NCBI GenBank assembly: GCA_965644295.1
Contig: CBFFRP010000640.1
Coordinates: 1 to 6,972 of the forward strand
DNA from: Paraphysomonas bandaiensis
Lineage: Eukaryota > Protista > Chrysophyceae
DNA: 6,972 nucleotides
Reading direction: 5' to 3'
Shown here: positions 1 through 6,972 of the stretch, piece after piece
Layout of the letters: the number at the start of each line of letters is the position of its first letter
Numbering within the stretch: position 1 is the first letter of the stretch
Position numbers and translations under genes: made by a program
The notes under the pieces: generated by a model
Databases searched by the model: none
Told to the model about the DNA's origin: nothing
Seen by the model: only the letters and a program-made list of their open reading frames with translations

Positions 1-105
1 TCGAACACACTTACACAAGACACAAGTTATTCGTACACACAACAGATGACAGCTACATGTATGTATTATCTTCACGGCGGTGGTATGTGTATTGCCACGC
101 ACTAC

Positions 106-566
106 TTAAAAACTGTTGGCGTCTTCATATGCCTTCTGCACGTCGTCCTTGTTGAGGACCCACCCGCACTTGCCATTGCGACACACCACTTGCCGCAGAC
201 CACAGGTCGTGGCTATGTTGTATCCCTCTCTTTTCTCCAGTAACTCCCTAATGGTTTCATATGCCAGTCTGCTGCCCTCGGTGGAGGCATCGATCTGCTT
301 CAGCATCTCAGTAGGGTCCTCTGCATCCACCACACTATCCAGTTTCTCTTCCGTAATCTCCTCTATCTTATCTGGCATGTTGACCAGAGAGAGCGCCTTA
401 TCCACATAGCGCTTGTGGACATCCAGGTCAGTGCCCAAAGCCTCAATCACACCTGGTAGAGGGATGCCCCCCACTAATGACAGGGCGAGCTTCAGGAGCA
501 CTAGACCGAGCTTCAGCACAGGACCGGCTTTTATTAGCCACTCCCGATAGACTTTGATAGGGTAGC
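106..566 (-). CDS. Terminal exon: second half of the C-terminal domain
   Basis: Acceptor ctgtaaag|GC TAC CCT (phase 1) joins donor AAA G|gtgatg at 706/705 to give CGPNGKG-YPIKVYREWLIKAGPVLKLGLVLLKLAL...AYETIRELL...GLRQVVCRNGKCGWV...ANSF*. It extends track ORF 106..519. The intron is 567-705 (139 nt). Confidence 0.88.
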
Positions 567-3500
567 CTTTACAGCACAGAGTTCAGACACATGTGTAATA
601 TGTAACATGTCACACAGACAAACACGTATGTAATAACGTATATATGTATATATATATAACCAGCACCAACAAGCATGCACATGTATATATTATAGTCCTC
701 ATCACCTTTTCCATTTGGCCCACAAGGGGCGATGCCGCGGGTGTGGCTGCAGAGGAAGAAGAGGGTGTACTTCTGAGTGAAAACTCGAGTTACCCCTCTG
801 CGCAGATATCCCGTCATCGATTGATCTTTGATTTCAGGAAGGACAATCATGAGGGTGGGGATGGTGTGAGTGCCTCTCAACAACTGTGCGAGGCTATTGT
901 GTAGAGAGTCCATTTGTGCAGAGAGTGCATCCAGGGCACCTACTAACGACGGGTTTCCCTGCATATCTCTCATCGCATCGGTCAATTGGATAATGCTTTG
1001 TTGAGTCGCCTCCGCCCGAGCTGCATCCTCAGCTTGCATTCTCGAGCGCTTATCTTCAAATTGCTCAATTTTCTGCTGAAATTGATTGTTGTTCGCAATC
1101 ACCGACTGAATGGACTCCGCCCACTGCTCATGTAGGGAAGACAGTCGCTCTATCACATCATGTCGCAAGAACTTATTCTCCCTTTGAACGTGATGAAGTG
1201 TCTCTTGGTCTTTGCGATGGGCTCGAGTGAATCCTAGATCCGCAATCTGGTCCACCACCTCAGCAGCCGTGGGTCTCTCGGCAGGGTTGAAACTGCACAT
1301 TGCAAATACCATGTCGACGTAGCCCCTGTTGATGCCTTTCATCTTGGCTGCGAGTAAACCTCTCAGGTATGTTTCATCGGATGAAAGTGCTCTAGTTAAG
1401 AGCGCCTCCTCTTGCCATGGGAGCACATCCTGCCGTCGTGGGTCGGTTTTATTCAGCAGTGCCGCCACCAGCAGCCCGGCAGTAAATATATCAATGGCAG
1501 GGTCGGCTACGAGCAAACCTGGACTGCCGTTATAAACATCGGGACTCACCCATGGCTGAGAGAATATCAGCTTAGGGGGGGTGCTGTCATCGCAGCGACA
1601 CAGCTCTGGCCCATCAAGGTCATTCACACAGCGAAACCTTCTAGAACAATCCAAATCACAGAATTTCAATTGGTTGCCTCCGATCAACACATTAGCAGGT
1701 TTGAGGTCCAGGTGGCATAAACCACATGCATGCAATTCCTTTAAGGCCAAAACCAACTGATTCACCCAGTCGTACTTTGCCCAGGCGTAGTCTTGGTCTA
1801 TTACGACGCGTAAATCAAACTCGAGGCGCTCCATTACAATATACTGGCAAAGTCCCTCTCCACAACCCCCGTACACATGCACACACCCTGTGGCTGTTCC
1901 TGCTTTCAACAGCAGGGCAAAGTTTTGCAACTCCCGCTGCAAGTCTCGTTGTCGTCCATTGGTTTTGATGATGACTTCATGTTTCTCGAATTGACCGTAT
2001 AAGTTTTTATGGACGAAGTTACCAGAGAACATGCCATCCAGAAGGTTACCAATACACACTCCTCTCCTTGCTGATGTCGCAGTCAATGGCTGTATATTCT
2101 CAATAATTTCACCCGACGACACACGATAAAGGGAGGTAGGAGAGGATACCGGAGAGGGCGGAGACAGGGGGGGAGGGCAAAGCTCTTTTAAGCCCGTCAT
2201 GAGTCGGACACGGACAGCCAAGTTCGTTATGCCCATCACTTTAAGCTCGCTACCATTATTCTCCATCAAATATTTAGCACTATCCCCAATGATGGCCATG
2301 CTATCAAAGTGTGCTTCTGTCAATTTGTCGAACACCGACTTGGCGTCAATGCTTGTGCCTACAAGTGATCACAGCAGTATTATATGTTACTTCTTGTATA
2401 CATAATATAACTGCACATATATATACACCTGCCTATAATAGTACATATAATATATGTGTGCAAAAATACTATGAGTAACGACATCAGAATAAGGGAGTTG
2501 ATGCTGTAGTCATACCGGCAAATATTTTCCGCAGCCATATGAACACCTCGTTCGAATGCAGCTTCTGTGGCACATATAGAAGCTTGAGCACATATATAAG
2601 TGGGTGCTACTCACCTTAACAGCTGTGCCAACTATACACATACATATATGGTCGCCGTCAAGGGCACACAAACATATCATACCATAGAACCACATCATCA
2701 TCACACACATACCTCTGCAGCAGCAGCTTCCTCCTCCTCTTGCTGCCTCCGTCTCTGTCTCTCAGCCTATACAATACACACAAACTCAATTAAAACGAAA
2801 ACACACTCGACACCTATATAATACATCAACCATACCAATATATCAAACATATCATACCATATAACTACATCATCATCACACACATACCTCTGCAGCAGCT
2901 TCCTCCTCCTCTTGCTGTCTCCGTCTCTGTCTCTCAGCCTATACAATACACACAACCTCAATTAAAACCAAAACATACTCGACACCCATATCATACACCA
3001 ACCATACCAATATATCAAACATCATACCATAGAACTACTTCACCATCACACACATACCTCTGCAGCAGGTTCCTCCTCCTCTTGCTGTCTCCGTCTCTGT
3101 CTCTCAGCCTATACAATACACACAACCTCAATTAAAACCAAAACATACTCGACACCCATATCATACACCAACCATACCAATATATCAAACATCATACCAT
3201 AGAACCACATCATCACACACATACCTCTGCAGCAGCTTCCTCCTCCTCTTGCTGCCTCCGTCTCTGTCTCTCAGCCTATACAATACACACAACCTCAATT
3301 AAAACCAAAACATACTCGACACCCATATCATACACCAACCATACCAATATATCAAACATCATACCATAGAACTACTTCACCATCACACACATACCTCTGC
3401 AGCAGCTTCCTCCTCCTCTTGCTGCCTCCGTCTCTCAGCCTATACAATACACACAACCTCAATTAAAACCAAACCACACTCGACACCCATATCATACACC

Positions 3501-6128
3501 AACCATACCAATATATCAAACATATCATACCATATAACCACATCACCATCACATACATACCTCTGCAGCAGCTTCCTTCTCCTCTTGCTGTCTCCGTCTC
3601 TGTCTCTCAGCCTATACAATGCACATATGGTCCAATGAGGTCATCTCTCTGGTTCTACGAACCAGATGAAACAAGCATACAGCACGCATACTAACATGTG
3701 CCCTTCTGATGACATTACGCGTCTCATCATCTTCTGCCACATCAACAGGAGTGTATCCATCCTGCAAAATAATAAGCATCATAAAGAAGCGGCACTGTGC
3801 ATCGTCGCATATTCATATCTAGATACCGTCTTCACACAATGAGTCAGTGAAGTACATATAGCCCTCTTAGCACTGTATATGTATGTATATCACTGTATAT
3901 GTATGTATATCACTGTATATGTATGTATATCACTGTGTATGTATGTATATCACTGTATATGTATGTATATCACTGTATATGCATGTATAGGGGGGTTACT
4001 TACATTGTCTCTTATAGTGATATCTGCTCCTTTGCTGATGAGATATTCACATGTATCTCTGTGACCTTCATAGGCAGCCTTGTGAAGAGCTGTAGAACCA
4101 TCCTATAAAACAACAACAATGACATCACATGAGTCTCTTAGCACTGTATATGCATGTATAACACTGTATATGTATGTATATCACTGATATGTAAGTATAT
4201 CACTGTATATGTATGTATGAATGTATGTATATCACTGTATATGTATGTATATCACTGTATATGTATGTATATCACTGTATATGTATAGGGGGGTTACTTA
4301 CATCGTCTCTTATAGTGATATCTGCTCCTTTGCTGATGAGATATTCACATGTATCTCTGTGACCTTCATAGGCAGCATTGTGGAGAGCTGTAGAACCATC
4401 CTATAAAACAACAACAATGACATCACATGAGCCCTCTTAGCACTGTATATGCATGTATATCACTGTATATGCATGTATATCACTGTATATGCATGTATAT
4501 CACTGTATATGTATGTATATCACTGTATATGTATGTATATCACTGTATATGTATATGTATGTATAGGGGGGTTACTTACTTTGGTTCTTATAGTGATATC
4601 TGCTCCTTTGCTGATGAGATATTCACATGTATCTCTGTGACCTTCATAGGCAGCATCGTGAAGAGCTGTAGAACCATACTATAAAACAACAACAATAACA
4701 TCACATGTGCCCTCTCAGTACTGTATATGCATGCATATCACTGTATATGTATGTATGTATAGGGGGGTTACTTACATCGTCTCTTATAGTGATATCTGCT
4801 CCTTCGCTGATGAGATATTCACATGTATCTCTGTGACCTTCATAGGCAGCATTGTGGAGAGCTGTAGAACCATCCTATAAAACAACAACAATGACATCAC
4901 ATGAGCCCTCTTAGCACTGTATATGCATGTATATCACTGTATATGCATGTATATCACTGTATATGTATGTATATCACTGTATATGTGTATGTATGTATAG
5001 GGGGGTTACTTACTTTGGTTCTTATAGTGATATCTGCTCCTTTGCTGATGAGATATTCACATGTATCTCTGTGACCTTCATAGGCAGTGTGGGCTTGCAT
5101 ACATATGTGTATGTGTGCAAAGCAATACTCAAGTACAGAAGTACAAAATAATGATTATTATCGTATAATGAATCATGAATAATACTGTCTACAATATCAA
5201 CGACTAATAATACTGTCTACAATATCAACGGCTATTTCTAATCCCAACAACAATCACATTCCCTACAGTTTGTATTCCTAACTACATGGTACACGTATAC
5301 AATACAGTACTGTACTACTAATCATATAATACAGGACATGTACACGTATATATTCTATATGTAAGTGGATAGTCCTACAGCAGCATTGTGGAGAGCTGTA
5401 GAACCATCCTATAAAACAACAACAATGACATCACATGAGTCTCTTAGCACTGTATATGCATGTATATCACTGTATATGCATGTATATCACTGTATATGCA
5501 TGTATATCACTGTATATGTATGTATATCACTGTATATGCATGTATGTATGTATGTATATCACTGTATATGTATATGTATGTATATGGGGGTTACTTACAT
5601 TGTTTCTTATAGTGATATCTGCTCCTTTGCTGATGAGATATTCACATGTATCTCTGTGACCTTCAGAGGCAGCCTTGTGAAGAGCTGTCCAACCAACCTA
5701 TAAAACAACAATAACATCACATGAGCCCTCTTAGCACTGTATATGTATGTATGTATGTATGTATATCACTGTATATGTATATGTATGTATATGGGGGTTA
5801 CTTACATTGTTTCTTATAGTGATATCTGCTCCTTTGCTGATGAGATATTCACATGTATCTCTGTGACCATTATAGGCAGCATAGTGAAGAGCTGTAGAAC
5901 CATACTATAAAACAACAACAATAACATCACATGAGCCCTCTCAGTACTGTATATGTATGTATATCACTGTATATGTATGTATGTATGTATGTATATCACT
6001 GTATATGCATGTATAGGGGGGTTACTTACATTGTTTCTTATAGTGATATCTGCTCCTTTGCTGATGAGATATTCACATGTATCTCTGTGACCTTCAGAGG
6101 CAGCCTTGTGAAGAGCTGTCCAACCAAC
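106..6128 (-). CDS. Multi-exon ankyrin-repeat / charged-helix / SAM / Ser-Thr kinase / coiled-coil / C-terminal-domain protein (5'-partial, ~1070 aa in window)
   Basis: Exons reconstructed by hand, all with GT..AG introns and compatible phases. Transcript order: 6030-6128, 5806-5904, 5599-5697, [5014-5087+5384-5408 interrupted], 4776-4874, 4580-4678, 4302-4400, 4004-4102 (ankyrin); 3696-3761 (cap); 3561-3611, 3395-3439, 3225-3275, 3058-3108, 2888-2938, 2713-2766 (helix units); [2615-2631 microexon uncertain]; 2516-2564, 706-2358, 106-566 (TAA at 106-108). Skipping the two bracketed exons gives an uninterrupted frame. No start codon lies in the window. Confidence 0.85.
706..2358 (-). CDS. Large exon: SAM C-terminal part, Pro/Ser linker, protein kinase domain (~1241-2113), coiled coil (~875-1228), start of C-terminal domain
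   Basis: Core of track ORF 569..2335. Kinase motifs are VIIK, RE (alphaC), YIVME, HLDLKPANVLI, KFCDLD, WVSPD, DIFTAG and PAERPTA. Acceptor cacttgtag|GC ACA at 2358 is phase 1. Confidence 0.92.
2180..2564 (-). other. SAM (sterile alpha motif)-like domain split by intron 2359-2515
   Basis: Exon 2516-2564 (KLHSNEVFIWLRKIFA G|gtatga) splices to TSIDAKSVFDKLTEAHFDSM...ELKVMGITNLAVRVRLMTGLKEL. This fits the SAM pattern eV..WL ... eLk.mGI....R.rl...l. Confidence 0.7.
2615..2631 (-). other. Candidate 17-nt microexon (TTGGCACAGCTGTTAAG)
   Basis: Flanked by gtgtatag and a consensus donor gtgagt, but its phase conflicts with the upstream phase-0 donor. Confidence 0.5.
2670..3620 (-). repeat. Tandem array of six exon+intron units (~166-175 bp); each exon encodes one E/R/Q/A-rich helix unit
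   Basis: Exons in transcript order: 3561-3611 AERQRRRQQEEKEAAAE; 3395-3439 AERRRQQEEEEAAAE; 3225-3275 AERQRRRQQEEEEAAAE; 3058-3108 AERQRRRQQEEEEPAAE; 2888-2938 AERQRRRQQEEEEAAAE; 2713-2766 AERQRRRQQEEEEAAAAE. All are bounded by ttgtatag|GCT and GAG|gtatgt, and the length variants (45, 51, 54) are multiples of 3. Confidence 0.92.
3696..3761 (-). CDS. Ankyrin C-terminal capping exon (DGYTPVDVAEDDETRNVIRRAH)
   Basis: ttttgcag|GAT ... CAT|gttagt, 66 nt, phase 0/0. The GxTP..vA motif is typical of a terminal partial ankyrin repeat. Confidence 0.85.
3871..3990. repeat. Intronic 20-bp minisatellite CACTGTATATG(T/C)ATGTATAT; variable copy number in every ankyrin intron up to ~6232
   Basis: About six copies here and about 2-6 copies in the other introns, often with extra GTAT units. 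It accounts for most intron length variation and for the spurious MYVYHCIC ORFs. Confidence 0.95.
5088..5379. mobile_element. 292-bp non-coding insertion, probable solo LTR (or small non-autonomous element), in an ankyrin exon
   Basis: Begins TGTGGG and ends CCTACA (TG..CA, short imperfect inverted ends). It is flanked by a GCAG duplication (5084-5087, 5380-5383). Removing it plus one GCAG restores an exact 99-nt exon. AT-rich, with an internal 25-bp direct repeat (5178-5202, 5206-5230). Confidence 0.85.
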
Positions 6129-6232
6129 CTATAAAACAACAATAACATCACATGAGCCCTCTTAGCACTGTATATGTATGTATATCACTGTATATGTATG
6201 TATATCACTGTATATGTATGTATATCACTGTA

Positions 6233-6533
6233 TGTATGCGAAGGAGAATACAGCGCAGTAGATAGGAAGTGTTCTTTTCAGTTTAGTACTTGAAGTGACT
6301 GTATAAGATACGCATAGGGTACATAGGAGTGTATGGTGTAATATTATGCAGTGTTTTGTGTACGGCTGTAGACTAGAGGCATAATTTCCTCTTAATGATA
6401 AGTTCTGTAGTAACTATAAAGAGATCCTTGCTTTGACTACCTGTAGCGTAGACTGTGTAAAAAGGCAACGGGGGTATTCCGTCCGTATACGATTAGCAAC
6501 GTCCGTTAACAACCAGACCGAGTACCGCATACT
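6233..6533 (+). repeat. Putative 5' LTR (~301 bp)
   Basis: Terminal inverted repeat GTATGCG (6234-6240) / CGCATAC (6526-6532), so the ends read TG..CT rather than TG..CA. An alternative right end is TTAACA at 6511. Confidence 0.5.
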
Positions 6534-6562
6534 TTCTCTACGTAAGAGGAAATTAGGAAAAT

Positions 6563-6972
6563 ATGAAGAAAAATGGGACCGAAAAACCCAAGAGGTTTGC
6601 AAGATATCCATCGCAATCAACCAGAGATACATCAGAATCAGTGCCGAAGTTGCGATATGGCGCAAACAGCAACCTGGCGACGTTCAAGCAGAAGATGGTA
6701 GTGGCAGCTATGGAGAAGTACGGAAACCTTGCAAGACTGTTGGAACTCGACGAGTATTATGAGCCTGATCCAATCGAATTGAGTGATTACGATAAAAGAA
6801 CAGATCCGCTTGGCATACAGCTCGATCGAATGAAGAATAAGATCAAGACCAGGGATAGGCTGATATCTGAGATGGAAAACAACAGAACGCCATTCTACGG
6901 ATATATGCTCAGACATTTAAGCAACGAGTCTTTGGATGCAATCAAACTGTTAGACGAATACGAGCAAATACG
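6563..6972 (+). CDS. Gag-like polyprotein N-terminus (3'-partial, 136 aa visible; absent from the ORF track)
   Basis: MKKNGTEKPKRFARYPSQSTRDTSESVPKLRYGANSNLATFKQKMVVAAMEKYGNLARLLELDEYYEPDPIELSDYDKRTDPLGIQLDRMKNKIKTRDRLISEMENNRTPFYGYMLRHLSNESLDAIKLLDEYEQI. Intronless and stop-free to the edge. The vPkL....N...fK..m ... Y..m...LS.ES...IK pattern resembles copia-type Gag (recognised from memory, not searched). Confidence 0.65.
   Translation, partial: MKKNGTEKPKRFARYPSQSTRDTSESVPKLRYGANSNLATFKQKMVVAAMEKYGNLARLLELDEYYEPDPIELSDYDKRTDPLGIQLDRMKNKIKTRDRLISEMENNRTPFYGYMLRHLSNESLDAIKLLDEYEQI

Follow-up and report, generated by a model that had tools for sequence, protein, structure and literature searches.

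The window analyzed here, 6,972 nt of Paraphysomonas bandaiensis DNA, is an entire short contig (C640) and holds the 3′ portion (~6 kb) of a gene. Seventeen minus-strand exons, all with GT-AG sites and compatible phases, give one open frame of 1074 codons when the exons are concatenated and codons and stops counted, with a single stop, the TAA of the last exon (Table 1). Seven intact one-repeat ankyrin exons and a cap come first, then six exons for charged helices. After these follow a SAM-like piece, the non-RD kinase with a helical stretch behind it, and, at the C terminus, a domain termed the tail. This upholds the single-frame splice path and domain order proposed in the initial annotation, which recognized no named family for the combination; none is recognized here either. 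Every ankyrin repeat has its own 99-nt phase-0 exon; the charged-helix units likewise have one phase-0 exon apiece, of 45-54 nt. Homologues span the junction of the large and last exons without interruption. A 17-nt candidate exon at 2631-2615 was ruled out because it breaks the SAM frame. Domain and homology searches were made exon by exon.

Table 1. Coordinates of the gene parts and of the neighboring repeat in the window, listed in the direction of the gene.
Feature	Position	Strand	Evidence
Ankyrin cassette exon 1 of the window; 99 nt, phase 0	6030..6128	-	Pfam Ank 9.6e-11; GT-AG sites; no upstream exon in window
Ankyrin cassette exon 2	5806..5904	-	GT-AG sites, paralogue comparison
Ankyrin cassette exon 3; protein identical to exon 1	5599..5697	-	
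Broken ankyrin exon; halves 5408-5374 and 5098-5014, solo LTR between	5014..5408	-	Sequence
Ankyrin cassette exon	4776..4874	-	
Ankyrin cassette exon	4580..4678	-	
Ankyrin cassette exon	4302..4400	-	
Ankyrin cassette exon, last full repeat	4004..4102	-	
C-terminal ankyrin cap exon, 22 aa	3696..3761	-	Kept in paralogues C483, C124, C241, C71, C438
Six charged-helix cassette exons: 3611-3561, 3439-3395, 3275-3225, 3108-3058, 2938-2888, 2766-2713	2713..3611	-	
Small exon, start of SAM-like domain; ends in phase 1	2516..2564	-	Identical in C483 and C124; splice sites
Large exon: rest of SAM-like domain, Pro-rich linker, non-RD kinase, helical/coiled-coil stretch, first three tail strands	706..2358	-	
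Last exon: remainder of C-terminal tail domain and stop TAA at 108-106	106..566	-	Aligned with P0001 and C348 paralogue
Dispersed LTR-retrotransposon sequence in place of gene 5′ end; outside gene	6236..6972	.	At least 45 genome copies

Ankyrin and charged-helix cassettes

The ankyrin units, seven intact and a cap, belong to PF00023, with a Pfam Ank match of E = 9.6e-11 for one 99-nt exon. Entropy among the cassettes is limited to codons 1, 3, 8, 11, 12, 32, and 33. At these seven binding-face codons pN/pS is 4.6, compared with 0.7 for the framework codons; the estimate is crude, because the hypervariable codons were picked after the data were seen and the cassettes recombine. The charged-helix units, of the AERQRRRQQEEEEAAAE type and 15-18 aa each, are encoded by six exons in a 170-bp tandem array, for which TRF gives a period of 170, 5.6 copies, and 93%. 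By composition, they are compatible with ER/K single alpha-helix spacers.

Three copies of the locus carry 7+1/6, 7/1, and 5/10 ankyrin/helix units. Two proposals of the initial annotation fit these comparisons: a putative variable sensor, as variation is focused on the ankyrin binding face and repeat number is unequal between copies, and a putative length-variable spacer, with six helix units in the window copy and one and ten in its paralogues. As in exon-per-repeat candidate receptors, symmetric 99-nt phase-0 exons occur with differing repeat numbers (5, 7, and 7+1 per copy) and an excess of amino-acid change at the binding face. Other genes of this genome fuse the same ankyrin/helix head to RING, PARP, or a different kinase. 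Contig C526 holds ~75 cassettes in inverted arrays, and introns of the cassette array contain minisatellites. Pseudogenes and transposon damage are frequent at the loci of ankyrin-cassette genes.

SAM-like piece, kinase, and tail

The SAM-like piece begins with 16 aa in a separate exon. The large-exon piece alone matches SAM_2 at profile positions 23-65 with 14.4 bits, below the cut-off of 20.5 (E = 0.043), and SAM-type clusters in the ESM Atlas score 0.84-0.85 for it. Of the SAM domain initially annotated, a SAM-like piece is present, with a sub-threshold profile match.

The kinase, in the large exon, is a member of PF00069 (62.2 bits, cut-off 31.7; E = 6.7e-17). Its catalytic loop, HLDLKPAN, aligns with HRDLKPAN of MAPK6 and has the HxD..K..N pattern. 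The kinase is non-RD, as initially annotated, because the loop reads HLD, without Arg before the catalytic Asp. DLD occupies the DFG position and the metal-binding Asp is retained. The beta3 Lys (VIIK) and alphaC Glu (LQRELQ) are visible by eye in the translation, and GxGxxG is absent; the Gly-rich loop is degenerate, and the kinase could be inactive. It is highly divergent, the best PDB match (E = 4e-6) spanning only the catalytic loop. Pfam gave no match to a NACHT or NB-ARC NTPase in the exons, and the protein does not class as NLR/STAND.

The tail is a conserved alpha/beta domain without a name, represented by 309 cluster representatives. Its profile matches at 704-1045 in the large exon, and the part in the last exon comprises a hydrophobic helix, a variable loop, and a beta-hairpin with an invariant Trp. 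Conserved polar residues are few. A word search with the large exon returned only one relative, owing to its length window. Among 60 long tail-bearing representatives, 46 contain Pkinase and five contain ANK, and Ras/Roc and TIR are also present. The tail-linked kinases are mostly of the same kind, 31 of 37 being non-RD, mostly with DLD or DFD. The kinase-helix-tail combination is an old module of microbial eukaryotes, bearing different heads elsewhere: ankyrin, TIR, or Ras/Roc. In this genome the sole intact tail-bearing gene, on C348, encodes a SAM-like-kinase-tail protein and has no ankyrin head. Tara metagenome contigs contain the tail exon at 99-100%.

Searches with the tail returned no relative of known identity. 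Pfam gave no recurrent match for the last exon, the P0001 tail, P0014, or all 46 A3 members; comparison with PDB sequences, by single sequence and by profile, gave coiled-coil noise alone; and every ESM Atlas score was below 0.8. AF2 models of the tail have pLDDT 81-83. With the whole model, Foldseek found no match and VIA matched the leading helix only. With the domain-only model, VIA reached a Z of 5.2 at best, over a helical hairpin; Foldseek had no hit under E = 0.1, and there was no match in the viral library. The initial description of the tail as ROCO-like is abandoned, as neither the exons nor 46 tail sequences gave a match to Roc, Ras, or COR; Roc/Ras is present only in a few distant tail-bearing proteins.

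Sister copies and rival readings

The three near-identical copies, C640, C483, and C124, all carry lesions as assembled. No start exon lies within the window, because an LTR retrotransposon occupies its expected place. The overlapping contig C374 runs on into copia-like pol ORFs, and beyond the window it has transposon ORFs and a V-ATPase gene only, with no start exon. The V-ATPase A sequence lies closest to Mallomonas (89%) and Dinobryon (87%), in line with a marine flagellate of the chrysophyte lineage. In addition, a solo LTR of ~275 bp (about 5373-5099), with TG..CA ends and a 4-bp duplication (CTGC), splits one ankyrin exon; this insert has at least 40 genome copies at 97-99%, many of them paired 5.24 kb apart. 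C483 likewise lacks a start exon, and in C124 a 9-bp deletion makes a TAA ahead of the hydrophobic helix. A further copy, C365, is older and degenerate, with many stops, and retains the same order of parts. Between copies dN/dS is ~0.7, a value drawn from only 14 codon differences, which therefore does not demonstrate purifying selection. As the start exon is missing and one exon is broken, the window copy may not make protein and, as assembled, is probably not functional.

The reading favored, with better than even confidence, is that the window holds the 3′ part of a gene with a receptor-like ankyrin/helix-SAM-like-kinase-tail design, belonging to a multigene family that is young and unstable, and that the window's own copy is probably non-functional as assembled. 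Indirect evidence from sequence suggests that the ankyrin/helix and SAM-kinase-tail parts are a single gene. The alternative of two genes, one for ankyrin/helix and, downstream of it, one for SAM-kinase-tail, takes its support from C348, where the latter exists without ankyrins, and is considered highly improbable: no stop follows the last helix exon, no Met precedes the SAM-like exon or fold, the intron between them measures 148 nt in all three copies with the frame continuous, and C365 keeps the same order. In paralogue C124, an ATG N-cap exon lies immediately upstream of the array. No transcript of the window gene or its subfamily was found. The closest full-length protein, P0015, is transcript-derived, from the chrysophyte Pedospumella elongata, and joins ANK, Pkinase, and tail in one 1168-aa chain, which also argues against two genes. 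P0015 does not have the SAM and helix parts.

A more serious contender, though still short of probable, is that the locus is a dead gene fragment, its architecture left over from recent segmental duplications and the activity of transposons, with the full protein no longer made by any copy. The absent start exons of C640 and C483, the solo LTR inside an ankyrin exon, the stops in C124 and C365, the near-neutral divergence between copies, and the headless state of C348 all fit this account. It is countered by the 550- and 152-codon exons, which are entirely open in two copies, and by the phase 0 of all cassettes, which allows the broken exon to be skipped in frame. The missing 5′ ends may themselves be assembly breaks, because the contigs terminate within repeats; the 5-kb contig C639 has a start exon and two cassettes, and then ends. 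The near-identity of the tail exon on Tara contigs also speaks against a relic. Alternatively, the gene may encode a working signaling kinase without a defense role, its array scaffolding partners in the cytoskeleton, phagocytosis, or membrane traffic and its variability a side effect of unequal crossing-over within a satellite-like array of exons and introns. The satellite-like arrays, with the inverted cassettes of C526 and the intronic minisatellites, are consistent with this, and to our knowledge animal ankyrin-kinase fusions (ILK, RIPK4, TNNI3K) are not sensors. This reading is nevertheless rather unlikely, since neutral turnover leaves unexplained both the excess of amino-acid changes confined to binding-face codons on a near-invariant framework and the presence of the same head on RING, PARP, and kinase outputs.

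The ankyrin-array kinase shows a number of receptor-family traits: binding-face variation, unequal repeat number, a head fused to RING, PARP, or another kinase, pseudogenes and transposon damage, and a non-RD kinase. It may have an immune role. In the receptor-like reading, the ankyrin face would bind a variable protein ligand, and the ER/K-type helix would provide a spacer whose length varies. SAM and coiled coil would gather kinases for trans-activation, and the tail, travelling with this kinase type, would dock the complex or serve as its regulated output. Such a receptor-like design would most plausibly serve non-self recognition. A bolder and improbable version is that the non-RD kinase, coiled coil, and tail form an unrecognized immune or cell-death signaling unit of protists. 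The tail would be a new fold whose buried hydrophobic helix, freed on activation, acts on membranes, and the heads would be interchangeable (hypervariable ankyrin here, TIR or Roc elsewhere) and directed against giant viruses or parasites of chrysophytes.

Comparison with known systems

By analogy of design, brown-algal candidate receptors with one exon per repeat are the closest known counterpart. [quoted passage not shown] 2012, PMC3341825; later ROCO work, PMC11378527). Shared with the ankyrin-array kinase are a stramenopile host, one exon per putatively ligand-binding repeat, and a function of candidate status; both systems also shuffle exons, change in copy number, gain and lose genes quickly, and show diversifying selection on their repeats. 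The repeats differ, being ankyrin here and LRR or TPR there, and Roc-COR and NB-ARC are absent here. The output here is instead the SAM-like piece, non-RD kinase, and unnamed tail, and a second type of cassette, the charged helix, sets spacer length.

Non-RD kinases reportedly function in innate immunity, as Dardick and Ronald are said to have described in 2006. They include the IRAK and RIPK types and plant receptor kinases. Like these, the window protein has no Arg before the catalytic Asp and couples a variable, putative recognition domain and candidate oligomerization modules to a kinase. Unlike them, it has no death domain, TIR, or LRR, and its kinase is very divergent, with DLD for DFG. 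The animal ankyrin-repeat kinases RIPK4/ANKK1, ILK, TNNI3K, and DAPK1 also unite ankyrin array and protein kinase in the same polypeptide. Their repeats are fixed and conserved and their domain orders differ, without exon-cassette hypervariability, SAM, ER/K helix, or tail; no sequence relationship to them was found except the Pkinase fold. In DARPins, an invariant framework displays variable surface positions of the beta-turn and first helix. The window cassettes vary at the same positions on an invariant framework, but are natural, genomic, and exon-encoded, their variation arising from evolution rather than library design.

Little is known of how free-living protists recognize viruses and parasites. 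The receptor-like reading would provide an ankyrin version of an exon-cassette receptor design hitherto described for brown-algal LRR and TPR genes, with a single head wired to kinase, RING, and PARP outputs in this genome. Hundreds of protist proteins pair the tail with a distinctive non-RD (HGD...DLD) kinase, and the tail has neither a name nor a detectable structural relative. Defining the tail domain would annotate the whole family in one step.

Exon Chain and Domain Content

The gene lies on the minus strand of the window, which is the entire contig C640 (6972 b) of a 62.6 Mb eukaryotic assembly. An initial annotation had described a single frame linking ankyrin repeats, charged helices, a SAM domain, a non-RD kinase, a coiled coil, and a ROCO-like tail, and had proposed a candidate intracellular immune receptor. 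This splice path holds: 17 exons with GT donors, AG acceptors, and compatible phases throughout yield, when concatenated and counted for codons and stops, an uninterrupted reading frame of 1074 codons that closes with TAA. A further candidate exon of 17 nt would break the frame and was left out of the model. Each ankyrin intron contains a 20-bp minisatellite of the CAGTGATATACATACATATA type, and because its copy number varies from 2 to 8, the cassette period varies from ~196 to 298 bp.

Features of the gene and of the inserted elements in the window
Feature	Position	Size	Number	Strand	Remark
Intact ankyrin exons		99 nt each	7	minus	first in chain
C-cap exon		66 nt		minus	after ankyrin exons
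Charged-helix exons		45-54 nt	6	minus	within 170-bp tandem repeat
49-nt exon		49 nt		minus	after helix exons
Large exon		1653 nt		minus	between 49-nt exon and last exon
Last exon		461 nt		minus	3' end of chain
Stop codon TAA	108-106			minus	
Rejected exon candidate	2631-2615	17 nt			
Minisatellite-bearing ankyrin introns	3871-6233				
Split ankyrin exon	5408-5374 and 5098-5014			minus	two halves
Solo LTR	5099-5373	~275 bp			between the halves
Overlap with contig C374	5399-6972				exact
LTR-retrotransposon piece	6236-6972				

Searches of C640 were run on single exons rather than on the joined protein. Pfam matches establish the ankyrin (9.6e-11) and kinase (Pkinase, 6.7e-17) domains, and the non-RD assignment is borne out by HLDLKPAN, which aligns with HRDLKPAN of MAPK6. 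DLD stands where DFG is expected, and kinase activity is not assured because the GxGxxG loop is absent. The SAM domain is probable, though the match of the exon piece to SAM_2 positions 23-65 falls below threshold (E=0.043); the first 16 residues of the SAM-like domain come from the preceding exon, and SAM-type clusters in the Atlas score 0.84-0.85. The ROCO-like label for the tail is abandoned, as Roc, Ras, and COR profiles do not match it.

Gene Copies and Transposable Elements

For the ankyrin-helix and SAM-kinase-tail portions, one gene is favored over two. No stop is found downstream of the last helix exon and no Met ahead of the SAM-like fold. All three near-identical copies (C640, C483, and C124) share a 148-nt intron at the helix-to-SAM junction, and the sole start codon found is upstream of the ankyrin array, in C124. 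The same order is retained in C365, an older copy with identical domain order and many stops. The transcriptome-derived protein P0015 of the chrysophyte Pedospumella (Spumella) elongata likewise carries ~12 ankyrin repeats, kinase, and tail in 1168 residues; no transcript of the C640/C483/C124 subfamily itself was found.

The 3' half is common to the three near-identical copies at 98-100% identity, with introns no less alike than exons. The ankyrin and helix exons number 7 and 1 in C483 and 5 and 10 in C124, where an ATG exon also encodes the N-cap. The flanks of these two copies are collinear at 94-98%, so they may be alleles. The C124 tail exon (stretch L021) lacks 9 bp present in C640 and C483, and this deletion puts an in-frame TAA just ahead of the hydrophobic helix of the tail. 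The dN/dS among copies (~0.7, from 14 codon differences) is uninformative.

The C640 copy is probably defective. The window has no start exon upstream of the ankyrin array, and a dispersed LTR-retrotransposon piece with at least 45 genomic copies occupies the expected 5' end. Contig C374, beyond its overlap with the window, lacks further ankyrin exons and contains copia-like pol ORFs (from C374 1575 on) and a V-ATPase gene. One ankyrin exon is split by a solo LTR with TG..CA ends and a CTGC target duplication. The genome contains near-identical LTRs of this element in at least 40 copies, many of them paired 5.24 kb apart, and the element was therefore active recently. Skipping the split exon would preserve the frame since all cassettes are phase 0. 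The C483 copy is likewise without a start exon and has multi-copy elements upstream. One of these (C483 1-1153, stretch L022) is AT-rich, directly adjoins the ankyrin array, is present in at least 12 copies at 81-89%, and contains short ORFs (84 and 111 aa) that lack a Pfam match, with a TTAAAAAATTAATATATA-like motif upstream of each one. A virus- or virophage-like insertion is one possible reading of this element.

Variable Head and Kinase-Linked Tail

Entropy among 87 cassettes drawn from five contigs is restricted to codons 1, 3, 8, 11, 12, 32, and 33 within an invariant framework, with minor variation at codons 23, 24, 28, and 31. The variable codons correspond to the positions randomized in DARPins. 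At the seven variable codons pairwise pN/pS reaches 4.6, versus 0.7 elsewhere, a crude estimate because the codons were selected afterwards and cassettes recombine. The head of N-cap, cassettes, cap, and helix has other fusion partners as well: a RING finger on C241, a PARP domain on C71, and, on C138, a different kinase whose end is Cys-rich. On C526 (2801-22800; stretches L040 and L050), ~75 ankyrin cassettes form two oppositely oriented arrays; a start exon lies at one end, and the 20 kb examined contain no domain downstream. On C461 (stretch L043), a 982-aa open frame (2694-5639) with MULE transposase (3.7e-8) and HECT ubiquitin-ligase (6.2e-8) domains directly follows three ankyrin exons and a long simple repeat of the TATC type.

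In a word search, the large exon retrieved P0001 alone; this metagenome protein of 641 aa combines kinase, short helix, and tail. A profile built from four tail pieces matched 309 cluster representatives at E<=0.001 (99 at E<=1e-10), from chrysophyte transcriptomes, marine metagenomes, and one Chlamydomonas species. The domains alongside the tail in 60 long matches are Pkinase in 46, ankyrin in 5, Ras in 5 (3 Roc, 1 COR-A), and TIR in 1; RING and Deltex-C also occur among long tail-bearing proteins. Tara Oceans contigs hold the tail exon at 99-100%. The P. bandaiensis genome has the tail at five loci only: the three near-identical copies, C365, and C348, the last an intact, intronless gene for kinase, helices, and tail without ankyrins.

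Confident AF2 models (pLDDT 81 and 83) predict three strands, a 24-residue hydrophobic helix, and a Pro-rich turn, followed by helices around a variable loop, a β-hairpin, and a final helix. Conserved positions are chiefly Pro, Gly, Phe, and Trp, with two Cys. The tail has no relatives among Pfam families, PDB sequences, solved folds, and viral folds, and on this comparison the predicted fold is not claimed as new.

Lineage and Standing of the Family

A V-ATPase A exon on the contig overlapping the window shares 89% identity with Mallomonas annulata, 87% with Dinobryon divergens, and ~80% with diatoms; this comparison confirms the chrysophyte lineage. Unrelated cultures are among the labels in its cluster at 100% identity, as would fit a flagellate that is a common contaminant. 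In the cluster of V-ATPase A protein P0179, sequences >=90% identical to the V-ATPase A of this genome carry the labels Ectocarpus fasciculatus, Symbiodinium microadriaticum, Mesodinium pulex, and ‘Mallomonas marina’ MMETSP1167, suggesting that this flagellate contaminates public assemblies.

The architecture of C640 is genuine, and the protein family to which it belongs is undescribed. Its domain order, non-RD signature, variable binding face, variable spacer length, and the linkage of the tail to this kinase type are observed features. In a working model, the ankyrin face would capture ligand, a stiff ER/K helix would act as a spacer, and SAM and coiled coil would drive clustering, leading to kinase trans-activation; the tail may be a docking or output domain. 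The gene design parallels that of the exon-per-repeat candidate receptors of Ectocarpus, LRR-ROCO and NB-ARC-TPR (PMC3341825). An immune role is plausible. The architecture follows a known design principle in variant form, and the present analysis contributes the kinase-tail module with its unnamed domain.
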